A stretch of DNA of 64,000 nucleotides from an uncultured archaeon (lineage in GTDB: Archaea; Asgardarchaeota; Lokiarchaeia; Sigyniarchaeales; SOKP01), in assembly GCA_964632315.1 (NCBI GenBank), contig CAZWEM010000013.1:24907-88906 (forward strand), read 5' to 3'. The notes under the pieces were generated by a model, which worked only from the letters and a program-made list of their open reading frames with translations, made no database searches and was not told where the DNA came from. Positions within the stretch are counted from its first letter, which is position 1, and every line of letters starts with the position of its first letter. Of the stretch, positions 1 through 64,000 are shown piece after piece. The position numbers and the translations under genes were made by a program.

Positions 1-635
1 TTCTTTGAGTACTTTACGTTATTTATATCACGGATATCAGTTATCCAATGCATGTGAATTGTGGCTTCGGAAGACGCGATTTGTCCAGATAATTTAAAAT
101 TGACCCAATCCTGGGGTTCTAAAAATTTATACGTTTTTTCATAAATCTCAGGATGATTATCTTTTATCCAGAGGACGTGAGCAATAGAATCCTTACCTGA
201 TAATGTGGGGCCACCGCCCGTAATCTTTATCCATTTGAGCATTTTAATCATGTTGTATCCACTCACTTGAATTAATCCTTTATGCAATTTCCTCATTTGC
301 TTCGCTCCCCGTGTATCCATCCAAATAATGCAATTCATCAATTCTTTCCCGTTTTTATCGATAGGAACAGTTCCACTCCATTGACTTGTATTACATACTG
401 CTATGATATCATTTGGATCAACTTTTCTTTTAGCAATTAGTTCTTTGGATCCTTCTACTATACCTCTCCACCAATCTTGAGGGTCTTGTTCCGCTACACC
501 AGGCTCTGGTAAATGTAATGGTACTTCTTTAAGAACCCAGTCAATAACTTCCCCATATACAGATACTATAGCCGGTTTTGGTCCTGAAGTCCCATGATCA
601 ATGGCTAAAATATATTTTTTTTCCGAGTTTGACAT
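1..635 (-). CDS. FGGY-family carbohydrate kinase (xylulokinase-like), N-terminal part; runs off the window edge
   Basis: Not in ORF track. Manual translation from ATG at 635 gives MSNSEKKYILAIDHGTSGPK...AEQDPQDWW...SQWSGTVPIDKNG...IWMDTR, the hallmark FGGY motifs. Frame stays open to base 1. Confidence 0.9.
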   Translation of the reverse strand, partial: MSNSEKKYILAIDHGTSGPKPAIVSVYGEVIDWVLKEVPLHLPEPGVAEQDPQDWWRGIVEGSKELIAKRKVDPNDIIAVCNTSQWSGTVPIDKNGKELMNCIIWMDTRGAKQMRKLHKGLIQVSGYNMIKMLKWIKITGGGPTLSGKDSIAHVLWIKDNHPEIYEKTYKFLEPQDWVNFKLSGQIASSEATIHMHWITDIRDINNVKYSK

Positions 636-882
636 GATTAATTATATTAATGCTTTTAATCTAAATAAAGCTTTTTTTACAAACGTTTTAGGAGTAGAAA
701 TAATGACTCAAGGAAGTCTCATGATTCAATATTGAATTTAAAACAGGAAACTCTGATACAAAAAAACAAAATATGAATTTATACATTAACTTATAGTTGT
801 ATGGAATAATCTTATTTTTAATGTAATGTTATCATATTCAGAAAATAATTCAGTATTAACTAACCATAAAGGATGATTTTAA

Positions 883-2280
883 ATGGATTATGAAGAAAAA
901 ATTGAAAAGATTGAACGGATTGTTAGCAGTCCGATAAGTAAATTCAAACCTGATGAATTAGAAGGCATTATACAGCGATATGAAAAGAATCATAGAAAAT
1001 CTAAAGAAGTATTTGAAAGAGCACGAAAAATTATACCTGGGGGCGTTGAGCATAACCTTGCCTTTAATTTTCCCTTTCCTTTAGCGAGTAAGAGAGTTTA
1101 TGATTGTTATATGGAAACTGTTGATGGAGTTGTCTTTACTGATTTCTTAATGGATGGTGGTCCAATAATTTTGGGACACAATAACCCAGAATTGACAGAG
1201 AGGATAATAAATGTTATCAAAGAGATTGGCCCTTGTCATGGGATAACTAACGAATATGAATATTTAGCTGCTGAGGAGTTGCAAAAATACTTCCCCTCTT
1301 GTGAGATAATTAGATGGTTGCAATCTGGTACTGAAGCGGACATGTTAGCTATTCGATTAGCTAGAGTTGCAACGGGACGTAAATGGATAATTAAAATTGG
1401 TGGTAGCTATCATGGTTGGTCTGACCAACTTGTGTATGACATGCACGTGCCTGGAACAAAAAGATTAGAATCACACGGTATACCTAAAGATGTATTGAAA
1501 TATACTGAATCCGTTCCACCAAATGATATCGAAGCTTTAAGAGAAATGTTTAAAGAAAAGCGAAAGGTCGCTGCTGTAATCATTGAGCCAATGGGTGGCG
1601 AATCTGGCGCGATTCCTGTGCGTGATGGATTCAACAAAGAAATAGAGGAACTCTGTCATGAGAATGGAGCATTGCTCATTTCTGATGAAGTTGTTTGTGC
1701 TTTTAGACTCGATATGGGAGGAGGTCAAGCATATTATGGATATGAACCCGATTTATCTGTTTTTGGGAAAATTGTTGGACATGGATATCCTTCAGCGGCA
1801 GCAATAGGGGGAAAAGAAGAAGTGATGCGGTATTGTGCAGCTGGAGTTGGCGGAGGAAAACGAGCATATAGTGGCGGTACTATAGCAGCAAATCCATTAA
1901 CATGTGCGGCAGCCTATAACGCGATTAAACTCGTAGCTGAGACTGGAGCGACTGAGAAGGCGGGGAAGGCAGCTCAGAGGCTTTCAACTGGTCTAAACGA
2001 AGTTTTTCAAAAATATGACTTGCCATGGTTTTCTTATAATTTAGGAGGAACGGTTCATTTCCACACGAGTTGCTTATTTGGCTTAGATATGGGAAACCCT
2101 GAACAAATAGGGCAACTACCAATGCGTAAAGAATTTATGGAGCATATGGGTGCTGCATTGGTAGATCAAGAAATAATTAGTGTTGCTGGTTCAAGATTCT
2201 ATACTTGTATCCTCCATACAGATGAGATCATTGATGAAACTATCAATAAGATAGATAATATCTGTCAAAAGATAGAATAA
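883..2280 (+). CDS. Class III PLP aminotransferase (glutamate-1-semialdehyde aminomutase-like)
   Basis: IPGGV, GPIILGH, SGTEA, YHGWSD, IIEP, ISDEV and the PLP lysine in VFGKIVGHGYP. Confidence 0.85.
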   Translation: MDYEEKIEKIERIVSSPISKFKPDELEGIIQRYEKNHRKSKEVFERARKIIPGGVEHNLAFNFPFPLASKRVYDCYMETVDGVVFTDFLMDGGPIILGHNNPELTERIINVIKEIGPCHGITNEYEYLAAEELQKYFPSCEIIRWLQSGTEADMLAIRLARVATGRKWIIKIGGSYHGWSDQLVYDMHVPGTKRLESHGIPKDVLKYTESVPPNDIEALREMFKEKRKVAAVIIEPMGGESGAIPVRDGFNKEIEELCHENGALLISDEVVCAFRLDMGGGQAYYGYEPDLSVFGKIVGHGYPSAAAIGGKEEVMRYCAAGVGGGKRAYSGGTIAANPLTCAAAYNAIKLVAETGATEKAGKAAQRLSTGLNEVFQKYDLPWFSYNLGGTVHFHTSCLFGLDMGNPEQIGQLPMRKEFMEHMGAALVDQEIISVAGSRFYTCILHTDEIIDETINKIDNICQKIE

Positions 2281-2351
2281 AAAATATTTAATTTTACTTT
2301 TCACTTAATTTAATACAAAACTTACTTGAGAGCATAAAAAGGGGAACATTA

Positions 2352-3380
2352 ATGGGGACTCAAAATGAAATTACGGAACCTTCAAATTTATTTAAAAAAG
2401 ATGGTTCGCTCGTTCAAAAAGGTTGGGCTCGTAAGCCAATTCTGAAGTATAATAAGGATAAGATTGGGAAGGGATGGACAAGGATTAAAGAATGGGACCA
2501 TTATTCTGTTCTAAACAAGGAATTTGGGTTTCAACTCACGATTGGAGATATCGGGTATCTTACGCAAATGAGTTATGGCTTCTTAGATTTCTCTAAAAAA
2601 GAACGAGATGGACAAGCGACAATGAAATTTTTTACGAAATCAAAACTCCTACCGTTGAGTTCTTTAGAAGATAGTTTCATTGAATTTCCAACAGATGCAT
2701 TTAAAGCAACAATTGAAAAAAAAGGGAATAATAGGATCCTTACAATAGATGACCCAATATTTTCAAAGAAGGGGATCAAGGGGAGTATTTCTCTTTTTGA
2801 TGATCCAGAAATGGATAACACGGTAGTGGCTACTGGATATGGACCAAAAAAACCAAAGTTGTTTTATTATAATCACAAGGTTAACTACATGCCCGCAAAA
2901 GGAACCCTCTCTATAGGTGATAAGGATTATTCCTTTGAACCTGGTACTTCCTTCGGCTTAATTGATTGGGGTCGTGGGATATGGCCTTACCATACTCATT
3001 GGCTTTGGGGTAGCGCCTGTGGTTTAGTTGATGGAATTCCAGTTGCCTTTAACATTGGCTATGGATTTGGAGATTTAAGCACCCATACTGAAAATATCAT
3101 TTTTTATGATGGGAAGGCTCATAAAATTGATGAAGTCACCTTTCATCATGAAGATCGGGATCCAACTAAACCGTGGAAATTTACCAGCAACGATGATCGG
3201 TTTAACATGACTTTAACACCAATCCTACCCCGCCGAGAGAAATTAAATTACGGTTTGATTTATTTAGATTCATCTCTCCTCCATGGGCTGTATTCGGGAG
3301 AATTGATTTTAGATAACGGCGAAAAGATAATGATAGATAAGATGCTTGGACATGCCGAAGATATTTATTGGCGCTGGTAA
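2352..3380 (+). CDS. DUF2804-family protein
   Basis: GWARKP, RIKEWDHY, YYNHK, DWGRGIWPY, W.WGSA, GYGFGD, TEN and GHAE motifs. Confidence 0.75.
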   Translation: MGTQNEITEPSNLFKKDGSLVQKGWARKPILKYNKDKIGKGWTRIKEWDHYSVLNKEFGFQLTIGDIGYLTQMSYGFLDFSKKERDGQATMKFFTKSKLLPLSSLEDSFIEFPTDAFKATIEKKGNNRILTIDDPIFSKKGIKGSISLFDDPEMDNTVVATGYGPKKPKLFYYNHKVNYMPAKGTLSIGDKDYSFEPGTSFGLIDWGRGIWPYHTHWLWGSACGLVDGIPVAFNIGYGFGDLSTHTENIIFYDGKAHKIDEVTFHHEDRDPTKPWKFTSNDDRFNMTLTPILPRREKLNYGLIYLDSSLLHGLYSGELILDNGEKIMIDKMLGHAEDIYWRW

Positions 3381-3463
3381 GGAAACTTTTATACTAAAAA
3401 ATTGAGATGGTCGTATTTCAAAACCAGCCAGATAAATCAAATCTCTGTATAGTAATTCTAAAA

Positions 3464-3498
3464 TTTTTTTTAAAAATAATAAAAAATTAAAAAAAAAA
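3464..3498. terminator. Probable bidirectional oligo-T terminator between convergent genes
   Basis: T8 on + strand followed by long A-tracts (T-tracts on - strand) immediately after the MFS stop codon. Confidence 0.45.
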
Positions 3499-4932
3499 TT
3501 ATCTTAGACCTAGCTCTTCAATTTTTACCTTGTTTAAGGCAACTTTGTCAGGTGTTAATTTATAAAATTTCCAAAAAAGAAGCACGGTTACAATGACCAA
3601 AATCGCAGGAACGATTGCTACGTGAATTCGAATGCCAAAAATTGCCAAGGGTGATTGAGTTGGAGCTCCTTCAACATATCCCGTAAAGAAATGACTCAAA
3701 GAGATGGTAACTGCTATAAATGTCTGGCCAAACTTAATAAAGAAGGATTGAAAAGCATAATATATCGCTTGCTGACTCTTACCTGTTCTAATGGCCACAT
3801 CATCTAACACGTCCCCCATGGTTGGCGGATCGACGTACCAATGACCCCCGATTCCAACTCCAAAGAATAATAAATTAATAATCCATGGAATCAATCCCCA
3901 AATAAAAATCATTGGTATAAAAGTGGCAAATAAAACGAATCCAGCGATGACGCTTAATTTTCTGTTATCATTTGTTTTATGTGCAAAATATGTCCATAAA
4001 GGAGTTGATATCAATGCTCCTAATAACATGGCTCCTAAGAGAAATGTTATTGCATCTGCTCCCATTCCTAAAATATAAGTAGATATGTATAACGCTGATG
4101 TTTGAATCATGACTCCTCCAACTTGATACCCAAAGAAAAATACCGCTTTCATCATGAACGTCTTATCTTTAAGTACGCGTAAATAAGATTTAAAAAACGG
4201 CTCTACTTCGTGAGAATCTCGAATTGACTTTCTTTGGGCATAGAGCGCTCTAACTTTTTTATCTTCAAATATTCCAGGAAGCACTAACAGAAACAGGAAA
4301 AATCCTACTGATACACTAAATATGGCTGCCTCCACATATGATTCTACTATAAAAGTCTGAATAAACAAGATCGAAGGGAGGATGAAAGCCATGACGAGAC
4401 CAGTAATTCCTAAAATTGTGCCAAATCCTTGTACAGTCCTTCTATCTGCTAGTCCTCGAAATTTATCTGGATAGAGTGAGATTACATTGACATCATATAA
4501 GGTTAAAGCAGTATCATAAATACATAGGGTAAATGTATACCATAAGAATATTTCTACTTGATGAGCTGATACATCTGTGTACCATTGTGAGGGAACCATG
4601 AATATTAAAAGATAAGATAACAACCAAGGTACAACGCCGATGATCATCCACGGAAATCTCCTAAAACCTTTTTTTTCCCAAGGCATGTGGACTTTTTCCA
4701 TTATCCAACCAACCAGAGGATCATTCACAGCATTCCAAACAGAATAAATAATAAACGCTGTCATTGCTAACAATGTTGGTAATCCTATAACATTTTCATA
4801 GAAAAAGAAGACAGTAAAACCAAACGCAGCACTAATCCACTGACCGAAGAGCTCTCGTGAACCATAAGACGCCATTATTCTCTTAGGATAGTCGTACTTT
4901 CTTTTGCTTGTAATTTCTAATTTCTCGTTCAT
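3499..4932 (-). CDS. MFS transporter, GPH (glycoside-pentoside-hexuronide:cation symporter) family
   Basis: About 12 TM; WNAVNDPLVG, RRFPW, DVLDDVAIRTG motifs. Confidence 0.85.
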   Translation of the reverse strand: MNEKLEITSKRKYDYPKRIMASYGSRELFGQWISAAFGFTVFFFYENVIGLPTLLAMTAFIIYSVWNAVNDPLVGWIMEKVHMPWEKKGFRRFPWMIIGVVPWLLSYLLIFMVPSQWYTDVSAHQVEIFLWYTFTLCIYDTALTLYDVNVISLYPDKFRGLADRRTVQGFGTILGITGLVMAFILPSILFIQTFIVESYVEAAIFSVSVGFFLFLLVLPGIFEDKKVRALYAQRKSIRDSHEVEPFFKSYLRVLKDKTFMMKAVFFFGYQVGGVMIQTSALYISTYILGMGADAITFLLGAMLLGALISTPLWTYFAHKTNDNRKLSVIAGFVLFATFIPMIFIWGLIPWIINLLFFGVGIGGHWYVDPPTMGDVLDDVAIRTGKSQQAIYYAFQSFFIKFGQTFIAVTISLSHFFTGYVEGAPTQSPLAIFGIRIHVAIVPAILVIVTVLLFWKFYKLTPDKVALNKVKIEELGLR

Positions 4933-5048
4933 TTTAATCTCCTAATTAATGGAATTAAATTCCCATTTTTAATAGAATGCAATATTCAATTTTGGATTAA
5001 ATAAAAACCTTCCAAGTTTTGCAAAAAAAGCTTTTTTACATAGATTGC

Positions 5049-5062
5049 ATTCCATATGGAAT
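5049..5062. promoter_or_regulatory. Perfect 14-bp palindrome ATTCCATATGGAAT, candidate operator
   Basis: Read directly; lies about 120 bp upstream of the MFS gene 3499-4932. Confidence 0.3.
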
Positions 5063-5258
5063 ATAACGTAAATTCAGGCTGACTGATTTTAGAATTTATT
5101 TTTTGAATCGAATTCAATAGATTCCCATTTATGATAAAGTGGCACTAAAACTAGAACGGATTGATGTCTTCAGATGAACTGGGCGTTTCATTTCATTCAA
5201 AGTTTATGTTGCTTTAAAAGTGAAAAATGAAAAAAGAAAAAATATAAGTTAGAAATAG

Positions 5259-6707
5259 TTATAATCCAAGTTCTCGCAGTTTAACTTCATTTTCTTCAAC
5301 TAGTTCTGGAGTAATATCATACCATTTCCAGAAGATAAATATTGTTATTAAGACAAGTATAGCTGGTATAATCGAACCTTGAATAATAATCCCAAATACA
5401 GCTAGTTCGGGGGTTGGACTTAATGCTTGTAATTGAGCCAAACTAGATGCACCTTCTACAAAACCTGTTAATGGATGGACTATTCCAAAGACTACAGCAG
5501 TAAAGACTCCGCTTAATCTGATAAAAAATGCATTCCAACCATAGTAAATGGAATTCTCTCTTTTCTTATTGCGTACGGTTAAATCATCAAGTACATCTCC
5601 CATTGTTGGAGGATCCATGTACCATTGTCCTCCGAGACCAATGCCCCATAATAACATTGCAATAGCAAGACCAATCAATCCAGTCAATTGCGAAAACATT
5701 ATCGGGATAAATAAGATGAACATGGCCCATCCAGCATAAAGACTCATCTTTTTGTTATTATCAACTTTCTTTGCTAATCTTAACCAAAAATATGTTGATC
5801 CTAATGCTCCTAGTAACATTGCTCCAAGGATTAGTGTAAGGTCCAAATCCGTTCCATTTATAACAAATGTTATAAAGTAAGGTCCTGAAGCTTGAATTAA
5901 AGCTGCAGAGGCCTGATAACCAAAGAAAAAGATGACTTTTACCATAAATCTTCTATCACTAAAAACTCTCCACATTGTCTTGAAAAAACCTTCGTATTCG
6001 CTCTGTTTCATCAATTCTCTTTGGGTTGAATATTGTTGCCTTAAATCCTTATTTTCCCAAACACCTGGAATCATTAAGAAGAAAAAGATGAAAGCGATAC
6101 CAAGACTAATCCATGCCATTGTTCGATAACTTGCAGGGACTCCTTGTGTCTTTAGTAAGGGAGGAATTGTCATGGCAATCACAATACCCACCAATCCAAT
6201 CATTGTACCATACCCTGTTGCCGTTCTACGCTCGTTTAAGGTCCTAAATTTATCGGGATATAATGCAGTTGCATTAATATTCCAGATAGTTAAAAAAGTA
6301 TCATATAATACCAGAGAAATGAAAAACCACCAGAAAAGTAACCACTGATCACTTACCGGATTCCAATTTAGGGGCACTAAAAATATCATCAAATAACTAA
6401 ATAGCCAAGGTATTGCAAATAAAACTATCCAGGGAAATCTTTTAAAACCCCATTTTTTTTCCCAAGGCATGTGAAGTCGCTCAACAAGATAACCCATTAA
6501 CGGATCATTAATCGCATTCCACACACTGAATAAGATAAAGGCCAATACGACAAGTTCCGTTGCCAAACCGATCTCTACCTCATAAAAAAACAGCACGAAA
6601 AGTCCAAAAGCACCGGTAATCCACTGAGAAAAAAGTTGATTAGCACCATAACTTGCCATAATGAATCGAGAATTTTCATATCCTCGTTTTTCTTTCCATT
6701 TTGCCAT
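5259..6707 (-). CDS. MFS transporter, GPH family (tandem paralog of 3499-4932)
   Basis: Shares MASYG, WNAINDPL, HMPWEKK, LYPDKFR, GGQWYMDPPTMGDVLDD with its neighbour. Confidence 0.85.
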   Translation of the reverse strand: MAKWKEKRGYENSRFIMASYGANQLFSQWITGAFGLFVLFFYEVEIGLATELVVLAFILFSVWNAINDPLMGYLVERLHMPWEKKWGFKRFPWIVLFAIPWLFSYLMIFLVPLNWNPVSDQWLLFWWFFISLVLYDTFLTIWNINATALYPDKFRTLNERRTATGYGTMIGLVGIVIAMTIPPLLKTQGVPASYRTMAWISLGIAFIFFFLMIPGVWENKDLRQQYSTQRELMKQSEYEGFFKTMWRVFSDRRFMVKVIFFFGYQASAALIQASGPYFITFVINGTDLDLTLILGAMLLGALGSTYFWLRLAKKVDNNKKMSLYAGWAMFILFIPIMFSQLTGLIGLAIAMLLWGIGLGGQWYMDPPTMGDVLDDLTVRNKKRENSIYYGWNAFFIRLSGVFTAVVFGIVHPLTGFVEGASSLAQLQALSPTPELAVFGIIIQGSIIPAILVLITIFIFWKWYDITPELVEENEVKLRELGL

Positions 6708-7150
6708 TCTAAATACCTTTTTTTTATAAAATACAAATATTAATATCAGATTTGGTTTAAGATTTATATAAAACTTATGGAATTGAAACGATGAATATTT
6801 TCGTTATGTAGAATAGAACTCATATTTATAGAATGAATTGAGGAACTTTATTTTTTCAACCAAAAGAATGAGATATTGAATATCTTCTTCTATTTTTTGA
6901 AAAGATGTTTTTCTGCATTATATTTAAATAATAAAATGCATGAACTTATAATGCCGAAATTGAATGGAGATATTGTATACCTCTATTATCATTCGAGCCG
7001 GGATTATCTATACTATTAAATTTTAATAGTCTGAGAATTAATATTAAGGTTCATTTAAGCATAAAATTAAAGGAATCACCTTATTTTCGGCAATCTATGC
7101 CATAATTGATAAAGTTAATTCCCATATTTAAAAATGGAGAGTGAAAGACA

Positions 7151-8125
7151 ATGTTAAACATATTTATCGCGTTTTTAATTCTCATAGGTAGCATTATCCT
7201 GATTATTTTTTCCAGTAGCATTGCTGTGAAGCATTCTGCTGCACTTGCCTCAAGTCTGGGGGTTTCCAGCTTGATAATTGGCATTACTTTAGTATCTATT
7301 GGGACCGATGTATCAGAGATCTTTAATTCAATAATATCATGTGCTATGGGTCACGGAGATATCGATGTAGGTGATTCTGTAGGATCAGATTTGACCCAAT
7401 TAACACTTGTTTTTGGGCTTTTGCCTATAATCTGCGGAAGTTTCATCGTTAAAAGAAAAGAATTTCTCATAATTGGTTCATGCGAAGTTCTTTCACTTAT
7501 TTTAATATTTACTGTTGTAGAAAAGGGATATTTTACACGAGTAGACGCCCTTTTCATGATGCTTAGTTTTTTATTCTATACAATGGTGACTTATAACGTG
7601 ACGAAAAGCGATATGCTTACAAAGGTTGATCTAATGATACATGAGAATCATGATCATTCAAATCGAACAAGAATACATTTTTTACTGTTTGCCATTATTG
7701 GATTTGCAGGCGTTACTCTAAGCTCATTTCTCATCGTTCAAAGTATTATTTATTTATCTAGTCGATTTTATGTCAATGAATTCATTCTGAGTTTTTTTCT
7801 CTTGAGTATTGGCACTTCTTTACCAGAGCTTAGCGTGGACATCACAGCATTGAGAAAAAAAGATTATAATCTTGCGATTGGAGATATAATTGGTAGTTGT
7901 ATTGTTGATTCTACTATTTCAATTGCGATCGGGCAATTTCTATTCCCTCAATCTGTATCGGCTCATTTAGCAATACCCACTATCCTCTATACTGTTTGTG
8001 TTTCATTGATCGTTATTATCGTGGTTTCGAAACGACAAATTATGGATTGGAAATCTGGAATTGTATTCATTTCGATTTACGTTTTAGGATTTCCTCTTCT
8101 GCTTGCTATATTTTTTAATTCTTAA
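7151..8125 (+). CDS. Ca2+:cation antiporter (CaCA/YrbG family)
   Basis: Two alpha-repeats SIGTDVSE and SIGTSLPE, each followed by GD.VGS / GDIIGS. Confidence 0.85.
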   Translation: MLNIFIAFLILIGSIILIIFSSSIAVKHSAALASSLGVSSLIIGITLVSIGTDVSEIFNSIISCAMGHGDIDVGDSVGSDLTQLTLVFGLLPIICGSFIVKRKEFLIIGSCEVLSLILIFTVVEKGYFTRVDALFMMLSFLFYTMVTYNVTKSDMLTKVDLMIHENHDHSNRTRIHFLLFAIIGFAGVTLSSFLIVQSIIYLSSRFYVNEFILSFFLLSIGTSLPELSVDITALRKKDYNLAIGDIIGSCIVDSTISIAIGQFLFPQSVSAHLAIPTILYTVCVSLIVIIVVSKRQIMDWKSGIVFISIYVLGFPLLLAIFFNS

Positions 8126-8232
8126 AAAAAATAGCTTATTCTTTTGAAATAAAACAAAATATTTACATTTTTTAATAATTTTTTATAACTTGCTTAGAGA
8201 ACATTATTAATAATTATATTGAGTTATGTAAA

Positions 8233-8913
8233 ATGAAAATTTATATATTTGAGCCGCATCCAGACGATTTACTATTCGGACCAGGTCCGATATTACTCGA
8301 TTGGATAGAGGATAAAAATGAGATTTATATTATAACAGTCACGGATGGAAGAGCCTGTTATCGTTCTGGAGAGGATAAGTATTCTGATGACGTTGCTAAT
8401 ATGACAGAAGATGATGTAGCGGAAATGAGAATAAGTGAAGCAAAACGCGCGACAGATTTTTTAGGATTACCACATGAGAATCATCATCTATTAAGATTTC
8501 ATGACGCAGATGGGGATAAATATGTTCCGGAAGCTATTGAAAAAGTGAAAATGCTTATTAAGGATGCTGACCGATTAGTTATGCCTAGTGATAATAATCT
8601 GCACGTAGACCATCAAGCAACTCATGATATTGCTATAGGTGCTGCGAAAGAGCTAGAATTGAAGGATGCCGAATATTTTGTCTACTTTATTTCTTCATAT
8701 GGAAAATTCCACGAAGATTCAAAAGACAAGCAATTTGAATATACAATTGATGAACAAAAAGCTATGATTTTGAATGATTGGCTTGACATTTACCAGTCAC
8801 AAGCAAAACTCAAATGGACGTGGAAAATGTATAAGAGATATATTAAAAAAGTACGAGATTGGACTTATGCAGTTTTCAGATACGATGATATTGGAAAGTA
8901 TTTCAACTTCTAA
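8233..8913 (+). CDS. PIG-L/LmbE-family deacetylase
   Basis: PHPDD, TDG, R..EA, HVDH and YQSQ motifs. Confidence 0.85.
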   Translation: MKIYIFEPHPDDLLFGPGPILLDWIEDKNEIYIITVTDGRACYRSGEDKYSDDVANMTEDDVAEMRISEAKRATDFLGLPHENHHLLRFHDADGDKYVPEAIEKVKMLIKDADRLVMPSDNNLHVDHQATHDIAIGAAKELELKDAEYFVYFISSYGKFHEDSKDKQFEYTIDEQKAMILNDWLDIYQSQAKLKWTWKMYKRYIKKVRDWTYAVFRYDDIGKYFNF

Positions 8914-8980
8914 GCAATTAAAACTCCTTTTTACTAAAAATTTTTAGATTGAGATTATGCAATGGAATTATTCTAAATTT

Positions 8981-9328
8981 CTATTCTGGTAAGTAAAATT
9001 TACACACGCTACATTGTTTTGCTTTTAAACGTCTATCTGGACCTAAAATAATGTATTTCGTGTTCATTTCACCGCCACATTTTGGACAATTCTTAACAAA
9101 GTTTTCTCTGATTGACTCTAAAACTTTTTGGATATTTTTTTCTAATTTGAGTAATTCATTAGCATTTTCGATGATGTTAGCTGCTGAAATGATCCCAATC
9201 CCTTTAATCCATGCCAGTTCTTCTGGTGTAGCATTCGCTATTTCCTGTACCGTTTTAACACCTGCTTTTTCAAGATTTAATGCAGCAGCAGGGCCAATTC
9301 CTCTTATTCTCTGTAACTCATTCGACAT
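8981..9328 (-). CDS. Helix-hairpin-helix protein with C-terminal zinc ribbon
   Basis: IRGIGP and IKGIG HhH motifs; CPKC...CSVC. Confidence 0.7.
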   Translation of the reverse strand: MSNELQRIRGIGPAAALNLEKAGVKTVQEIANATPEELAWIKGIGIISAANIIENANELLKLEKNIQKVLESIRENFVKNCPKCGGEMNTKYIILGPDRRLKAKQCSVCKFYLPE

Positions 9329-9476
9329 TGTCCCATTTGAACCATAAAATGAGGGTTTTAATTTTAATAAAGCAATTTGGAGTTAATTCAATCCAGAAAT
9401 TGATATTTTAAATATATTATGTGATTTCTACAAGATAAAATTTGAGATGATAAAAAAATAAAATTAAAATAGTTAA

Positions 9477-10190
9477 TTATTTTTCCAATTGCCTTCCCAC
9501 ACCTCTGTAAATTAGGAAGGCAGAGATTATTGCCAGAATTATCCCTGTGAGTCCCATTCCAATCCGAAAGGTCGGATTATTTAGTGTATTTGATAGGAAT
9601 ACGCCATACATGAACACAGTTAAGCATAAGAATCCGTAAATAAAGGATTTCCATTTCTGTTTTAAAGTCTCATCTTGAAATTTCTTGTATATTAAGAGAG
9701 ATAAGTAAAATATTGTAATCGTTACTATTAGTTCAGCACCAGTTAAATACCAGAAAAATGGTAAAGACCACACTGGAGATAAATTCTCATCTAAGGTGAC
9801 TCCATATCCTGGTGTGATAATGAAGAATATCATGCAAAACATTACAACTCCAAATACCACTAAGATTAAAGCTTGTTTGGCTGTATTAATTACTTTTTCA
9901 GATTTTAATAATATTAAATCAAAGACAACAAGAAAAATTGGAGAGTAAAATATTCCAAAATTTGTGAGGTAATTCAGAAACAGAATTAGTGGTACATATG
10001 TCATAGGACCGTATAAAAAATTAATAAAAAAGCCAATAACTGGGGAAATATAAAATCCAGCGAATATAATATTTAACCTTTTTTTGTCTCGTCTTAATAT
10101 CTTTATTGCGAGGTAAAGAAATACCGCGAAAACTATTCCTTGTGCTATGTAAATGGTGAAAAATCGAGTTATAGACATCTGATATAACAT
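9477..10190 (-). CDS. Stand-alone 7-TM membrane protein (HisKA_7TM-like sensor fold)
   Basis: Seven hydrophobic segments; paralog of 10297-11010. Confidence 0.6.
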   Translation of the reverse strand: MLYQMSITRFFTIYIAQGIVFAVFLYLAIKILRRDKKRLNIIFAGFYISPVIGFFINFLYGPMTYVPLILFLNYLTNFGIFYSPIFLVVFDLILLKSEKVINTAKQALILVVFGVVMFCMIFFIITPGYGVTLDENLSPVWSLPFFWYLTGAELIVTITIFYLSLLIYKKFQDETLKQKWKSFIYGFLCLTVFMYGVFLSNTLNNPTFRIGMGLTGIILAIISAFLIYRGVGRQLEK

Positions 10191-10296
10191 GATTTAATAG
10201 TTACCTTCTTTTGTTTTTTTTAGAAATTTTGTATTTAATATTGTAATTCAATAATATAAATGCATTTAACAGTAAAAGAATTTTAAAGAATTTTTG

Positions 10297-11010
10297 TCAC
10301 AATTGTTTAGCAACGCCGTAATAAATGAAATATAAAGATGCTAAACAAGGTAAAGATAGAAATGACCATATTAATCTGAACGTAGGATCAGCTAATGTGT
10401 TCGAAAGAGATGTTCCATAATAAAGAAAGAAATAACCAGCAATACCTATAAGAAAATATCTCCATTTCCTCTTTAAGTTCCTAAATTTAAAGCTCTTATC
10501 AATTTTTAAAGAATAATAAATGGTAGGACCTATTGCAAAGACACTACATACAATAATGCTATACAAAAAGAAAAACCAACTCCATTCAGGTTTCCATGAT
10601 GTTGAAGGCCCGATAGTAATGCCATTAGGAATGAACCATAGACCCAAAATCAAGATACTAAATATAAAAATGAGAAGGAGTTGTTTTTGAACGGTGACTA
10701 CATTTTCGGATTTTAATAACACTAACACGAAAATGAGTAGGAATATGAGTGAGAGACAAAGTAAATAGTATGTAATGAAATGTAAAATATGAACGATATA
10801 CTCATCAAATATATTAATGTAAATCATGTTTAATATGACACCTGCTGCAACAAATAAATAAAAGTTACTTAAAATCAAGTTTAAACCACGTGCTTCCCTT
10901 TTTAGGATTTTAAGCCATACAAATAAATAAAATAACCCTGCAAAACCTTGCACAATGAAGACTTGTATGAATCTTGCTAAATCCATTCCTTGTACTATTA
11001 TCAAGATCAA
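10297..11010 (-). CDS. Stand-alone 7-TM membrane protein (paralog of 9477-10190)
   Basis: Shared RF...QG, LN.I, LLKSE.V, P.WS, LK.KW, LSNTL..PTFR, IY.GV..QL. Confidence 0.6.
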   Translation of the reverse strand: MILIIVQGMDLARFIQVFIVQGFAGLFYLFVWLKILKREARGLNLILSNFYLFVAAGVILNMIYINIFDEYIVHILHFITYYLLCLSLIFLLIFVLVLLKSENVVTVQKQLLLIFIFSILILGLWFIPNGITIGPSTSWKPEWSWFFFLYSIIVCSVFAIGPTIYYSLKIDKSFKFRNLKRKWRYFLIGIAGYFFLYYGTSLSNTLADPTFRLIWSFLSLPCLASLYFIYYGVAKQL

Positions 11011-11178
11011 ACCTAATCCCCTTATAAAAACATTTTCTTGTCTTGATTAAAATATTATTTTAATTCTTTTTAATTTTTGATTTTTCAATTATTTTTTTAG
11101 GATATAGAATCAGATTCAAAAATTATTATACTTATAAATTTAGGGATTATGATTTAATAAAGACCCAAGTAAGGAAAT

Positions 11179-11373
11179 TTATTGCTCTCTCCACTCAACG
11201 CCACATTTACCACATCGATACTTTTTACCGTATACTCGAGGATAATCACTTATTATGTGGCCTTTATCAACACTCTCGTGAATCATATTTTTATTTTCTT
11301 CACCACATTTGGGGCATTTCCGACGACCTTCAGATTTTTCAATAGTCAATAATCCATCAGGGTTTTCATCCAT
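11179..11373 (-). CDS. Small zinc-ribbon protein
   Basis: CPKC...CGKCGVEW. Confidence 0.65.
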   Translation of the reverse strand: MDENPDGLLTIEKSEGRRKCPKCGEENKNMIHESVDKGHIISDYPRVYGKKYRCGKCGVEWREQ

Positions 11374-11443
11374 TTTTATTTTTCATCTCTCATTCAATTT
11401 TTTGTTATTGGTAAAAACAAATATATAATGCGATTAAGCGTTA

Positions 11444-12046
11444 TTAAATTTTTTCAACTTTTTCAGATGAATTCAATCCAAATCCTTTTACTTTTTCATA
11501 GAGTTCTGGATTTGAAATTTTAAATTTAGTCACGCTATCTTCAAGAATTTTCTTAAATAAATCGTATAAATCTTTATTAGGATCTTTAATCTCAAAACAA
11601 TATTCTAAACCTAATTCATTACATTTCCGAATCAATCGATGGCGACTAATTCTTACTTCATTGATTGAGGAATCATTTTTTGTAGATTTCAAATCAAATG
11701 CTATTAAAACCGATGACCCTCTAAAATTAATTTCATTACATAATTCCTTATAGAGGTGTTTTTCATAATCATTAAGCGAATCATCATCGTAAATATTTAA
11801 TACAAGAAAAAGAAAATCAAAACCATTTACATAATCTAAATCTGATAACACCCCATTCATAGTATCATACTGCTTTACATGAATTTTAATTGGAATGTAT
11901 TTGTGTATGATTTGAAATACTAAACTTTCAAGGGCTCCTTCTTGTCTATTGATCGCGAGTTTTTTTAAACATCTCAAAATCAACTCATTTCCAGTGGGTT
12001 CTTTTCCGATAATTGCAATTTTAAGTTTATAGTTAATTTTCCTCAT
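11444..12046 (-). CDS. Degenerate small-GTPase-fold protein (pseudo-GTPase)
   Basis: Ras-like element order (KIAIIG, DTMNG, FLVLNIYDDDSL, VLIAFD, CFEI), but the P-loop reads GKEPTGNE. Confidence 0.5.
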   Translation of the reverse strand: MRKINYKLKIAIIGKEPTGNELILRCLKKLAINRQEGALESLVFQIIHKYIPIKIHVKQYDTMNGVLSDLDYVNGFDFLFLVLNIYDDDSLNDYEKHLYKELCNEINFRGSSVLIAFDLKSTKNDSSINEVRISRHRLIRKCNELGLEYCFEIKDPNKDLYDLFKKILEDSVTKFKISNPELYEKVKGFGLNSSEKVEKI

Positions 12047-12087
12047 TCTTATGAATTACAAAAAAGTAATATGCTTTTACATTTTAT

Positions 12088-13053
12088 ATGATAAGTAAAG
12101 ATTTTTACTATAAATTCTTGATTAAATTAATGTTTAGGAGATATTTACTTCTTTTTTTAATGATTTGTATTTGGGGTTTTTCTTTTGTATTAGTAGATAT
12201 TGCCATACAAATTATCCCTCCTTTATCGATTGCCTTATATCGATTTGTAATTGCATCACTTACATATATAGTAATTGATATTGTTTTATTTATTAGAAAG
12301 CATTTCTTTAAAAAAGAACAGCACTCTGAAACAAAAAGCAAGTATTCTAAAAAGGAGATTATTCTATTAATTTTATCTAGCTTTTTCGGAGTTTCCTTAT
12401 TCTTTTTAATTCAATATACTTCTATTGAGTTAGTTGGACCTACTTTACCAGCACTCTTTGTATGTTTATTGTCCCCTTTATTTATAACTTTATTAGCACT
12501 CCTTTTTTTCAATGAAAAATTAACGAAGTTACGAATGTTAGGATTTATAATTTCATCAATTGGGGCATTTCTTTTAATTACGGGAGGGAATTTAAAGAAT
12601 TTGATTTTAGGATCACCAAATTTTCTTGGATATTTTTTAGCATTACTCACTCCATTTTTATGGTCGCTTTATTCAACATTTACAAAGAAAATCTCGAAAA
12701 AACGATCAACTATGATTTTAAATAAATATATTAGCTACTTTGGCACTTTAGAGCTTTTAATATTTGTTTTAATAACTAATGAAATCAAGATTTTCCTTGA
12801 GAACATTTTTAACGTGGTCATTATCACTTCTGGATTGTATTTGGGCGTAGGGTGTTATGTTTTAGGGTATTATATATGGCAAAACTCCCAACATACATTG
12901 AAATCATTTAAAGTTGCATCATTTCTATATGTAGAACCCTTTATTACGTTGCTATTTTCAATTATTCTTCAAAGAACCGATATTTTAGTGATTTGGAATA
13001 TAGTAGGGGGTGTAATAGTATTATTGGGAGTTTTATTAATAGATTATCGCTAA
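12088..13053 (+). CDS. DMT/EamA-family transporter
   Basis: IWGFSF, RF.IA, FNEKL, YVEP; about 10 TM. Confidence 0.85.
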   Translation: MISKDFYYKFLIKLMFRRYLLLFLMICIWGFSFVLVDIAIQIIPPLSIALYRFVIASLTYIVIDIVLFIRKHFFKKEQHSETKSKYSKKEIILLILSSFFGVSLFFLIQYTSIELVGPTLPALFVCLLSPLFITLLALLFFNEKLTKLRMLGFIISSIGAFLLITGGNLKNLILGSPNFLGYFLALLTPFLWSLYSTFTKKISKKRSTMILNKYISYFGTLELLIFVLITNEIKIFLENIFNVVIITSGLYLGVGCYVLGYYIWQNSQHTLKSFKVASFLYVEPFITLLFSIILQRTDILVIWNIVGGVIVLLGVLLIDYR

Positions 13054-13086
13054 ACTCAATACGTCTTTCCAATATATTTTTAAAAT

Positions 13087-14511
13087 TTACAAATTCTTTT
13101 TTACTATTGAATCAAACTCATTTTTTAGAGTTCCATCAACTGGATATTTCGGGCTATTAGTGCTTAATTTATTTGCTAAATCAATCGCCCTTTTGCGAGT
13201 CGATTTAGAGCCTGCAGATTTCCATGCTTCTCTTGACATCCTGTCAATTATAGGTCCAGTGATGAATAATTCTTTTCTAAAAAGATTTAGAGTAGTAGAA
13301 TGTGATAATAATTCTTCGTTTTCGCTATAATCCTTGAGTATATCAAGGGCAAAAGGAGAGCCGTAATCTTCAACACCTCGTATCAATCTTTTTACCATAC
13401 CGACTATCTCATTATCGATTATTAATTTCTCAATACTCTGTGTAGATTCAAAATCTAGCATCCCTGGTCCAGAAATCATGTTTATTCCCGCTAATCCTGC
13501 GAGCATTGCACCCATTCCACCTTCAAATCCTGCTTGTGCATCTGGGACTTTTGAATCACTCAAACTCATGTAGGCATGAGTCGGTAGATTTAGAAATTTC
13601 CCCATCTCGACATCGCCCAAATTGATCATCATGGTTTCTATGGCTCCCATAGGAGTTGTTCCCGCTTTCATATCTAAAATCGCGGGAGAACCTCCCCAAA
13701 TAAGGGGGGCACCTTTATTTGCTAACTGTACTATCACAACTCCAGCTAAACATTCTGCACAATGTTGAGTTATTGAACCAATTAATGTAATTGGAGCACT
13801 CGCGCCGGATAATGGCATAGATACAAATTCAGAGGGGATATTATATCTTGCAGCGTCTATTAGGGATTGAGATGTTAAATCTGACCACTTTAATGGAGGA
13901 CTTGGACAAGCATCAAAAATAGCGAGAGGTTTTTTAGCAAGATCGTCTTCTGATAATCTACATGCTAAAAGCAAATCTTTCATTATTTTGAAACTTTCTT
14001 TCCTAAATGTACCAGTTACCACGGGTTTATGGCAATGAAGTAGTGCTAAATAAAGGCGATGCCAATCTTGAGCACTTTTTGGGACATCTTGATATACTAA
14101 TGCCGTGCTTTGGGCATCAATATTTTTAAGTTGAGAGACAATCTTCGAAAAGCGAATGAAATCGCTGGATTGTGCCTCTCTGATCTTTCCAGATTGTTCA
14201 TCCAAAATTAATATTGCTGCAGAACCAGGATCAAAATGAATTTCATCACCCTTTAATTCTAAACTTTCACTCCCCTCTCTGTCATAAAGCTTAATTTCAG
14301 AAGGAGTAGTATTTAAAGAGGCATCCACTAAATCCGAAGGAATAAAAAATCGTTCTCCCTCATTAGGAACTCCTTTCTTTTTTAATAATTCTTTAGCTTC
14401 AGCATTTTCGATGTAAACGCCAAGCTTTTCGAGGATTAGTTTTGCTTCGTTATGAATTAACTCTTTATGGTTTTCATCTAAAACTTTAATTTTAGGCCTA
14501 AGAATTGTCAT
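13087..14511 (-). CDS. MttB-superfamily methyltransferase, non-pyrrolysine (MtgB-like)
   Basis: SPPL, GASAPITL.G, AECLAG, G.IE, SDSKVPDAQAG.E, KLIIDNE; no in-frame TAG. Confidence 0.85.
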   Translation of the reverse strand: MTILRPKIKVLDENHKELIHNEAKLILEKLGVYIENAEAKELLKKKGVPNEGERFFIPSDLVDASLNTTPSEIKLYDREGSESLELKGDEIHFDPGSAAILILDEQSGKIREAQSSDFIRFSKIVSQLKNIDAQSTALVYQDVPKSAQDWHRLYLALLHCHKPVVTGTFRKESFKIMKDLLLACRLSEDDLAKKPLAIFDACPSPPLKWSDLTSQSLIDAARYNIPSEFVSMPLSGASAPITLIGSITQHCAECLAGVVIVQLANKGAPLIWGGSPAILDMKAGTTPMGAIETMMINLGDVEMGKFLNLPTHAYMSLSDSKVPDAQAGFEGGMGAMLAGLAGINMISGPGMLDFESTQSIEKLIIDNEIVGMVKRLIRGVEDYGSPFALDILKDYSENEELLSHSTTLNLFRKELFITGPIIDRMSREAWKSAGSKSTRKRAIDLANKLSTNSPKYPVDGTLKNEFDSIVKKNL

Positions 14512-14530
14512 CTAATTTTCATTTCCTTAT

Positions 14531-15415
14531 TTAATTTCTATTTTCTAATCTGCTTCTTATTTCTTTTATCGTTTGAGGAGATGTACCACAACATCCTCCC
14601 ACAATCTTCGCTCCTTCATCAATAATTTTCATGATATCACTTGCGAATTCTTGAACTGATTGGTCATACACGGTCTTAGTTCCACCTTCAAGACGTGGCT
14701 TACCTGCATTAGGTTTGATTGATATTGGCTTTTTGGTTAACTTTGAAATTTCAGTTGTTAATTCGATCATTTCGTGGGAACCTAATGTACAATTTGATCC
14801 AATTACATCCACTCCCTCATTGGATTGAATATCTACGCACTTTTCAAGGGAATCTCCCATGATTGTAAAAAAGCCTCTTTTAGTTCGTTTATAAGTCATT
14901 GAACTTATTATTGGTTTTGAAGAGACTTCCTTAACAGCTCGAATTGCTGCTTGCATTTCAATAATATCGGAGATTGTCTCTATGTGCCATAGATCGACTC
15001 CATTTTCTAAAATCTCGACTTGTTTTTTATAGCTTACCTGCCATATCTCAAGACTAGCTTTACCAATAGGAGGTCTAAAAACTCCAGAAGGACCAATATC
15101 TCCCACTATGAGGGCTGTTGAAGGTTTACTCTTTTTAATATTTTCTAGTGCTTTTAAATTGATAAGTATAATTTTATCTTCACTTTTATGATTTTGTAAA
15201 TTGAGATAATTGGCGCCAAATGTATTTGTCTGACACATATTCGATCCCGCTTCAAAATAAGCCTTATGGATCTCTGCTATTACTTCTGGTTCTTCAATGT
15301 TTAATATATCCGGAAGTTTTCCGGGTTTTAGCCCTCGTTTGATCACTTCTGACCCCATTCCCCCATCGAATAAAATCGTTTTTGAAGGATCGTTCAGCCA
15401 ATCTTGAAATCTCAT
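14531..15415 (-). CDS. Homocysteine S-methyltransferase domain protein (MetH N-terminal domain/BHMT-like)
   Basis: DGGMGS, TNTFGAN, GDIGPSG, IET, GSNC, PNAGKP and GGCCGT Zn motif. ATG at 15415 follows an AGGTGG SD-like site; the ORF track starts at GTG 15427. Confidence 0.9.
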   Translation of the reverse strand: MRFQDWLNDPSKTILFDGGMGSEVIKRGLKPGKLPDILNIEEPEVIAEIHKAYFEAGSNMCQTNTFGANYLNLQNHKSEDKIILINLKALENIKKSKPSTALIVGDIGPSGVFRPPIGKASLEIWQVSYKKQVEILENGVDLWHIETISDIIEMQAAIRAVKEVSSKPIISSMTYKRTKRGFFTIMGDSLEKCVDIQSNEGVDVIGSNCTLGSHEMIELTTEISKLTKKPISIKPNAGKPRLEGGTKTVYDQSVQEFASDIMKIIDEGAKIVGGCCGTSPQTIKEIRSRLENRN

Positions 15416-15427
15416 TACAGTTCCCAC

Positions 15428-16075
15428 CTATTTATTCAAAAAACTTTTAAATAATGCAGCTGCACTTACAGCATTATCTGCATATCCATCAGCTCCACAT
15501 TCTTCCACCCAACTTCTTGATACAGGGGCTCCTCCTAATATCACCTTAAATTTATCACGAATATTTTTCTCAAGTAAGATATCGACCACTCTTTTTTGTC
15601 CCGTCATGGTTGTGGTGAGTAATGCGGAAACACCTATGAATTGCGCTCCGCTTTTAAGAGCCTCATCAACAATTCTTTCTGCCGGTACATCTGCTCCAAG
15701 ATCATGCACGTCAAATCCATTTGCTGATAACATTGTTGCTACAATTGTCTTTCCAATAGAATGGATATCGCCTTCAATAGTGGCGATTACAACAGTACCA
15801 AGTGAAATTTTTTGTGATTGTTCTTTTAGGTGGGGTATTAAAATTTTCATCGCATCTTGCATGATGTTACCCCCTAGCATTAATTCTGGGAGGAAAATTT
15901 CACCTTCATCCCATAAATCTCCAATTTTACGGATACCCTCTCCAAATCCTTTTTCCACAACTTCAAGTAAGTCCATTTGCTCATTAACCGCACGATTAGC
16001 TAAATCTAATGCTTTATCTTTATCAAGGCTTACTATAGCATCTGAAATTTCATTAAGCATTTTCTCTGTCGACAT
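15428..16075 (-). CDS. Corrinoid (B12-binding) protein, MttC/MtbC-like
   Basis: Cap domain FLPEL, DxHxxG motif (GDIHSIGK), SALLTTT, GGAP. Confidence 0.9.
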   Translation of the reverse strand: MSTEKMLNEISDAIVSLDKDKALDLANRAVNEQMDLLEVVEKGFGEGIRKIGDLWDEGEIFLPELMLGGNIMQDAMKILIPHLKEQSQKISLGTVVIATIEGDIHSIGKTIVATMLSANGFDVHDLGADVPAERIVDEALKSGAQFIGVSALLTTTMTGQKRVVDILLEKNIRDKFKVILGGAPVSRSWVEECGADGYADNAVSAAALFKSFLNK

Positions 16076-16181
16076 GAAATCATTTTTCCAAAACTGATAA
16101 GTATATAATTTTATTTATTTTGTATGTAATTAACATTTCGAAAATAACTAGTAAGCATTTATATTATTACGTGAAAAACTC

Positions 16182-16379
16182 TTGCCTAAAGTTTGTAAAT
16201 GGTATTCTTATTGTCCGATAAAATATTATGTGGAACAAGGAAAACTCGAAAGAAAATGGATTGAGAACTATTGTTTAGTTGGAAATAAGGAGTGTGTTAG
16301 ATATAAAATGGAAGAAAATGGGGATTATCATCCAGATAATTTACTTCCAAATGGAAAACTCAGAAAAAATTTAAATTAG
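16182..16379 (+). CDS. Small Cys-rich hypothetical protein
   Basis: CKWYSYCP...YC...C.RY...HPDNLLPNG; TTG start. Confidence 0.55.
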   Translation: MPKVCKWYSYCPIKYYVEQGKLERKWIENYCLVGNKECVRYKMEENGDYHPDNLLPNGKLRKNLN

Positions 16380-16638
16380 ACAAGCTAAGTCGAATTATTA
16401 ATATATCAATCTTTGGCTGATTTTCTTATTTAACAAAATTCATGCAGAATCACTTATGATAAATATAGATACATTTTTCAGTTTTAGGGATTAATAAACT
16501 TCTTCCTAAATATTTAAATCTCTATCTTTATATATTCATTTTTTTTTCATAAATTGACAAATAAGAAACATCAATTTCTTAAGATCTAAGTACAGAATTA
16601 TAGAATAAAGAAGTCGCATTTCAAAATTAATTTGAAAT

Positions 16639-16836
16639 TTGGGAGAACATATGAATGCTTGGAAATTAAGACTTTTGCTTATCGGTGCTATTAATGCAAT
16701 TATAGGCATAATTTTAGGGATTAATAGAGGGTTTTCAATCTTAATTATTGTCTATATTGCTGTTGCATTAGGAGTGTGTTTGATTGGATTAATTTGGAAA
16801 CCAAAAGAGAAGAAAAAAGTCAATAACGTCAATTAA
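16639..16836 (+). CDS. Small 2-TM membrane protein
   Basis: Two hydrophobic helices and a basic tail; paralog of the next ORF. Confidence 0.6.
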   Translation: MGEHMNAWKLRLLLIGAINAIIGIILGINRGFSILIIVYIAVALGVCLIGLIWKPKEKKKVNNVN

Positions 16837-16915
16837 TATTGATAATTTAGAAAATAAAAAAAAATAAAACATATCAAACCTAAAATGTATAAAAATAACA
16901 AAAGAGGTACAAAAT

Positions 16916-17116
16916 ATGCCATGGTTCTGGAATTTAAAATATAGGTTCATGATAGCGGGATGTATTGTTGGAATTATAGGCGTAATACTTCTCATTATAC
17001 GCCCTGATTTGTTCATTTCTTATGTACTAATAATTGTGGGAATAATTGCATTAGTGATCGGGTTAATTTGGAAATCTAAACCTAAAGTGAAACCAGAGAA
17101 CAATCGTACTAACTGA
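16916..17116 (+). CDS. Small 2-TM membrane protein (paralog)
   Basis: GAGG SD upstream; shares W.L..R, GII and IGLIWK..K with 16639-16836. Confidence 0.65.
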   Translation: MPWFWNLKYRFMIAGCIVGIIGVILLIIRPDLFISYVLIIVGIIALVIGLIWKSKPKVKPENNRTN

Positions 17117-17176
17117 TAAAATTTATAATAACTTAACTTGAAAAAAATACAATAAAAATCGAAAATGAGCTAAATT

Positions 17177-18097
17177 ATGATTAGAATTGAAAATTTGACC
17201 AAGAAGTATGGAGAACTGATCGCTGTTGATAACATTTCGTTACAAATTGAAGAAGGGGAAGTATTTGGTTTGCTTGGCCCTAATGGAGCCGGTAAGACAA
17301 CTACTATTCGGGTGCTTTGTGGTCTCATCTCTAAAACAAGCGGGAATGCAGTATTGAATAACTTATCCATTGATGATAAAAAAAGTAGGATTGAAATTCG
17401 TAAAATGATTGGATTATTACCAGAAAATGTTGGGCTTTATGAAAGCTTGTCTGCTTATAAGAATTTAGATTTCTATGCAAAACTTTACCAAGTTACTGAA
17501 AGCCATCGGAAAGAACGAATTGAATATTATCTAAAAATGTTTGATCTCTGGGATAAAAAAAATGTGGCTGCGGGAACATTTTCCAAAGGAATGAAACAAA
17601 AGTTGGCATTAGCTCGAGTTTTAGTTCACGATCCAAAAATCCTATTTTTAGATGAGCCAACGGCAAATCTGGATCCAGAAGCTACTAAAATGGTAAGGGA
17701 TTATATCCTTGAATTGAAAAAAGAAAAGCGGACCATTTTCTTGAACACGCACATGCTCGATGAGGCGGAACGGATCTGCGACCGAGTTGGAATTTTAAAA
17801 ACCCAATTATTGGACATTGGATCCCCCGAAAAATTACGGGAGTCCTTGTTGGGAAAGAAATCTGTTGTTGAGGTGGATGCAGTTACTGATGACATCCTCA
17901 AAAGTATAAAATCACTTGGATTTGAACAGATTTTGGTAGATAACAATAAAATGACTATCGACGTTAATGACCCTCGCAAGGATAATCCTTCCATCATACG
18001 GGCAATTCAGGATGCTGGAGGGCTAGTTCAATCTATTTCCGAACTCCTTCCAAGCTTAGAAGATATTTATTTAAAAAAAGTACGGAGGAGAGAGTAA
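17177..18097 (+). CDS. ABC-2-type exporter ATP-binding subunit
   Basis: GPNGAGKT, FSKGMKQ, LFLDEP, THML. Confidence 0.95.
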   Translation: MIRIENLTKKYGELIAVDNISLQIEEGEVFGLLGPNGAGKTTTIRVLCGLISKTSGNAVLNNLSIDDKKSRIEIRKMIGLLPENVGLYESLSAYKNLDFYAKLYQVTESHRKERIEYYLKMFDLWDKKNVAAGTFSKGMKQKLALARVLVHDPKILFLDEPTANLDPEATKMVRDYILELKKEKRTIFLNTHMLDEAERICDRVGILKTQLLDIGSPEKLRESLLGKKSVVEVDAVTDDILKSIKSLGFEQILVDNNKMTIDVNDPRKDNPSIIRAIQDAGGLVQSISELLPSLEDIYLKKVRRRE

Positions 18098-18098
18098 A

Positions 18099-18833
18099 AT
18101 GAATCGTAAAAATGTTTGGACGATAACCGCTAAGGATCTTTGGCTTTTTCGTAAAAAGAAAACGATCCTGTATTCTGCATTGATTTTACCGTTAGGTCTC
18201 TCAATTGGACTACCTATGATAGCCTGGTATGTTGTAAACAACAGAAATGTGCCAATACAAGTCCTGTTTCCAATTTTTGATGCGTTTAGTTTCTTCTTCC
18301 TCGTCCTTGCCGCCATAATTCCAACGGTCATTGGATCTTACAGTTTCGTGGGGGAAAAAACTGAAAAAACTCTTGAACCCTTATTGGCAACTCCAACGAC
18401 TGACGATGAAATCTTACTCGGGAAGAGTTTAGCGGCATTCCTGCCTGTAATAGTCATGATATTTATTGGTGCTGTTGTATTTACGGTACTCATGGATATT
18501 TTTACTTTCGCGAAAGTTGGTTATCTATACTTCCCAAATTGGAACTTCATTATTATAGTTCTCTTGAATTCTCCATTAGCAAGCATCATGAGTATAGAAT
18601 TCAGCGTCTTAGTTTCTTCTCGCGTGAATGATATTCGATCCGCCCAACAATTAGCAGCCCTCATTATTATTCCATTCTTCGCACTATATTTACTTACTGA
18701 AATTAGTGTAATTACACTCGATACTAACACATTGCTACTGATTGGGGGAATTATTGCTTTAATCGATATAGGTCTGTTTTTTGCTAACCGAGTTATATTT
18801 CAACGAGAAGAGATCTTAACGAAGTGGAAATAG
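18099..18833 (+). CDS. ABC-2-type exporter permease
   Basis: GEK..KTLEPLLATP...ILLGK; starts 1 bp after the ATPase stop. Confidence 0.9.
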   Translation: MNRKNVWTITAKDLWLFRKKKTILYSALILPLGLSIGLPMIAWYVVNNRNVPIQVLFPIFDAFSFFFLVLAAIIPTVIGSYSFVGEKTEKTLEPLLATPTTDDEILLGKSLAAFLPVIVMIFIGAVVFTVLMDIFTFAKVGYLYFPNWNFIIIVLLNSPLASIMSIEFSVLVSSRVNDIRSAQQLAALIIIPFFALYLLTEISVITLDTNTLLLIGGIIALIDIGLFFANRVIFQREEILTKWK

Positions 18834-19040
18834 ATACAAAAATATTTCATTTTTTTCTAAATTTTTAAGAGAAAGTAAGAAAAAAGAAAGATGTTCTTGA
18901 TCATAAGTGATTATGTTAAAGATCACGATCAGAGCTTTTTATAAAAAAATCCTATTAATCCTATGTTACAAATTTTTTTAAACCTACAATCTATCTTTAT
19001 TGTAATGAAAGCGTTTAGAATTGAAAAAGAGTGATGATTT

Positions 19041-19529
19041 GTGAGCCGTAGATATTACGCTAAGGGAAAAAAAACGTATGCTAAGGACCAGAACTTTGAT
19101 CAGGATCAAGTTGGCGAAGAAAAGGAGCGTTACTTGATTAATATATCCCTAATGAGCTTGAAGACGTTGAAGGACTATGATTTATTTGGTTGGCGGGGTG
19201 AATTTTATTTTAAATCCGATGGCGAAAAACTCTTTAAAGCCCGCTGGCCAAATAAAGGAACAATCAAATTGCAGAAAAATCAAGAATTTACTTCTAAAGC
19301 AGATATGTCTTTATGGAGTCAATTTAAAACCGTGCGTGCTGATGAAAGCATTGTTGTACCTGTAAAAGTTGAATTAAGGGAAAAAGATCACTTAAAGAAA
19401 GATTCCGTAATTGCTGAACAAACGTTTGAAATACGATTACCTCAGAAAACAGAATACGTAATCCTTCAGGATGATAAAGAAAGAACTAAAGCGAAACTTC
19501 GAATTCAAGCAACCAGAACTAGATATTAA
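19041..19529 (+). CDS. Putative C2-domain-like beta-sandwich protein
   Basis: LKDYDLFGWRGEFYF resembles the C2 loop-1 region; VELREKDHLKKDSVIAE resembles the C2 loop-3 region. Confidence 0.45.
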   Translation: MSRRYYAKGKKTYAKDQNFDQDQVGEEKERYLINISLMSLKTLKDYDLFGWRGEFYFKSDGEKLFKARWPNKGTIKLQKNQEFTSKADMSLWSQFKTVRADESIVVPVKVELREKDHLKKDSVIAEQTFEIRLPQKTEYVILQDDKERTKAKLRIQATRTRY

Positions 19530-19713
19530 AGAACTACTTTTTACCTTTTATTTTATATTTCATTTCTACATTTTATTCACAAGTGAGATTGCTTAATTCA
19601 TTATTTGATGAGATTATAAACTTTAAATTCAAATTTTAAAGAATAATGTATTCATATTGGGACCCTTAATCCCGAAAACAAGAGAGAAATGAGAGTTCTA
19701 ATAGCTATAGTAA

Positions 19714-19893
19714 CTATTCTTTTGAGTATTCGTTACTTAAATCTTCTGCTAATTTAAAGCCAAACTCAAAAAAATCTTTCATAGATTTATAAAATAAGTC
19801 ACCAACGACTTCTCCTACTCCTTCACTCAGTTCTTCTTTTTTATTCACCAAAAATTCATCAATTTTGGGCAAATCTTTTGTTAAATCTTCCAT
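19714..19893 (-). CDS. Small acidic amphipathic-helix protein, 59 aa (MEDLTKDLPKIDEFLVNKKEELSEGVGEVVGDLFYKSMKDFFEFGFKLAEDLSNEYSKE)
   Basis: Below the ORF-track cutoff. ATG at 19893, TAG at 19714-16, AAGGTGA SD-like site upstream, 23 bp downstream of the PlsC-like gene. Confidence 0.55.
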   Translation of the reverse strand: MEDLTKDLPKIDEFLVNKKEELSEGVGEVVGDLFYKSMKDFFEFGFKLAEDLSNEYSKE

Positions 19894-19916
19894 CTTTCCA
19901 TTTTCACCTTCTTTAA

Positions 19917-20612
19917 TTATTCTTCTTTTTTTGGCTTAAGAGAGTTGATAATCTTTATTATATCTTCAGCCAATTCATATCTTTGGTCTCGATATTTTTC
20001 ACGTGTAAGTCTTTTTTCTACCTTCAATGGGGTCCCAACTTTTACTCTCAAACCTGGACTATCAAATGTTCCAAATATTTTGCTTTTTTCAGTATAGATA
20101 GCTAAGGGGATAATTGGGGCATCTCCAGCAACCGCAAACTTTAAAATCCCTGCCATGGCTTTTATTTGGATATCGGGTTCTAATTTAGATTCAGGTGTCA
20201 TTGCTACTAAATCTCCTTCTTCATTAAGGTATTGAAACACCTTATCTATCGGTTCGGTATCGTCTTTATCTATTGTACTACGGAACATCCCTAAAGATTT
20301 CAATACAGGTCCATATATTTGATGTTTCATAAGTTTATGATGAACCATGAAGTGAATTCTCCTTCCTGAGACTTGGCTGATTATCGCCATATCTCGTAAG
20401 GCATTATCGCTAATGGTAGTTAAAATAGCTTTCCCTCTCAATGGGATGTTCTGTTTTCCTTCAATCTTAAGATCAGAAAATATGGTAAGTCCTAAACCGC
20501 TAATACCTTTCACTGCACCATACAAGACATCAAGCATGGTATCTTGATCGATTACTTTTTCCTTGCCTTCCGTTTCCGGAGTTTCTTGATTTCCAGACGC
20601 TGTGCCACTCAT
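19917..20612 (-). CDS. PlsC/LPLAT-family acyltransferase-like protein with degenerate catalytic motif
   Basis: IEGKQNIP..G, RIHFM, MTPE, APIIPLAI, VKVGTP; the HX4D site reads SDNALRD. Confidence 0.7.
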   Translation of the reverse strand: MSGTASGNQETPETEGKEKVIDQDTMLDVLYGAVKGISGLGLTIFSDLKIEGKQNIPLRGKAILTTISDNALRDMAIISQVSGRRIHFMVHHKLMKHQIYGPVLKSLGMFRSTIDKDDTEPIDKVFQYLNEEGDLVAMTPESKLEPDIQIKAMAGILKFAVAGDAPIIPLAIYTEKSKIFGTFDSPGLRVKVGTPLKVEKRLTREKYRDQRYELAEDIIKIINSLKPKKEE

Positions 20613-21086
20613 GAGTGATCATCCAAAAATATCGAGTTACTTTCCTAATTTATTTTAATTAAATGCTTATTTTTTTAATTAAATAAAAATCTAATCATAC
20701 AAAAGACACACAGAATAGTGTTATTATGCAAACATAAGAATTTTAATAATAATTATCTATCTATTAACCTCAATTACGTCAACGATCCACTCTGGATCAT
20801 TGATTCTCAAAATTAAGTCTTGTTATTTTAAAAAATAGATGGATTTCACAGAAATTTCCCCCTTAAAGTACTTCTTTTCGCCTTCCTTATTAAATCCTAC
20901 GGATACTTTGGTTTAGTTGTATATTTTTTCTTAGCATTAAGAAAAAAACCGTCCAAACTATTAAGAGATAAAAGTATCTAAAGATAAGTAAAAAAGCAAA
21001 TGAGATCGTTAAAAACCCTTCTAGTTGAAACTTCATGCATGTTTCACTGGTTTTACTTAATTAACTATTTTCTAAAGAAAAAGGCA

Positions 21087-21632
21087 TTACTCTCGTACTT
21101 TTTCTCTAATTGATAATTTTCTAATATTCGGGTATTCTTCTTCAAATTTATGTAAGATCTCTTTACATGATTTGCATATTGATCCTTCTGATACTATTAG
21201 TACTTCTCCATCTAAGAGTTTTTCCAACTCCCACAAATCTGCCATGGTAACAATCAATTTTCTTACTGCATGATACCATTCTTTATCTCCTGCTACATTC
21301 TTTACCTTAAACACTTTAGAAACAGGCGATATTGGATCGATGATTATGTCTTTTTTTCCATTTTTTGTTTCTATTATTGCAGTCCCCGGTATGAATTGCT
21401 TACCTTCGATTGCCATGATATACCCTTTATGGACTACATTTTCAGGAAATGTGTAATTGAATTTAACATAAGCTATATTCCCACTATCTTTATGCCACCC
21501 TTGTACTTTTCTCACATTTTCAATGATGATTTGGTCAGAGAAATTCGAACTTTTTTCAATGTTTAGTTTCTGTTTTATAGCGTCAATGAGCTCTTGATCG
21601 GATAAATTTTCTGATGATACTACCCAAGTCAT
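21087..21632 (-). CDS. Polymorphic-toxin-type nucleic acid deaminase domain, possibly inactive
   Basis: GNIAY, HAVRK (HAExK site), GEVLIVSE..ICKSCK.IL.KF...YPNI; frame open upstream to CTG at 21698. Confidence 0.6.
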   Translation of the reverse strand: MTWVVSSENLSDQELIDAIKQKLNIEKSSNFSDQIIIENVRKVQGWHKDSGNIAYVKFNYTFPENVVHKGYIMAIEGKQFIPGTAIIETKNGKKDIIIDPISPVSKVFKVKNVAGDKEWYHAVRKLIVTMADLWELEKLLDGEVLIVSEGSICKSCKEILHKFEEEYPNIRKLSIREKVRE

Positions 21633-21836
21633 CCTATTTTGATATTTTTCTAATTCCGCAGTGGATAGAAATTCAATTTTATTCTTCTCATCATTCAGAA
21701 TGGATTAGCACCTAAAATTTCGTTTTATTTTTAATCAATGAATATAATCCTTATAAACGTTTCAGATCTTCATTTCATAATTTTATTTTATCAACAAATA
21801 ACCAAAAAAGTGAATAAAAAAATTATAATTGATATT

Positions 21837-23510
21837 TTATACGTCTTTCACATCATACATGAGTAAACTCTTTAATTGAGCCATCATGTTATCCGTTAAA
21901 CGTTTTAATTCGTCATATTCGGGCATTGTTTTTCCCCAATATTGCTTATGTTCCATGAAGGGAGGTCCGGCTTTTAAGATACTTCCCTTATAAAAATTTA
22001 ACATTTTAGCATGTTTAGGATAAGTATCTTCTGTACCCGTAATACCAATTAAACAAATCGGGACTTGTTTTTCAATTGCTAATCGTACTGCTCCTGTATG
22101 GCCTTCTAGTATCTGACCCCCTCCAAGATTAGTGGTTCCTTCGGGATATATGCATACCAACTGTCCTTTATCTAAGAGATCTCTTGCAAAGTTAAAAGAA
22201 TCGACATCATGCTGACCTCGCTTCAAAGGAAACGCATGATGATTTCTAATCCAGGCATTTACGATTGGAATCTTGAATAAGGATTGCTTGGACATTTGAT
22301 AGATAACCCGGCGTGGTTCATTGTAAATGATGCTCGTAGCTAAAAGAATGACATCCCATTCGGAATTATGGGTTGTGCATAATACGGCTGAACCTGTTTT
22401 TGGAAGGTATTTATCAAAATCAATCGCCTTATAGGGGATCATTACTTGATTCCAGTTATGCACGATTTCACCGGATATAGTGTAAACTACTTTTTGGAAT
22501 TGTTCCCTCAAACCAAATTCTTCTAAAGATCGTAAGAATCCATACCAGATGTCGTCGATGGACCATAATGCCCCCATCGTAAAATCTTTAAACCACTTTT
22601 TAATATTAAATGACTCTTTCTTTTCAGGTTGTTGCGCTGATTCTGCTAATTCTTCTTCGGTCTTTCCATAGGTCCCCTCACGGAGCTCAAATACAATAGT
22701 GCGAAGCTCTTCGGTAAGTTTTCGTATGTCTTCATAACTTACTTTATTGGTATCATATTTATCATAATAGAGAGGATCACCAACCCTAGCAAAAACGTGA
22801 GTCGGCTTCATCATGAGGCCTCCTTTTGGTAATGCTTTATCTGAACCTATGATTGCCATTGGTACTATTGGTACTCCCGTCTCAATTGCTAATCTCACTG
22901 CACCAGTTTTGAACTGGCCCAATTCTCCTTCTGTTGAACGAGTACCCTCTGGAAAAATTCCAACCCACTCACCTTGATCTAATATCTCTTTTGCTTTCTT
23001 CCATCCTAACGCGGGATTATCTCGATCTAGTTTGAAAGCACCAAGATTCGTGAATAAACTTCTCACTATTGGGGTTTTAAAATTGTCTAATTTACTCATA
23101 AAACGGATTTTCCTATGGCAAGCCATACCACAGAAAAATGGGTCAATGTGGCTCTGATGATTGCTGACAACGATACCTGGGCCATAATCAGGAAACATAT
23201 TTCCTTTAGGATAATAATATTTGAAATTCCACAGTACACGCCCAATAAATTTTATATAAAACGTGGCTAGCCACCATTGAAGCCTCTGCTCCGTGAATTC
23301 AACATCTAATCGTCGAATAACTTCACGATATTGGTCATTCAAGAAATCTATAGGATTATTCTTTAGTAATTTATAGAGAAAATTTTCATGACCTTTTTCA
23401 TATTGCAGGTCTTCTTTCATTTTTTCCTCGAGGATCTTCTCGTGGTTGACTTCCCCGTAGGATTCATACGCCTCATAATCGCGTTTTTCGAGTTCTACCA
23501 TTTTTAGCAC
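21837..23510 (-). CDS. Tandem double PlsC/LPLAT acyltransferase
   Basis: Domain 1: NHQSHID, FPEGTRS, VPIVP. Domain 2: THNSEWD, YPEGT, VPICL. Confidence 0.9.
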   Translation of the reverse strand: MLKMVELEKRDYEAYESYGEVNHEKILEEKMKEDLQYEKGHENFLYKLLKNNPIDFLNDQYREVIRRLDVEFTEQRLQWWLATFYIKFIGRVLWNFKYYYPKGNMFPDYGPGIVVSNHQSHIDPFFCGMACHRKIRFMSKLDNFKTPIVRSLFTNLGAFKLDRDNPALGWKKAKEILDQGEWVGIFPEGTRSTEGELGQFKTGAVRLAIETGVPIVPMAIIGSDKALPKGGLMMKPTHVFARVGDPLYYDKYDTNKVSYEDIRKLTEELRTIVFELREGTYGKTEEELAESAQQPEKKESFNIKKWFKDFTMGALWSIDDIWYGFLRSLEEFGLREQFQKVVYTISGEIVHNWNQVMIPYKAIDFDKYLPKTGSAVLCTTHNSEWDVILLATSIIYNEPRRVIYQMSKQSLFKIPIVNAWIRNHHAFPLKRGQHDVDSFNFARDLLDKGQLVCIYPEGTTNLGGGQILEGHTGAVRLAIEKQVPICLIGITGTEDTYPKHAKMLNFYKGSILKAGPPFMEHKQYWGKTMPEYDELKRLTDNMMAQLKSLLMYDVKDV

Positions 23511-23752
23511 TTTTAAAATATTAAAATAAGGGATAAAAATTAATAATACACGTGAAATAACGTTATTTTTTACTATTAAATTTACTAAAATACCCTTTTA
23601 TATAAAAAGCTATTGACTACTGTAATATGCGATCGAGTATGAAACATGAAAAAAGACCTAGATTACTTTTAAAAGAGATTGATCATTTAGGAATGAAATT
23701 TCTAATTCAATAATTATTAAAGGCTTACTTCAGCTTTTTCACCAAAATGAAT

Positions 23753-24535
23753 TTAGGAATTTACTTTCATGCTCTCTTGAGAATTAGGATCTTCGACTAT
23801 TCTTTTTTCAATAATATCGATAAGCTGATTGAGATTATCAATTATCATGTTAGGCTCGAAATTTGAAAGTATTTCCCTACTACTTACACCAGTCATAACC
23901 GCAATAGTCCAAATTCCTGCTTCATTCCCGGCTTCTATATCGGAGGGCATATCTCCAATCATTATGAATTCATTTGCTTTTTTTGATCTATAGTTTTCAA
24001 AAATTGGATTTAATGATTCAGGATCTGGCTTTAAGGCGGGAAGCAAATCAGTTCCATATATACCTTTAAAAAAACCTTTTATCTTATGTTTTTCAAGATG
24101 TTCCATGATGTTTTTAGTTTGATTGTGAGACACGATAAAAAGATCAAACGACTTTTTCAGTTTTTTTAATATATTAACCGTATCAGGAAAAAGAGGTGCT
24201 TCTTTGGCATAGGTTAGATAACGCGAGAAAATTTTCGTCGCTATTTCCAACTTTTTCATAAAGGAAAGTGATTGAAGAGACGTGATATGTTTGAACATCT
24301 CATGAGATTGAAGTATGATTTTTGGTAATGGATACCCTTGAATTGTTTCCATGAGTGCGCCAATTTCTTGAATAGTTGAATCAATTTCCGCATTAATTTT
24401 ATTATCACTATAAATTTCATCAATGGAATTTCTTAATGGTTCGCTGATATCTAAAAGTGTCCCATCAAAATCGAAAATGATCCCTTTAATATCTCCATTT
24501 TGCAGTCGTTTAATTAACTGTTTATCTGAAACCAT
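23753..24535 (-). CDS. HAD-superfamily phosphatase (Gph-like)
   Basis: FDFDGTL, VSH, KPDP, IGDMPSDIEAG. Confidence 0.9.
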   Translation of the reverse strand: MVSDKQLIKRLQNGDIKGIIFDFDGTLLDISEPLRNSIDEIYSDNKINAEIDSTIQEIGALMETIQGYPLPKIILQSHEMFKHITSLQSLSFMKKLEIATKIFSRYLTYAKEAPLFPDTVNILKKLKKSFDLFIVSHNQTKNIMEHLEKHKIKGFFKGIYGTDLLPALKPDPESLNPIFENYRSKKANEFIMIGDMPSDIEAGNEAGIWTIAVMTGVSSREILSNFEPNMIIDNLNQLIDIIEKRIVEDPNSQESMKVNS

Positions 24536-24686
24536 GATTCAGCACTATTGATATGCTTAAGTATCTTTATTTAAAGCTTGCTTCTATAAAAACCTAATCA
24601 TACTAAAAAGTGTATTATATTCAGTAAATTTTATTCATTAGTGCAATTTCCAATGATTTGTGCAAGCACGATAATTTAAAATTTCA

Positions 24687-26147
24687 ATGCTCATTTTACC
24701 CACCATATTTATTTGGAAAGTGGGGAGGTTTGGCATGGAAGAAGTCGATCTTTTGAAACCGAAAGGACGGATCAGATTTAATAAGATTTTATGGCCAATT
24801 TACTTTCTTAATGGATTTCAAAGTGTCTTATGGGGCGGGATTACTTTTCTTATTGTTCCACTCGCAAGAATCATATGGGGGGATCCCGAACATGCATTAG
24901 AAATGGGCATTATCATAACCTCACTTTCATGGTCTGCGTCTATTTCAGGATTACTATTTGGTCATTTTATTGATAGATATTCTCGCAAATTAATAATCAT
25001 TATATTATCAGTGTTTAGGGGATTTTCTGCATTAATGCTGGGATTTGGAATAGAACAAGGTGGTACTGAAACATGGTTGTTCTTTCTTACATTTGTTTCT
25101 ATTTTTGGAGTATTTGCGGGCTTATCTTGGCCAGCCGTAATTTCATTGACTAACGATATTGTTCCCAAGGGTCAGAGATCCCGATTTTTTGGAATGTATG
25201 AACTTATTAGGTCTTTAACCATGACTTTAGGATTTCTCTTTGGAGCATTACTAGTTCAAATTGGATTTTGGAGACAATTCTTCTGGAGTGTAGGAGCAGG
25301 GATATTAATCTTTGGCGTTGTCTTTGCTATTCGTGTTGATGAACCCCCAAGAGGCGCTCAACAAGAGGAACTAGGGCATATAATGCAAGAGAATGTTATA
25401 TACGACTTCAAAATTAATCGAGAAATGATGAAAAGAACGATGTTAAGCAAGACCAACATGGCGGCTCTGATTGAAGGTATATTTACATGGATTTTAATGG
25501 GATCCATAAATTTTTTGATACTCAATTTAATTCAAAACGATCCTCATAACATTTCTGAATTTTCAACGAGCATATTCATGATTTGTTTCGGGTTAACAGG
25601 AGGAATAGTTGGCCAACTGGGCTTAGCGAGATTGAGTGATAAGTTAGCAATGAATAATTCAAAAATGAGAATATATATGATAATCGTTGCCATCATTGGA
25701 GGAATAGTGAGTTTCGCACTTTTTTTCTTTATCCCTTGGCCCCATTTAACTGTTGAGCAAGGAAAAGATGTTTTATATTTGATGACATTACCAATAATTT
25801 GGCTTATGGGTTCCATGTTTTTCTTTTCAAGATCTATTTTTTCATTATATATCGTAAACCAAAGTCCTGTTCTCCAACAAATCAACCTTCCAGAAGCTCA
25901 AGGTCAAATTGTTTCTTGGAACCAATTTTTAGAGAATTTTGGTCGTGGTATTGGTCCAACATTGAGTGGATTCATCCTCGTGTTCACTTTCTATGATTAT
26001 CGCCTTACAATTTTAATTTTGATTGCTTGTATTTTACCAGGGGCAATTTTGTGGTCTTTGGCAATAAAATGGTTCCCCCAAGATAGCCAGCAAATAAAAG
26101 ATATCTTAAATGAAAGAGCAATAATGTTAAAGGAAAGAAATAAATAA
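24687..26147 (+). CDS. MFS transporter
   Basis: Motif A G.FIDRYSRK; EPPRGA; about 12 TM. Confidence 0.85.
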   Translation: MLILPTIFIWKVGRFGMEEVDLLKPKGRIRFNKILWPIYFLNGFQSVLWGGITFLIVPLARIIWGDPEHALEMGIIITSLSWSASISGLLFGHFIDRYSRKLIIIILSVFRGFSALMLGFGIEQGGTETWLFFLTFVSIFGVFAGLSWPAVISLTNDIVPKGQRSRFFGMYELIRSLTMTLGFLFGALLVQIGFWRQFFWSVGAGILIFGVVFAIRVDEPPRGAQQEELGHIMQENVIYDFKINREMMKRTMLSKTNMAALIEGIFTWILMGSINFLILNLIQNDPHNISEFSTSIFMICFGLTGGIVGQLGLARLSDKLAMNNSKMRIYMIIVAIIGGIVSFALFFFIPWPHLTVEQGKDVLYLMTLPIIWLMGSMFFFSRSIFSLYIVNQSPVLQQINLPEAQGQIVSWNQFLENFGRGIGPTLSGFILVFTFYDYRLTILILIACILPGAILWSLAIKWFPQDSQQIKDILNERAIMLKERNK

Positions 26148-26286
26148 TTTTTAAGAAATTCTTTTGATTTTTAAACATTATTTAAATAACTGTACTTATA
26201 ATAAAGATTTAAATTCATAATCTTTCATGATATAGCTAGGTTTATCATTTTCATATATTAATTCAATATAACGTACTTTTATTATT

Positions 26287-26829
26287 ATGAATGAATATAA
26301 ATTCAAATTGTGCATAATCGGAGACGGAGGTGTAGGAAAAACCTCTCTTACACGCAGATATCTAGAAGGCGTATTTAAAGCTAATTGGAAAATGACGATC
26401 GGAGTCGATTTTTATCTTAAAAAGCTAAATTTTAATGATCAAAAAGTATCGCTTCAAGTGTGGGATTTCGCTGGAGAAGAAAAATTTAGGTTCCTATTAC
26501 CTGGTATTTTAATGGGTGCAAATGGGACTATTTTCATGTATGATATTACTAGATATTCTACGTTCAATAACTTAGATCATTGGTTAGAGGTATTTAATGA
26601 TACAAATAAAGAACACGGACAAGTTATCTCTAAAATTTTAGTCGGAAGTAAAACCGATTTAAATGATAATAGAGTAGTTTCTAAAGATGATGCGATAAGA
26701 TATGCCGAAAATGCGAACTTTTCAAACTATTTCGAATGTTCTTCTAAGAGCGGTGATAACGTAGAGGAAGTATTTGATAGAATCGCCAGAATAATGCTTG
26801 AACATGCAACTCAACTAAAAGTGAAATAA
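26287..26829 (+). CDS. Rab-like small GTPase
   Basis: GDGGVGKT, TIGVDF, WDFAGEE, SKTD, CSSK; no C-terminal prenylation cysteine. Confidence 0.92.
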   Translation: MNEYKFKLCIIGDGGVGKTSLTRRYLEGVFKANWKMTIGVDFYLKKLNFNDQKVSLQVWDFAGEEKFRFLLPGILMGANGTIFMYDITRYSTFNNLDHWLEVFNDTNKEHGQVISKILVGSKTDLNDNRVVSKDDAIRYAENANFSNYFECSSKSGDNVEEVFDRIARIMLEHATQLKVK

Positions 26830-27035
26830 AACTATTTTTATTAAAATTTTAAATGAACTATTTTTCCAGCTTTTATTCCCTCGATTTCACCCTACTAAGC
26901 TGAGATCGAATTAAAGTACTTAATCAATTGGAAAACACTTAATTTTAGCGAGCTGTAAAACTTTAATATCTTAAGTGCTTTTACAGAGTATAAACAATAT
27001 AATCTCTTTTTTATTATATTACTGAGTAAAGAATT

Positions 27036-28649
27036 ATGAAGTCAATGCACGAGTTAGGAACTCCAGTTCCCTCTAAACGCTCTTTAGTTGTAAGAAATAT
27101 TAAGGATGTCACGAAGGAACAGCGTGAAATTGCCTTAAGAAAAACTGAGTATAGTATGTTCTCATTTCCCGCTGACTTATTAGTCCTTGACTTTCTATCT
27201 GATAGTGGAACTACAACAATGACAGATTTGCAGTGGTCAGCGTTATTTCATGGTGATGAATCTTATGGTAGAAATAAAGGGTATTACGTTCTTCTTGATG
27301 CTATTAGAGATACTTTTGAACGAGGAAATCATCCAAAGAAATCTGTAGATCTCATATTATCTGGAGAAACAAATGTAAACAGACTAATGGATGAGTTATA
27401 CCTCACTTCATATAAAGGAGGCTTTGTAAATGGAGGAATTTATCAGCTTGAACGACCAAATAGTTTTATCGTACCTCAAGGGCGGTGTGCAGAAAATTTA
27501 CTATTTTCTACACTCCAACAAATAAAAAAAGAATTAAAAATAAAACAAGATTGGTACATCCCTAACAATGGACATTTTGATACAACTGAAGCCAATATCG
27601 CTGCTGCTGGCATGAATCCCGTTAATATGTTCTCAGATAGTTTATTTGAAGAATTTAATCTTGATGATATGGATAAGACTAATCCATTTAAAGGAAACAT
27701 GGAAGTAACGGATTTAGAAGATTTCCTCAATGATAGAGGTGTGGACTGCATTCCATTAATATATTTAACGGTTACAAACAATACAGCAGCGGGACAACCT
27801 GTTTCAATGAAAAATATTAAAGAGGTATATGATATAGCTAAAAATAATGAGATTCCCTTGTTTTTTGATGCTTGTAGATTTGCAGAAAACGCTATTTTTA
27901 TCAAGAAATTTGAAAAAGGTTATAATAAAATCTCAATCCCCGAAATTGTAAAGGAGATTTTCTCATATGCCGATGGCTTTACCATTAGCTTCAAAAAAGA
28001 TGGATTGGCAAATATGGGGGGAGGATTATTTTTCAAAGATAAAGGATTGTTTCATAGAAAGTTTTCTGAGAATAAAGACGTAGGGATCAGATTAAAAGAA
28101 CGCCAAATTCTTGCTTATGGGAATGATTCTTATGGCGGTTTATCAGGAAGGGATATTATGGCACTTGCAGTAGGCCTTTATGAAGTAATGCGAGAATCTT
28201 ATTTAAATGACCGGATTAGACTTGTTAGAGAATTCGCTTATAAATTAGCAAAAAATGGTGTTCCTGTAGTGTTACCCGCTGGAGGTCATGCGGTCTATCT
28301 AAATATGAATAAGTTTTTTGAAGGTACGAAAATGAGCCTTGATGAATTTGGGGGAGTTGGTTTTACCATAGAATTAGTAAGACATTATGGAATCAGAGGA
28401 GCTGAATTGGGACCTTTTGCATTTGAATGGGATAATAAAACCGAAGAGGAACGAAAAGGCATTTTAAACTTAGTTCGATTCGCAGTCCCACGAAATGTCT
28501 ATGAATCCTCCCACATTGATTATGCTGTAGCTGCGATTACTGAGCTATATAAAAATAAAGAACAAATTCCTAAAGTAAAGATTTCGCGTGGAGTAAAGTT
28601 AAGATTGCGACATTTTCAATCAGGTCTTGAGCCAGTATATGGTAAATAA
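27036..28649 (+). CDS. Tryptophanase / tyrosine phenol-lyase family beta-eliminating lyase
   Basis: DFLSDSGT, GDESY, QGRCAE, HFDTT, DACRFAENA, PLP lysine in SFKKDG, YGGLSGRD, GGHAV, LRHF. Confidence 0.88.
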   Translation: MKSMHELGTPVPSKRSLVVRNIKDVTKEQREIALRKTEYSMFSFPADLLVLDFLSDSGTTTMTDLQWSALFHGDESYGRNKGYYVLLDAIRDTFERGNHPKKSVDLILSGETNVNRLMDELYLTSYKGGFVNGGIYQLERPNSFIVPQGRCAENLLFSTLQQIKKELKIKQDWYIPNNGHFDTTEANIAAAGMNPVNMFSDSLFEEFNLDDMDKTNPFKGNMEVTDLEDFLNDRGVDCIPLIYLTVTNNTAAGQPVSMKNIKEVYDIAKNNEIPLFFDACRFAENAIFIKKFEKGYNKISIPEIVKEIFSYADGFTISFKKDGLANMGGGLFFKDKGLFHRKFSENKDVGIRLKERQILAYGNDSYGGLSGRDIMALAVGLYEVMRESYLNDRIRLVREFAYKLAKNGVPVVLPAGGHAVYLNMNKFFEGTKMSLDEFGGVGFTIELVRHYGIRGAELGPFAFEWDNKTEEERKGILNLVRFAVPRNVYESSHIDYAVAAITELYKNKEQIPKVKISRGVKLRLRHFQSGLEPVYGK

Positions 28650-28730
28650 TTTCTATTTTCAAACAAAATTTCTCGAATCAATTATGAACTATCTCAATTG
28701 ATTAAAAATAAGATAATAATTGAAATCTAA

Positions 28731-29048
28731 TTAAATATCCAGGGTTCTTAATCTTTGGGACATGTTCTTTCTTCTAAGGATTTTTATGAAATCGTTTTCC
28801 CTCTGTTTTAAGCGACTCAAAAAGCTATCAAGTTTATCAAAATTATTAAAGAAATGCTCTTTTCCATTCACAATTATTTTAACTCCTTTATGCTCACTGG
28901 TTAATATCGCATAAATCCCTCCTATTTCTGAATCGTGTTTAATAAATACTTTCATATCTTCATTCTCTCCCTTTTCATTCCCTTTCTTAGCCCAAAACTG
29001 ATTTTTTAAAAGATAACTTCTATACATGCTCATTTTTTTCACACACAA
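28731..29048 (-). CDS. Hypothetical protein
   Basis: 105-aa ORF with AAAGG upstream; no recognisable motif. Confidence 0.45.
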   Translation of the reverse strand: MCVKKMSMYRSYLLKNQFWAKKGNEKGENEDMKVFIKHDSEIGGIYAILTSEHKGVKIIVNGKEHFFNNFDKLDSFLSRLKQRENDFIKILRRKNMSQRLRTLDI

Positions 29049-29114
29049 CCTTTATTTTTTTCACGGATTATCGTGATATATGTAATACCAACCCATGAAA
29101 TAGTATCCTAGTAT

Positions 29115-29191
29115 TATAGGGTAAAGTACTTTTTTAGAACCATATGTTATGGGTATATAATCCACGTATTATGCTGTTTTTTTACCCTATA
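29115..29191. repeat. 11-bp inverted repeat TATAGGGTAAA / TTTACCCTATA with 55-bp spacer
   Basis: Arms read directly at 29115-29125 and 29181-29191. Confidence 0.6.
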
Positions 29192-29276
29192 TTATATCAC
29201 AAAACCTAGCTATAGTATATAAGTTACAAAGTAAAATCTTCGATACCAGTTAGTACAAGACAGTTTGGTACCGTCG

Positions 29277-29291
29277 ATTTCCAATGGAAAT
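29277..29291. promoter_or_regulatory. Dyad ATTTCCA-A-TGGAAAT
   Basis: Perfect 7-1-7 palindrome about 50 bp upstream of the ORF at 29343. Confidence 0.35.
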
Positions 29292-29342
29292 TAAAATTCG
29301 GTAGACCCCCCAGAGTTAAATAATAGGATGTGATCTCGCAAC

Positions 29343-29639
29343 TTGTCTGAAATGATGATGGAATCCACTTTTTATATCGATATATTTGACGAATATCTAC
29401 ATACCGAGGATGATCCTCAAAAAAAGTTTATGTGGGTGCTCAAATCGATCATAGATCTTATGCAGAAAGCAAAAGGGTTAGATGATGATTTTTGCGAAAA
29501 TGGATTAAGGATGATATTAACTCTTTTTAATGACTATAAGATTGAACCCTGGGAAATCCTCGTAAATGAAGAACAAAATGAAAAAAGTTTATTTGATGAT
29601 TCTGATCTTGTGAATATTCTATTCGAAGAAGTGAGTTAA
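29343..29639 (+). CDS. Hypothetical acidic protein
   Basis: 98-aa ORF with AGGATGTG SD-like site upstream. Confidence 0.55.
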   Translation: MSEMMMESTFYIDIFDEYLHTEDDPQKKFMWVLKSIIDLMQKAKGLDDDFCENGLRMILTLFNDYKIEPWEILVNEEQNEKSLFDDSDLVNILFEEVS

Positions 29640-29643
29640 TCCC

Positions 29644-30150
29644 TCAAGAAAAAGATTTTTCGAATTTCCAAACGTCATCTTGAATCGTGTGAAGATTTTT
29701 TACCACTTTCCCTGATTTCTTTGCTTCCATTTCTTTTGCATCATATAATGCTTTTCCTACTGCTATTGAACGATCATGTGTCTCGTCTACTATGTCAATG
29801 ATATCACCCTTTTTTATTAAGGGGTCAATATTTGTAATTCCTGGCCTCATTATGTCAGCAGCATTCGCAATAAATCGAATGGCCCCCATATCTACGACTA
29901 CTTTCTTTAACTTTACTTTATTCTCTAAGAGTAACGTCAATACAGGTATGATACCCTCTTCTGACTTCCATAGCTTTAAATCATCATTTATCGCATATAG
30001 AACATCTCCCGCTTCTGTTTCTATGAATTCTATCTTCGCTTTATCTGGAATAATCTGAGCAAGAAAATCTTCGTCATATTGGCTTAAAATTTCCTCTTTT
30101 AAGTCTTTTATTTGTGATTTCTGAATGAAATGCCTTTGTTTAATATTCAT
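29644..30150 (-). CDS. Pre-PUA/PUA RNA-binding protein (archaeal MCTS1/Tma20-like)
   Basis: VVVDMGAIRFI..AADIMRPGI, GKVVKNLHTIQD. Confidence 0.9.
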   Translation of the reverse strand: MNIKQRHFIQKSQIKDLKEEILSQYDEDFLAQIIPDKAKIEFIETEAGDVLYAINDDLKLWKSEEGIIPVLTLLLENKVKLKKVVVDMGAIRFIANAADIMRPGITNIDPLIKKGDIIDIVDETHDRSIAVGKALYDAKEMEAKKSGKVVKNLHTIQDDVWKFEKSFS

Positions 30151-30297
30151 ATCATTATGTTAATACCCATTATTGAATAAAAATCTTATACCTCAAATTT
30201 TGAATGACGTTTTTAATTTAAAACCATAAAGAACTAATAAGAATCGAAATGAATATTCAACAAAAGTGAGTACTTTAAGAAAAACTAACTTGATATT

Positions 30298-30840
30298 ATG
30301 AGTAAAGTTTATACTTCTGCAGTCGTGATTATTCCTCCAGAAGATGAATGGATTTTAATCCAACAAATTAGAAAGTTATATGATTGGCAAATAAACAGAT
30401 GGATGCCACATATCACCCTCCTATATCCATTTAGACCAGAACATCTTTTTAATAAAATCTTAGGCAATTTTAAAAACACGTGTAAAAATATTACCTCATT
30501 TAATATCACCTTGAAAGAGATCAAATCTTTCACTCATGGAAAAAGTAGTCATACAATCTGGTTATCTCCAGAACCTATCGAACTAATAAAAGAACTTCAA
30601 GAAAAACTACTGAAAATAGTACCAGATTGCGATGATGTGAATAAACACGTGAAAGAATATACTCCTCATCTAAGTATTGGACAATTAAAAAGCTCTAAAG
30701 ACGATCTAAGTAAAATTATCAATCAAATTCAGGAAAATTGGAAGCCAATCGTCTTTTTGATAGAAAAAATTGCTTTTATCTCGCGTGAAAAAGAAAAAAA
30801 GAGTAGATTTCAAATAAAAAAGGAAATATTTTTAAAATGA
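30298..30840 (+). CDS. 2H phosphoesterase (2'-5' RNA ligase-like family)
   Basis: Two HxT/S motifs: PHITLLYPF and PHLSIGQ. Confidence 0.85.
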   Translation: MSKVYTSAVVIIPPEDEWILIQQIRKLYDWQINRWMPHITLLYPFRPEHLFNKILGNFKNTCKNITSFNITLKEIKSFTHGKSSHTIWLSPEPIELIKELQEKLLKIVPDCDDVNKHVKEYTPHLSIGQLKSSKDDLSKIINQIQENWKPIVFLIEKIAFISREKEKKSRFQIKKEIFLK

Positions 30841-31009
30841 TTCACAATACAAATTTTTAAAGCTGGGTTTTCGTTAATGGAATATTAACACTATTGTATT
30901 AAACCAATGCAAAATTAAGATGAACTCAAAGATTCGCTGCTAATATGATGACGCAAATAGTAGATTGGTTACTATTTTAGATATTCAATTGGTTAGAGGT
31001 TTCTATTAA

Positions 31010-32086
31010 ATGGTATTTAGTAACCCGATAAAAAACAAGAAAATAAAGGTTGGTATCCCCAGAGCACTCCATTTCTATCGTTACTACCCTTTTTGGAAAA
31101 AATTACTCGAAGAATTAGATGTTGATATCATTGTAAGTTCTCCAACAAATAAAACAATAGTAAATCTAGGGGTCACCCATGGTTTTGGTGAACTTTGTAT
31201 CCCTGTAAAAATATATTATGGACAAGTCATAAATTTAATCGAGAAATATTCTGATTTAGATTTTCTTTTTGTCCCAAGATATGTATCTGAAGATCCTGAT
31301 TCCTATTTTTGTCCTAAATTTATTTCACTCCCTGATGTAATTAAAATTCTACCTAAAATGCCAAAGATACTAAATTTTGAGGTAAATGCAAAAGAATTTC
31401 CCATTGCAATTTCTGCCATAGAACTTGGAAAACAACTTGGTAAAAATCCCATTGTATCTCTTAAGGCGTATAGGAAAGCACAATCATACTTCTATGAATA
31501 TCACAGATTTCTCCGTGAAGGAGGTTCAGTAAATTATGCTTTACGTTTAGTTCAGCGTAATTTACCTTTTAAACTCCCGAAAAAGCAACTTAAGGGGGAA
31601 ATTCGATTTCTCTTATTAGGTCACGCCTATAACCTATTTGATACTTTTATTAATTTAGATTTTATTAAAAAATTACAAGATCAAAATGTAGAAGTACTCA
31701 CTATTGAAAACCTCCCAGAATATATCTTCAAAAAACCAGTTATAGTAAATCCAAACGGAGGGAAATTAAGGAATTATTGGCGTCATGAAGAAGAAATAAT
31801 GCAAGCCATTCGATTTTTTCTTACTAAGGGTCGAAATGAAATAGATGGTGTCATTTTTTTAATTAGCTTTGCATGTGGTCCAGATAGTCTTATCTCTGAA
31901 TTAATAATGCGCGATATGAAAGTAGTTGGATTACCATTTCTGGAGATAATAATGGATGAACATTCGGGAGAAGCAGGAATGATGACTCGAATAGAGAGTT
32001 TTGTTGAAATGGTCCGTCGAAAAAGAAAGAAACTTGGTTTAGAACCGAGATGGAAATCAAAAACTAACTTTTCAGAAGATGTTTAA
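31010..32086 (+). CDS. DUF2229 / 2-hydroxyacyl-CoA dehydratase-like subunit (PlsA/Ger-related)
   Basis: VGIPRAL, LCIPVK, FCPKF, GHAYN, SFACGPDS, DEHSGEAG..TRIESF. Confidence 0.8.
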   Translation: MVFSNPIKNKKIKVGIPRALHFYRYYPFWKKLLEELDVDIIVSSPTNKTIVNLGVTHGFGELCIPVKIYYGQVINLIEKYSDLDFLFVPRYVSEDPDSYFCPKFISLPDVIKILPKMPKILNFEVNAKEFPIAISAIELGKQLGKNPIVSLKAYRKAQSYFYEYHRFLREGGSVNYALRLVQRNLPFKLPKKQLKGEIRFLLLGHAYNLFDTFINLDFIKKLQDQNVEVLTIENLPEYIFKKPVIVNPNGGKLRNYWRHEEEIMQAIRFFLTKGRNEIDGVIFLISFACGPDSLISELIMRDMKVVGLPFLEIIMDEHSGEAGMMTRIESFVEMVRRKRKKLGLEPRWKSKTNFSEDV

Positions 32087-32429
32087 GAAAGATTTGATTT
32101 CAATTATTTAAAGGAGATAACTATTAATACAAGGATTATATTTCAATTTTGTTCTTAATAGACTTAACTTACATCAAATTAGTTATTCCTTTTTCAAGAC
32201 TTTTTGATGTTTTCCATTAAATAATCAAAAAGTAATTTCTCTAAATTTTACCAATAATTATAGTCTAAAATCTACATAAAAATTAATTATTCTTATGCAT
32301 TTCGTTCATTTTACAAAAATAATGAGAAAATGTATAGTTTTCTTAAAAAAAAACCCATAATAATACTACTAAAAATATCAATTGTTTGAAGTTTTAAAGT
32401 TAAAGGATAATTTATTTATTTAAGGCTAT

Positions 32430-32470
32430 GATATTAAATCAAAGATCCAATTAATTAAGATATTAAATCA
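32430..32470 (+). repeat. 12-bp direct repeat GATATTAAATCA x2 (period 29)
   Basis: Copies at 32430-32441 and 32459-32470, just upstream of the start at 32491. Confidence 0.45.
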
Positions 32471-32490
32471 CTTTAAAAAATAAAAAAACT

Positions 32491-33678
32491 ATGCTTATAT
32501 CCTTTCCGAATTTAGGTAATTCATGGCCTGCCTTTAAAACGTTGTTTACGGCGTTGGACCTAGATGTAATCCTTCCCGATCCCACAAATCGAGAGGCAAT
32601 CAAAATTGGGGTTAAATATAGCCCTGAGTTTGTATGTTTTCCCTTTAAAGCAACACTTGGCGATTTTGTTAGTGCTATTAAGAAAGGAGCAGATACTTTG
32701 GTAATGGCAATCGATTGTGGACCTTGTCGCTTTGGGTTTTATGCAAGTGTTCAAGAACGGATTTTAAAGGACATGGGATATGAGAACATACATGTAATTC
32801 CCTTAGATCAAGCTGATCTTTTGGAATTTCATTGGGTCAAGACGCTTCAAGACTTAAATGGTCGAAAAGACTTGTTTATGTACTCGAAATTTGTTAAAGC
32901 AGTAATGTATTTCTTGAAAAAAACAAAATTAATACAAGATATTCAAACAGCAGAAGGATTATTCCGTGCTTATGAACGTAATTTAGGAGCTACGACTCAA
33001 GTCGTCAACAATTTATTACAGAAGTTAGATGAAGCTAACTCTTTACCAGAACTACGGAATTTTAAAAATGTGATCAAAAAAAATTTTAATACCATTGATG
33101 TTGATAAGACACGAACACCCTTAAGGGTTGGACTTTCAGGTGAGATTCATATTAGCCTTGAGCCATATGTAAATTTAGATATTAGGCGAAAATTAGGGGA
33201 GATGGGTGTTGAAATTCATCAGAATTTAAGTCTTTATGATTGGGTTATTCATAAATTTCATCTTAATTTTCACCGAAAATGGCTTGAACATTTAGCAAAA
33301 CCTTATGTACCAATGGATATTGGCGGTGAATGTGTTTGGGTTATTGGAGAATACATAGATAAAGCAAATGCGGGGTTTGACGGGTTCGTTCATTCCTATC
33401 CTTTTACGTGCATGCCTGAAGTGACTGCTCGGACAATTATAACCAATAAGCTTAAGAAAATTTACGATCTTCCAATAATTTATTTCTCTTTTGACGAGCA
33501 AAGTGGTCAAGAGGGTTTTCGAACACGATTAGAGGCCTTTTATGATTTAATGCAAGCCAGGCGTGACCAAGAAATTAAGAATACTCCAGAATTTATGGCA
33601 AATAGCAAACAGAAGATTTATCCATATTTTGGAGATAATTTTTATAATGAGATAGCTCAATTAATCCAAACAGAGTGA
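32491..33678 (+). CDS. 2-hydroxyacyl-CoA dehydratase-like reductase subunit (PlsR-like)
   Basis: SPEFVCFPFK, GPCRFG.Y, GEI, GGE, PFTCMPE, DEQSG..G..TRLEAF. Confidence 0.8.
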   Translation: MLISFPNLGNSWPAFKTLFTALDLDVILPDPTNREAIKIGVKYSPEFVCFPFKATLGDFVSAIKKGADTLVMAIDCGPCRFGFYASVQERILKDMGYENIHVIPLDQADLLEFHWVKTLQDLNGRKDLFMYSKFVKAVMYFLKKTKLIQDIQTAEGLFRAYERNLGATTQVVNNLLQKLDEANSLPELRNFKNVIKKNFNTIDVDKTRTPLRVGLSGEIHISLEPYVNLDIRRKLGEMGVEIHQNLSLYDWVIHKFHLNFHRKWLEHLAKPYVPMDIGGECVWVIGEYIDKANAGFDGFVHSYPFTCMPEVTARTIITNKLKKIYDLPIIYFSFDEQSGQEGFRTRLEAFYDLMQARRDQEIKNTPEFMANSKQKIYPYFGDNFYNEIAQLIQTE

Positions 33679-33686
33679 AAATGTAA

Positions 33687-34712
33687 ATGGTTGAAGTTTC
33701 AGATAAAGTAAAAAGTGATGAGAGGAAAAAAGAAGCTTTTTTAGGCATTGATATTGGTTCAGTTTCCTGTAAATTTGTACTCATGAATATAAATGGGGAA
33801 GTTTTGACAAGTGTGTTTTTACGAAATCGAGGTTCTCCGATAGATTCAGCAAAAGCGGGGATGTCAGAATTGAGAACAAAAATACAAGAAAATGAAGAAT
33901 TCCAAGATTATGTCATAAAGTGTTGCGGAACCACGGGTTCGGCACGTTATTTAACTAAAGCGGTCGTTGGTGGTGATTTAGCGAAAACAGAGATAATTGC
34001 TCATGCTGTTGCTACTCAATCAATGTATCCCGAGGTGCGCACAATTTTAGAGATCGGTGGGCAAGATTCGAAAATTATCATTTTGCGGGATGGAATAATA
34101 GTTGATTTCGCAATGAATTCGGTTTGTGCCGCAGGTACAGGTTCATTTCTTGATCACCAAGCAGGTAGGTTATGTATACCAATAGAAGAATTTGGAGATT
34201 ATGCTATTCGATCAACAAATCCGGTTAGCATTGCCGGAAGATGCACTGTATTTGCTGAATCAGACATGATCCATAAACAAAACGCGGGTTATTCCAAGGA
34301 AGATATTATTGCTGGCTTATGCGATTCCTTAGTACGTAATTATATGAATAATCTTGGAAAAGGAAAAGAACTGGAAGAACCTGTTGTATTTCAAGGAGGC
34401 GTTTCATATAATAAAGGAATTGTTGAGGCTTTTGAGCGCCATTTAGGCTGTAGGGTAATTGTACCGAAATATAATGTTTTTATGGGGGCATTAGGGATGG
34501 CAATATTGGTAAGGGATTATTATCTAGAAAATGGGAATGAAACTATATTTCGAGGTTTAGAAGTATCTGATATTGAATTTAAAACTTCTGCTTTTCACTG
34601 TGGGGATTGTCCTAATAATTGTGAAATTGTACAAGTCCAAATTCCCGAACAAGGTAATAAAATAATTGCTAGATGGGGATCAAGATGTGGAAAGTGGGAT
34701 CAGTTAACATGA
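33687..34712 (+). CDS. ASKHA-type CoA-enzyme activase (HgdC/BcrAD family) with C-terminal Cys cluster
   Basis: GIDIGSVS, TTGSAR, EIGGQDSK, MNSVCAAGTGSFL, RCTVFAESD, GGV; tail CGDCPNNC...RCGKW. Confidence 0.9.
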   Translation: MVEVSDKVKSDERKKEAFLGIDIGSVSCKFVLMNINGEVLTSVFLRNRGSPIDSAKAGMSELRTKIQENEEFQDYVIKCCGTTGSARYLTKAVVGGDLAKTEIIAHAVATQSMYPEVRTILEIGGQDSKIIILRDGIIVDFAMNSVCAAGTGSFLDHQAGRLCIPIEEFGDYAIRSTNPVSIAGRCTVFAESDMIHKQNAGYSKEDIIAGLCDSLVRNYMNNLGKGKELEEPVVFQGGVSYNKGIVEAFERHLGCRVIVPKYNVFMGALGMAILVRDYYLENGNETIFRGLEVSDIEFKTSAFHCGDCPNNCEIVQVQIPEQGNKIIARWGSRCGKWDQLT

Positions 34713-34739
34713 TTGTAAATACTTAGAGGTATATGTGAT

Positions 34740-34934
34740 ATGGCAGAATTTTTGAAGCAATTGATGGAATTGGGAGAAGAATTTTTCGAAACCATCAAAC
34801 ACAAGACTAAATTATCTACCTTTTTTGATATGTACACCGAAAAAGTTATTCCTACATTTGTTTCTGAGAAAGATTTAAAAGAGTATTACGAGAAGCGGAT
34901 GGAGGATGTAAATAAACTTATTGATAAATTATAA
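34740..34934 (+). CDS. Small helical hypothetical protein, probably co-transcribed with the activase
   Basis: GAGGT SD upstream; 27 bp after the activase stop. Confidence 0.6.
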   Translation: MAEFLKQLMELGEEFFETIKHKTKLSTFFDMYTEKVIPTFVSEKDLKEYYEKRMEDVNKLIDKL

Positions 34935-35278
34935 ACTAACTCAAAATTTACGATATAAAATACTGCACAAAAAGGACCAGAAGTTATGGGAATAGACAAT
35001 ATCTTTAATAGGGTTTTAATGGGAAACATTCTCTTTTTGGATTTAATTATGCAATAATAATCATACATTTTGGTTGGTTCCCGAACTTGTTAAACTAATG
35101 AAGGATCTTAAAGAAAATTATTTTATTTAGTATCAGATTTTGACGATGTGAATAAATTCACCATTGAAAATTTAATTTTACTTATAACCATATGAAAAGC
35201 TTTCAAAGATAAATCTTTTATTAGATACTATCTCAAATTATAGTAAGACAAAAAGATTAATTTTAGATTTTAGATAAA

Positions 35279-36172
35279 GTGGAAGTTATGTCGAAAAAAG
35301 ATGAGGAATTTCGTGATGTATTGGAGGGAATAAAGGAAGATAATACATTAAATTCAAAGATTTCGCTATTAATTAAGCTATTAGAGAAAATGAGTAATAA
35401 TGTGGATAAAGCGGAAGCTTTTAGGGAATTATTGATAGCAATGCGGCAGGGAGATTTACTGAAGCGATATTTTTCGAAGGCTTTAAGTTTAGCGGAAGAT
35501 ATCAGATATGACGATGATTATTTCCGTACATTTGCTGATCTATTAGATGTGATTCATAACACGGAATTGTTAAAGAATAATTTTCAAGTCATTTTAAATA
35601 CTGTAGAAAATATGGAAAACGATTATGATAGAATATATGCCTTTGCAGAAGTACTAAGAGTTATTCACGGATCTGAACTAATGAATAATTTCTACCTTCG
35701 AATTGAGACAATATGTGCTAAAGTTGTAGACACACTAGAAAAAATTGATTTTCCATTTCAGATGCATACCGGAGGAGTAATCTATTATTATAGGGAGAGG
35801 GCTTGCAAAGTTTTATTAGAAGTAATAAAAGGCAGTAGACTTGAGGAAAAATTCGGCAGTCGAATTGAAAGGATATGTATGGTAAAGCTTCATCTGAAAT
35901 ATCAAGAATTCAAGAAAAAATTACCATTTACGACCTCACAAATTTATGAAGCCTATATTTTTAATAATGAAGAAAATTGTATTCACGAGTTTAACCAATA
36001 TGAGGATGATGTCTTCTTTGATGATGCTGGATCAGAAATGTATTTAAGCGGTAAAATGTTAATGAATTTTTTTATTCAACATCTCTCCGATGGCCATTAT
36101 ATTGAAGTTTATCTCGATTCTAATAAACTTGTTGGCCTACATCCCAATCATTTTCCTTTTCTATATGATTAA
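35279..36172 (+). CDS. Hypothetical helical-repeat protein
   Basis: About 37-aa repeats with F.(E/D)LL.(V/A)I....L pattern. Confidence 0.6.
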   Translation: MEVMSKKDEEFRDVLEGIKEDNTLNSKISLLIKLLEKMSNNVDKAEAFRELLIAMRQGDLLKRYFSKALSLAEDIRYDDDYFRTFADLLDVIHNTELLKNNFQVILNTVENMENDYDRIYAFAEVLRVIHGSELMNNFYLRIETICAKVVDTLEKIDFPFQMHTGGVIYYYRERACKVLLEVIKGSRLEEKFGSRIERICMVKLHLKYQEFKKKLPFTTSQIYEAYIFNNEENCIHEFNQYEDDVFFDDAGSEMYLSGKMLMNFFIQHLSDGHYIEVYLDSNKLVGLHPNHFPFLYD

Positions 36173-36498
36173 GGAATTTGATAATCTGTCCAACTTGATA
36201 GACAATATAAGTTAAAAGGAGTCTGATAGTTAGGGGAGTACTTCCCGCTGACATAAAATGTATGTCTCTCTCTGGAGTGATAAAATTTGGTTCATTTCTC
36301 ACAATAACGATTAAACCTCTAAGTTTCAAATTAAATGTTAATCAAACTAAAATTATCTCTTTAAGGACTAATTAATTTTTTGTTTGTTAGTAAATTAGTT
36401 AAATAAGCCACTCTTTTAATAAGGTATAAACCAATTGATTTAAAAAAAGCGAATATATAATATAAATAATCGAGATTAATATTTCAACACTGATTATA

Positions 36499-37059
36499 AT
36501 GAGTAAAGACTCTAGTGATATTGTTTTCCAAGGTCGAACTGAGGCAATATTTAAAGTAATTGTTATTGGAGATCCCGCCGTGGGGAAAACTAGCTTACTT
36601 ACCAAGTTTTCTACTAATAAGTTTGAGGAGCGTTACGTGGCAACGGTTGGGGTAAATATAGTTAAAGAACCAATCTCCTTAGAAACGCAGAACGTCACGG
36701 TGAACTTGATGTTTTGGGACGTTGCTGGACAACCCCAATTTTACATGCTTCATCGACCATATTTCAATGGAGCGGACGGTATGATTTTAGTATTTGATGT
36801 CACGCGTTCTAGCACGTTCAGTAATGTAAATAATTGGTATACTACAGCAGTCAAGTATGGATTAAGCCATATTCCTCGCATTTTAATAGGAAATAAAATT
36901 GATCTTAACGATGAAAGAAAAATCATTCTACCAATGGCTGAACATTTAAGTGAAAAACTAAACGCTCCATATTTAGAGACTTCGGCATTAACTGGTGAGA
37001 ACGTGAAATTCGTGTTCAATAAAATCGCGCAATTGGTATATGAGTCAAAAGCTTCATAA
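36499..37059 (+). CDS. Rab-like small GTPase
   Basis: GDPAVGKT, TVGV, WDVAGQ, NKID, ETSA. Confidence 0.92.
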   Translation: MSKDSSDIVFQGRTEAIFKVIVIGDPAVGKTSLLTKFSTNKFEERYVATVGVNIVKEPISLETQNVTVNLMFWDVAGQPQFYMLHRPYFNGADGMILVFDVTRSSTFSNVNNWYTTAVKYGLSHIPRILIGNKIDLNDERKIILPMAEHLSEKLNAPYLETSALTGENVKFVFNKIAQLVYESKAS

Positions 37060-37181
37060 ATTTCATTTTTCTCTCTAAATTTTTTCTGAATGATTATTCA
37101 AAACACTTAAAAGAGAATCTTCTTTTGTTTGCATACTTATTTAATTTTATTCAATAGTAATTAAGACAATATGGTATTGAT

Positions 37182-37334
37182 ATGACAGAAATTAAATTAC
37201 AAATAAATGACAAAGAAATTCGATTAAATGAAATAATGAGCACAGTTCTTACTAACATTAATATGGGCTTTATTAATGCATTAAATGACATTCCAGAGGA
37301 AAAAAAGAAGCTAACTCTCGAAATTTCTTTTTAA
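37182..37334 (+). CDS. Small protein, 50 aa (MTEIKLQINDKEIRLNEIMSTVLTNINMGFINALNDIPEEKKKLTLEISF)
   Basis: Below the ORF-track cutoff. ATG 37182, TAA 37332-34. Beta-beta-helix-beta pattern resembling the C-terminal domain of archaeal MobB-like proteins. Confidence 0.55.
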   Translation: MTEIKLQINDKEIRLNEIMSTVLTNINMGFINALNDIPEEKKKLTLEISF

Positions 37335-37483
37335 ATCTCATTAATGCATTGAAAAAGAAGAAAATCTTTGTGTCTAATCCAACAACTTATAGACTTTGTT
37401 GATGAAGATTTTTAGATTTTGATGATAAATTAAACAATTCTACGAGCTTTCTTCTCATTTTTACAATTAGACAAGGATTAGTA

Positions 37484-38179
37484 CTAATCTTTCACATCTA
37501 ACTTGTTTATCCAGAAAGTAATTCGTTCTTGCAAGTATTTATCAAAAGCAGTTGAATCTGGATCATTTTTATCAAAAGGATCAGAGAATGACTTAATGCT
37601 ATTTAACCTGTTAATAACTTGAGATATCTCATAATTTATCCTGTGTCCTCCTGTAAATTCAAAAATCTCTTCCTTAATCTTTCCTAGCGGCTTTACGAGA
37701 GTTTGTGGATCACTAATTGAACTTATTTGGTCCTTCAAATCGTTAAATTGCTTGATGATTCCTAATTTAACATCTGTAGCAACTTTTTCTCTTTTTATTG
37801 TTCCCAATTCTTTATCATCATCTTTAGAAATAGTCTTTACATTTTGTACAAGGTTTTGAATAAGCTCTAAGTCTTTTCGAAGTTGCCTTTGGCTTTCTAT
37901 TACTGTGTTGAGTTGAGGCTTCATGCTTTTTATATCCAGGGTTGCTTGACTTAAATCATTAACCTTATCGGTAAGTTTGTTAAGTTTTAAATTAGTTTGA
38001 CCCAACTTTGTAATTAAATCAAGTCCAAATTTTTCTAAAATTGAAGAAAATTGAGAAAGTTTTTCCTCAAGTTCTCTAAACTTGTCATCAATATAGTTTT
38101 TATCCACCATGCGAACTTTTTCACTTTTATTTTGTAAGATTACCTGAGAGAAAATTATAAACTGGGTGGAAAATAACAA
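37484..38179 (-). CDS. Coiled-coil hypothetical protein
   Basis: Heptad-rich; true start probably MVDKNY (ATG near 38110). Confidence 0.6.
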   Translation of the reverse strand: MLFSTQFIIFSQVILQNKSEKVRMVDKNYIDDKFRELEEKLSQFSSILEKFGLDLITKLGQTNLKLNKLTDKVNDLSQATLDIKSMKPQLNTVIESQRQLRKDLELIQNLVQNVKTISKDDDKELGTIKREKVATDVKLGIIKQFNDLKDQISSISDPQTLVKPLGKIKEEIFEFTGGHRINYEISQVINRLNSIKSFSDPFDKNDPDSTAFDKYLQERITFWINKLDVKD

Positions 38180-38275
38180 TTTTTTTATTATTCTTCTTTA
38201 TTTATTAATATAATATTCAAATTTAAATTCAAGCTTTATTGAGAAAAGAAAGTAAGTACAAATCTTAACGATTGC

Positions 38276-39175
38276 GTGATTACAATTATACAATATTTAA
38301 ACCTCTTAACTAAGGACGGAAAGAGTCTCATTTTTAGGAACTATGGGAGCTCGGACGTAGATAGAGATTTATTAGCTGGTTTTCTAAGTGCGTTTTCAGG
38401 GTTTATGAAAGAGATAAGTCAACAAGAGATAAGATCTACAGCTACAGACGAATTTAAATACTATTATACCATAATTGATGACATAATTATTGTCGTGTGT
38501 GCTGATTTGGATGATGACGATACAACAATTAATTCAAAAATCACCACCATAAAAAATAAATTCATAGAAAATTATGGTGAGATTATATCTGATGGGTCAT
38601 GGGCAGGAAATCGCTCTGTTTTCAATTCTTTTGAGAAAGTAATCGATGATACCATTTTAGGTGCAATAAAAGTTTCAATCATCGGAATGGGTGGCGTAGG
38701 TAAAACAACTTTACTTCATCTAATTTGTGGAACTGATGTTGATCTAGAATATATTCCAACGATTAATGTCGACATCACGAATTATGATGGTTCAGAATTA
38801 GGGTTGAATCGTAGTATAGTTCTATGGGACTTTGCAGGCCAAGAAAATTTTCGATCCTTATGGAAAAGCCTTTTAGATTCTACGGATATTGCGTTATTGG
38901 TATTAGATTCAAGCTTCGAAAATGTTAATTCCAGTAAAGATATCATTGCCGATATATTGGATAAATATTATAAAGATGTTCTTGTAATCGGAATAGCAAA
39001 CAAACAAGATCTGCCTAATCGATTAACATCCGATTTCTGTGAAAAAATCATTGCAAAAGCAGACAGACACCCCCCTATTAAAGTTCATGGGATGATCGCG
39101 ATCAATCATGTATATAGAGAAAAAATTCATGCTATTTTAACAGAAGCGATAAATCAATTGTATCCGATAAAATAA
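38276..39175 (+). CDS. Longin-domain / small GTPase fusion
   Basis: N-terminal longin-like DG.SLI.R...DLLAGFLSA...F.KE; C-terminal GMGGVGKT, PTI, WDFAGQ, NKQD. Confidence 0.85.
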   Translation: MITIIQYLNLLTKDGKSLIFRNYGSSDVDRDLLAGFLSAFSGFMKEISQQEIRSTATDEFKYYYTIIDDIIIVVCADLDDDDTTINSKITTIKNKFIENYGEIISDGSWAGNRSVFNSFEKVIDDTILGAIKVSIIGMGGVGKTTLLHLICGTDVDLEYIPTINVDITNYDGSELGLNRSIVLWDFAGQENFRSLWKSLLDSTDIALLVLDSSFENVNSSKDIIADILDKYYKDVLVIGIANKQDLPNRLTSDFCEKIIAKADRHPPIKVHGMIAINHVYREKIHAILTEAINQLYPIK

Positions 39176-39248
39176 AGATACATTCAAATGATATTACATA
39201 TCAATCATCCTTTAGGTGTTCATTTCTTATTTTTAATTATTAGCCTAA

Positions 39249-41054
39249 ATGTTTTTAAAAATTACATTACTACTTGTTAATATAATTTCTGGGGTATACA
39301 TTGTGTTAGAATACGAAATGGAAGAAATAGAAATAATAAAAGATGAGAAGATACAAAAAGTAATATTACCGAGATTAACAGAGGAGGAGAAAGGAATCAT
39401 TGATCCTATCGTAGCACCTACCTCTGGATTAAGAATACAAATTTTAGATGAAAATGATCAAAATCATAAAACTAAATACATATTAACAAAAAGAAAATTC
39501 TATCTCTATTTAAGAGTCTTAAAAGCAATAAGTATCAAGTATCAACAACTTAAGAGTGATAATCAGTTAAAAGTGTTAATAGTAACTGATGATCGACCAA
39601 CGAGACACGTACTACTGAAGTATAGTTCCCAAATATTTGCTCAAGATGGATTTGAAGTCTATTTCCAAAGTGATGATGATGACGAGTCTCGTATATCCTC
39701 TCCATATGGAGCTGCTTCGGTCAGATTGTTAAAGGATATAGACTTGATTATCGTTTTAACTGCATCTCATAATGATTTAACGTGGAATGGTATAAAATTT
39801 TATATTGACTATCCGATCCCCATGTCGGGGGATCTTTTTAAAGAAATTTCATCAATCGCATTAAACTTAAATGAAATTGAATTGAAAACAGACCTGATAA
39901 TACATAGAATTGATGCTGAGAAAAAAAATAATGAATATGTAATGAATTTACTAAAGGGAGTATTAGAAATTGAGAGTATTAAGGGAAAAAACATAGTGAT
40001 TTGGCCTTATCTCGGTAAAGCAAATGGAATTGTAAATTTATTTAAGAATTTTGGGGCCAATGTCATTTTAATTAATGAGGAGATCAACCCTCCAAATCCC
40101 ATCTTAGTAGTTAAGGAGGATAAATTACAAAAAGTAATGAGAGAAAACAATTCTAATCTTGCTCTATTATTAGATGCTGATCGCGATAGAATTGCATTAT
40201 ATGTGCATGAAAAGCAAAAAGACGAGTTTTCATATTACATTCCCAATGAAATTTATTCTGCCATGCACAATATATTAGCTAAAGAATATCAAAAACGTAT
40301 AATCAATGTCAGGACAATTCCAAGTGATTTAAGGGCTGATAAGTCGAGTTTCTTAAATATTTTAACTGGTGTAGGATATAAGCATATAGGTATTATTCTT
40401 TACTTTTTATTGGGAATTGATGTTGAAAAGTCGAAAGTAGAATCTGCGATCCTTTATTTACAAGCTGAAAATGGAGAGCTCATAAAAATCAATAACCCAA
40501 AGACCCTTAAAGAAGAAATTACAAAATGCTTGAATAGAAATGGAATTATCAATTCAAAATTTATAATAGTTATGTGGGAGGAGTCAGGTGGGCACACGCT
40601 CAATGTGATTTCAATCGAAAAAGATGAAGAACAAGGCTACAAATTTAAAGCTGAATTTCCTCTTATCGCAGATAAATATCCAGTACCGGCTTTAGTTATC
40701 GCTGCTGAGTTGATCTCCCGTGGATATGTTATCTCTGAATCAATTGACTGGTCAATAAAGGGAATTAATAGAACTATTCCCGCAAATGATGAAGAAAAGG
40801 TGAAAATTATGAAAAACTTTGAAGAAAATGATGGAAAAACAATTCAAATTAAGGATAAAAAGTATCAAGTGCGAGCATTATCCGACAATAGTGGAGAGGT
40901 AGACATCTACCAATTGAAAAGTAAGGATTCTACATTATACTTTAGACCTAGTGGCACTGGTCCAGAGGTTAGGTTTTATATATTTGGCAAAAGGGAAACG
41001 CATTTAGATGAGATAAAAACCGTTCAACAATACGTAAAAAATAACTATTCCTGA
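39249..41054 (+). CDS. Phosphohexomutase (PGM/PMM superfamily), divergent
   Basis: TSGLR, TASHN, NGIKF, DADRDR, EESGG, RPSGT. Confidence 0.85.
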   Translation: MFLKITLLLVNIISGVYIVLEYEMEEIEIIKDEKIQKVILPRLTEEEKGIIDPIVAPTSGLRIQILDENDQNHKTKYILTKRKFYLYLRVLKAISIKYQQLKSDNQLKVLIVTDDRPTRHVLLKYSSQIFAQDGFEVYFQSDDDDESRISSPYGAASVRLLKDIDLIIVLTASHNDLTWNGIKFYIDYPIPMSGDLFKEISSIALNLNEIELKTDLIIHRIDAEKKNNEYVMNLLKGVLEIESIKGKNIVIWPYLGKANGIVNLFKNFGANVILINEEINPPNPILVVKEDKLQKVMRENNSNLALLLDADRDRIALYVHEKQKDEFSYYIPNEIYSAMHNILAKEYQKRIINVRTIPSDLRADKSSFLNILTGVGYKHIGIILYFLLGIDVEKSKVESAILYLQAENGELIKINNPKTLKEEITKCLNRNGIINSKFIIVMWEESGGHTLNVISIEKDEEQGYKFKAEFPLIADKYPVPALVIAAELISRGYVISESIDWSIKGINRTIPANDEEKVKIMKNFEENDGKTIQIKDKKYQVRALSDNSGEVDIYQLKSKDSTLYFRPSGTGPEVRFYIFGKRETHLDEIKTVQQYVKNNYS

Positions 41055-42628
41055 ATTATTCCTGGAATAATTATTCTATTCGCTTCGATTCGAATCAACC
41101 CTTTTTCTTGTAACTTCTTCATTGTTGATAAGGTCTCTTCTTCATCCCATTCTAAGCTACTCATAAAATCATCTTTCGATAAAGGTTTTTTAAAAAGAGC
41201 ATGCGAAATGAACTTCTTTTCTTTTTGAGTTAATTTAATATCCTTGAATAAGAAAATCTGATGTTCATTTAAAGTTAATGATGAAGAAACTAGGCTCAAT
41301 TCCATCAACTCTTTTAGGGTAGATAGAATGATCTCTTCCTTAATATCAGGGAATTTTTTTAAAATATAGCTCTGAATTTTTTCAAATTGAGCCATTCCTC
41401 CGTTGAGAATTGAATACTTTTCGTGAAAACGTAAAATTCTTTGAGATATTGCTTCATCTAATTCGGTTGATTCATTGATCATTTTTTTCTTTGGGAGGCT
41501 TTTAACCGAAGGTTTTTTATCAAATTTAATTTTTGGTAACTTTTCTTCAGTTTTTACATCTTTTTGTTCAAGCTCGTTTAATTCGCTTAGATCTTCATGG
41601 ACTTCTTTCTTTACCTTCTCAATTTGCGATTTTAACCTTTTCTTAAGCTCTTGCCGTCGTATCTCTTTCTCTTCTTGTTTTTTTTTCTCAAATTGGATTT
41701 GAGCATTAAAAAAATCTTTCCATTTATTTACTTCCGATTCATCTTTAAAACATTCGACGATGATTTGATCATTTAATATCTCAAGTAATTTCTTATGTTT
41801 CATCCCTGATAATACTTTTTCTGTATACTGATAATCCCATTGAGTGAGTTCAAGTAATTTTTCAATACTTAAATTTGGATAGTCGTATGCAAATGAAAGA
41901 ACTACTTTTTCTGGATTAGTAATTTCAATATCTAAATTCTTAGTAATTATGAAGTAGAAAAAAGGATTAATTTCAATGACATCTCGAATAAGATTAGTCT
42001 CTTTCATTAAATTGAATATTGGTAAAATGTCTTCATCCTTTAGGTTTTTAACCGTTGAAAAGATATGATATTTAATTTCCTGAATTGGAATTAAATCTTG
42101 TTTATCGAGATTATTCTCTCGTATAATTTTAAGAAACCTTCGAGACATTTTTTCATAAAACATTCCCTTTCCAATGTCAACTTTCTTTTCTGTCCGAAGA
42201 TCTTGATCCAAGGCTTCGAGTTTCTCAATAGTATCCGAAAGATTTGTTAAATCCTCTGCTAATTCTTTTTTTGATTTTGGCAATGCTGACATTAAGCCAG
42301 CAGTAGTCAAGCGATATTCCTTTCCTCCTTTCTCAATTAGTTCTGTTTCAAACCCTTCAGATTGTGCCCTTGCCAATTTCATTTTTTGGCTTACATCATC
42401 TTCGATATACTTTTCTGTTTCTGCTATGATTTTTGATATTTTTAAAAGCTTTTCTTTAATTACATCTTTTGATTCCTCTCTGATTATGACATTTTGAGAG
42501 CTAATTTGATCTTTCGTCTCGATTTCTGATTTTAGTGATTCGATATGTTTCTTATATCTCCAGCTGTAAAGTAAAAAAAATATCGTAAAAACCAATGAGA
42601 TAACTAAAGAAATAATCAAAGCTTCCAT
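41045..42628 (-). CDS. Membrane-anchored protein with two tandem EAP30 (ESCRT-II Vps22/Vps36-like) double winged-helix modules
   Basis: N-terminal TM and coiled coil. Module 1: GMFYEKM..LIPIQEI..DEDIL..EKVVLSFA..W....EKVL. Module 2: NGGM..W....TLSTMKKL..KGLI..IIIPG. Confidence 0.7.
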   Translation of the reverse strand: MEALIISLVISLVFTIFFLLYSWRYKKHIESLKSEIETKDQISSQNVIIREESKDVIKEKLLKISKIIAETEKYIEDDVSQKMKLARAQSEGFETELIEKGGKEYRLTTAGLMSALPKSKKELAEDLTNLSDTIEKLEALDQDLRTEKKVDIGKGMFYEKMSRRFLKIIRENNLDKQDLIPIQEIKYHIFSTVKNLKDEDILPIFNLMKETNLIRDVIEINPFFYFIITKNLDIEITNPEKVVLSFAYDYPNLSIEKLLELTQWDYQYTEKVLSGMKHKKLLEILNDQIIVECFKDESEVNKWKDFFNAQIQFEKKKQEEKEIRRQELKKRLKSQIEKVKKEVHEDLSELNELEQKDVKTEEKLPKIKFDKKPSVKSLPKKKMINESTELDEAISQRILRFHEKYSILNGGMAQFEKIQSYILKKFPDIKEEIILSTLKELMELSLVSSSLTLNEHQIFLFKDIKLTQKEKKFISHALFKKPLSKDDFMSSLEWDEEETLSTMKKLQEKGLIRIEANRIIIPGIIQE

Positions 42629-42660
42629 AATTTTATTCAGTTATTACTTTTGTTTACTAA

Positions 42661-42681
42661 TTAATGAATTTATTTCATTAA
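42661..42681. promoter_or_regulatory. Dyad TTAATGAA-N5-TTCATTAA in a divergent promoter region
   Basis: Read directly; AT-rich, so chance occurrence is possible. Confidence 0.25.
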
Positions 42682-42795
42682 AATATTTTTATCCCTATTC
42701 TATAACTCCAATTTTTGACATTAAAAATTTAATTGCAATAAAAAATTTAGACTACTTAAATTATATTCCTTCTAAATACAAGATACAAAATTGAA

Positions 42796-44058
42796 GTGAA
42801 AATGCAAGAAAAAATTATTAACGATGAAATAAATGAAAAAATGACCTTGGAAAACGTATTTAAGATTTTTAATGACAACGTGTTTCCAATGTTAAATGAG
42901 GAAGAAAAGGAATTTTGTAACGATCTCCAAGAATTTTCATTAGATCTTCATCCTAAAATTGATAAGTCTAAAGATGTATATGTTCTATTTCCTGAATTAG
43001 GGAAAAGAGGCTACATGCAACGCATCAATAAATGGAAAGATTTCACTCCTTATGGCATGAAGAAAGAAATCCTCCTTGGCATGCATCTTTCGATGCTTGA
43101 TCCTCAACTCGAATTAGCTCGATTGGCTTCTGGAATACTTTGTGGAAATCCCACCTTCCATTATTATCAACATGGTGGTAAAGGAGATACAATTCAGAGG
43201 GTTCAAGACGAGTTAATGTCTGGACAGAAAATAGGGTGCATCGGAATTACAGAACCTTCCAGAGGTTCTGATGCCGTGAATTTGACGACCATTGCGACTA
43301 AAACTGATGATAGTGTGATTTATAATGGAGAAAAAGTATACACGACTAACGGACCTAAAGCAGATTATTTCTGTACTTATGGTGTCTATAATGATCAAGA
43401 TCCACGAGGGACAATGGTTCAAGCAATGATAAAACGTGAATTTGGTGTTAGAACCGAACGTTTAAAGATAAATTCAGTGCCTCGAGTTCATATTGCTCAC
43501 ACAATTCTTAAAGACGTGAAAATTCCAAAAGATTATATTCTTGCCGATGATGGAATGGGTTACGTGAGACTTTTCGAAGGTCTAGTTCCTGAGAGGCTTG
43601 GTATTATGGGTTCTGGAATTGGTATCTGTTGGGCAGGATTGATCTATGGAATTATCTATACGAATCTAAGAAAGCAATTTGGCAAGCCCGTAATGAGATA
43701 TCAAGGTGTAGGATATGGATTAGCGGATTTACTGACTAAATCTACAGCAGCTACAAGCTTAGCTTTGCAAGCAGCTACAATTTATGATGATAAAATTTTA
43801 TTTTCAGAAACGAAAAATAAAGAAGCAGAAAAGTGGGTAGCAGGGATCTCATCTCAAGGAAAATATTACACAGCAAAGCTTACTCATGAGATTTGTTATG
43901 AGGTTCAGCAACATATGGGAGGTGTTTCTGTTACTGATAATACTCCTGTCGATGAATTAACCGATGTGAGCAAAATCGAAGAAGTTATAGGTGGAGCAAG
44001 AAACATTCAATTGTTATTGATTCAAAATCAAATCCTGAGATATTTAAAATTTCTCTAA
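42796..44058 (+). CDS. Acyl-CoA dehydrogenase
   Basis: ITEPSRGSDA, NGEKVYTTNG, ER, RKQFGKP, QHMGG, IGGARNIQ. Confidence 0.9.
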   Translation: MKMQEKIINDEINEKMTLENVFKIFNDNVFPMLNEEEKEFCNDLQEFSLDLHPKIDKSKDVYVLFPELGKRGYMQRINKWKDFTPYGMKKEILLGMHLSMLDPQLELARLASGILCGNPTFHYYQHGGKGDTIQRVQDELMSGQKIGCIGITEPSRGSDAVNLTTIATKTDDSVIYNGEKVYTTNGPKADYFCTYGVYNDQDPRGTMVQAMIKREFGVRTERLKINSVPRVHIAHTILKDVKIPKDYILADDGMGYVRLFEGLVPERLGIMGSGIGICWAGLIYGIIYTNLRKQFGKPVMRYQGVGYGLADLLTKSTAATSLALQAATIYDDKILFSETKNKEAEKWVAGISSQGKYYTAKLTHEICYEVQQHMGGVSVTDNTPVDELTDVSKIEEVIGGARNIQLLLIQNQILRYLKFL

Positions 44059-44082
44059 TTTTTTTATTTTTTTGGTTTTTTT
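44059..44082 (+). terminator. Oligo-T terminator
   Basis: Three T-tracts immediately after the acyl-CoA dehydrogenase stop. Confidence 0.5.
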
Positions 44083-44216
44083 AGATTTTATTCTCATATT
44101 TTACCTCTAATTTATCATCATCTCATTATGAACTATAAATTTTAGTTGAAATCGTTTTATATTAGTATTGGAAAAATGTTATTATATTACCTTTTAGAAT
44201 AAACAATTTGTAAATT

Positions 44217-44942
44217 ATGGATCGAAAAAAAACCATGTTCTTAATTGCCCATAGGGGCGCGAGTGACCTTGAGCCTGAAAATACTTTGAAAGCTTTTGAA
44301 TTAGCAATTGAATTAGGAGCAGACTTTATTGAATTTGATGTTAGAAAGACACAGGATGAAGAAATTGTGATAATGCATGATCCGGGAGTATTTCGCATGA
44401 CACATAAACTTGGATTAGTTAAAAACCTGACTTTAAAGAAAATTAAATCGTTAAACACTAGTGATGGTGAAAGAATACCTACTTTGAAAGAATTATTACA
44501 AGCTACTAAGGGGAAGATTGGTTACATGTGTGAAATTAAAGTTAAAGGTATTGTTGATGATGTAGTACAAATTCTTAGTAAAAATAATGTCCTTGATTCA
44601 ACTATACTAATTTCTTTCAAGCATCAAGAACTCTTAAAAAGTCAAAATGAGCATCCTGGACTAAAATTAGGCGCAATAATTCCCTCGGGATTTAGATGGA
44701 TTACGAGCTTGTTTTGTAGAAAGGGATTGATCTCTAGATTAAGTGAGAAGAACTTTTTTTCTATAAATCCCTTTTATCCCTTGGTAAATAAAAAGTTTGT
44801 AAACCTTGCTCACCAAAATGGACTTAAAGTATTTCCATGGACCGTTAATTCAAAAAATAAAATGGAGAAGTTAAGTAGTATGGGAGTGGATGGAATTTTA
44901 ACTAATCATATCAAAAAATTTAAAACTTCGGTTCAAGAATAA
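44217..44942 (+). CDS. Glycerophosphodiester phosphodiesterase (GDPD/UgpQ family)
   Basis: IAHRGAS, PENT, EFDV, HD, EIK, WTVN, GVDGILT. Confidence 0.92.
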   Translation: MDRKKTMFLIAHRGASDLEPENTLKAFELAIELGADFIEFDVRKTQDEEIVIMHDPGVFRMTHKLGLVKNLTLKKIKSLNTSDGERIPTLKELLQATKGKIGYMCEIKVKGIVDDVVQILSKNNVLDSTILISFKHQELLKSQNEHPGLKLGAIIPSGFRWITSLFCRKGLISRLSEKNFFSINPFYPLVNKKFVNLAHQNGLKVFPWTVNSKNKMEKLSSMGVDGILTNHIKKFKTSVQE

Positions 44943-45043
44943 GATTCAAAAGAATTTAATATAGGAGATACCTTAAGGCTAGATCTTCAAAAATGTAAGC
45001 CCAAAAATAATTTAAAGTAATTTAAAAAAAGTGAATCAAACTT

Positions 45044-46438
45044 TTACTTGCTTTTAACTTTAATGAGGGTAATAATTTTAGGATAAAAGTATATTAAGAT
45101 AACTATTCCTGCTAATAAAATTAAGCCTATTAAAAAGGTTTGAATAGCTACTCTCATGACTAAATATATACTCGAAGATATTAGTTGAATCAACGTGATA
45201 ATAGCTCCCAATTTCATAAATGTGGAAAAACTCAACTCATATCCATAGTTTCTAACCATTAGGATTAACACTAAGTTATCTCCCATTATGGATAAGTTTT
45301 CTCCCAAAGTCGCTCCTATGGACACGCCTGAAAAAAAAGTGTGTTGAGTTCCCATAGTGGAGATGTCATTTACAATCGGTATGAAAATCTTAGTAATAGG
45401 GGCATTGTGAACGACAGAACTAAGTAATCCAGAGATCCATAAAAGTACTAATGTGGTAGCGACTTCATTCCCGTTAGTTACATAATTTATTCCATATGCT
45501 ACAGAATTTAATATTCCAGTAAATTCAATAGCACCAGACACAAATAAAATACAAAAGAGATAGAATATTAACTCAAGATCTAATTGTTTCCACAAGGATT
45601 CAAAACTCTTATTAAATATTAACAAGGCTGTAATTATTCCCCCCAATAAAGCAAGAACATCTATTGTTATGGTACTAAATATAGGTACAATTATTACAGA
45701 AAGAACGGTCATAATGAACATTATAAATGATTCATAGAATTTGCGTTTAGATGTTACAAACATCCATGGATCATAATCAATTAAGCGTTCAATATAGTTA
45801 TTTTCAGATGTTTCTAGCTTATTTTCATTATATCTGATTAAAAATACGAGACTTATGAAAAAAAGGAACAATGAAAAAATGCCAACTTCCATAAAGTATT
45901 CTGGAAAGGACCAGTCGATTGAATTGCTAATCAATATGTTAGGAATTGAACTTATAACAAACAAAAGGCCTCCAGTATTTACAACCATCCCTTCTGAAAG
46001 AATGAATGGAAGTGGATTAATTCTTAATATTTTACAAATTGTAATGGTGAGTGGGATTACTATAAAAATACATAAAATATTCATTGAGACAGAAGAAAAT
46101 ATAAATGTAAAGCTACATAAAATTATGAGTATATATAGGCTCTTACCTTTTGAAAATTGCACTAATCTAAATGCAATATAGTTGAAAACACCACTTTTTA
46201 TGCAAGCAGTAATTATCATCATCATACCGAAAATAAATAATATTGTATGAAGATTAGCATTATCTGTGCCAAAAATGAAGCTTACTACAATTGTTACATT
46301 AACATTATCAACATAGAGTAAAAAAAAGGCCACAATTATAGCACCTATAAAAGCAGCCAATAAACGGTTCATTTTCACTGCAATTATTAAAATTATGATT
46401 AAAGCAAGCATCATTGGGGCAATTATTGTCGATATCAT
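45044..46438 (-). CDS. ArsB/NhaD (P-protein-like) ion transporter
   Basis: FIFGMM, NTGG....SIPN, SSVVHNAP, LGENL; more than 11 TM. Confidence 0.8.
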   Translation of the reverse strand: MISTIIAPMMLALIIILIIAVKMNRLLAAFIGAIIVAFFLLYVDNVNVTIVVSFIFGTDNANLHTILFIFGMMMIITACIKSGVFNYIAFRLVQFSKGKSLYILIILCSFTFIFSSVSMNILCIFIVIPLTITICKILRINPLPFILSEGMVVNTGGLLFVISSIPNILISNSIDWSFPEYFMEVGIFSLFLFFISLVFLIRYNENKLETSENNYIERLIDYDPWMFVTSKRKFYESFIMFIMTVLSVIIVPIFSTITIDVLALLGGIITALLIFNKSFESLWKQLDLELIFYLFCILFVSGAIEFTGILNSVAYGINYVTNGNEVATTLVLLWISGLLSSVVHNAPITKIFIPIVNDISTMGTQHTFFSGVSIGATLGENLSIMGDNLVLILMVRNYGYELSFSTFMKLGAIITLIQLISSSIYLVMRVAIQTFLIGLILLAGIVILIYFYPKIITLIKVKSK

Positions 46439-46550
46439 GGCAATTTAACACTCTAAAAGAAATTTTTTTGTTTTTTTTGACTGTATAAATTTATCTATAA
46501 TAAATCTGATATTTAATTCTCATTACTTAATACAATAATTAAATAAGAAA

Positions 46551-47012
46551 ATGCGAGATAAACGATTTGTTGCAGTGCATCGGGGAGGCCCCCTCACCAA
46601 GGATCATCATCATCAATTAATTAAATGGGCAAGAAAATGTTCAGAACACGTGCTAACACTTATCGATCAAGAGATAGATCCACGGTTAATTCATGCTTTA
46701 AATGTTGCAAAAGAATGGGAACAAGATAACACTATAGTAGGTGAAGCACGAAAGGCGTCTTTAGGAGCAATCGCAGTAGCAAATGAAACCCCAAACCCTA
46801 TTATAACTGCGGTATCCCGATCCATTGGACACGCAGTAGCGACAGCCCATATGGCAGACCACTCAGTAGGTGCTGCTGAATATGCTCTTAAAGCAGTGAA
46901 ACTTTCAGGGGGCTCAATTGAACTCGAAAGGAAATGGCAAGATGCAAAATTAAATCCTGAAATTTCAGAACTTGTTTTAACAACAAGAGAAAAGAAGAAA
47001 CTTAGGCTATAA
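46551..47012 (+). CDS. Imm5-like putative immunity protein
   Basis: WA..C.EHVL, DPR, R.IGHAVATAHMADH, A.YA, ERKWQ. Confidence 0.7.
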   Translation: MRDKRFVAVHRGGPLTKDHHHQLIKWARKCSEHVLTLIDQEIDPRLIHALNVAKEWEQDNTIVGEARKASLGAIAVANETPNPIITAVSRSIGHAVATAHMADHSVGAAEYALKAVKLSGGSIELERKWQDAKLNPEISELVLTTREKKKLRL

Positions 47013-47156
47013 AATCCTTTAATTGATAAAACATTTTTATGAATTCATAAATATCTCCAATCACTTTTGAAAGTACATTTTAAGGTTAATAAATACTCTT
47101 AGAAGACTTTTTTATTTTCACTTATTTAAAATTGTGCAAAAAGCTTAAATAAAATC

Positions 47157-48170
47157 TTGATGATAAACTCACAATTAAATAACCTTGATAACGATATCAA
47201 AAATTTTTTGGAGGATTTAAGAATGGTAATTAGTATACATTCTCATTTAGCGCATAAGAATATGTGGTCAGATAAGTTTTGGGATTTTGTTGCAAGTAAT
47301 TATAGTTCTGCCTTAGGAATGCCTAAAGAAGCAGTTTTCCAAAACTTAATGCCTATGTTCTGGGCATCTAATGCTGAGAATTATATAAAAGTAATGGATG
47401 AAGCTGGTATTAAAAAGACAATCATAATGGGCGTTGATTATGGGATGTCAGAGGTTGGGGAAGCTAATTGGACTGTAGAAGAGATGAATAAATGGGTTGC
47501 TGAACAAGCTGATGAATATCCTGATAAGCTAAAATCTCTATGTGCTGTTGATCCAAGAAGAGGTGAAAAGGCTATCGATTTGGTTGAAAAAGCAGTTCAA
47601 GAATGGGGGATGATTGGAGTAAAGTTTCATCCAACTGCAGGATTTTATCCCGATAACCCTCAGTTTTATCCTTTATATGAAAAATGTGTAGAGCTATCGG
47701 TTCCACTTCATTCTCATACTGCAGCTACGATTTCCGCTCCTATGGTTTCCAAATACGCTGATCCAATTTACCTCGACACGATTGCGGCTAAATTTCCAGA
47801 ATTAAAGATTGTTTTGGTCCACTTTGGAAGCTTAAGTTACACACTTAAATGTGCAGAAATTATGGGATCAAGATCAAACGTCTATGCAGAACTTTCAGGT
47901 TATCAAATACAAGCATATTCGATGCCAGAATATTTTTTAAGAACATTAAGGGGGATACTTAATATGAAAGCTCTTTTAGGAGCTCCCCTAAAAGATAGAA
48001 TAATGTTTGGAACAGATTGGCCATATCTAGAAACAGCTCTAGAGTCTAAAAAATGGGTGCAATGGGTTAAAGATATTCCAGAGAAAGGCAAAGAATATGG
48101 TTTAGTATTTACTCAAGAGGAAATTAATAATATACTTAGCGAAAATGCCCAAAAAATTCTAAAACTATAA
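47157..48170 (+). CDS. Amidohydrolase_2-family metal-dependent hydrolase
   Basis: IHSH, GVKFHP, HSH, VHFG, MFGTDWP. Confidence 0.88.
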   Translation: MMINSQLNNLDNDIKNFLEDLRMVISIHSHLAHKNMWSDKFWDFVASNYSSALGMPKEAVFQNLMPMFWASNAENYIKVMDEAGIKKTIIMGVDYGMSEVGEANWTVEEMNKWVAEQADEYPDKLKSLCAVDPRRGEKAIDLVEKAVQEWGMIGVKFHPTAGFYPDNPQFYPLYEKCVELSVPLHSHTAATISAPMVSKYADPIYLDTIAAKFPELKIVLVHFGSLSYTLKCAEIMGSRSNVYAELSGYQIQAYSMPEYFLRTLRGILNMKALLGAPLKDRIMFGTDWPYLETALESKKWVQWVKDIPEKGKEYGLVFTQEEINNILSENAQKILKL

Positions 48171-48309
48171 GCTTTAATTCTAACCTTTTTTTTAATTCAT
48201 AAATATCTGTAAGAGTAGGCTATAGAAGTCGAATTTATTAGGTAAATCCATAGAATTTAATCTATGAGAAAGAGTGCTTTCAATTATTCATTTTCTTTTA
48301 GAGTAACTT

Positions 48310-49089
48310 TTAGATGTGAACTATAACGAGAGAAAATAATCCTATAAGAGACAACAAAATTGATTTTAAACTCATGATCAAAAGAAAACAGAATATGGTA
48401 ATTTGAAATAATGTCGAGGATATTTTTGGCGTAATCTTGTGTCCTAATCTAGTTGCAATATAGATGATAGGGATTCCTAACAAAAGCACAAGAACTAGCT
48501 CATAGGGAAATATATTTCCAATAAAATAAAATGGAATTCTAGAAAATGATAAAACTGAACCGACTGCTGCAAAATTTTCTATAAAATTTTCCTTATAATG
48601 TCCCGTATGTTCCAATAAAGCCACGTTTAAGGGACCAGCTGCGCTAATTAAACCTGACAATATCCCATAAGAGAATCCGCCAAAGATGATTAAATTTGAT
48701 TTATTATTTAAATCTCTCGAGTCTAAAGCGGAAGTAACTCGAAAAAAATACTTAGCTAATTTTATGGAAGCATAAACAAAAACAAATAATCCAAAAATTA
48801 ATTCTATCCATTCAAACTGTAGATCTATTATTAGAAAAGTTCCAAGTATGGTAGCTGGAACCCCTAATGATAAAAACCTTAAAAAATAACTCTTATCCAG
48901 AAGATGTCTATATTTTATAAAATTAACGGTAGAAGTTATGGTACCCCATAAGTTAACTAAGATTACTGAATCTTTAATTCCAATTATTGGGGTTATAATC
49001 GGAATCAATATAAGTGCATCGGCAAACCCAATGATTCCATAAACCAAACTGGAGAAAAAGACCGCGATGAGTGATAAATAAATGAACAT
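48310..49089 (-). CDS. TauE/SafE (TSUP) family membrane protein
   Basis: GIIGFA, GVP...LG, G.LSGL....GP. Confidence 0.75.
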   Translation of the reverse strand: MFIYLSLIAVFFSSLVYGIIGFADALILIPIITPIIGIKDSVILVNLWGTITSTVNFIKYRHLLDKSYFLRFLSLGVPATILGTFLIIDLQFEWIELIFGLFVFVYASIKLAKYFFRVTSALDSRDLNNKSNLIIFGGFSYGILSGLISAAGPLNVALLEHTGHYKENFIENFAAVGSVLSFSRIPFYFIGNIFPYELVLVLLLGIPIIYIATRLGHKITPKISSTLFQITIFCFLLIMSLKSILLSLIGLFSLVIVHI

Positions 49090-49118
49090 AAATCTTAAAC
49101 CGTTGTTTTAATTTAGAA

Positions 49119-49850
49119 TCAAATTTCATCTAAACGTTTTTGAGGGTTTTTAACGTCAAATAGTATCTCTTTGTTTTTTTGAACAAATTTCCATCCATAC
49201 CCTTTTAACTTAGTAAGAGGTCCCTCAATGCCTTTTGGATTTCCAGTCCTTGTATAGATTATCCTCGTACTTTTAATCGCTTTTATCACACTGAAAGGTG
49301 TTTTAAAATGCTCAATCAATTCTTTCGCTTTTTTGGGGCCACTATCTATTAAGCCTTCTATGATGAAAGCTCTCCTTTCTTCAGGACTCATAGTTTTTGG
49401 AGCTTTTCTCGAAATAAAAGTTTCCTTTCCTTTCGATTGTTCTCTATATGCAATTCTTTCAATTGCAATTGCAGTATCCTCGATATTTCGGGTAGGAATA
49501 ATAGGAACTTGCATGACATATGCAACTTTACACAATGCGCCATAGATTGAAGCGATATTCATTCCTGTTTGCTGGAACACGTCATCATTCAGACCTTCTA
49601 ATATCAAGATGGGTTTATCATATGTTTCTTTCAATCTTACTAATTGTTCAAACAATCGATTATCAATAATGGAAGAAACAAAATCATTTCCCTCTTTTCT
49701 TTCAATAGCCACTTCCTCACTTATGATAATATCGGCAATATCAAGTTGTTCAACGCTATATGATATAATCTCCTTTCGTTCGTCAAAAATCTTCATTAAC
49801 TTACGTTCTCGAGTGTCTAAAATAATCTTCAATATATTCTCTTTCAACAT
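49119..49850 (-). CDS. xpf: ERCC4/XPF-family structure-specific endonuclease (short form)
   Basis: DTRE, ADI, ERK...DF.SSI.D.RL.EQ, LILEG, C-terminal HhH. Confidence 0.85.
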   Translation of the reverse strand: MLKENILKIILDTRERKLMKIFDERKEIISYSVEQLDIADIIISEEVAIERKEGNDFVSSIIDNRLFEQLVRLKETYDKPILILEGLNDDVFQQTGMNIASIYGALCKVAYVMQVPIIPTRNIEDTAIAIERIAYREQSKGKETFISRKAPKTMSPEERRAFIIEGLIDSGPKKAKELIEHFKTPFSVIKAIKSTRIIYTRTGNPKGIEGPLTKLKGYGWKFVQKNKEILFDVKNPQKRLDEI

Positions 49851-49895
49851 TATAATCGCAAAATTTGGTTTATTATCATCTTGAATTAAGGCTTT

Positions 49896-50411
49896 TTAAA
49901 CAAAAAGAGCCTTAGTTTTAATATTATTTTGTATTAAATAATGAAATATTTTCTTGAATTTAAAGAGCTTATTGTGAACGAGTATAAATATAAGACTGCT
50001 CAAGCCAATAATTTCAGTGCTCTGGACTAATGGATCAAAAAGTAATTTATTAACCCAGTAAAGTATCGGATCTTCAATTATTTCAAAGTTGTATTGAATG
50101 AATGGAGCGAACAGTGGAACTGCAGGCAGGTCCAGTAAAAGATGAAATAATACTCCAATAACTAATGAATTCGCTATTAAGGTCTTCTTTTTCATTACTA
50201 AAAAGACTGTCACATATAAGATCGCTACAAAAAGTAGAGAATGAGAATATCCTCTACCCGATCCCATGCTCAAGAGAAGGATCGGTTTATCTATAAGATC
50301 TGGTAATAATGCTCCAATAATTAATGCTAAACGGTTAAAGTTTAGAAAGGACTTGATTCGTGGAATTTCAAAAACCAATAAAGGGATAGCTACATGAAAA
50401 AGTAAAAACAT
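49896..50411 (-). CDS. Membrane metal-dependent hydrolase (YdjM/LexA-binding family)
   Basis: N-terminal H, LLPDLID, GRG.SHS, HLLLD. Confidence 0.8.
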   Translation of the reverse strand: MFLLFHVAIPLLVFEIPRIKSFLNFNRLALIIGALLPDLIDKPILLLSMGSGRGYSHSLLFVAILYVTVFLVMKKKTLIANSLVIGVLFHLLLDLPAVPLFAPFIQYNFEIIEDPILYWVNKLLFDPLVQSTEIIGLSSLIFILVHNKLFKFKKIFHYLIQNNIKTKALFV

Positions 50412-50597
50412 GATTATAAACCCATTCTGGACTAATTTAACTTAAAATCCATATATTAATAATACAAAATTCAATATATCTCGAAAATAGATTAGAAGTA
50501 TCAATATTATTGCCATTTGAATTGAGATCCATAGTGATCGTCTCATCAAGTATGAATAACTAACTTGTTTACTATCACTCATAAAATTCCCTAAGAT

Positions 50598-51434
50598 TCA
50601 CTCTAATCTGCATTCTTTTAATGCTTCTTCTACTTGGTAATTCTCGTGTGTAATTTTACATATGGCCTTAACCAATTCTGTAGGATTTATAGATTGAAAT
50701 ATGTTTCTTCCAAAAGCTACTCCCGCACCTCCAGCTTGTATTGAATCATATACGACACCTAATAAATCCTTAGTTGTATCCATCTTTGGCCCCCCAGCTA
50801 TAATCACGGGAATATGTACGCTTTTTACAATATATTTAAAAGAATCAATGTCTCCCGTATAATTAGTTTTAACGATATCAGCTCCCAATTCCGCTCCTGC
50901 GCGCACGGCGATATTTACAACTTCAGGATCATTTTCATTTTCAATTTTCTTTCCACGAGAATACATCATCGCGATGAGTGGTACTCCCCATTCTCGGGAT
51001 GCCTCGACAACTTCTTTCGCATCTTTTAACATTTCAGGTTCTTCGTCGGCTCCAATGTTAATGTGAATAGAAACCGCATCAGCACCCATCTTCAAAGCTC
51101 GTTCAACTGAACAAACTAATACTTTCCTGTCAGGATCCGGAGCAAGGCTTGTAGCCCCCGATAAATGAATAATTAATCCTATATCTTTTCCGTGACGGCG
51201 ATGACCTGCCATGACCATGCCAGAATGCATGAGTACTGCGTTAGCTCCTCCTAAAGCTACCTTATCAACGACATCTGTTAGATCTTCTAAACCTTTGATG
51301 GTTCCCATTGTCAATCCATGATCCATGGGTACAATTATAGTTCTATTACTCTTTCTATCAATAATCCGTTCAATTCGGATGCTTTTACCAAGATTCATAT
51401 TTTTTTCCACTCTTGAGAGATTCAGACTATTCAA
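50598..51434 (-). CDS. Class I DhnA-type aldolase, probably 2-amino-3,7-dideoxy-D-threo-hept-6-ulosonate synthase (AroA') or FBP aldolase
   Basis: [21 protein letters not shown] (Schiff-base Lys), AGGPK, GRNIFQ. Confidence 0.85.
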
Positions 51435-51484
51435 TTTTAATTCGAATTACCATATAAAATTATATATATATGATCAATTTTTAT

Positions 51485-53056
51485 TTACCATGGTCGTCTT
51501 AAGGTAGTTGGTCTTACCATTTTTGATTTATCTGGATAATCAACATTATAATGAATTCCTCGGCTTTCTTTCCTTGATATTGCACTTACAATGATTAATT
51601 TCGCAACCGTAGCAAGATTTCTCAATTCAACAAGATTTTTTTCAATTTTAAAATCCCAATAATATTGGTTTATCTCGTCAAGTAATAAATTAATCCTTTT
51701 TTTAGCTCTTTGTAAGCGTTTATCCGTCCTTACAATTCCAACATAATTCCACATAAATCTACGTATTTCATCCCAATTCTGGGTGATTACAACCGCCTCC
51801 GTGGAAGGAACGGCATGTCCCGCCTCCCACTCTTTAAATTCATTAATTGTAAGGTCATTGAACTTACTTGATAGAACTCTGGCGCATTCATTAGCACAAA
51901 CTAATCCTTCTAATAAACTATTAGAAGCAAGCCTGTTAGCACCATGTAATCCAGTACATGACGACTCACCAATAGCATATAGATTCTTTACCTTAGTTGA
52001 ACCATCTACTTTTACCAATATTCCCCCACATGAGTAATGCGCAGCGGGAACTACTGGTATGGGTTCCTTGGTTATATCAATACCAAACTTTAAACACTGA
52101 TCATGTACACCGGGGAAATGTGTTTTAATAAAATCCGCATCACGGTAAGAAGCAATGTCTAGAAGAACGTGATCTTCTCCGCTACGCTTTAACTCCGAAT
52201 CAATTGCTCGAGATACAATATCGCGAGGTGCCAATTCCTTAAGAGGATGATATTTTTCCATGAATTCATTCCCTTTAAGATCTTTTAAAATAGCACCCTC
52301 TCCTCTCATAGCTTCCGTAATCAAAAACGATTTCGCAAAAGGATGATAGAGACATGTTGGGTGGAACTGATAGAATTCCATGTTTGCAATAATAGCGCCC
52401 GCACGATAAGCCATCGCAATTCCATCTCCTGAGGCTACATCTGGATTAGTTGTATAAAGATAAATCTTACCCGCACCTCCTGTAGCCAAGACGGTTGCTT
52501 TGGAAGCAACATTATGAATTTCAGCAGTCTCTTGATTTAATACATATGCCCCGTCACATCGGAAGTTGCTTGCGTATAGGTTAATTGCACACCAATTCTC
52601 TTTAATTAAAACGTTAGGAATCCTTTTGACTCTCTCAATCAATTTTTCTTCAATGCTTTGACCTGTTAGGTCATTTACATGGAAGATCCGTCGTTCAGAA
52701 TGACCTCCTTCCCTTCCTAAATCAAATTCACCGTTCTCATCTCGAGAAAAGTCAACACCAAGTTCAATCAGGTCATTAATCATCTCTGGTGATTTTTTTA
52801 TGATAAATTCAACTACTTTTTCATCGCATAATCCATCCCCAGCAATTATAGTATCTTTTATGTGTTTTTCAAAGATATCATTTTCATCATGAACACTTGC
52901 TATTCCTCCTTGAGCATAGAAAGTGTTACATTCTTCAATATTCTCTTTCGTAATGAGTAAAATTTTTTCATCTGGAATTAATTCTGACAATTTAATTGCG
53001 AGAGTTAAACCAGAGACTCCTCCTCCAATGATCAAAATATCAGTTTTAATCTTCAA
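51485..53056 (-). CDS. nadB: L-aspartate oxidase
   Basis: GGGVSG, AQGGIA, EGGHS.RRI.H, QFHPT, LITEA.RGEG, LAPRD, HYSCGG, HGANRLASNSLLE. Confidence 0.95.
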   Translation of the reverse strand: MKIKTDILIIGGGVSGLTLAIKLSELIPDEKILLITKENIEECNTFYAQGGIASVHDENDIFEKHIKDTIIAGDGLCDEKVVEFIIKKSPEMINDLIELGVDFSRDENGEFDLGREGGHSERRIFHVNDLTGQSIEEKLIERVKRIPNVLIKENWCAINLYASNFRCDGAYVLNQETAEIHNVASKATVLATGGAGKIYLYTTNPDVASGDGIAMAYRAGAIIANMEFYQFHPTCLYHPFAKSFLITEAMRGEGAILKDLKGNEFMEKYHPLKELAPRDIVSRAIDSELKRSGEDHVLLDIASYRDADFIKTHFPGVHDQCLKFGIDITKEPIPVVPAAHYSCGGILVKVDGSTKVKNLYAIGESSCTGLHGANRLASNSLLEGLVCANECARVLSSKFNDLTINEFKEWEAGHAVPSTEAVVITQNWDEIRRFMWNYVGIVRTDKRLQRAKKRINLLLDEINQYYWDFKIEKNLVELRNLATVAKLIIVSAISRKESRGIHYNVDYPDKSKMVRPTTLRRPW

Positions 53057-53420
53057 AAAAATGCAATCTTATAATCCGAATTATAGAAATTACTTATTAG
53101 AATTAAAATTTTAAAATAAAATTTTATGATTAAAATTATAAAAATTTTAAATTTCTTTCTAATCTCTTAATCTCAATTCATTCATATTTGTAATTTAATA
53201 AGTCTTTTATGATAAAGAAATGGTAGAGAATTGCTTGCTCATTGATTTGCATCTTTACCAATATACCCCACAACAGTAATTTGCTAAAAAAATTTTACTA
53301 GAAAATTACTTATTAGTATATTCTTCATCCTTCTCTCTATTTGGTAATGAATTCTTTGATAACAATTTTTTTTACATTCGTTTAATTCTTATTTGCAATC
53401 AGAAGGATTTTAAGTTTTGA

Positions 53421-53951
53421 ATGAGAAATATGGAAAAAATAGAGAATGTATTATTTATATGTAGCGGGAACACTTGTAGAAGTCCTTTTGCAGAATATTA
53501 CGCCAAGTGGCTTCAAAAAACTAAATATCCTGAGAGATTAAAAGAGGTTAGGTTTGATTCTGCAGGGATATATCATTATTTCAATAAACCCCAAGAAGGG
53601 ACAGTACGTTATTTGAATTTCAAGGGGATTGATATAAGTGATTTTAAGGCAAAAACGGTAAATGAAGAAATGTTAGAGAAACAAGATTTAATTTTAGGTT
53701 TCGAAAGGAAATTTCACATAGATAAATTAATAAGAAAGTTCAAGAACCTTCATGGATTAAATACAAAACTTTCGCTATTATTAGAATTCACTGAAGAACA
53801 AGGTCAACTTGATATCATCGATCCTTTTGGCTTGGAAAAGGAAGAATATAACAAGATCCTTCATAAAATAGAAGTTGCTGTTGAAAAGGCTTTAGTAAAA
53901 ATAATTAAAATCAATGCTCTTAACTATAGAAATGGTGATCAATATAAATGA
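53421..53951 (+). CDS. Low-molecular-weight protein phosphatase (LMW-PTP/ArsC fold)
   Basis: CSGNTCRS P-loop; IIDPF. Confidence 0.9.
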   Translation: MRNMEKIENVLFICSGNTCRSPFAEYYAKWLQKTKYPERLKEVRFDSAGIYHYFNKPQEGTVRYLNFKGIDISDFKAKTVNEEMLEKQDLILGFERKFHIDKLIRKFKNLHGLNTKLSLLLEFTEEQGQLDIIDPFGLEKEEYNKILHKIEVAVEKALVKIIKINALNYRNGDQYK

Positions 53952-54427
53952 GTAAAGTTAATAGTATTCTCTTCGTATGTTTAGGAAATACTGCTAGATC
54001 TCCTGTTGCGGAATATTTAGCTAAATTCTATGCTAAGAAATATAATCTTCACTTGAATATTGAAAGTGCAGGATTCATAAATGCATTTGCTAATATGCAA
54101 CCAGAATCACATGAATACTTGAAGCAAAAAAACATACCACATTCTGACTTTTCGCCACAAATAATCACCAAATCCTTATGTAACAAATTTGATTTGATTT
54201 TGACTATGGAGAAGACACATCGAGATGATATTATTAAAATGTATATTAATAAAGAGAATATCAGTACAAAAACGTTTACTTTAAAACAATATAATCATTC
54301 TGAAGGAAATTTAGACATTATTGATCCTTATTATACTTCTCATGAAAAGTTCAAAGAAATTCTTAAAACCATTGATCAAGAAGTTGAGAAGGCAATTCTT
54401 AATATTAAAAGGTTGGATTTAGCCTAA
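53948..54427 (+). CDS. Second LMW-PTP paralog
   Basis: CLGNTARS; IIDPY; ATGA overlap with the first copy. Confidence 0.9.
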   Translation: MSKVNSILFVCLGNTARSPVAEYLAKFYAKKYNLHLNIESAGFINAFANMQPESHEYLKQKNIPHSDFSPQIITKSLCNKFDLILTMEKTHRDDIIKMYINKENISTKTFTLKQYNHSEGNLDIIDPYYTSHEKFKEILKTIDQEVEKAILNIKRLDLA

Positions 54428-54712
54428 GAATAGTAATGCGTTGACACTTTAGTCCAATTCTCGACAAAATATAAATCCACCAAAAAATCTGCTAATATAA
54501 TGCTCCCTATAATTCAAAAGTATATAGTGGAGAAGAATAACAATTTGAAGAATATTTCAATATGCCTTGAAAACTTACCTGATTACAAAGATTTTGAAGT
54601 AACCTTAACTCAACTATCTTAATGAATCTAAATATCAATTTCCTAATAACTTAAATTTTTAATTATATAATATTATAAATTATTATCTTAACGGGATATT
54701 TTTGTAAAGATC

Positions 54713-55255
54713 ATGAGTATCGATGAATTAAACTATAAACTCCAAAATAATAAGGAAAATATAAATTCCTTAAAGGGTTTAGAGATTATCTGCGAAGCAA
54801 TTGTATATAAAGTTCTTGATTTATTTGGTAAAAACGCCCTGTTATCGATTTTATTTCAAATAGGAGCCGGACCAGGTGAACAAATCTCTAAAAGATTGAA
54901 AGAAATTTATGCTAAAGATCAATTTGAACCACTAGAAGCATTTGAAGTATTGTTTAAAGAATTAAGTAATTACTATTCCATCCAAGTGAGGGATATTCAA
55001 GAAGATGATGAAAAGATTAAATTGATCCTCGAGAATCATTGTTTTTTACGAAAACCTATAAAGAATAGAGCAAATTTAAAACATGGAAAAGCATTTTGCA
55101 GAGTAAATAAAGGTTATGTTGAAACAGCACTTAAAAAATTGATAGGAGATAAAATTTCTGGTTTGGAACTTAAATTTCTTTATAACGATGATTATAAAGA
55201 TGCTTGTGTTGAAGAACTTCTTTTGTATAAAAATAAAAAATTAAACTTGGTTTAG
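54713..55255 (+). CDS. V4R/MetOD1-like ligand-binding domain protein
   Basis: LFQIG...GEQI helix; HCF, FC..NKGY.E.AL, terminal C. Confidence 0.6.
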   Translation: MSIDELNYKLQNNKENINSLKGLEIICEAIVYKVLDLFGKNALLSILFQIGAGPGEQISKRLKEIYAKDQFEPLEAFEVLFKELSNYYSIQVRDIQEDDEKIKLILENHCFLRKPIKNRANLKHGKAFCRVNKGYVETALKKLIGDKISGLELKFLYNDDYKDACVEELLLYKNKKLNLV

Positions 55256-55263
55256 ACCTTTAA

Positions 55264-56412
55264 CTAGCATTGATTAGGATTTAATTCACAAAATCTAATT
55301 GATTCAACAAGGTCTTCCTCTCCAATTAAGCCAAGAACAATCTCATTTTCTTCTGTAACCGCAACAATATGTGGATTTGTTTTCATTTGACTCATTTTTT
55401 TCAAAACAAGTTTTCCAGTATCATTTTCTTTAATTTCAGGAATTTGGGAAATCCTTTCCATGACATAACCAACAATAGTTTTATCTCTCTGGAACTCTGG
55501 GACATTTTTTATAGTTTCGATATCAATTATGCCCACAATCATGTTTCCCCTTATAACTGGAAAGTAGGATTTTTTGTAAGGAACAAAGTAATATTTAATC
55601 GCATTTGTTATAGTTGTATCGAATGGAATTTCCAGTTTTGGTAAAGTCATGATATCTTTAGCTTTCAATTTTGATAATGTAAGTTCGTTGCGAGTTTGAA
55701 GATAGGCTTGTTTTGTTTGACTATTCAAAAAGATTCCTATGATTATCAACCAAAATCCACTGAATAAACCAATAAAAAACGTAGAGAATAACCCATAACC
55801 AATTAAACCATATGCTAAGACGCTTCCCACTCTAGATGCTGTTTTTGTTGCTGAAATAATATCGTGCCTTCTACTCCAAAGTATTGCACGTAAAACTCTC
55901 CCGCCATCCATTGGATATGCTGGTAGTATGTTAAAAATCCCTAAACCAATGTTAGTAATTCCCGAATATAATAAAGTAACATAGAGTATTGCAGATACAC
56001 TTAAAGGATTGAACAATAATCCAGCAAGAAATACAAATCCAATCAATAAACTAGATAATGGTCCTACAATTGATATCACCAATTCACTTTTAGGAGTCTT
56101 CGGTTCCTCTTCAATTTTTGACGCTCCACCAAAAATGTACATCTCTATCTCTGTCACCTTCAAACCATACCTTTGAGCTACAATTGAATGGAATAATTCA
56201 TGAATCAAAACAGAAAATAGAATGATCACTCCATTTATAAGTCCCACTAATATCAAAGCCGTTAAAGTTGCTCCAGCAATAATTGATCCATAGAATATAG
56301 CTGCATAAAAACCGACTAATGCTACTATCACTAATGTGCTCAAGTGAAGTTTAATATCTATTCCGTTTATTTTAGCAATTTTCATTATTTTACCTTCGTT
56401 ATTATTATACAA
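55264..56412 (-). CDS. Site-2 protease (M50) with C-terminal CBS pair
   Basis: HELFH, GP, NILPAYPMDGGR; CBS motifs DIM, FPVI, IVGII. Confidence 0.92.
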   Translation of the reverse strand: MYNNNEGKIMKIAKINGIDIKLHLSTLVIVALVGFYAAIFYGSIIAGATLTALILVGLINGVIILFSVLIHELFHSIVAQRYGLKVTEIEMYIFGGASKIEEEPKTPKSELVISIVGPLSSLLIGFVFLAGLLFNPLSVSAILYVTLLYSGITNIGLGIFNILPAYPMDGGRVLRAILWSRRHDIISATKTASRVGSVLAYGLIGYGLFSTFFIGLFSGFWLIIIGIFLNSQTKQAYLQTRNELTLSKLKAKDIMTLPKLEIPFDTTITNAIKYYFVPYKKSYFPVIRGNMIVGIIDIETIKNVPEFQRDKTIVGYVMERISQIPEIKENDTGKLVLKKMSQMKTNPHIVAVTEENEIVLGLIGEEDLVESIRFCELNPNQC

Positions 56413-56547
56413 TCAATTGAAAATTGGACTATTAAGGCATGCATCTTATAGAATTAAATTAAATTCCTTTTCTACATTATAGAAGTAAATCAAAATTCAT
56501 GATTTTCTTTAAAAACCCAAACCATTTTTAGAGGAAAATCTTTATTG

Positions 56548-56593
56548 ATTTCATGTTTTAGATCATCGAATATTGCAATCTAAAACATGAAAT
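56548..56593. promoter_or_regulatory. Perfect 16-bp inverted repeat ATTTCATGTTTTAGAT-N14-ATCTAAAACATGAAAT
   Basis: Arms at 56548-56563 and 56578-56593, in the divergent promoter upstream of the beta-oxidation genes. Confidence 0.7.
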
Positions 56594-56676
56594 GTCAAAA
56601 TTAAAAAAAAAACCTTGATTTAATATCTTGTCAAAATTTAAAAACAAAATCATTTAAAAAAGGTTGAAATTAAAAA

Positions 56677-57852
56677 ATGAACGTTTTAGTATTAGGTGCT
56701 GGTTTAATGGGCTCAGGAATTGCTCAAGTAGCCCTTATGGCAGGTTATAATGTGAAACTAGTCGATATCAAAGACGAATTCGTTGATGGTGGCTATAAAA
56801 AAATCAAAACTGGATTGGAGAAGCTTGAATCTAAAGGTGCTCTTGGAGAGGGAGTTACTGCTGACGATGTTTTATCGCGATTAGAAAAATCAATAGATTT
56901 AGCATCAGCAGTTAAAGATGTCGACATCGTGATTGAAGCTGTCATTGAAAAAATGGACATCAAGAAGCAAGTTTGCAAGACCGTAATGGATAATGGTTCT
57001 TCTCAAGTGATTTTTGCATCCAATACATCCACGATGAGTATATCTGAGATTGGAAAGGATAGCGGTGCTCCTGAAAGGGTTTGTGGCATGCACTTCTTTA
57101 ATCCCGTTCCGTTAATGAGATGTATTGAAATTATTAAAGGAGATGCTACTTCAGATGATACTTTCAATACTGCTATGGAAGTGGCAGGAAAATTACCCTG
57201 CTTGAGAGGAAATAGATATATTGCTCCAGTATTAAAAGACCGACCTGGTTTCATTGTAAATCGAATGAATGCTCCCGCAAATATATATATCGGTTGGGTT
57301 TTCGATCAAGCTAATGAAAAAGGTATTGATTGGGCTCGAATTGACGCTGATGCTGGTGGAAAAATGCCAATGGGACCATGTGAATTAGCAGATTACGTGG
57401 GATTGGATACAATGATCCATGTGGGAAATTATTATAAAGAAACATTATCTTCCGACTTTGAACCCCCAAAAGTTGTTAAAGAAATGGTTGAAGCAGGAAA
57501 TTTGGGTGCTAAATCTGGCAAAGGGTTTTATGATTGGAGCCAAGGAAGAGATGCTATTAAAGCGAAAGTAAAAGCTGCTGAACCTGCAGGTTTGTTCAGT
57601 TTAGAGAATTCTATGGCCATCCTATTAAATGAAGGATGTAGAATACTCGAAGAGGGTATTGCATCAGGTTATAAAATTATAGATGATGCAAATATGGCTG
57701 GTATGAACTCTCCTGGACCATTTGCAGCTGGCAAGAAGAATTACGAGAAATGGAGCAAGTTATTAGAAGATTTAGCAGATAAAACCGGAAAAGATTACCT
57801 CAGACCTTGCGAATTGATGAAATCCGGCGAATTCGTTAAAATGAGAAAGTAA
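56677..57852 (+). CDS. 3-hydroxyacyl-CoA dehydrogenase with duplicated C-terminal domain
   Basis: GAGLMGSGIA, EAVIE, SNTS, GMHFFNP, GFIVNR, PMGP, GKGFY. Confidence 0.93.
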   Translation: MNVLVLGAGLMGSGIAQVALMAGYNVKLVDIKDEFVDGGYKKIKTGLEKLESKGALGEGVTADDVLSRLEKSIDLASAVKDVDIVIEAVIEKMDIKKQVCKTVMDNGSSQVIFASNTSTMSISEIGKDSGAPERVCGMHFFNPVPLMRCIEIIKGDATSDDTFNTAMEVAGKLPCLRGNRYIAPVLKDRPGFIVNRMNAPANIYIGWVFDQANEKGIDWARIDADAGGKMPMGPCELADYVGLDTMIHVGNYYKETLSSDFEPPKVVKEMVEAGNLGAKSGKGFYDWSQGRDAIKAKVKAAEPAGLFSLENSMAILLNEGCRILEEGIASGYKIIDDANMAGMNSPGPFAAGKKNYEKWSKLLEDLADKTGKDYLRPCELMKSGEFVKMRK

Positions 57853-58023
57853 TCTTAATACTTTATTTTTTTCTTTTTAATCACTCTTTTACTGAAAAAA
57901 TGAATTATAATTTTCAAAATCGAATATAAATTTTTGAAAATTTTTAATTGAAGAAAAAATATTACTAGTTATTCAAATTAACAGTAAAAAATTCAATAAA
58001 TAAAATAAGAATAGGTAAAAAAA

Positions 58024-58971
58024 ATGACTGAAGAATTTGAGACTTTAAAAATTGATTGGCCCACTGCTACTGATGACCAAGGGAACGTTATTCGAGAAGG
58101 AACTGTAGATGGAAATTACGCGATTATTTCATTAAATCGCCCGGATAGGTTAAATGCATTAACTGAACAAGTCACTTCAGAAATTGCTAAAGCATTGAGA
58201 ATGATGGAAACGGATATGTCAGTCCGTGCTGTCGTAATTAGAGGCACGAAAGATTTTACTAAAAAACCTGCATTTTCTGCTGGGGCTGATTTAGCAGCAG
58301 CTTTTAGCAAAGATTTAAAACCAAATATCGCATGGCATATGGCACAAGCAATGAGAATTAGACATCGGGATTATGATGAATTTGAGCAATTTAATAAACC
58401 TCTCATTGCCGCTGTTGACGGATTTGCTTTAGGTGGTGGCTTAGAAATCGTATTATGTTGTGATGTCGTAATAGCATCCGATAGATCTTTATTTGGTGTT
58501 CCTGAAATAAATCGAGGTATTTTTCCAGCTAATGGAGGTGTTACTAGACTAGCTGCAAGAGTAGGATTAAATCGAGCAATGCGAATGGCCATGTTTGGTG
58601 AACATTTTGATTCAAAACAAATGTTAGAGTGGGGCTTAGTAACTTGGATGGCTCCAGCTGGAGAAGAATTTGAAAAATTAGTGCATGAAAAAGCAAAATG
58701 GTTAGGAGATGCTCCCACAACAGCTTTATTTGTCATTAAAAAATGTGTGAAATTTGGGACTCGTTATGTACAACTTGGGTTAATGATGGAACAATTAGGT
58801 TTTGGGGTTAACCAAGTCAGTGATGATGCCAAAGAAGGAATATTAGCTTTTAATAGGAAAGTTAAATGTCCTGTCTGTGGTGGTAAAGGCAAGATGGAAG
58901 ATGGAAGTACTTGTGAAAATTGTAAAGGTAGAAGAAAAGTGAAAGACGTTCCCCATTTCAAGGGGATTTAA
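58024..58971 (+). CDS. Enoyl-CoA hydratase/isomerase with inserted C-terminal zinc finger
   Basis: LNRP..LNA, FSAGADL, KPLIAAVDGFALGGGLE, GVPE; CPVCGGKG...CENCKG. Confidence 0.9.
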   Translation: MTEEFETLKIDWPTATDDQGNVIREGTVDGNYAIISLNRPDRLNALTEQVTSEIAKALRMMETDMSVRAVVIRGTKDFTKKPAFSAGADLAAAFSKDLKPNIAWHMAQAMRIRHRDYDEFEQFNKPLIAAVDGFALGGGLEIVLCCDVVIASDRSLFGVPEINRGIFPANGGVTRLAARVGLNRAMRMAMFGEHFDSKQMLEWGLVTWMAPAGEEFEKLVHEKAKWLGDAPTTALFVIKKCVKFGTRYVQLGLMMEQLGFGVNQVSDDAKEGILAFNRKVKCPVCGGKGKMEDGSTCENCKGRRKVKDVPHFKGI

Positions 58972-59033
58972 TTCATTCTTTTTTTTAAATTTAATTTTTA
59001 TTATATTTATCTTTAATTTAGAATTATGCATAT

Positions 59034-59603
59034 TTGCAAGTAAAATTCTTAGTGACTATTTTGGTTAAAGAAATTGAAATCATTGAGACGATAAGTGATG
59101 GATCGCTCAATTTAAGGCGTTTAACAAAAGAAGATACCAAGTTTTTTTATGAAAGCCTTTTAAATAAAGAAATTACTAATTATTTAGCTCTTGGACCTCT
59201 AAATTCAGTAGATCACGCGAAAAAACTGATTAAAAACTATATAAAATATTGGGATCGATATCAACAATTTAACTATATTATTAAAAGTGACACAAATAAA
59301 TTAGGCTCGATCAGTTTGTGGAGTATAAGTTGGTTGCACCAAAGAGCCGAAGTTGGAATTTGGATACTTCCAAAGTATTGGAATCAAGGCTTTGGAAAAA
59401 GAACAATAGAGTTAATTAAAATTATCGCATTTAACCATCTTCATCTGAATAGATTAGAGTCTCATATTGCTATTAAGAATAAAAGATCTATTCAAATGTT
59501 TAAAGCATGTGGTTTCAAAGAAGAAGGGATTTTAAAGGAGTATCTGCATCTTAATGGTAAATTTCAAGATGCAATGATCCTAAGTCACCTGAAGAGTATT
59601 TGA
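59034..59603 (+). CDS. GNAT acetyltransferase, RimJ/RimL family
   Basis: AEVGIW, YWNQGFG, N.RS..MF..CGF.EEG. Confidence 0.88.
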   Translation: MQVKFLVTILVKEIEIIETISDGSLNLRRLTKEDTKFFYESLLNKEITNYLALGPLNSVDHAKKLIKNYIKYWDRYQQFNYIIKSDTNKLGSISLWSISWLHQRAEVGIWILPKYWNQGFGKRTIELIKIIAFNHLHLNRLESHIAIKNKRSIQMFKACGFKEEGILKEYLHLNGKFQDAMILSHLKSI

Positions 59604-60020
59604 ATCATTCAATCCATATAACTTTTCTAGTTTGTGTAAATCTTCATTAAAAATCTTGAATCTTGTAATGTTTCCATCGAAATTCTTTAACTTTTTATTG
59701 AATTTTTCTACGAAGCAATCCAGAATCTTCTCTGCTAATTCATCTAATGACTTTTTCTTTCTTATATCATCATCAATATCAGACTTACACTTACAAATGA
59801 TGTGGATGTTAGTTGCCGGATGAGTATAGAAAAAAAAGGCAGATTTATCTAATTTAAGGCAATTGAGCGTTTCTTTAAATCCAAACCGAGCAAAACGACA
59901 AATTTGCTCAAAATAACTGGCTATAATTTGATAATTTTGATTCTTAGAAGAACTGTCTGAAAAATTATGATAGAACAATGGAATACCGTCACTAGATAAA
60001 ATTGTCAATTCCTGGATCAA
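59580..60020 (-). CDS. Stand-alone longin-like domain protein
   Basis: ILSSDGIPLFY..F, IIASYF..I..FA, C-terminal F..KF...FDGNI..F..F. Confidence 0.7.
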   Translation of the reverse strand: MIQELTILSSDGIPLFYHNFSDSSSKNQNYQIIASYFEQICRFARFGFKETLNCLKLDKSAFFFYTHPATNIHIICKCKSDIDDDIRKKKSLDELAEKILDCFVEKFNKKLKNFDGNITRFKIFNEDLHKLEKLYGLNDSNTLQVT

Positions 60021-60125
60021 GATTGACTCAAAATATATTTTGTTGAGATCTTATTTAATACCTTTGTTAATGAGAGTAACAGCGATCTTATTTATTAAGA
60101 TGGTTATTAAAATGAGAATAAATCG

Positions 60126-61274
60126 TTATTTCCTACTGTACTCAATTAAAAGCTTTCTTATTTCTTTAAAATAAACTAGAGATTTATTGAAATTTTCATT
60201 TTTTAATGCTTGTACAGCTTCTTTAGCTAAAGAATTAATAATAGTTGTAGTTTCTTTTAACTGTCTAAATTTTTGAATCTTTACTTTAATCTGGTTTAAT
60301 AATTCAGAGTACATGTCTACGTATCTCTGTTGACCTATAAACCGTGATATTTTAATAATTTGCTCGCATTCATTCATCGCTTTACTGAATAGTCCATCTG
60401 AAATGCTAGTTCTAATACTTAATTCTAAATTCTCCATATCATTGAATAATTTATTATATTTTTCTTCGGCATCGATCAATGTTTTTTTTTTAATCTCAAA
60501 ATCTTTTATGTATTGGGGAGATCTTATTTTATCTATTATCTCATCTAAATCCTTAATCAATTCTCTTCCCTCCTGAAATTGATATGAATCAGTAAACAAA
60601 GAAATTTTATCTAAAGAAGTAGATACTTTCTTCTCTATATCTTTTTCATGGATATGTTCATTCAACTGTTCTTTATAGGCTTGCCAAGTCTCCCTAATTA
60701 TACTTGCACTACTATCTACTTGCTTTAATAGATCTTCTGCCTTATTTAAGGTATCTTGAGCAAGCTTGAGATTATTTGTTTTAACATAACTATTAAATTG
60801 AATTTCAAGAGGATCCAACTGTTTTTTTAATATAACTTGTTTATTTTGATAATTTTGCCATAATAATCTATCTCTATCTAAAAAATCTTCAATTTGATGA
60901 ATTTCTCCTAATTCTATAACTTTTTCAAATTTATGTTTAAAATTTTCTATAAGTACATGTGCATCTTCAAAATCCTCAATTCCTACAAGTTTTTTATATT
61001 TATATCGTAGTTCTTCGAATTCTTCCCTAATAAAACCTAACTTACCTTCATCAATTAATTTTCTAACTTTGAATATAAAATCTTCTTGTTCCTCAATTAT
61101 TGATGCCAAATTAGCTTTCTTTGCAAGTTCTAATATAAGTTCTGATACCTTGATTGCTTCATAATACTTCTTCATGAGATAATGATTATTTGCTACGACT
61201 TTTAACTGATCAATCTCCGAAATAACCTGTATTTTTTCTGATTCAATTTCTCTATTAAAATTCGTTTTATTCAT
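60126..61274 (-). CDS. Alpha-helical repeat (TPR/MIT-like) protein
   Basis: All-helical; N-terminal unit resembles the helical unit of the upstream gelsolin protein. Confidence 0.65.
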   Translation of the reverse strand: MNKTNFNREIESEKIQVISEIDQLKVVANNHYLMKKYYEAIKVSELILELAKKANLASIIEEQEDFIFKVRKLIDEGKLGFIREEFEELRYKYKKLVGIEDFEDAHVLIENFKHKFEKVIELGEIHQIEDFLDRDRLLWQNYQNKQVILKKQLDPLEIQFNSYVKTNNLKLAQDTLNKAEDLLKQVDSSASIIRETWQAYKEQLNEHIHEKDIEKKVSTSLDKISLFTDSYQFQEGRELIKDLDEIIDKIRSPQYIKDFEIKKKTLIDAEEKYNKLFNDMENLELSIRTSISDGLFSKAMNECEQIIKISRFIGQQRYVDMYSELLNQIKVKIQKFRQLKETTTIINSLAKEAVQALKNENFNKSLVYFKEIRKLLIEYSRK

Positions 61275-62317
61275 AATTTTATGACTTTCTCCAAATTGTC
61301 AATTATCTCGTTTAATATGGATAATGATAGATTCACGTTTCTTTCTTCCAGAAGTTTAGCCATGGATTGGGTTTTTCTTTGGATATCTTTCTTAATTTTT
61401 CCCGTTAATATTTTTACATTCTCTTCATTTTTATTCCATTTTAAATTCAATTTAGCATTTTTAACAATTCTTAATAAATCATGAGCTTTGGAAATTTGAA
61501 TTTTGGCTTTTTCTAAATTAAATTGATTTAGGGATTCATTAAAATCAATATCTAATTCCTTAAGTACTCCAACAATTTTATTCTTTTTATCCTCACTTCT
61601 TTTTTTTACTTCTTGGAATACTGAAATCATATCTTGTACTGACTGAATCTCTTCAATATTATATTCTCCATACTTAGTTAAAAAACCACTAATCAGATCA
61701 TAAATCTCTAAATATTCTGAATCCTTATTTAGAGAATTTATTTTTCTATTGATTATATTTGCTTCTTTTTTAATTTCATTAAAAATTGAGAGTGCTTTAT
61801 TTTTAATTCTTGCCTCTTCAATGAAACTCTGTTGATCGTTAACTAAAGTCACGTCATTTACTTCACGGGCTAAATTTTGAACAGTTTGTGAAACTTCGAT
61901 TGCCTTGTCAAAATTCTCTTCAATAAATAATTTGTCTGCATTCTCTTTTAATCTGTTAATTTCAGAAAATACCGGTAAAGACTTAGATTCTTGAGTTTTC
62001 AATTTTTTTTCTAATCTAGTGCCATCTATTTCCATCATCTCAAAAAAATTATCTGGCTCAGAACCAGATTCAATTGTAATATTACGTAAAATGTACATCT
62101 CCGGATATTCTGCTGAAAAAGTGTGTCTTATCGTAGCTATATGACCCTTCAAGCTTTGTGCTGCTTTCTTACCAATCCAAACGAATAACGTTTTCTTGAA
62201 TGGGGAATAAATTGCAATGATATTGTATAAATTGAAGTTATCAATAAGATTCTCTTCTGGTAACTCCGTAAAATTCCCCGAATAAGTTAATTTAAAAAAT
62301 TTTAGATCTTTATTCAT
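61271..62317 (-). CDS. Gelsolin-like domain fused to helical repeats
   Basis: LFVWIGKKA ... IESGSEPDNFF gelsolin signature; ATGA overlap with the downstream gene. Confidence 0.7.
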   Translation of the reverse strand: MNKDLKFFKLTYSGNFTELPEENLIDNFNLYNIIAIYSPFKKTLFVWIGKKAAQSLKGHIATIRHTFSAEYPEMYILRNITIESGSEPDNFFEMMEIDGTRLEKKLKTQESKSLPVFSEINRLKENADKLFIEENFDKAIEVSQTVQNLAREVNDVTLVNDQQSFIEEARIKNKALSIFNEIKKEANIINRKINSLNKDSEYLEIYDLISGFLTKYGEYNIEEIQSVQDMISVFQEVKKRSEDKKNKIVGVLKELDIDFNESLNQFNLEKAKIQISKAHDLLRIVKNAKLNLKWNKNEENVKILTGKIKKDIQRKTQSMAKLLEERNVNLSLSILNEIIDNLEKVIKL

Positions 62318-62512
62318 TTTTCTCTATTTTTTAAAATATTAAAAATTAAATAAAAGTTGTATTAGTGACTATTTTTCTCATTGTTAAGACTAGCGCTAAA
62401 ACAATTAGATTTTTAGATTTAAAAAATGTTTTTCTACTGATTATACAAATAATTTTGATATTAATAATTTACAACATTATCAGGTAATAAAAAAAGTAAA
62501 AAAAAGTTATTA

Positions 62513-64000
62513 TTATTTTTCAATAGGTGTCTTCTTTATATCAGTTGGCTCTAAAGACTGCTTTGGAACAGGTTTACCTTTTAAAAGTTTTGAACTTTTA
62601 TCATATTCTGAATGATAACTGTGTTTTGTGGCCGATTCTCGACTAACTATATCAACATTGGGATCTTTTTCTTTATTCAATGTCTTTCTATATTTCCTTA
62701 CCTTTCTAACTGCTTTTGGATACTTCAAATATGTTTGATATAATATTATATACGCGCCTAATGCACCAGCTGCAATTAAAGCTAACGTAAGCAATGCAAT
62801 AAATAAACCTCTCTCTATAGGGGACTGAACTGCAGTTACAGTAATTTCATATCTTTCAAAATCATAGTCATCACCTGCATAAGCTGAAATTGTGAAAGTG
62901 TGTGAGCCAAGTGGTATATTTGGAACAGTAGTTTCATAAACTCCATCTTTATTGGAATCAGTTAATATGCCTGATCCACCCTCCCAACTATATGAAACGG
63001 TAGCGTTCAATACCGGTTTATTAAAATCAAGATCATCCAGAATTACGGATAAAGTGATTTGATTGCCTGGGGTAGTATTAATAACGTTAGTTCCGGTGGA
63101 AGATGTGATATTTGTTCTTATTCTCCGCACATCTAACCTAATATCTATGGTTTGAATCTGATAATTGTTCCTTTGTGCTACAATGGTCAATATTCTAACT
63201 CCAATATCTAATGATTGTTTTGTATTTAAATTGAAACTATAAATTTCGTTTGTAGGATCTTCGATCAAGCTTGCATCTAAACCCTCTCCAATTAAATTTA
63301 CTGTTGCTCCGCTTACAAAAAGATCATTTGAATCAATATATGATATCGAAAAATTAACACTTGCTCCTATTGGAACCTCTAAGTAGGGATCATCTGTGTT
63401 ATTTACGTTATTCAAAAATAAACCCAATCTTGTTTTCCTTTCAGTAATTTCTATAGTAATTTGAGCTGCTTGCGATAGATATCCTGATTTTGTGGCCACT
63501 ACGTTTATTATGTCAATTCCTTGATCTAAATCAGCAGCATCTACGATGTAGGTATATTGTTGTTTTGTTTCCTCTTCTATAAATTCTCCAAAGCCAAGCA
63601 AATCAATGGTGGCATTTGTTAAATGGTTCGTCGTAATTAGATCCTTAAAAGTCACTGTTATATTTATCGTTTGCCACACTTCAACGGTAATATAATTGTT
63701 TGGATAAGCAGTACCATTCAATTTAACGTCTAGGATACTGCCTCTCTCAACTATGAAAATAGTTAGAACTTCCGAAGCTATTGTATGGTTCTCTAACGAT
63801 GCTATGATGTTCAAAAATTTAGCACCTACTCCTAAGATAGATGAATTAAATTCAATACTATATTGGTTTGTCAGCAAATTCTCAGTCAAATTATCGGAAT
63901 AGTAACTACTTTGAATACTTGCTTCTGCTCCAGTAATGGGGTTATTCGTAGTACTATCTTTATATTTAAAGGTGACATTTAGTAATTCACCTGCAGTTAT
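62513..64000 (-). CDS. Large cell-surface protein with Ig-like repeats and C-terminal TM plus basic cytoplasmic tail; N-terminus lies outside the window
   Basis: Frame is open from base 64000 (ITAGELLNVTFKYKD...), so the track start at 63889 is internal. Repeated N(V/I)T.Y.D...GA.V beta motifs, many NxS/T sequons, TM followed by KYPK.VRKVRKYRK. Confidence 0.8.
   Translation of the reverse strand: MTAGELLNVTFKYKDSTTNNPITGAEASIQSSYYSDNLTENLLTNQYSIEFNSSILGVGAKFLNIIASLENHTIASEVLTIFIVERGSILDVKLNGTAYPNNYITVEVWQTINITVTFKDLITTNHLTNATIDLLGFGEFIEEETKQQYTYIVDAADLDQGIDIINVVATKSGYLSQAAQITIEITERKTRLGLFLNNVNNTDDPYLEVPIGASVNFSISYIDSNDLFVSGATVNLIGEGLDASLIEDPTNEIYSFNLNTKQSLDIGVRILTIVAQRNNYQIQTIDIRLDVRRIRTNITSSTGTNVINTTPGNQITLSVILDDLDFNKPVLNATVSYSWEGGSGILTDSNKDGVYETTVPNIPLGSHTFTISAYAGDDYDFERYEITVTAVQSPIERGLFIALLTLALIAAGALGAYIILYQTYLKYPKAVRKVRKYRKTLNKEKDPNVDIVSRESATKHSYHSEYDKSSKLLKGKPVPKQSLEPTDIKKTPIEK

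Follow-up and report, generated by a model that had tools for sequence, protein, structure and literature searches.

Genes of the acyl locus

The window analyzed here is a 64,000-nucleotide stretch of contig CAZWEM010000013.1 (GCA_964632315.1) from an uncultured archaeon of the Lokiarchaeia (Sigyniarchaeales). An acyl-lipid locus occupies positions 19714-24535 on the minus strand, and a reductase block lies at 31010-34934, 6.5 kb away on the opposite strand (Table 1). A preliminary description of this DNA had recognized a phosphatase, a two-domain acyltransferase, a third acyltransferase-like protein, and a small peptide, all on the minus strand, and ORF coordinates together with Pfam matches confirm that these four ORFs are real. 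No RNA record was listed for 19600-24700. Two elements were absent from that description: a deaminase-like ORF inside the locus and the reductase half of the operon. Judged from sequence, the acyl genes belong to a conserved operon of Loki-type Asgard archaea and make up one half of it; the operon joins bacterial-type fatty-acyl transferases and a putative phosphatase to a putative Fe-S reductase with relatives among the bacterial enzymes converting ester to ether lipids. We found no description of the whole operon in the literature, where Loki PlsC and Ger homologs have been published separately.

Table 1. Features of the acyl locus and the reductase block (window coordinates)
Feature	Position	Strand	Characteristics
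Acidic peptide, 59 aa	19714-19893	-	Conserved core GDLFYKSMKxFFxxGxxLA; homologs behind pseudo-PlsC
Pseudo-PlsC, 231 aa, PF01553	19917-20612	-	Catalytic His to Ser; EGTR to ESKL
Deaminase-like ORF, 181 aa	21087-21632	-	BURPS668_1122 family (PF14424), 28.9 bits vs cut-off 29.6
Double PlsC/LPLAT, 557 aa	21837-23510	-	Two PF01553 stretches; domain 1 NHQSHID...FPEGTRS, domain 2 THNSEWD...YPEGTTN
HAD phosphatase, C1 cap	23753-24535	-	Motifs DFDGT / S136 / K169 / GDMPSD; Pfam HAD_2 E 1e-26
D1, DUF2229 + HGD-D-like Fe-S subunit	31010-32086	+	C63, C101, C289; PF09989 E 2e-42
D2, second DUF2229/HGD-D-like Fe-S subunit	32491-33678	+	C49, C79, C307; PF09989 E 2e-11
B, BcrAD/BadFG ATP-dependent activase	33687-34712	+	C-terminal CxxCxxxC extension; PF01869, TIGR00241 above cut-off
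Helical conserved protein, 64 aa	34740-34934	+	After B; moves or disappears together with the reductase block

Both LPLAT domains of the double PlsC protein are intact, as first described: NHQSHID lies at residue 117 and THNSEWD at 380, and the HX4D catalytic pairs H118/D123 and H381/D386 are invariant in 48 of 48 relatives. Its matches to PF01553 and TIGR00530 exceed the cut-offs (187 bits vs 23 and 162 vs 103, respectively), and the best structural match of its predicted model (pLDDT 78) is Thermotoga maritima PlsC (5KYM, E 1e-9). The protein shares with known PlsC the fold, the HX4D and PEGT motifs, and N-terminal helices preceding each domain, but differs in carrying two diverged domains per chain, the second with HNSEWD and with EGTTN for EGTRS, and in having a third, His-less paralog. 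In a tree the two domains are old paralogs that have been conserved separately, which fits two distinct acylation steps and, at the sequence level, the earlier proposal of sequential acylation. Families f2 and f3 encode the double PlsC as two adjacent genes, and bacteria also have double PlsC proteins that arose by separate duplications. With contaminant contig C80 set aside, the genome's PF01553 genes are those of the locus alone; a fourth match, on C80 (68% GC), was rejected as the genome's own because of contamination.

The third LPLAT had been described as lacking the catalytic His of HX4D, and this is borne out. In the hhalign alignment (98.8%) Ser stands at the catalytic His, and the corresponding column among 50 sequences holds Ser in 46, Val in 3, Thr in 1, and His in none, with His in the adjoining next column in two. 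The protein has invariant residues of its own (H87, K93, R111, K158, R208, and R211) and is under purifying selection (median dN/dS 0.08, 36 pairs). In other orders of the class it forms the third domain of a single 870-aa PlsC-PlsC-pseudoPlsC chain, a fusion that fits the partner role suggested earlier for the dead paralog; one homolog of this class-level fusion protein is assigned to Promethearchaeota in NCBI, in keeping with a lokiarchaeal host. Structure prediction scored a complex of double PlsC and pseudo-PlsC at 0.47 against 0.00 for the best control, with at least 93% of contacts shared between runs and a partner pLDDT of at least 83. When the method was calibrated, the mark was reached by 116 of 157 solved pairs and by 2 of 215 mismatched ones; of these, just 18 solved pairs, along with the two mismatches, scored 0.60 or less. 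The prediction thus lends weak support to a complex.

Motifs I-IV, whose residues are kept in 31 to 32 of 32 orthologs, and the fold identify the phosphatase as a C1-cap HAD. Structure searches returned PGPase-like HADs as best matches (Z 23.4, rmsd 3.6, 213 aligned), and lipin/LNS2 appeared neither among its Pfam matches nor among the top 50 structures. The fold is phosphoglycolate-phosphatase-like and lends no support to a lipin-type phosphatidate phosphatase, although the HAD may still have PA-phosphatase activity, as first suggested. Lipin/Pah1 phosphatidate phosphatase and plant GPAT4/6, an acyltransferase with a HAD domain, likewise couple a DxDxT HAD phosphatase to glycerolipid acylation; the window HAD differs in that its listed matches are HAD_2/PGPase-like C1-cap models and include no LNS2/lipin. 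The HAD gene proved linked to the acyltransferases, so that the earlier proposal is not refuted on this point: it lies upstream of the double PlsC on the same strand in all 93 same-contig cases, 70 of them within 500 bp. It was not present at the 10 f2 loci examined, and 2 of 6 other-order copies have DxN. The ESM Atlas gave no usable match for the ~245-aa C-terminal extension of the other-order HADs.

The 59-aa ORF is a genuine conserved gene, with homologs directly behind pseudo-PlsC in relatives and a median dN/dS of 0.28 (57 pairs), though found in one family only among the loci examined. It had been called amphipathic, which holds to a modest degree: its best 18-residue hydrophobic moment is 0.57, which 8% of 3000 random 59-aa windows from the genome's proteins equal or exceed. 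This moment and a net charge of -8 led us to give low weight to the suggestion that it coats storage lipid. The peptide bears a weak profile likeness to the N-terminal helix of pseudo-PlsC (P 5e-4, probability 32%); neither the peptide nor the 64-aa protein showed any likeness to double PlsC, to each other, or to the other-order HAD extension when profiles were compared. The deaminase-like ORF occupies the site that the reductase block has in most relatives. It has the CxxC and the His, but reads H-A-V where relatives have H-S/G-E (Glu in G025, G051, G087, and G088). Among the loci examined, its gene is in the same position only in G025, G051, G073, G087, and G088, and we rejected it as part of the pathway, since it is at the locus in six genomes of a single sub-lineage.

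A putative split reductase block and its coupling to PlsC

D1 and D2 are the genome's sole DUF2229 genes. Aligned to ~1400-aa proteins of the BBD type, the architecture published for Ger and PlsA (PMC13159169), D1 corresponds to residues ~670-990 and D2 to ~1010-1395, and B, D1, and D2 together tile these proteins end to end. Identity to the fused forms, which are not verified Ger/PlsA sequences, is 24-32% for D1, 20-27% for D2, and 25-44% for B. The D2 Cys residues are invariant in 20 of 20 sequences, and the fused proteins share C147/C186 (22/22) and C305/C308/C312 (19/22) of B. The match of D1 and D2 to HGD-D and the solved 2-hydroxyacyl-CoA dehydratases is limited to the C-terminal ~60 residues; PF06050 likewise covers ~60 residues, at 26.9 and 19.7 bits against a cut-off of 28.4, short of a full-length HgdAB match. 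Positions 31010-34712 thus encode PF01869, PF09989, and PF06050-like domains (the last below cut-off) with Fe-S Cys residues. Hydropathy indicated no transmembrane segment in the trio. The accompanying 64-aa protein is strongly conserved (median dN/dS 0.06, 81 pairs) and has a hydrophobic moment of 0.69, in the top 0.4% of random windows; the ESM Atlas gave no usable match for it. On contig C28 the genome encodes another activase, of 260 aa and HgdC type, beside an HGD-D-like neighbor.

Compared with Ger (T. maritima Tmari_0479, D. alkenivorans) and PlsA/PlsR (C. perfringens, E. faecalis), the window form has the same domain set and conserved Cys residues but consists of three genes plus the 64-aa protein, shows 20-44% identity to fused forms, and is operonic with PlsC and HAD. 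All assayed enzymes are fused BBD chains with two activation domains; because the window form has a single B and three genes, we file it as PlsA/Ger-like, not as a member. Its split architecture and gene order are identical to those of three-gene D-H-B operons in Dehalococcoidia and in ether-producing Bacillota, the latter listed as PlsA/Ger homologs (PMC13274423 Table S7). Those operons are not reported beside acyltransferases, and PlsC and HAD accompany the split form at 1 of 21 Dehalococcoidia loci. A Dehalococcoidales D1-D2 fusion used as query against named genomes drew matches from Chloroflexota only. We found no assays of split single-B forms in the literature consulted, whose authors doubt that a single B domain suffices, and no ether lipids were detected in one split-form strain (PMC13274423).

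Relatives arrange the genes as HAD, PlsC-PlsC, DUF2229, DUF2229, BcrAD activase, 64-aa protein, pseudo-PlsC, and peptide. Double PlsC is followed directly by D1 in 92 of the 93 same-contig cases, 84 of them within 500 bp, the present genome being the exception; here the block may have been displaced but was more likely regained from a congener. Coupling of PlsC to the reductase recurs in families f2 and f3 and in six of seven genomes of other orders, behind the PlsC-PlsC-pseudoPlsC fusion and HAD, and was found in this class alone. The operon is retained in 111 of 131 f1 genomes, many of them incomplete. Some relatives have extra PlsA-like modules inserted in it, either a ~980-aa BBD protein with a ~467-aa partner or a further trio with a FAD-oxidase-D1 fusion, and three of the seven other-order genomes have a LarA-family racemase inside it. 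The block was not found in five congeners, G025 and G051 (both 100% complete), G073, G074, and G087, which retain HAD and/or double PlsC and pseudo-PlsC, indicating that the acyltransferases work without the reductase. In family f4, pseudo-PlsC occurs along with several PlsC genes, and DUF2229 was found in only one of four genomes.

A candidate route from acyl esters to glycerol ethers

On the basis of gene content, motifs, synteny, fusions, and selection, we give an even chance to the reading that the locus represents the acylating half of an operon by which Lokiarchaeia make non-isoprenoid glycerol lipids: acyl-ester glycerolipids would be formed first and then reduced, yielding alkyl or alkenyl ethers. 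The PlsC domains would acylate glycerol phosphate or a lyso-lipid, each serving one position or acceptor, probably with acyl-CoA from scavenged fatty acids; a mono-ether GGGP acceptor would give chimeric lipids. The HAD may dephosphorylate a pathway intermediate (PA, lyso-PA, or PGP), after which ATP-driven B and D1/D2, with the 64-aa protein, would convert the ester by reduction into an alkyl or alk-1-enyl ether. Pseudo-PlsC would be a partner without catalytic activity, docked on the active domains and bound to lipid or membrane, and the peptide a minor accessory. Favoring this ester-to-ether reading are the D1-PlsC adjacency, the coupling across families and orders, the BBD tiling with common Cys ligands, the repeated PlsA-like insertions, the confinement of the genome's DUF2229 and PF01553 genes to the operon, and the predicted complex. 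It is weakened by the five congeners without the block, the split-form strain without ether lipids, the published doubt about a single B domain, the low identity to fused forms, and the HAD that is missing at f2 loci and has DxN in some other-order copies. Further against it are the racemase, which suits 2-hydroxyacid chemistry, and the lipid background: the genome has an isoprenoid route (GGGPS, DGGGPS-like, CarS, and Tes), PlsX, GpsA, and ketoacyl synthase were not found in it, and ether cleavage of the cultured relative MK-D1 gave only phytane and biphytanes (PMC7015854). A role for the operon as substitute for the isoprenoid route, in a family without GGGP synthase, was rejected, with PcrB/GGGPS matches in 73 of 75 f1 genomes, two of these being weak.

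An unlikely but tenable alternative is that synthesis by PlsC and HAD ends at ester lipids, with PA made first and DAG, storage lipids, or chimeric ether-ester lipids following from it, and that the reductase block is an optional neighbor with another substrate. The acyl half kept without the block in five congeners and the gene content of f4 point this way, and GGGPS could supply a lyso-ether acceptor for chimeric lipids of the kind proposed before (PMC6737245, PMC9385802). Against this stand the adjacency of D1 and PlsC over several families and orders and the insertion of further PlsA-like modules repeatedly at one place. Also against it, a crude pattern scan found no wax-ester/DGAT motif, and the acidic peptide lacks strong amphipathicity. 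With a split PlsA/Ger-type reductase as its main downstream partner, the locus points more to ether lipids than to the storage lipids first proposed.

We see only a small chance that the trio works instead on soluble CoA thioesters and, as a 2-hydroxyacyl-CoA dehydratase or acyl-CoA reductase, prepares unusual acyl donors for PlsC. The dehydratase-like C termini of D1 and D2, the racemase, the lack of a predicted transmembrane segment, and amino-acid fermentation in Lokiarchaeia (PMC7015854) are compatible with such a role, but D1 matches DUF2229 over its full length, the fused BBD family is a far better match than HgdAB, B has that family's C-terminal Cys extension, and an HgdC-type activase is encoded separately on C28. 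Similarly improbable is an operon that builds no host membrane lipid but remodels or recycles scavenged bacterial lipids (by transacylation, dephosphorylation, or ether/ester cleavage) or acylates a non-glycerol acceptor. Such use of foreign lipids would suit a genome in which no fatty-acid elongation enzyme, PlsX, or GpsA was found and which has a GlpD-like oxidase and 11 acyl-CoA-ligase-motif proteins; the LPLAT fold also occurs in PatA, LpxM, and tafazzin-type proteins, and isoprenoids are all that has been reported from MK-D1. Yet the retention in f1 and the strong purifying selection look like a core function, domain 1 has canonical PlsC motifs, and ATP-driven activases work in the reductive direction.

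Implications for lipid synthesis in Lokiarchaeia

The function of lokiarchaeal PlsC homologs has been stated to be open (PMC9385802), and the operon context offers a concrete test of their role, since it identifies the enzymes they would work with and leads one to expect ethers or plasmalogens as products. According to PMC13012113, plasmalogens are absent from archaea. In the same source, myxobacterial ether-lipid clusters (elb and the MXAN_1676 region) also combine an acyltransferase with a HAD phosphohydrolase but use AGPS/FAR or ElbD chemistry, whereas the window operon has an ATP-driven Fe-S reductase. Natural variants offer material for comparison, including the triple fusion, an independent His loss seen in a second PlsC, and loss and likely regain of the reductase. 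The bearing on the archaeal-to-eukaryotic lipid transition, emphasized in the preliminary description, is indirect: the coupling is found in this class alone, which weakens the link to eukaryogenesis, and in published phylogenies eukaryotic PlsC and plasmalogen genes do not derive from this class (PMC6431249). It is possible, if somewhat doubtful, that two active PlsC domains, pseudo-PlsC, HAD, and a split Ger-type reductase form a channelled membrane complex in which Lokiarchaeia build fatty-acid-derived alkyl/alkenyl glycerol ethers or chimeric isoprenoid/alkyl diethers. If true, this would constitute a second, non-isoprenoid ether-lipid route in Archaea; dialkyl glycerol ethers in sediments, at present attributed to bacteria, would then come in part from Lokiarchaeia, and anoxic-sediment biomarkers would need a corresponding caveat.

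An operon joining acyltransferases to a reductase block

The gene set is real and conserved, a new arrangement of known parts that we take to be an operon, and the conserved unit is larger than the four-gene locus of the preliminary description, whose ORFs (HAD phosphatase, double PlsC, pseudo-PlsC and 59-aa peptide) were all recovered on the minus strand with the quoted motifs. Of the 151 genomes in the order, 131 have a match to the double PlsC; for f1, the family of the genome carrying the window (G000), the figure is 111 of 131. Across 40 longer regions, picked for diversity and for two operon genes on one contig, the order is HAD, PlsC-PlsC, two DUF2229 Fe-S subunits (D1 and D2), a BcrAD/BadFG activase (B), a 64-aa protein, pseudo-PlsC and peptide. 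B, D1 and D2 form a trio and, with the 64-aa protein, a reductase block; the window contains the complete set of four (Table). The gaps along the acyl half, HAD to peptide, are 242, 204, 474 and 23 bp.

Linkage was counted from listed match rows rather than chosen loci, one row per genome, keeping DUF2229 frames of ~350 aa and leaving out those of 800 to 1500 aa and most f2 rows. Among the matches listed, D1 lay downstream of the double PlsC in 92 of 93 same-contig cases, G000 being the sole exception, and within 500 bp in 84 cases (94 genomes with both); 19 genomes with a double PlsC had no D1 row. The HAD proved to be linked as described, lying upstream on the same strand in 93/93 same-contig cases among the matches listed, with 70 cases at most 500 bp apart (105 genomes with both), and the pseudo-PlsC lay downstream in 31/31 (100 genomes with both, same matches). 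These counts include kin genomes and are not independent; the PlsC-reductase link nevertheless spans families. Families f2 and f3 carry the two PlsC domains as neighboring genes ahead of D1-D2-B, and in other orders all seven genomes, from three families, encode a PlsC-PlsC-pseudoPlsC fusion of ~870 aa (one split across two contigs), followed by a 490-aa HAD and D1-D2-B in six, the seventh stopping at a contig edge. Two contigs (G014:C102, G178:C6) in genomes assigned to other families have operon genes 78 to 84% identical to the genus of G000 and are probably mis-binned or transferred.

Among 251 genomes of the phylum, PF01553 occurs in Lokiarchaeia and in families f17, f25 and f28 (29/29), where D1 matches are weak (5/29). 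In families f8 and f30, D1 paralogs were matched in 30/31 genomes and PF01553 in 0/31, and no PlsC was found near four of their D1-paralog loci. Since PF01553 and D1 occur apart in other families, their coupling is a feature of the class Lokiarchaeia rather than one documented for Asgard archaea at large. A single f19 genome has both but seems to be mis-binned.

Features in the window, elsewhere in G000 and at loci (L) of relatives
Feature	Location	Strand	Remark
162-aa ORF	19041-19529	+	no Pfam/NCBIfam match; 60-89% identity in relatives
Deaminase-like ORF, 181 aa	21087-21632	-	inside acyl half; absent from preliminary description
Three small GTPases	26287-26829, 36499-37059, 38276-39175		two Rab-like, one N-terminally extended
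D1, D2 (DUF2229), B (BcrAD/BadFG activase), 64-aa protein	31010-34934	+	middle genes
PlsY-family genes, three in tandem	L175, G000:C3:138917-142762		~400 aa each; C-terminal membrane extension
FAD_binding_4-D1 fusion, ~800 aa	L160:12131-14641; also L161, L162, L168, L173		inside operon; own B and D2
LarA-family nickel-pincer racemase	L163:11483-12862, L205, L207		inside operon; 3/7 genomes of other orders
Other-order HADs	L163:9958-11427, L205-L210		conserved ~245-aa helical C-terminal extension, no known family

The 162-aa ORF, which looks C2-domain-like by eye, often converges on the operon end in relatives (in 10 of the longer regions). The three small GTPases are typical of Asgard archaea. 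In family f4 (L095, L098, L100) the pseudo-PlsC is away from the PlsC genes and faces outward from a conserved aldolase-like neighbor in divergent orientation, and two other-order HADs have DxN in motif I.

Separate position of the reductase block in G000

Searches run partly with and partly without a positive control detected no trio in G025, G051, G073, G074 or G087; colinearity of G025 and G051 with the window extends to about 30190 and starts again at about 36430, skipping the block. The double PlsC tree places G000 with G025/G051/G073/G087 (0.999) and then G019/G070 (0.992), and trees of D1, D2, B and the 64-aa protein place it with G029/G079 (0.99, 0.98, 0.94 and 0.80, respectively). This pattern fits a history in which G000 would have lost the block and re-acquired it from a congener. 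Relocation within G000 is a possible alternative, and the re-acquisition signal of the gene trees is weakened by the pseudo-PlsC tree, which is discordant too. The stand-alone deaminase-like gene, which took the place of the block in one sub-lineage, occupies the same position in G025, G051, G073, G087 and G088; the G000 copy lacks a Glu present in relatives.

Acyltransferase domains and the pseudo-PlsC

Both HX4D motifs of the double PlsC are invariant in the 48 orthologs from fetched loci, and its model (pLDDT 78) best matches T. maritima PlsC. Domain 1 is canonical by its motif (FPEGTRS), and YPEGTTN in domain 2 suggests an acceptor other than that of domain 1. In a single-domain FastTree the two domains fall in separate clades, each including free-standing f2/f3 genes, so that two roles have long been maintained; pseudo-domains form a third clade. 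Bacterial double-PlsC proteins exist, but their domains pair with their own duplicates.

The third LPLAT does lack the catalytic His: Ser aligns there in the 231-aa paralog (against domain 1, 98.8% probability), and His occurs in that column in 0/50 sequences and in the adjoining next column in 2/50. The pseudo-PlsC is not decaying, its median dN/dS of 0.08 (36 unsaturated pairs) resembling the 0.07 of the double PlsC (12 pairs); the peptide value is 0.28 (57 pairs), and pairs are not independent in any of the three sets. Within f2, an independent loss of the His has affected the second operon PlsC of G001, G005, G011 and G032; G020 and G028 keep this gene intact, and G018, G022 and G030 do not have it. 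A dead PlsC beside the PlsC-reductase system thus arose twice. A predicted double PlsC/pseudo-PlsC complex (score 0.47, best control 0.00; contact agreement at least 93%, partner pLDDT at least 83) weakly supports association, at a level where the passing pairs include 18 of 157 solved pairs and both passing mismatches (2/215). The PlsC-PlsC-pseudoPlsC fusion is the stronger argument. The peptide, described as amphipathic, does have a hydrophobic moment, but 8% of random windows match it and its net charge is -8.

HAD motifs are preserved in 31 to 32 of 32 orthologs from fetched loci, and the protein has the C1-cap fold of PGPase-like enzymes (Z 23.4, rmsd 3.6, 213 residues), a likeness that does not specify a substrate.

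Reductase likeness to PlsA/Ger and lipid context

B, D1 and D2 together tile ~1400-aa PF01869-PF01869-PF09989 (BBD-type) proteins end to end, B covering about 4-275 and again about 318-630, D1 about 670-990 and D2 about 1010-1395. Three Cys of D1 are common to 20 to 22 of 22 fused proteins, the D2 Cys to 15 to 19, two cluster Cys of B to all 22 and its C-terminal CxxCxxxC to 19. Accessible text on Ger and PlsA gives them this architecture and describes them as reducing glycerol esters, with alkyl or alkenyl ethers as products (PMC13159169, PMC9702350); three-gene D-H-B operons in Bacillota are listed as PlsA/Ger homologs, most strains having ether lipids and one none (PMC13274423 Table S7). 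By published architecture the trio has the same domain set, but because identity to the fused forms is low and the matched proteins are not the assayed enzymes, we call it PlsA/Ger-like rather than a member of that family. In some relatives extra PlsA-like modules are inserted in the same operon: a 977- to 985-aa BBD protein with a 466- to 469-aa partner, and a second trio with D1 fused to FAD_binding_4, a fusion that may resemble DHCR24/tuberculostearate reductases. Separate full-length BBD proteins occur in f2 and may be the Lokiarchaeota Ger homologs, which the accessible text reports without gene context (PMC13159169).

The G000 bin (99.5% complete, 8.6% contamination) contains GGGPS adjoining DGGGPS-like and reductase-like genes, as well as CarS, Tes and AIPS-like genes, a GlpD-like oxidase and, by pattern only, 11 proteins with an acyl-CoA-ligase motif. 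G1PDH was found neither in G000 (tblastn or profile) nor above the EgsA cut-off in any of 81 genomes, 13 of which gave weaker matches of the kind called AraM-like in the accessible text of PMC6737245. Since GpsA, PlsX and ketoacyl synthase were not found in G000 with the queries used, acyl donors are probably scavenged. An actinobacterial-looking acyltransferase (L033) was rejected as contamination, its contig (G000:C80) having 68% GC versus 32% for that of the window; GC content is above 45% in 17 of the contigs binned with G000.

PlsC and PlsY have already been reported in Lokiarchaeota, their function left open in the accessible texts (PMC6431249, PMC6737245, PMC9385802, PMC13400652); we found no publication describing the HAD-PlsC-reductase operon in a search that covered subscription papers and supplements thinly. 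Published phylogenies, as far as accessible, give eukaryotic PlsC and plasmalogen genes a bacterial origin, notably in Myxococcota. For MK-D1, the accessible reports give phytane and biphytanes only, after ether cleavage (PMC7015854, PMC11316595), by a method that, as PMC13400652 remarks, may miss ester lipids. We propose that the PlsC domains would acylate first and that the PlsA/Ger-type trio would then reduce the product to a non-isoprenoid ether lipid, a reading to which we give an even chance.

Follow-up and report, generated by a model that had tools for sequence, protein, structure and literature searches.

A split single-activase PlsA/Ger-type gene set and its acyltransferase operon in Promethearchaeia, a candidate system for ester-to-ether lipid conversion

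Introduction

The anaerobic plasmalogen synthase PlsA/PlsR is encoded by CPE1194/1195 in Clostridium perfringens and by a single plsA gene in Enterococcus faecalis, Lactococcus and Listeria (Jackson et al. 2021, as cited in PMC8788747, PMC9702350 and PMC12838417). The glycerol ester reductase Ger has been described in Thermotoga maritima (Tmari_0479) and Desulfatibacillum alkenivorans (SHJ90043), a two-activase (BBD) start was present in all confirmed alkyl-ether producers, and Ger homologs were previously reported in Lokiarchaeota, MK-D1 and Heimdallarchaeota (PMC13159169). Sequence does not distinguish PlsA from Ger, and homologs with a single activase correlate with plasmalogens in Bacillota (PMC13274423); the authors of the Ger work considered the function of the single-activase type unclear (10.1101/2022.04.21.487849), and no published proof of activity for any split single-activase system was found in the literature. 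Plasmalogen-type lipids are stated to be absent from Archaea (PMC13012113), and the lipids of Asgard archaea were described in a 2026 review as still largely unrevealed (PMC12993045). How bacterial-type lipids arose in an archaeal host is an open question of eukaryogenesis, on which the operon described here bears. Asgard Ger homologs and Loki PlsC have been published separately, and an operon uniting them was not found in the literature; here the two, earlier listed apart in Lokiarchaeia, are joined into one testable pathway.

Results

The window, i.e. the whole stretch of 64,000 nucleotides that was analysed, lies on a contig whose host is a Promethearchaeia (Loki) archaeon. Four open reading frames, A to D, all on the plus strand, were verified as intact at the coordinates below. 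A (31010..32086, 358 aa) is a DUF2229 reductase subunit with the HadBC/DCCP fold, corresponding to module 3 of fused PlsA/Ger enzymes, and B (32491..33678, 395 aa) is a paralogous, PlsR-like reductase subunit corresponding to module 4. The AT-rich gap between them (32087..32490, 404 bp, 18.6% GC) coincides in position with an insertion hotspot in relatives. C (33687..34712, 341 aa) is a single ASKHA ATPase activase with a four-Cys tail; in fused PlsA/Ger it corresponds to the second activase domain with its tail. D (34740..34934, 64 aa) is an amphipathic helical protein of no family, recognised as a real conserved gene, and the predicted partner of B. No transmembrane segment was evident in A to D.

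In Pfam searches, A matched DUF2229 (E 1.9e-42) with a weak HGD-D tail, and C matched BcrAD_BadFG (E 9e-47) as well as TIGR00241 above the cut-off. B matched DUF2229 at its N-terminus (E 1.8e-11) and its HGD-D tail stayed below threshold, so that B was counted as a paralog of A and not as a canonical HgdD-family protein. The PF06050 matches of A (26.9 bits) and B (19.7 bits) covered the C-terminal 60 residues only, compared with 93-248 bits for the canonical copies in this genome. The domain set proposed in the sequence-only reading was retained for the DUF2229 subunit A, the activase with its Cys tail and the small gene D, and was revised for B, which had been taken as HgdD-like.

The split layout was not an assembly error, since contigs from other sequencing runs (X1, X2 and X4, one of which may be the source sample) span the junctions. 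Contamination was also rejected: the contig has a GC content of 0.32, equal to that of two further archaeal contigs that were compared, and its close orthologs occur in 80 records, nearly all of which carry an archaeal label. For some close loci the phylum given by NCBI (Hod-, Odin-, Thor- and one Actinomycetota) was apparently wrong and was left unused, and a fourth acyltransferase match, on a contig of 68% GC, was set aside. Matches to a sigma-70 promoter model, which is ill-suited to archaea, were at chance level.

A, B and C each had a single counterpart among the modules of fused PlsA/Ger-type enzymes (modules 3, 4 and 2, respectively), with identities to the 1400-aa fused enzymes of 26-31% for A, 22-26% for B and about 45% for C over the second activase domain and tail. 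Cys 63, 101 and 289 of A were invariant among 117 sequences and are predicted to hold a site-differentiated [4Fe-4S] cluster, while Cys 49, 79 and 307 of B, together with E46, were invariant among 60 sequences; both three-Cys sets aligned with the Listeria, Collinsella and Scalindua modules. C is presumably a homodimer with Cys 147 and Cys 186 as cluster ligands, and its tail carries C305/C308/C312/C334. The sequence-only reading had stated that such a tail follows the activase in fused enzymes and is absent from simple HgdC activators, and this holds, since the tail was present in 120 of 120 long fused homologs and in none of the eight HgdC/YjiL-type activators tested. All split activases had it, as did the second activase domain of every fused enzyme apart from that of Paraclostridium. 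By its sequence distribution, the Cys tail is a PlsA/Ger-specific feature.

Compared with PlsA/PlsR, ABC shares the modules, the activase motifs, all six reductase cysteines and the tail with the Listeria PlsA-type protein (1475 aa). The profile of A matched this protein over its full length with 149 bits, whereas canonical dehydratases scored at most 30 bits, in the C-terminal part only. In PlsA/PlsR, however, two activase domains are carried by one or two genes, while ABCD has one activase, three core genes and D; identity is only 23-34%, and ABCD stands apart in its separate clade, acyltransferase operon and archaeal host. PF01869, PF09989 and PF06050 are common to Ger and ABCD, and the set of PF01869, PF09989 and HGD-D-like modules of PlsA/PlsR/Ger was present across C, A and B. 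The BBD start, two tandem activase domains fused to DUF2229, which every validated PlsA/Ger enzyme has, was absent, C having one PF01869 domain; this difference from Ger was seen with proxy sequences, the validated sequences of T. maritima and C. perfringens being represented by proxies in all comparisons. The only other PF01869 copy in the genome was an HgdC-type gene on another contig (C28).

With HadBC/HgdAB plus HadI/HgdC, DCCP:DCCP-R and BzdNOPQ/MbdONPQ, ABCD shares the fold (Z 14-16) and presumably ATP-driven electron transfer, but the reductase subunits have 10-17% identity, the Cys tail is missing from those systems and their activases form a separate clade. The match to the HadBC fold (3o3m_B, Z 15.9, rmsd 4.3, 284 aligned residues, 16% identity) reflects a superfamily-wide fold and is not diagnostic; no solved PlsA/Ger structure was found by sequence or fold comparison.

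In the activase tree, HgdC/YjiL types formed a separate clade (100/99), and C fell within a Promethearchaeia clade (100/98) that roughly followed taxonomy. The split forms made their own clade (SH-aLRT 99), sister to the fused two-activase type, and ABCD fell outside the clade of validated PlsA/Ger, in a quick tree built with no outgroup and with proxies for the validated enzymes. Module mapping, profile and activase tree together supported the placement in the PlsA/Ger family that had been proposed earlier. On sequence grounds, the true family of ABCD is that of the three-gene, split single-activase PlsA-like operons of Bacillota, such as those of Monoglobus pectinilyticus (WP_102365312/311/310) and Natranaerobius (WP_089022935). 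These share the clade, the A-B-C split and order and the single activase with tail, with identities of 32, 31 and 54% for A, B and C in Monoglobus; unlike ABCD, the loci sampled have no D-like gene and no acyltransferase neighbour, and their function is indicated by plasmalogen correlation only. The nearest fused homologs of C (42-47% identity) came from groups including Thermodesulfobacteriota and anammox bacteria. MK-D1 has both a fused copy and the split operon, while the present genome has the split form only.

D followed C only in the acyltransferase-linked clade of Promethearchaeia. The D-B complex model scored 0.81 against 0.01 for the best control, a level that 58 of 80 solved complexes attained, as did 2 of 110 mismatched pairs, with contact agreement between runs of at least 68% and partner pLDDT of at least 63. 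The predicted interface is centred on residues 253-267 of B. Near residue 259, fused enzymes have a helical insertion that B lacks, and D is predicted to dock at the place of this insertion. The equivalence is positional only, because the D profile matched neither B tails nor fused enzymes, and fusion of D to B in related cassettes was rejected.

On the minus strand of the window, 7.5 kb from ABCD, lies a second locus. It contains a double-domain PlsC-family glycerolipid acyltransferase (21837..23510), with HX4D and PEG motifs in both domains and conserved in 72 orthologs; a HAD-family phosphatase (23753..24535); and a conserved third PlsC-fold protein without HX4D, a probable pseudo-enzyme (19917..20612). 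In relatives the gene order was HAD, double PlsC, A, B, C, D and degenerate PlsC. Of 79 testable relatives, 78 had the double PlsC in the same locus and 71 had it at most 250 bp from A, the third PlsC followed C/D in 14 loci, and PlsC-type genes flanked the ABC set in MK-D1 and Helarchaeales as well. PlsC-ABC(D) is a class-wide operon in Promethearchaeia, with adjacency kept across several orders. Directly before A, a decayed 3' end of the double-PlsC gene with stops and a frameshift (30841..30990, plus strand) scored 98.5 in local alignment, compared with 58 for the best of 500 shuffles; a repeat search returned a decayed 2H copy and nothing further. In this genome ABCD has moved by about 7.5 kb, with this remnant as a fossil of the ancestral plsC-A junction, and the operon is broken. 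The link to PlsC was far stronger than the proximity noted earlier.

Of 40 high-quality genomes from the class, 39 had DUF2229. Co-occurrence of PlsC with the ABC family over the Asgard phylum, which the sequence-only reading had offered as a check, was not found: homologs of A occurred in the Asgard families f10 (27/28) and f32 (11/11), where PlsC was detected in 0/28 and 0/11, and PlsC was present throughout f19, f27, f30 and f33, with few weak matches to A. None of nine sampled loci outside the Promethearchaeia clade had an acyltransferase neighbour.

Discussion

Our work favours ABCD, with a probability of roughly 0.6, as a split single-activase PlsA/Ger-family system that reductively converts ester to ether in acylglycerolipids, these being the products of the acyltransferases in the ancestral operon. 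The activator chemistry of HgdC/HadI is well established and serves as the model for C. By analogy, a C homodimer would hold a [4Fe-4S] cluster between two Cys147/Cys186 pairs, and its ATP hydrolysis would drive low-potential electrons into an A-B heterodimer, the Cys tail probably being an extra metal or electron-entry site. As in PlsA/Ger, the acyl ester carbonyl of a glycerolipid would accept two electrons, one at a time, from the A-B clusters and water would be lost, giving a vinyl ether (plasmalogen) that may be further reduced to an alkyl ether. D may complete B in trans, perhaps as a membrane- or lipid-facing flap. Upstream, glycerol phosphate or a lyso-lipid would receive acyl groups from acyl-CoA through the two active PlsC domains, and a phosphate may be removed by the HAD protein. 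In the membrane, the resulting lipid may occur in minor amounts or only under certain conditions, next to the usual isoprenoid ethers. The vinyl ether is slightly favoured over the alkyl ether as the product, in view of the correlation between single-activase homologs and plasmalogen production in Bacillota. Several points were counted against ester-to-ether conversion: the validated PlsA/Ger enzymes all have two activase domains and belong to a sister clade, sister split copies occur in genomes without detectable PlsC, reported MK-D1 lipids are isoprenoid, the operon is broken in this genome, and A to D show no evident transmembrane segment. In addition, no clear GpsA or G1PDH was matched in the genome with the families tried, by which their absence is not shown. 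The wider proposal, that since their common ancestor Promethearchaeia may have held a complete operon building fatty-acyl glycerolipids and converting them, within their own membranes, to plasmalogens or to alkyl ethers with straight chains, is tentative and stands at clearly less than even odds.

The same ester reduction on a lipid could also lead to a product that is not bacterial in style, either chimeric or archaeal-looking ethers, or a chain released as aldehyde or alcohol in salvage or remodelling; the acyltransferases would use acyl chains that are scavenged or of isoprenoid type, or would attach acyl groups to an archaeal lyso-ether. We consider this unlikely, although several lines are consistent with it besides the sister copies without PlsC. 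The genome retains an archaeal GGGP synthase, a UbiA-type prenyltransferase and a geranylgeranyl reductase cluster, and in MK-D1, the only cultured member analysed and a carrier of the operon, only phytane and biphytanes, thus isoprenoid chains alone, were reported (10.1101/726976), by a lipid method that may have missed acyl lipids (PMC13400652). Chimeric lipids were previously proposed for Loki PlsC (PMC6737245), and PlsC is able to take both glycerol-phosphate stereo-forms (PMC13400652). On the other hand, two intact acyltransferase domains suggest de novo diacylation. Moreover, to our knowledge no PlsC- or PlsA-family enzyme uses isoprenoid acyl chains as substrate.

Action on a soluble acyl-CoA, by radical dehydration of a 2-hydroxyacyl-CoA or by reduction, that tailors the donor for the neighbouring acyltransferases, is less probable still. 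It would suit the lack of an evident membrane anchor in A to D and the single-domain activase architecture, which resembles HgdC/HadI, but the Cys tail is specific to PlsA/Ger. Likewise, the fold is that of HadBC, DCCP and BzdNO, which mostly act on CoA thioesters, whereas identity to those structures is 10-17% only, and homology to PlsA-type modules extends over the full length, with motifs in common. Some Helarchaeales operons also have a LarA-family gene (2-hydroxy-acid racemase-like), which points to acyl-CoA but was present in only three of the Helarchaeales loci examined. A 2-hydroxyacyl-CoA dehydratase of amino-acid fermentation, accidentally near PlsC, is largely excluded: Lokiarchaeia do ferment amino acids, database names for these proteins are dehydratase or activase and ABCD lies apart from PlsC in this genome, but eight canonical HGD-D matches (93-248 bits, compared with 28 for A) and a separate tail-less activase are encoded elsewhere in it, adjacency to PlsC is conserved over several orders with fossil remains here, and clustering with such dehydratases, looked for in the activase tree and the profile of A, was not seen, the tree splitting HgdC types from C.

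If ester-to-ether conversion by ABCD is true, it would give a first function to the single-activase PlsA family and its D subunit, and with it a function to a widespread bacterial family, bearing on where the non-isoprenoid ether lipids of anoxic sediments come from. It would also place plasmalogen-type lipids in Archaea, make the membrane of an Asgard lineage a naturally mixed one, and give close archaeal relatives of eukaryotes a candidate, testable route to ether lipids of bacterial style. The Loki operon is not the ancestor of eukaryotic plasmalogens, since these arise by an unrelated aerobic pathway and the operon was seen only in Promethearchaeia. A paralogous A was found fused to a Delta24-sterol-reductase-like flavoprotein domain, which was counted in favour of the ester-to-ether reading.

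Composition of the ABCD genes and relation to fused enzymes

The four ORFs proposed by the sequence-only reading were all present and intact. A (31010..32086, +; 358 aa) carried DUF2229 with a weak HGD-D tail, and B (32491..33678, +; 395 aa) was assigned as a paralog of A because of its DUF2229-like start and sub-threshold HGD-D tail. C (33687..34712, +; 341 aa) contained a single BcrAD_BadFG domain followed by Cys305/308/312/334, and D (34740..34934, +; 64 aa) matched no family. Thus the DUF2229 subunit, the Cys-tailed activase and the small ORF were retained, but the "HgdD-like" label of B was not. The spacing was 404 bp for A-B, 8 bp for B-C and 27 bp for C-D. ABCD was the only DUF2229 locus of the genome; close orthologs of A (64-84% identity) were present in 80 genome records, most of which carry the Promethearchaeota label, so the host was assigned as a Loki-type Asgard archaeon. 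The window DNA occurred in salt-marsh metagenomes.

Compared with 120 long fused homologs, C was about 45% identical to the second activase domain plus tail, A 26-31% to the third module and B 22-26% to the fourth; therefore, ABC represented a fused PlsA/Ger-type enzyme in pieces, minus one activase domain. Three invariant Cys in each of A and B recurred in fused enzymes, among them the Listeria PlsA-type protein. The predicted A and B models (pLDDT 94 and 92) folded like HadBC, DCCP and BzdNO, with which they shared only 10-17% identity. With both profiles, PlsA-type modules scored far above canonical dehydratases (149 bits versus at most 30 bits for A). In the activase tree, C fell inside a Promethearchaeia clade (100/98), and HgdC/YjiL-type activators, lacking the Cys tail, formed their own clade (100/99). 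The activase tree, profile scores and shared Cys thus agreed with the proposed PlsA/Ger-type placement and a tail absent from HgdC activators.

In a quick tree, split single-activase systems formed a separate clade beside the fused two-activase type, and A-B-C operons of the same kind were common in bacteria; therefore, ABCD is by sequence a member of a sister branch of PlsA/Ger with putative function. It probably works like PlsA/Ger, but a strict assignment to either enzyme was rejected, given the single activase and the clade position.

Operon context in relatives

The gene order in relatives was HAD, double PlsC, A, B, C, D and third PlsC on one strand. Of 79 testable cases, 78 had the double PlsC in the same locus and 71 had it no more than 250 bp from A. 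The third PlsC followed the set in 14 loci, and DUF2229 was present in 137 of 151 genomes of the class (39 of the 40 good ones). Because the genomes are related to one another, these numbers reflect conservation rather than independent events. P. syntrophicum MK-D1 carried PlsC-A-B-C-D and, in addition, a fused enzyme and another ABC set free of PlsC, and Helarchaeales loci contained a triple-PlsC protein, HAD, A, B, C and D. HX4D was kept in both domains of the double PlsC (21837..23510, -) and lost in the third PlsC (19917..20612, -).

Small protein D

D was a short amphipathic helix-Pro-helix, encoded after C in Loki, MK-D1-type and Helarchaeales loci and absent after C in PlsC-free paralogs. 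In the A+B+D model, D was placed on B residues 253-267 with a score of 0.81 (best control 0.01). Among solved complexes 58 of 80 reached this mark, and among mismatched pairs 2 of 110; contact agreement between runs was at least 68% and partner pLDDT at least 63. Fused enzymes have a helical insertion at this position, which B lacks; no sequence likeness between D and the insertion was detected. The modelling supported D as a candidate fourth subunit.

Proposed reaction and alternatives

With domain identity, motifs, fold and synteny established as above, we infer the electron path, substrate and product, at a probability of roughly 60%: ATP hydrolysis by C would drive electron injection into the A-B clusters, where the acyl ester of an acyltransferase-made glycerolipid would be reduced to a vinyl ether, perhaps carried onward to an alkyl ether, with D completing B.

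It was considered unlikely that chimeric, isoprenoid or scavenged lipids undergo this chemistry instead, and less likely still that ABCD tailors a soluble acyl-CoA.

Several findings limit the main reading. The window genome kept archaeal ether-lipid genes alongside three tandem PlsY-like genes (L178:2918-6763, contig C3; each about 400 aa, roughly double the PlsY domain length); GpsA and G1PDH were not identified in it with the families searched. Reported MK-D1 lipids were phytane and biphytanes (10.1101/726976), with the published caveat that acyl lipids may have escaped that analysis (PMC13400652). Another contig of the bin (L177, C80; 9.7 kb, 68% GC), which encodes an acyltransferase together with a male-sterility-type reductase, was most likely bacterial contamination.

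The expected co-occurrence with PlsC across Asgard genomes did not hold: two families (f10 and f32, L143-L162; one with Gerdarchaeota-labelled members) held multiple A-B and A-B-C paralogs per genome and PlsC was not detected in them, and a further four had PlsC with few A matches. No acyltransferase neighbour was found in nine loci sampled outside the Promethearchaeia clade, so the PlsC link was specific to Promethearchaeia.

An ordinary fermentation dehydratase was highly improbable, since ABCD did not cluster with amino-acid-fermentation dehydratases and eight canonical HGD-D matches plus a tail-less activase elsewhere in the genome cover that metabolism.

A 2022 paper (PMC13159169) reported Ger homologs from Lokiarchaeota, MK-D1 and Heimdallarchaeota and advanced broadly the same hypothesis; Loki PlsC/PlsY had been described before that (PMC6737245). 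Single-activase homologs, whose function was called unclear (10.1101/2022.04.21.487849), were later correlated with plasmalogens (PMC13274423). No publication describing the acyltransferase-linked operon or D turned up in our literature search.

Related cassettes in other loci

A second cassette lay just downstream of A in L066 (9793-14569) and 30 other loci among the 80 relatives (L035-L114), encoding an 806-aa Delta24-sterol-reductase-like flavoprotein fused to an A paralog, then C' and B'. It was absent from the window genome. The cassette, which starts in these 31 relatives, was 92-100% identical in DNA, whereas resident A genes were mostly only 70-80% identical. This pattern suggests that it swept horizontally into a single site not long ago and accounts for many contig breaks downstream of A. 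The fusion also hinted, though more weakly, at a lipid substrate; speculatively, a PlsA-like subunit coupled to a flavin C=C reductase could convert vinyl to alkyl ethers.

PlsA-like genes of about 985 aa with two activase domains (BBD; L043:9427-12384, L058, L062, L063, L074, L076, L079, L089) were inserted a short distance downstream of A in several relatives. Some Helarchaeales operons held a LarA (lactate racemase)-family gene (L126:6111-7487; same-sized ORFs in L127 and L130), flanked on one side by the triple PlsC and on the other by a 490-aa HAD protein that has an additional C-terminal portion.

Rearrangement in the window

In the window genome ABCD had moved about 7.5 kb and flipped, and contigs from other sequencing runs bridged the junctions. 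A decayed plsC 3' end directly preceded A (score 98.5; best shuffle 58). The PlsC locus noted near ABCD was borne out as part of a class-wide operon, but only in Promethearchaeia. The former ABCD site between the two plsC genes was occupied by a 181-aa ORF (21087-21632, -), whose match to a toxin-deaminase family (PF14424, E 1.5e-6) was weak and fell slightly short of the cut-off. The 2H-phosphoesterase gene at 30298-30840 recurred as a decayed partial copy at 35049-35156 (+; 74% over 110 nt), so the block has duplicated pieces on both flanks, likely a rearrangement scar.

A 537-aa protein (27036-28649, +) looked by eye like PLP-dependent tryptophanase/tyrosine phenol-lyase, and several relatives keep it close to the operon. 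Small Rab-like GTPases and a longin-like GTPase fusion, typical Asgard signature genes, were also recognized by eye at 26287-26829, 36499-37059 and 38276-39175.

Follow-up and report, generated by a model that had tools for sequence, protein, structure and literature searches.

What is a protein with the features of two ESCRT-II cores and a membrane anchor doing in an Asgard archaeon, encoded by a gene that stands apart from the ESCRT genes? The question came from a sequence-only reading of the window (the whole stretch of 64,000 nucleotides analysed here), which proposed a membrane-anchored, single-chain, double ESCRT-II-like protein outside any ESCRT operon, a mimic of the Vps22-Vps36 pair and a candidate for an undescribed system. 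The gene is complete and lies exactly where that reading had placed it, at 41045..42628, on the minus strand, with an ATG start, 527 codons and a stop (41045-47) according to the open reading frame list and the translation. It has 25 full-length homologues, at 39-87% identity.

The N-terminal membrane anchor (aa 2-24; 42557..42625, minus strand) is predicted to run N-out/C-in, has a Kyte-Doolittle mean of 2.7, and is modelled by AF2 as a helix with pLDDT 84-91. Residues 3-23, at the extreme N-terminus, are hydrophobic and carry no charges, and basic residues R24, K26 and K27 come just after. Across 44 family members K+R averages 0.07 ahead of the anchor and 4.0 in the 12 residues behind it, an asymmetry which by the positive-inside rule suggests that the bulk of the protein is cytoplasmic. 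The transmembrane helix first noticed at about aa 3-23 is thus borne out by hydrophobicity, by the charge pattern in 44 members and by the AF2 helix; topology prediction, proposed with it as a check, gives N-out/C-in from the charge distribution of the same members. A sub-threshold match of the anchor to a designed transmembrane protein in the PDB was set aside as noise. Behind the anchor comes a predicted cytoplasmic helical stalk (aa 25-145; 42194..42556, minus strand), for which AF2 draws helices at 2-45, 54-89, 94-115 and 120-143 with low pLDDT, and in which the 44-member family alignment reveals a conserved motif, E..I..G.K.Y...SA.P (aa 94-117; 42278-42349, minus strand). When aa 50-150 were compared by hhalign with the steadiness-box region at the N-terminus of canonical Asgard Vps22, no likeness was found (probability 0.4%).

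The remainder of the chain is dominated by two modules. Module 1 (aa 146-296; 41741..42193, minus strand) is an EAP30/Vps22-type core, consisting of a helix, winged helix 1 and winged helix 2, and module 2 (aa 386-527; 41048..41473, minus strand) is a second such core, with a highly conserved C-terminal winged helix. That the two are similar had been seen by eye, and profile comparison places the likeness far beyond chance: hhalign aligns residues 146-296 with 383-527 over 144 columns at a probability of 98% (E 1e-12), and an HMM for either module finds the other in nearly every family member, at E values from about 1e-7 to 1e-13. The order of anchor, module 1 (about residues 150-300) and C-terminal module 2 is kept in nearly all representatives, which are 520-770 aa long. 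The motifs singled out earlier in module 2 hold up across the family, where NGG (409-411), W494, K509-G510 and P522-G523 are invariant or nearly so; invariant residues of the module include W494, Q507, K509, G510, R513 and G523, and its last winged helix is the most conserved surface of the protein.

Sequence profiles and fold comparisons alike show both modules to be true relatives of EAP30/Vps22 proteins. Aligned with hhalign to a profile of 32 Asgard EAP30 sequences, module 1 reaches 96.8% (E 2e-10) and module 2 95.5% (E 1.4e-8). In HMMER searches of a PDB sequence set, the best match to the module 1 profile is human SNF8 (E 0.016, 130 residues), with the motifs that the sequence-only reading had matched element by element again paired in the alignment; for the module 2 profile SNF8 ranks second (E 0.055), after a NirD-like single winged helix. 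The module HMMs also recognize the EAP30 protein of this genome's own ESCRT cluster, at E 7e-9 and 3e-8. When 400 Asgard genomes were searched with the family profile, the two matches outside the family that were examined both proved to be PF04157 proteins (E 1e-8 and 6e-8), one of them encoded inside a Snf7-UEV/Vps23-Vps28-EAP30 cluster; a further weak match was a 387-aa frame (G147:C36, E 8e-7). Sequence identity to Vps22 is only 12-19%, and the Pfam EAP30 model fails on the 527-aa protein, with no hmmscan match at E <= 10. A PF04157 search of the whole genome found matches on contigs C21, C6 and C59 and missed the locus of this gene. Scanning Pfam and NCBIfam, or the PDB with the single sequence, returned only sub-threshold noise (HTH_Crp_2, NirD-like HTH).

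Structure comparisons lead to the same family. An exhaustive VIA search of 48,161 chains ranks human SNF8 (3cuq_A; Z 11.6, 148 aa) first for module 1 and yeast Vps22 (1w7p_A; Z 11.4, 146 aa) second. The top three Foldseek matches of this module are all Vps22 (TMq 0.63-0.68), its top match in the ESM Atlas is an SNF8 cluster (TM 0.72), and its stand-alone AF2 model is confident (pLDDT 89.6, pTM 0.79). For module 2 (model residues 380-527) the leading whole-module matches are again human and yeast Vps22, the VIA scores being Z 14.7 for 2zme_A (145 aa, rmsd 3.0) and Z 13.8 for 1u5t_A (145 aa, rmsd 2.3). Each module therefore has the same core as Vps22/SNF8/EAP30 proteins (PF04157; 3cuq_A, 2zme_A, 1u5t_A, 1w7p_A), one helix then two winged helices, superposing over 145-148 residues with rmsd 2.3-4.0 A and Z 11.4-14.7, and with the GxG.FY helix, NGG and the W of the last winged helix among the aligned motifs.

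DNA binding is common among winged helices, and a membrane-tethered nucleic-acid binder with four of them, whether a tether for chromosome, plasmid or RNA or a membrane-bound transcription factor, has to be weighed at this point. Single-domain MarR-type matches do reach Z 9-10, and there are weak Pfam matches to HTH families at E about 0.02. The MarR-type regulators, however, cover about 60 residues (Z at most 9.9-10.6) and fall below the whole-module Vps22 matches; as a whole-unit match Vps22 clearly outranks SelB, Rpc34, MarR and UFL1/DDRGK1. The sequence-only reading had held that a better match to generic transcription-factor winged helices than to EAP30 would count against it, and over the whole module the better match is Vps22. 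Moreover, the modules are mildly acidic, with a mean pI of 6.3 and mean net charges of -1.6 and -3.3, which fits winged helices that bind protein rather than DNA; the sole basic part of the protein is a disordered linker. We consider a nucleic-acid binder very improbable, and assignment to the generic DNA-binding class (MarR, Crp) was rejected on the short matches and the negative charge.

In the proposal of a Vps22-Vps36 mimic, the part that stands is that both modules are of EAP30 type. The correspondence to Vps22 plus Vps36 is weakened: Vps36 chains score much lower than Vps22 chains, neither module is closer to Vps36, and in a phylogenetic tree module 1 and module 2 form two clades of their own on long branches, apart from the canonical Asgard Vps22 clade. 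Since both modules are nearer to Vps22 and sit in separate clades, the resemblance to the Vps22-Vps36 pair is one of analogy, not orthology. According to PMC9192718, Asgard ESCRT-II consists of a single soluble Vps22/36-like protein together with Vps25, with Vps36 present only from eukaryogenesis on. Profile comparison groups that canonical protein (asCOG cog.002769) with the family described here, and the same organisms have both; in this genome the canonical protein is a 241-aa gene product encoded beside Vps25 and Vps4 on contig C21. It is soluble, single-core, about 240-250 aa long and has a steadiness-box-like N-terminus, whereas the family described here is double-core and membrane-anchored. 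Eukaryotic Vps22 is likewise soluble and recruited peripherally, in contrast to the 527-aa protein with its two cores per chain, transmembrane anchor and long stalk. The Vps22-Vps36 heterodimer of eukaryotes also brings together two diverged, paralogous EAP30 cores, but as separate polypeptides that attach peripherally through PI3P and ubiquitin, membrane attachment being the task of the Vps36 GLUE/PH domain; here there is one anchored chain.

The segment between the modules begins with a long charged helix modelled by AF2 (aa 297-353; 41570..41740, minus strand; 15 K+R and 14 D+E), highly variable in length across the family, and continues into a disordered basic Pro/Lys linker (aa 354-385; 41474..41569, minus strand; pI 9.9), with pLDDT < 50 over residues 345-387. 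A linker motif, IK...KP.VK.LP (aa 367-379, inside 41492-41536, minus strand, which covers aa 365-379), is present in at least 50% of 44 diverged members. AF2 draws stalk and connecting helix as long helices at low confidence, and coiled coils there are no more than plausible. The domain make-up is very probably an anchor and a stalk followed by two paralogous cores of Vps22/EAP30 type, with a flexible charged tether between them. In the full-length AF2 model (pTM 0.38) the modules are confident singly and their mutual arrangement is undefined.

Such a tether, about 90 to 310 aa long across the family, would be needless for a fixed intramolecular pair, and it favours a reading in which the protein is a membrane receptor whose modules do not pair with one another; each would heterodimerise with the canonical soluble Vps22-like protein by way of the EAP30 dimer interface, thereby tethering up to two ESCRT-II units to the membrane or, as a negative regulator, sequestering them. 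Lokiarchaeal Vps22 self-associates (PMC9192718), and the N-terminal helix and first winged helix, which form the Vps22-Vps36 interface (PMC10936438), are kept in the modules. Against it, the clades of both modules are separate from canonical Vps22 and on long branches, and the gene is not co-located with the canonical Vps22 gene. On balance a receptor of this kind seems improbable.

The genomic setting confirms that the gene lies outside any ESCRT operon. It adjoins a phosphoglucomutase-like gene and an acyl-CoA dehydrogenase gene, which recur in 28 and 22, respectively, of 30 family loci; Vps4, Vps25 and the canonical EAP30 gene of the same genome are all on contig C21. No ESCRT gene was found near the family gene at any of the 30+ loci examined, and the association with Vps25, ESCRT-III, Vps4 or ESCRT-I genes that marks described Asgard Vps22 genes was not found. 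The neighbours run convergently or divergently relative to the gene, which is in no operon with them. A coiled-coil gene, a longin-GTPase fusion and the phosphoglucomutase-like gene stay in loose synteny with it throughout the order, an inversion and insertions notwithstanding. As evidence of function, synteny between relatives is weak.

A gene always away from ESCRT clusters, accessory and in loose synteny with such neighbours could encode a winged-helix scaffold that is tethered to the membrane and no longer part of the ESCRT pathway, with partners such as the small-GTPase/longin proteins encoded nearby or a ubiquitin-like conjugation machine. Further partners are suggested by the pair of conserved linear motifs that lie outside the modules. 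ER-anchored DDRGK1 scaffolds UFL1, and the layout of the 527-aa protein (transmembrane helix, K/E-rich helix, winged helices) recalls that of DDRGK1; UFL1/DDRGK1 chains do appear among the weaker Foldseek matches. These reach a TMq of 0.32 at an rmsd of about 10 A, however, against 0.68 and 3.5 A for Vps22. Homology to DDRGK1/UFL1 was rejected, the overall layout alone being alike: PF09756 (DDRGK) and PF09743 (UFL1) miss this locus and instead match an 801-aa frame (799-aa ORF) on contig C59, so that a separate DDRGK/UFL1-like fusion protein exists elsewhere in the genome. No match to the Pfam Ufm1 model was found in this genome at E <= 0.01. Given also the convergent and divergent neighbours and the weakness of synteny as evidence, we regard a scaffold outside the ESCRT pathway as possible, although unlikely.

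The family is accessory. It comprises 64 representatives among 1.84 billion proteins and is confined to one Asgard order (Lokiarchaeales-type), three closed genomes of which carry members. Of 41 other genomes in the genus of the present one, 14 have a member, as does one of 54 genomes of a sister genus, and none was found in five genomes of the first genus that are 99-100% complete; EAP30 and Vps25 are retained in both genera despite this patchiness. Canonical EAP30, by contrast, is nearly universal, being found in 135 of 151 Asgard genomes. Viral contigs searched with the family alignment yielded no relative, leaving a viral origin of the patchy distribution unsupported. The description of the system as novel agrees with our literature phrase searches, which found no published account of a membrane-anchored or double EAP30 protein; none was found in PMC10936438 (main text and part of the supplement), nor in the available portions of PMC9192718 and of the 2025 MK-D1 ESCRT preprint. 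A sentence in a 2020 Asgard-diversity preprint names "the fusion of two EAP30/Vps37 domains" as an arrangement found also in eukaryotes, a remark that probably refers to ordinary tandem winged helices.

The reading we favour, at a rough probability of 0.45, is that the 527-aa protein is a diverged ESCRT-II paralogue that acts as a membrane-resident ESCRT-II-like platform, docking Vps25/ESCRT-III. Its single transmembrane helix (N-out, C-in) would put the stalk and both Vps22/EAP30 cores at the cytoplasmic side of the membrane and would stand in for recruitment by lipids and ubiquitin. Carried on one chain, the two cores would provide the two-fold valence of the Vps22-Vps36 pair that forms the stalk of eukaryotic ESCRT-II, or of the Vps22 homodimer of Loki- and Heimdallarchaea. 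A winged-helix partner, most obviously Vps25, would bind to the conserved C-terminal winged helices, and ESCRT-III would be recruited via Vps25 at the membrane site holding the protein.

Several observations count toward the platform: the homology of the modules to EAP30, the Vps22 fold, the internal duplication, the kept architecture, the cytoplasmic orientation and the acidic modules, as well as the presence of Vps25, Vps4 and canonical EAP30 in the genome. The C-terminal winged helix of both Vps22 and Vps36 binds Vps25 (PMC539351; PMC10936438), Arg83 of yeast Vps25 pairing with an Asp in each (Vps22 D214, Vps36 D548; PMC539351), and the equivalent domain of module 2 is the protein's most conserved surface, which also favours the platform. 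In PMC9192718, Vps22 is reported to homodimerise in Loki- and Heimdallarchaea, again bringing together two EAP30 cores, and Asgard Vps25 to bind ESCRT-IIIB; a two-core unit would therefore be the expected working form. Weighing against the platform are the lack of ESCRT linkage, the accessory distribution, the failure of the Pfam EAP30 model and the undefined packing of the modules (pTM 0.38).

A stronger version, in which the single chain is a self-contained, membrane-integral ESCRT-II whose modules pair as a Vps22/Vps36-like pseudo-heterodimer and nucleate Vps25/ESCRT-III filaments at a fixed site in the membrane, without ESCRT-I or ubiquitin, we hold to be doubtful. At the eukaryotic nuclear envelope, LEM2/Heh1 together with CHMP7 starts ESCRT-III assembly in a site-specific manner without ESCRT-I or ubiquitin. 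That system offers a functional analogy only, as a membrane-attached winged-helix platform, and homology is claimed for the winged-helix fold alone. CHMP7 binds membrane by means of its ESCRT-II-like tandem winged helices (PMC5069351) and also contains a fused ESCRT-III domain, which the 527-aa protein lacks.

One Asgard order has thus duplicated and diverged the EAP30 core, fused the copies in one chain and anchored both to the membrane. Were the pseudo-heterodimer true, transmembrane ESCRT adaptors that act at a specific site would have a precedent in archaea, and the protein would be an independent Asgard case of the EAP30 duplication and divergence that lie behind eukaryotic Vps22 and Vps36. 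Should the protein feed into ESCRT-III, it would represent a simple, genetically compact means of recruiting scission machinery to a defined membrane, and would bear on the organisation of membrane remodelling at a time before endosomes.

The double-EAP30 gene is a single 527-residue open reading frame with an ATG start on the minus strand (window 41045-42628), across which the plus-strand frames are rich in stops. It looks monocistronic, because it is convergent with a phosphoglucomutase-like gene (39249-41054, plus strand), the 3' ends of the two overlapping by 10 bp (41045-41054), and divergent from an acyl-CoA dehydrogenase gene (42796-44058, plus strand) beyond an AT-rich spacer of 167 bases. 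Its 25 near-full-length homologues (39-87% identity) all come from Lokiarchaeota/Promethearchaeota and are all annotated 'hypothetical protein'. In the AlphaFold2 model of the full-length protein, built from a 19-sequence alignment, a helix that starts at residue 2 and takes in a hydrophobic stretch (3-23) is followed by low-confidence helices as far as residue 143. The first confident unit consists of a helix (152-171) and two winged helices (182-228 and 238-291); a 57-residue helix (297-353) and a disordered basic Pro/Lys segment (354-385) lead to the second, again a helix (386-404) with two winged helices (412-460 and 468-520).

Foldseek with the full-length model returned human and yeast Vps22 as its top three matches. 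By VIA, the Vps22 matches fall on residues 380-527 (Z 14.7 and 13.8, 145 aligned residues, rmsd 2.3-3.0 A), about 3 Z units above matches to single winged helices. Module 1 (residues 146-296), folded alone with pLDDT 89.6 and pTM 0.79, was compared with 48,161 PDB representatives; SNF8 (Z 11.6, 148 residues) and yeast Vps22 (Z 11.4, 146 residues) came first and were the only high-scoring matches to the whole module, MarR-type domains ranking next with Z <= 9.9 over ~60 residues. Foldseek placed Vps22 at TMq 0.63-0.68 (rmsd ~3.6 A) for this module and everything else at TMq <= 0.45, and in the ESM Atlas a eukaryotic SNF8 cluster (TM 0.72) led a runner-up at 0.46. The sequence-only reading had set generic transcription-factor winged helices against EAP30 as the competing identity. 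Because whole-module Vps22 matches outrank single winged helices, EAP30 is the better fit of the two.

Aligned by hhalign, residues 146-296 and module 2 (383-527) match with 98% probability (E 1e-12, 144 columns), and an HMM of either module detects the other in nearly every family member, so that the two are homologous. The protein escapes detection by Pfam's own EAP30 profile. Of all PDB sequences, the one that the module 1 profile matches best is that of human SNF8 (E 0.016, 130 residues), in an alignment that returns the motif-by-motif pairing with SNF8 listed in the sequence-only reading; the module 2 profile matches SNF8 at E 0.055. A profile built from 32 Asgard EAP30 proteins aligns by hhalign with module 1 at 96.8% probability (E 2e-10, 133 columns) and with module 2 at 95.5% (E 1e-8, 117 columns), and the module HMMs match the ESCRT-cluster EAP30 of the same genome at E 7e-9 and 3e-8, values from a small database. 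When the family profile was run over 400 Asgard genomes, the matches examined beyond the family were two proteins that hit PF04157 (E 2.5e-25 and 8e-9), one within a Snf7-UEV/Vps23-Vps28-EAP30 cluster; a third, weak match (G147:C36, E 8e-7) was left out of this set. A language-model search ranked EAP30 clusters directly behind the protein's own. Sequence and models concur in identifying both modules as EAP30/Vps22 cores.

A DDRGK1/UFL1 identity was excluded for the double-EAP30 protein. Separately, contig C59 of the same genome encodes a 799-residue protein (L108:427-2826, minus strand) that matches the UFL1 E3 ligase family PF09743 (E 1e-14) and DDRGK PF09756 (E 4e-10) in one chain, and is apparently a winged-helix scaffold of fused UFL1/DDRGK1-like type; a search of this genome for Pfam Ufm1 gave nothing at E <= 0.01.

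Across 44 family members the anchor occupies the very first residues, with essentially no basic residues ahead of it and four within 12 residues behind. This arrangement marks it as a signal-anchor and not a cleaved signal peptide, and by the positive-inside rule most of the protein would lie in the cytoplasm. The 44-member alignment also conserves two motifs outside the modules, E..I..G.K.Y...SA.P in the stalk (residues 94-117) and IK...KP.VK.LP in the basic linker (367-379); no similarity was found between the stalk and the steadiness-box region of canonical Asgard Vps22. Both modules are mildly acidic, and it is very improbable that the protein serves as a nucleic-acid tether. The evidence shows a protein that is anchored in the membrane, faces the cytoplasm and bears two cores of the Vps22 type.

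Searched exhaustively by HMMER with module 1, a set of 1.84 billion representatives yielded only 64 proteins at E <= 0.001. Nearly all full-length members (520-770 residues) begin with the anchor at residue 1, carry module 1 at ~150-300 and end in module 2 at the C-terminus, with a tether of ~90 to 310 residues between the modules. Among the 400 Asgard genomes the family is confined to the window's own order, where it occurs in 45 of 134 genomes of f1, the window's family (the window's genome being extra), 11 of 14 of family f3 and all four of f4; 14 of 41 other genomes of the window's genus have it, and one of 54 in a sister genus. A module 2 search found no member in five same-genus genomes that are 99-100% complete, and in one of these the phosphoglucomutase-like and acyl-CoA dehydrogenase genes lie adjacent, with a 200-bp gap at the expected site. 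Two copies in tandem occur in some same-family genomes (G176:C208:37-3512; G175:C211:36380-39847). Viral relatives were searched for and none was found. A 547-residue homologue from the order's most distant family (L040:5817-7457, minus strand) is recognised by the HMMs in its anchor, its stalk and module 1 alone, its C-terminal 240 residues going unrecognised as module 2; module 2 is matched by a separate 410-residue frame at another place in that genome.

Since canonical EAP30 and Vps25 are found in most of these lineages, the family supplements the ESCRT set as an accessory and does not replace it. It is improbable that the protein instead pairs with the soluble canonical Vps22 as its membrane receptor or regulator. 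In two genomes of the more distant family, the Vps25 match (G143:C1:3448961-3449791 and G142:C23:6768-7592) has a single in-frame TGA, which could reflect a frameshift, split gene, recoding or assembly error.

In a tree of 25 module 1, 25 module 2 and 39 canonical Asgard cores, module 2 sequences fall on one side of a branch (SH-aLRT 92), as do the canonical proteins (99) and, except for one long-branch paralogue placed inside them, the module 1 sequences. Neither module is a recent copy of the canonical Loki gene. Because branching within module 1 mirrors that within module 2, the double protein predates the radiation of the family; the tree is unrooted and made by a quick method, and we therefore claim no order of events. 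The long-branch paralogue is a second stand-alone EAP30 protein of the window's genome (contig C6, L002:1411-2322, minus strand; 303 residues, PF04157 E 3e-6), with an N-terminal helical extension, encoded beside an MFS transporter and outside the ESCRT cluster.

Of 30 loci, 28 have the phosphoglucomutase-like gene next to the double-EAP30 gene, and 22 the acyl-CoA dehydrogenase gene. Three genomes further away in the order, some of them closed, still have the coiled-coil gene, the longin-GTPase fusion and the phosphoglucomutase-like gene as a block within ~5 kb, inverted and with insertions before the double-EAP30 gene, and the dehydrogenase is still adjacent in two of the three. In the window, the run at 36499-41054 comprises a Rab-like GTPase, a 231-residue coiled-coil protein, the longin-GTPase fusion and the phosphoglucomutase-like gene; this run and the dehydrogenase (42796-44058) remain near the gene across the order (L037, L038, L039). 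The neighbourhood is conserved synteny and a weak functional hint. That the protein is a winged-helix scaffold departed from the ESCRT pathway is unlikely, though to be taken seriously. Also in the window, a 153-residue frame (46551-47012) matches the Imm5-like putative immunity family (PF21805, E 3e-35); no toxin gene was seen among the neighbours scanned.

In the searchable text of ESCRT surveys and preprints we found no description of a membrane-anchored double-EAP30 architecture, apart from a sentence of ambiguous meaning in a preprint of 2020. What is now documented for this member comprises the gene's polymorphic presence or absence at a syntenic locus, the tree of three clades in which the topologies of the two modules mirror each other, the anchor topology read from charge, the conserved motifs outside the modules and the exclusion of DDRGK1/UFL1. 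In ESCRT-II, two EAP30 cores form a stalk, the last winged helix of each binds one Vps25, and Vps25 recruits ESCRT-III (PMC10936438, PMC539351); a Vps22 homodimer supplies the two cores in Loki and Heimdall archaea, and Vps25 binds ESCRT-IIIB (PMC9192718). By analogy, the two cores of the single chain would form an ESCRT-II-like stalk, the last winged helix of each would dock a Vps25, and the docked Vps25 would recruit ESCRT-III. The simplest reading, to which we tentatively give a probability of about 0.45, is that the double-EAP30 protein may be a single-chain, ESCRT-II-like platform resident in the membrane.
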